The translations under genes and the position numbers were made by a program. Below are positions 1 to 10,475 of a stretch of DNA of 10,475 bases, in pieces (positions within the stretch are counted from its first letter, which is position 1; every line of letters starts with the position of its first letter). Below the pieces are notes generated by a model. It saw only the letters and a list, made by a program, of their open reading frames with translations. It made no database searches and was not told where the DNA came from. The stretch comes from a virus (Duplodnaviria; Heunggongvirae; Uroviricota; Caudoviricetes): IMG/VR virus record IMGVR_UViG_2657245139_000006; one strand, written 5' to 3'.

Positions 1-7048: not shown

Positions 7049-8314
7049 TTATTTTTTTATTAAATCAAGAGTTAACCATGGAGGGAGCACTGTAAATGAG
7101 ACGGCTTCTCCATGTTTTGCTTTATTTATTAATTCTGCTCCTTGAGACCAGTTCATGTCAGGAAGAGGGGTTATAAAAAAGTTTAATTTTATCATTGCAA
7201 TAAGGATGACTGAAACATAGATTTTAAAGAATATTTTTAAGGTTTTATTCTTTATGCATTGAAACAAACAAACGCATATTAATGAAAAAATTGCAATATG
7301 AATATTTACAAAATACCTTGACCCGTTTCCGGTTGCAAGTGTTGGCAGTTGAGGAACAGAATCTGCCAGTTGAGGTTTTGCCATAGAAAATGCGACAATA
7401 AGTATTGGAAGGGTGGCAAACACTTTCATTTGCCAATTTCCTTTAATATAAATGAAAACACATAATGTAATTACTAAAGTTGATAGTGTGTACGATAAAA
7501 GGTGATTATCCCATCCAGCATTAGCGATATTCCAAGGGACAAATGAAAAAAGAAATACATTAGATGATATTATAGATGACATAACATCAAAACTGAATCC
7601 TAATGGAGCATGTGATCTTGTTCCATTAAATGTAAGAATTATTGATGTTGCCTGTATCAGCCCACACAAGATCATTGCCAAATATGGCAGTCGAGTATAA
7701 AATAAGTATAAACCTCTTATGCTTATTACTCCTTTTGATAAGTGTAAATATTTAAAAACAGATGATGCAATTATGAATATAATAAATGGACCGCTCAATC
7801 CAGATAATACTATAAAAAATAAATCATGTGCTTTCCATAATTTTGACTTGGATTCTTCAGATATTATTATCATTGCAACATACAATGATAAATACCAGTG
7901 AGCATTTGTTATATTGGCTTGGACTTCATCAAGCCCGGGCATGCAAATTAAATATACAGAGATGAAGATTTTTGATGTGGTGCTTAGGAATTTAAATCTA
8001 TCGGTAAATAAGAACCATATAATTATAGCTCTAATTATTATTCCAAAAAAGTTTGATAATAATGGTGCGTAAATTGGATTAATAAATGTCGTCGCACCAA
8101 CAATGAGTGTTGATACTGTTTGAAAATAACCATTTCTTGGGGTTATGAGTGAACTGAAAAAACCTTGTTCGTATGCATCTTTATACCAAAAAACTGCATC
8201 CTCAGCCCAAAACTGGGCATTTGTCAAAATGTCAATGCGCCTAAGCCAAATCAAAGTAAATGCAAGTATAAAAATTGATATCTTGTGCCAATTGCGCATT
8301 ATGAATATCTTCAT
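7049..8314 (-). CDS. gtrC: serotype-specific O-antigen glucosyltransferase, GtrC-type polytopic membrane protein
   Basis: 421-aa highly hydrophobic protein with many predicted TM segments (IFILAFTLIWL, LIVGATTFINPIYAPLL, IIRAIIIWFLF, FIIFIIASSVF, and others). Very AT-rich (roughly 30% GC by eye). Lies immediately downstream of gtrA-gtrB on the same strand, the canonical position of the variable type-specific transferase in gtrABC clusters. Confidence 0.7.
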   Translation of the reverse strand: MKIFIMRNWHKISIFILAFTLIWLRRIDILTNAQFWAEDAVFWYKDAYEQGFFSSLITPRNGYFQTVSTLIVGATTFINPIYAPLLSNFFGIIIRAIIIWFLFTDRFKFLSTTSKIFISVYLICMPGLDEVQANITNAHWYLSLYVAMIIISEESKSKLWKAHDLFFIVLSGLSGPFIIFIIASSVFKYLHLSKGVISIRGLYLFYTRLPYLAMILCGLIQATSIILTFNGTRSHAPLGFSFDVMSSIISSNVFLFSFVPWNIANAGWDNHLLSYTLSTLVITLCVFIYIKGNWQMKVFATLPILIVAFSMAKPQLADSVPQLPTLATGNGSRYFVNIHIAIFSLICVCLFQCIKNKTLKIFFKIYVSVILIAMIKLNFFITPLPDMNWSQGAELINKAKHGEAVSFTVLPPWLTLDLIKK

Positions 8315-8326
8315 AAGATCATCCTG

Positions 8327-9244
8327 TTATTTTCTGCTTTTAATTAAGTACCGTGGTCTTGATTTTGTTTCTAAATAAATTCTACCTATATATTCACCGA
8401 GAACACCAATCCCGATCAGTTGCACTCCACCCAGGAAAAGTATTGATACAAGCATGGAGGGATACCCGCGTACTGGGTTACCAAAGACAATGGTGTCTAT
8501 AATCATCCATGCACCATATAAAAATGAAATGCTTGCAACAAACAAGCCTATATAAGTCCATACGCGAAGAGGAAAGGTTGAAAAACTTGTGATACCTTCC
8601 AGTGCCAGATTCCATAATTTCCAGCCATTAAATTTTGAGATGCCAGCAACACGCTCTGTGCGTACATATTCAACGACATCTGTCTGACCACCAACCCAGC
8701 TCAGTATGCCTTTCATGAAAAGATTGCGCTCAGGCAATAGTTTAATGTTCTCCACAACCTCACGAGACATGAGTCGAAAATCTCCGACATTTTCCTCTAT
8801 TTTTGGGGTGCTTATTTTGTTGTGTAATTTATAGAACCACTCAGCTGTCTTACGTTTCAGCCGTCCATCAGTTGAGCGGTCTGAACGTTTAGCAAGCACC
8901 ATGTCAGCACCTGCCTGCCACTTTTCAATAAGATGAGGAATAACCTCAATCGGGTCTTGCAGGTCAACATCAATTGGAATCACGGCATCGCCGGTTGTAT
9001 GGTCTAACCCTGCAAACAATGCTGGTTCTTTACCAAAGTTGCGTGTAAATGACAGCGGAACAACTAGCGGATCAGAAACAGCCAGAGCGTTAATGATTGA
9101 CTCCGTAGCGTCTTTGCTTCCGTCATTTATGAAAACAATTTCTACTTCATATGGCTTCAACTCTTCGAATTCACGTACCGTTTTATAAAAAATTGGTATC
9201 GCTTCTTCTTCATTGAAGACAGGAACGACAAGAGATATCTTCAT
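8327..9244 (-). CDS. gtrB: bactoprenol glucosyltransferase GtrB (GT2 family)
   Basis: N-terminal GT2 signature ([20 protein letters not shown]...[11 protein letters not shown]...[10 protein letters not shown]) and two C-terminal TM helices ([44 protein letters not shown]), typical of GtrB/ArnC-like bactoprenol-linked sugar transferases. Start codon overlaps the gtrA stop (ATGA, 9241-9244). Confidence 0.9.
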
Positions 9245-9603
9245 TTCGCATCCCTAAAGACAATGAACTTTGAATAGACGAAACCGCACACCAAGCTGAT
9301 GGCGGAGAAGGTAACAAGAGTGACAATTGGAGGAAGTGAACATCTATCAGCAACCCATCCAACAGTAGCACTCAGTGTTCCCATGAACCCGACATATAAC
9401 ATGTAGCGCATCGTTGTAGTTGATGCTTTGAATGTGAATTTTGCATTCGCAAAGAAGCTAAAACTCACAGCCACAACGAAACCTGCGAAGTTTGCCATAG
9501 CCTGATTGGTATGCGCGGCATAGATACATACACCAAAAACCACCCAGTGTATAAGTGTGTTCAGCACGCCTATAGATGTGTACTTTGCAAATAGCTTTAA
9601 CAT
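9241..9603 (-). CDS. gtrA: GtrA bactoprenol-linked glucose translocase (flippase)
   Basis: 120-aa small membrane protein with four hydrophobic segments ([31 protein letters not shown]...[20 protein letters not shown]...[17 protein letters not shown]...[23 protein letters not shown]), the characteristic GtrA family size and layout; first gene of the gtrA-gtrB-gtrC operon. Confidence 0.9.
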
Positions 9604-9619
9604 TTCTTCTATCAGCTAA

Positions 9620-9770
9620 TAATCAAAGGCATGAAGTCTATCATCCAAGTCTCAATCGATCGATACTTGCGGTAGTTGATGAGAAAAACTCTGGCACACA
9701 AATCTTTGCACTGGATTGCAAGGCTTTGTGCTCTTCTGTGAATGTGTGGCTATATGTTTGAAGATCGTTG
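9620..9770. promoter_or_regulatory. gtr operon upstream regulatory region with two Dam (GATC) sites
   Basis: Non-coding region upstream of gtrA. GATC at 9658-9661 sits inside a perfect 10-bp palindrome ATCGATCGAT (9655-9664); a second GATC is at 9763-9766. A regulatory role is inferred by analogy with Dam/OxyR-controlled gtr promoters, not demonstrated. Confidence 0.3.
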
Positions 9771-9892
9771 TGCCGTATTTGTGACATATATATGGCAACA
9801 TCATTCATCAACTTTCTGTTTGTGCCATCAACTATATCTTAGTGAATGCGGTTAATGCTTGCTAAAACAGATAGTTATGATTGGTGCTACAG

Positions 9893-9938
9893 ATTCGTAA
9901 TGCGAAGGTCGTAGGTTCGACTCCTATTATCGGCACCA
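9893..9938 (+). other. attP core: 3'-terminal 46 nt of tRNA-Thr (anticodon loop to CCA end), not a complete tRNA gene
   Basis: ATTCGTAATGCGAAGGTCGTAGGTTCGACTCCTATTATCGGCACCA matches the anticodon loop (CGT anticodon), variable loop, T-arm (GGTTCGACTCC) and acceptor 3' strand with CCA of enterobacterial tRNA-Thr (thrW), the known P22-family attachment target. The upstream sequence does not form the D-arm or 5' acceptor strand. It ends 14 bp from the integrase stop codon. Confidence 0.8.
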
Positions 9939-9952
9939 TTTAAATCAATAAG

Positions 9953-10475
9953 TTACACATCATTAGTACCTTCCTTATTTCTTGACTGGGACAAATTTGG
10001 GACCGATGGGTTCAGAATCAAGTCTATTTGCCGTGCGTGTTCGGTAAGGTGATTAGGTGCGAGGTGAGCATATCGACGAACCATTTCGATAGACTCCCAG
10101 CCTCCCATTTCCTGTAACACTGATAACGGGACTCCGGCTTGAACCAGCCAACTTGCCCAGGTGTGTCTCAAGTCGTGAAATCTGAAATCATCAATACCAG
10201 CCCGTCTCAGCGCCGCTTTCCAGGCTGTGTTTGCGTCATACCGCATCTTCCTTACTGTTGGCGCTTTCGTTCCGTCTGGTTTGGTACAGCTTTCCTTGTA
10301 CACAAATACCCAACGGTGATGATTTCCGATTTGTTTTTTCAATACGCGACATGCAGTATCATTCAGCGCAACGCCAATTGCGCGGTTTGATTTACTCTCT
10401 TTGAGGTGTACTGGCAATAGCGGACACTACCATTTGTTCTTTTTTAAGCAGCCATCTGATGATATTTTTCCCTGA
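9953..10475 (-). CDS. int: tyrosine integrase (P22 Int-like), C-terminal catalytic domain; 5' part runs off the window and the frame is broken
   Basis: Catalytic-domain motifs [18 protein letters not shown] (H-x-x-R) and [13 protein letters not shown] (catalytic Tyr); stop TAA at 9953-9955. The open frame has no ATG: it begins at a TTG (10415-10417) with an in-frame TAG three codons upstream (10427-10429), while a different frame is open from the window edge 10475 to a stop at 10392-10394. Confidence 0.8.

Follow-up and report, generated by a model that had tools for sequence, protein, structure and literature searches.

The open reading frame at positions 7049-8314 (minus strand) of the stretch of DNA analysed (10,475 nucleotides, hereafter the window) is almost certainly gtrX, which encodes the type-specific glucosyltransferase of SfX, a P22-like phage that converts the serotype of Shigella flexneri; the prophage that carries it lies, in all likelihood, in an S. 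flexneri chromosome at the proA/thrW-yaiC locus. No finding speaks against this identification. This gene is already known and long characterised and represents no new serotype specificity. The presence of gtrX, of IS600 and of flanking genes from the yaiC side points to S. flexneri as the probable host, an assignment made from sequence content.

A tblastn search of the phage collection showed that the GtrX protein of the window is 100% identical, across all 421 residues, to the translation of L05001.1, deposited as "Bacteriophage X glucosyl transferase gene, complete cds" (organism Shigella phage SfX; protein AAA71895.1). At the DNA level, blastn aligned window positions 6593-8320 with positions 1729-2 of L05001.1 at 100.000% identity over 1728 nt, with 0 mismatches and 0 gaps. 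This match runs from gtrX across a 66-bp spacer into the adjacent tailspike gene, of which it takes in the final 456 nt. The SfX gene occupies the same place, after gtrA and gtrB and beside the att core, and the two copies differ in annotation alone. The preliminary description had presented the third gene of the cassette as a candidate new specificity, to be withdrawn if the gene proved a near match, from end to end, to a type-specific Gtr already characterised; the identity with SfX gtrX settles the matter against it. It had also stated that the specificity could not be read from the sequence, whereas identity to gtrX gives it directly as group antigen 7;8 (PMC3728103).

Serotypes X, Xv, 1d, 2b, 3a and 5b owe their group 7;8 determinant to gtrX, and in them the glucose sits on one rhamnose, RhaIII in the numbering used by the same authors (PMC3728103). 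Phage SfX converts serotype Y to X and, like Sf6, is a P22-like, short-tailed, headful-packaging phage (PMC3851460); the functional analysis of the SfX cluster is that of Guan, Bastin and Verma (1999), as cited in PMC3851460. When supplied on a plasmid, gtrX modifies the serotype Y scaffold, as checked by typing and 1H-NMR (PMC9243986), and the expression test proposed in the preliminary description has therefore already been published for this gene, in a serotype Y background. Defective gtr loci occur naturally, for example through a 1-nt deletion in gtrX of Yv isolates (PMC3728103). Unlike those copies, the gtrX of the window is intact and the same as the reference.

In the assembly collection, 1795 blocks have this exact GtrX protein in their index. 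The eight places listed for it lie on NCBI contigs of 1.4-4.7 Mb, most of them of approximately 4.5-4.7 Mb, and all eight have the same arrangement, with gtrA-gtrB-gtrX beside a tailspike gene that encodes a head-binding domain. The whole window was found to be 100% identical to chromosome CP020339.1 (locus L008), apart from a run of 163 N at positions 767-929, within a gene for a gp20-like ejection protein (697-2190). Locus L008, otherwise identical, has 97 nt in place of this run, and so the length of the N run is not preserved.

The gtrX reading frame is intact, opens with an ATG and encodes 421 amino acids; an AGGA sequence is found 7 nt upstream from this first ATG. The CDS annotated in L05001.1 begins at the second ATG (position 8299 of the window) and is 416 amino acids long. 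GtrX homologues with 60-70% identity are 421 amino acids long and start in the same alignment column as the first ATG. This agreement in start and length, together with the AGGA sequence, favours the 421-residue product.

The GC content of gtrX is 31.8%, compared with 41.5% for gtrB, 43.3% for gtrA and 44.6% for the whole window. In a 300-nt profile, values of 0.30-0.33 extended across approximately 7050-8400 and were higher on either side; a second dip, at 600-1050, is only apparent, since it is caused by the N run. At least seven hydrophobic segments (Kyte-Doolittle 19-residue mean of 1.6 or more) identify GtrX as a polytopic membrane protein, and its structure model is mostly helical. The preliminary description was accurate on both counts, having reported an AT-rich third gene compositionally distinct from gtrA and gtrB, and a polytopic membrane protein of 421 amino acids. 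A promoter scan returned 10 sites, with 11.9 expected by chance, and says nothing on gtr expression. An Rfam scan of the window at the gathering threshold gave no match.

On the minus strand the genes are ordered gtrA, gtrB, gtrX, which places gtrX third, directly downstream of gtrA/gtrB, in the cassette beside the att core. The gtrB gene (8327-9244, minus strand) encodes a bactoprenol (undecaprenyl-phosphate) glucosyltransferase of 305 amino acids, belonging to GT2 (PF00535, E 1e-30). The gtrA gene (9241-9603, minus strand) encodes a small membrane protein of 120 amino acids (PF04138, E 3e-13), described as an undecaprenyl-phosphate-glucose (Und-P-glucose) flippase. Both genes are approximately 94% identical in nucleotide sequence to their counterparts in SfI, SfII and SfV, where the gtrA region is annotated as gtrA, and the conserved look attributed to these two neighbours was thereby upheld. 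The same level of identity to SfI, SfII and SfV holds for the whole gtrB-gtrA-att-int stretch.

Similarity to other Shigella gtr cassettes begins at approximately window position 8355-8363, or at 8327 in the case of SfIV. The boundary thus falls within the last ten or so codons of gtrB or at its stop codon, in keeping with the earlier reading of the third gene as the variable, type-specific member of a gtrA-gtrB-gtr(type) cassette. At its other end, gtrX is separated from the tailspike gene by a spacer of 66 bp (6983-7048), 100% identical at every compared locus. It contains a terminator-like, GC-rich hairpin of 11 pairs, eight of them G-C (6991-7018), which is likely to be the shared terminator of the two convergent genes. 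Since similarity ends at gtrB and the hairpin spacer lies on the other side, gtrX forms a discrete low-GC cassette between conserved modules. This layout is the known pattern for gtr(type) genes.

No family was assigned to the 421-residue GtrX by scans against Pfam (E <= 0.01) and NCBIfam. Comparison with PF14264 (Glucos_trans_II), the profile matched by the neighbouring gtr(type) gene of comparison loci L003 and L004, gave no match, and the same was true of PF01757 (Acyl_transf_3). A sequence search of the PDB gave a chance match only (E 2.4). A match was obtained with phrog_19534, annotated "glucosyltransferase" (E 5e-49).

The high-confidence structure model of GtrX (pLDDT 90) is nearly all helical and has a GT-C fold, and the best 16 structural matches were all GT-C glycosyltransferases. 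Sequence identity to the GT-C enzymes ALG12, Pmt1/2, ArnT, AglB/PglB/STT3 and AftA is only 6-11%, and with its 421 amino acids GtrX is far smaller than they are. It also differs from them in its short C-terminal soluble part, with two strands at residues 404-419, and in its acceptor, which according to the literature is O-antigen rhamnose.

An FWAED motif was found in GtrX in which W36, E38 and D39 are invariant in 35 homologues with identity down to 23%. Residues E38 and D39 come after the first hydrophobic segment (residues 12-30); for Gtr proteins generally, a periplasmic side has been proposed for such a loop (PMC3259042). As far as the structure model and alignment indicate, the motif would fit periplasmic transfer of glucose from undecaprenyl-phosphate-glucose.

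According to the published Gtr model, GtrB, a GT2 enzyme at the cytoplasmic face, would transfer glucose from UDP-glucose to form undecaprenyl-phosphate-glucose, which GtrA would carry across the inner membrane. The polytopic GtrX, with its GT-C fold, would then transfer the glucose in the periplasm to one rhamnose of the growing O-antigen repeat. This glucosylation would produce group antigen 7;8 and convert serotype Y to X, an antigenic outcome taken from the literature. The GT-C fold and the conserved acidic motif, both found in this analysis, lend support to the scheme. From the adjacent GtrB and GtrA and the published model we infer that the donor is a polyprenyl-phosphate-sugar; catalysis by GtrX is presumed to take place in the periplasm, and the gtr cassette to be expressed in the source strain.

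GtrV of phage SfV was the only other Shigella Gtr(type) protein with detectable similarity to GtrX (35.4% identity over 97% of the length). The comparison with characterised Gtr proteins proposed in the preliminary description thus returned this value for GtrV and 100% for SfX GtrX. The two cassettes follow the same logic, and a chimeric GtrV with loop 2 taken from GtrX proved functional (PMC3259042). However, GtrV produces the type V antigen and not group 7;8, and SfV is a long-tailed phage of group A1, in contrast to the short-tailed, P22-like SfX (PMC3851460). The SfI, SfII and SfIV genomes present in the collection gave no tblastn match to GtrX at E <= 1e-5. With GtrI, GtrII, GtrIV and GtrIc, GtrX shares the role of variable third gene after gtrA/gtrB and the same att (PMC3851460), but no sequence similarity was detected, and the experimentally determined topology of GtrIV and GtrIc is different (PMC3259042).

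A pattern scan of one genome per species identified 197 relatives of GtrX with 24-39% identity; none exceeded 39%, so that no close homologue was found among the species representatives. The relatives occur in Enterobacterales, Halomonadaceae, Xanthomonadales, Cyanobacteria, Acidobacteriota, Patescibacteria and other groups. Within 4 kb of the relative, a GtrB-like gene was present in 25 of the 79 loci fetched and a GtrA-like gene in 9 of the 79; most of the fetched loci have no GtrB or GtrA homologue within that distance. In the first 25 loci listed, it is in Enterobacterales or Halomonadaceae that GtrB matches are strongest (50-88% identity) and that nearly all GtrA matches lie. One relative comes from a 2-kb contig assigned, perhaps by mistake, to a Methanosarcina bin.

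Three other explanations for the gene were considered. That it encodes a new type-specific Gtr with an undescribed specificity could be argued from the compositional break, from the lack of a Pfam or NCBIfam family for GtrX and from the restriction of its similarity among Shigella Gtr proteins to 35% identity with GtrV, with no tblastn match in SfI, SfII or SfIV. Full-length identity to the SfX reference gene in both protein and DNA, and the occurrence of the exact protein in 1795 blocks of the assembly collection, leave this explanation with practically no probability. It is just as hard to credit that GtrX is no glycosyltransferase but acts on the O-antigen as some other membrane enzyme (Wzy-type polymerase, ligase or acyltransferase, for example). 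The protein has no domain match, and an acetyltransferase gene takes the third position in some P22-like Salmonella phages, the gtrC of BTP1 being so annotated. However, the best 16 structural matches are GT-C glycosyltransferases without exception, the phrog_19534 match is to a glucosyltransferase, Acyl_transf_3 was not matched, and published genetics link gtrX to glucosylation (PMC3728103, PMC9243986).

A third explanation accepts the gene as gtrX but takes it to be silent or ineffective here, as the relic of a decaying prophage, so that the strain would type as if it had no gtrX. Signs of decay do lie beside the cassette, in the form of a frameshifted tailspike gene and an integrase remnant cut by IS600, and Yv isolates are known to carry gtr loci that are cryptic and defective (PMC3728103). 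Against this, gtrA, gtrB and gtrX are full-length open reading frames with 99.8-100% DNA identity to chromosomes whose tailspike genes are intact, and between the start of gtrA and the att core the window does not differ at all from loci L003 and L004 (100% identity). We regard a silent gtrX as very improbable, and the reading of the gene as the known and intact SfX gtrX is preferred.

The useful outcome is a negative one, namely that the window is not worth pursuing as a source of a new serotype-conversion specificity. The gtrX gene is a standard molecular serotyping marker in S. flexneri and forms part of engineered O-antigen vaccine strains (PMC10132075, PMC9243986). Because neither Pfam nor NCBIfam has a model for the GtrX/GtrV family, domain annotation returns a blank for a well-studied enzyme, which can be mistaken for novelty; this may be why the protein seemed unclassifiable.

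The tailspike gene of the SfX type (5266-6982, plus strand) is convergent with gtrX, the two being 66 bp apart. Its product combines a head-binding domain of the P22 type (PF09008, E 3e-63) with a receptor-binding domain resembling those of Sf101 and Sf11. The receptor-binding part is unrelated to that of P22 or Sf6, the similarity to Sf6 stopping at position 5611, and this confirms the earlier remark that the neighbouring tailspike is not P22-like in this part. Full-length comparison with the tail protein of S. flexneri phage Sf101 gave 77% identity; for the Sf11 tail protein the value was 72%, over the receptor-binding part. By virtue of these identities the tailspike type is also a known one.

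The preliminary description had placed gtrX back to back with this tailspike gene. A convergent tailspike gene is indeed present, but it is not an intact single open reading frame: one extra G, giving G8 at 6393-6400 where the 570-amino-acid alleles of L003 and L004 have G7, splits it into open reading frames 5221-6420 and 6380-6982. A one-off sequencing or assembly error was considered as the cause and rejected, as the 169-amino-acid C-terminal fragment is indexed in 60 blocks, most with longest contigs of 5-50 kb. On this sequence evidence, G8 looks like an allele that recurs or that belongs to a lineage.

Two alleles of the tailspike receptor-binding part were found linked to one and the same GtrX protein, the genes for which share at least 99.8% DNA identity. 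Type A is present in the window, in L003 and L004 and in the SfX reference, and type B in L007, L009 and the Escherichia coli locus L002. The two types showed approximately 80% DNA and 82% protein identity over the receptor-binding domain (regions compared: window, 5621-6982; L003, L004, L007 and L009, 11333-12693; L002, 7574-8934). In Sf101, a related tailspike (73-83% amino acid identity in the receptor-binding part) stands back to back with an O-acyltransferase gene, and there is no gtr cassette. Given the two alleles, the acyltransferase pairing in Sf101 and the frameshift, the pairing of tailspike and gtrX is neither unique nor intact here, and the idea of a matched lock-and-key module finds no support as a specific pairing. 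The two alleles and the G8 frameshift might reflect SfX host-range variants for differently modified S. flexneri O-antigens, or domestication of the prophage, with the tailspike lost and gtrABX kept under selection; a reversible homopolymer switch is also conceivable. We consider this interpretation speculative and rather unlikely.

In the window and in the loci identical to it, the neighbouring genes belong to the P22-like gp7, injection translocase, gp16 and Arc/Mnt families, and the ejection-protein genes are 92-96% identical to those of Sf6, HK620-like and other P22-like phages. This backbone agrees with SfX, itself short-tailed and P22-like (PMC3851460).

Between the Arc/Mnt gene and the tailspike gene, the window carries an HNH endonuclease gene with an AP2-like domain (4669-5208, minus strand). 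At the same site other SfX prophages have either an HNH gene with 37% protein identity (L003, L007, L010) or none (L004, L005, L006, L009). To judge by these sequences, the variation looks like mobile homing-endonuclease traffic.

Beyond gtrA, at positions 9893-9938, lies the 46-bp att core, which matches the 3' end of the tRNA-Thr gene thrW; an ARAGORN scan found no complete tRNA in the window. The core is common to SfI, SfII, SfV and SfX and is an exact match to the 'attP core' of SfI (JX509734). It is followed by an integrase remnant (9953-10417, minus strand) comprising the C-terminal 154 amino acids only and matching only profile positions 57-171 of PF00589. The integrase is cut at 10401/10402 by the end of an IS600 element (10402-10475; many sequences annotated as IS3-like element IS600 match it at 97.5-98.8% identity). 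Up to position 10401, the remnant is approximately 96-98% identical in nucleotide sequence to E. coli integrase genes.

In L008, the sequence beyond IS600 contains more transposase genes, followed by a chromosomal GGDEF gene and its neighbours. Because of the IS600-cut integrase and these chromosomal genes, the window is regarded as the chromosomal end of a prophage and not as free phage DNA. The position of an integrase beside gtrA could also suggest that the window is in phage (attP) order, which the same two features make unlikely.

The remnant is approximately 94% identical to the integrases of SfI, SfII and SfV, to which the SfX integrase is reported to show little identity (PMC3851460). 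It is therefore probably not the SfX integrase, and its sequence suggests that an older prophage, once integrated at this site, left it behind.

Among 5426 complete E. coli genomes, one carried gtrX, with 98.9% identity. This genome, of the baboon stool isolate PapM-32-1 (NZ_CP049204.1; locus L002), has the gene at 9001-10266, in a P22-like prophage located beside ybhB-bioA and not at the proA-yaiC locus. DNA identity between this locus and the window was highest for gtrX, lower for gtrB (96.2%) and gtrA (91.5%), and lowest, at 80%, for the receptor-binding part of the tailspike.
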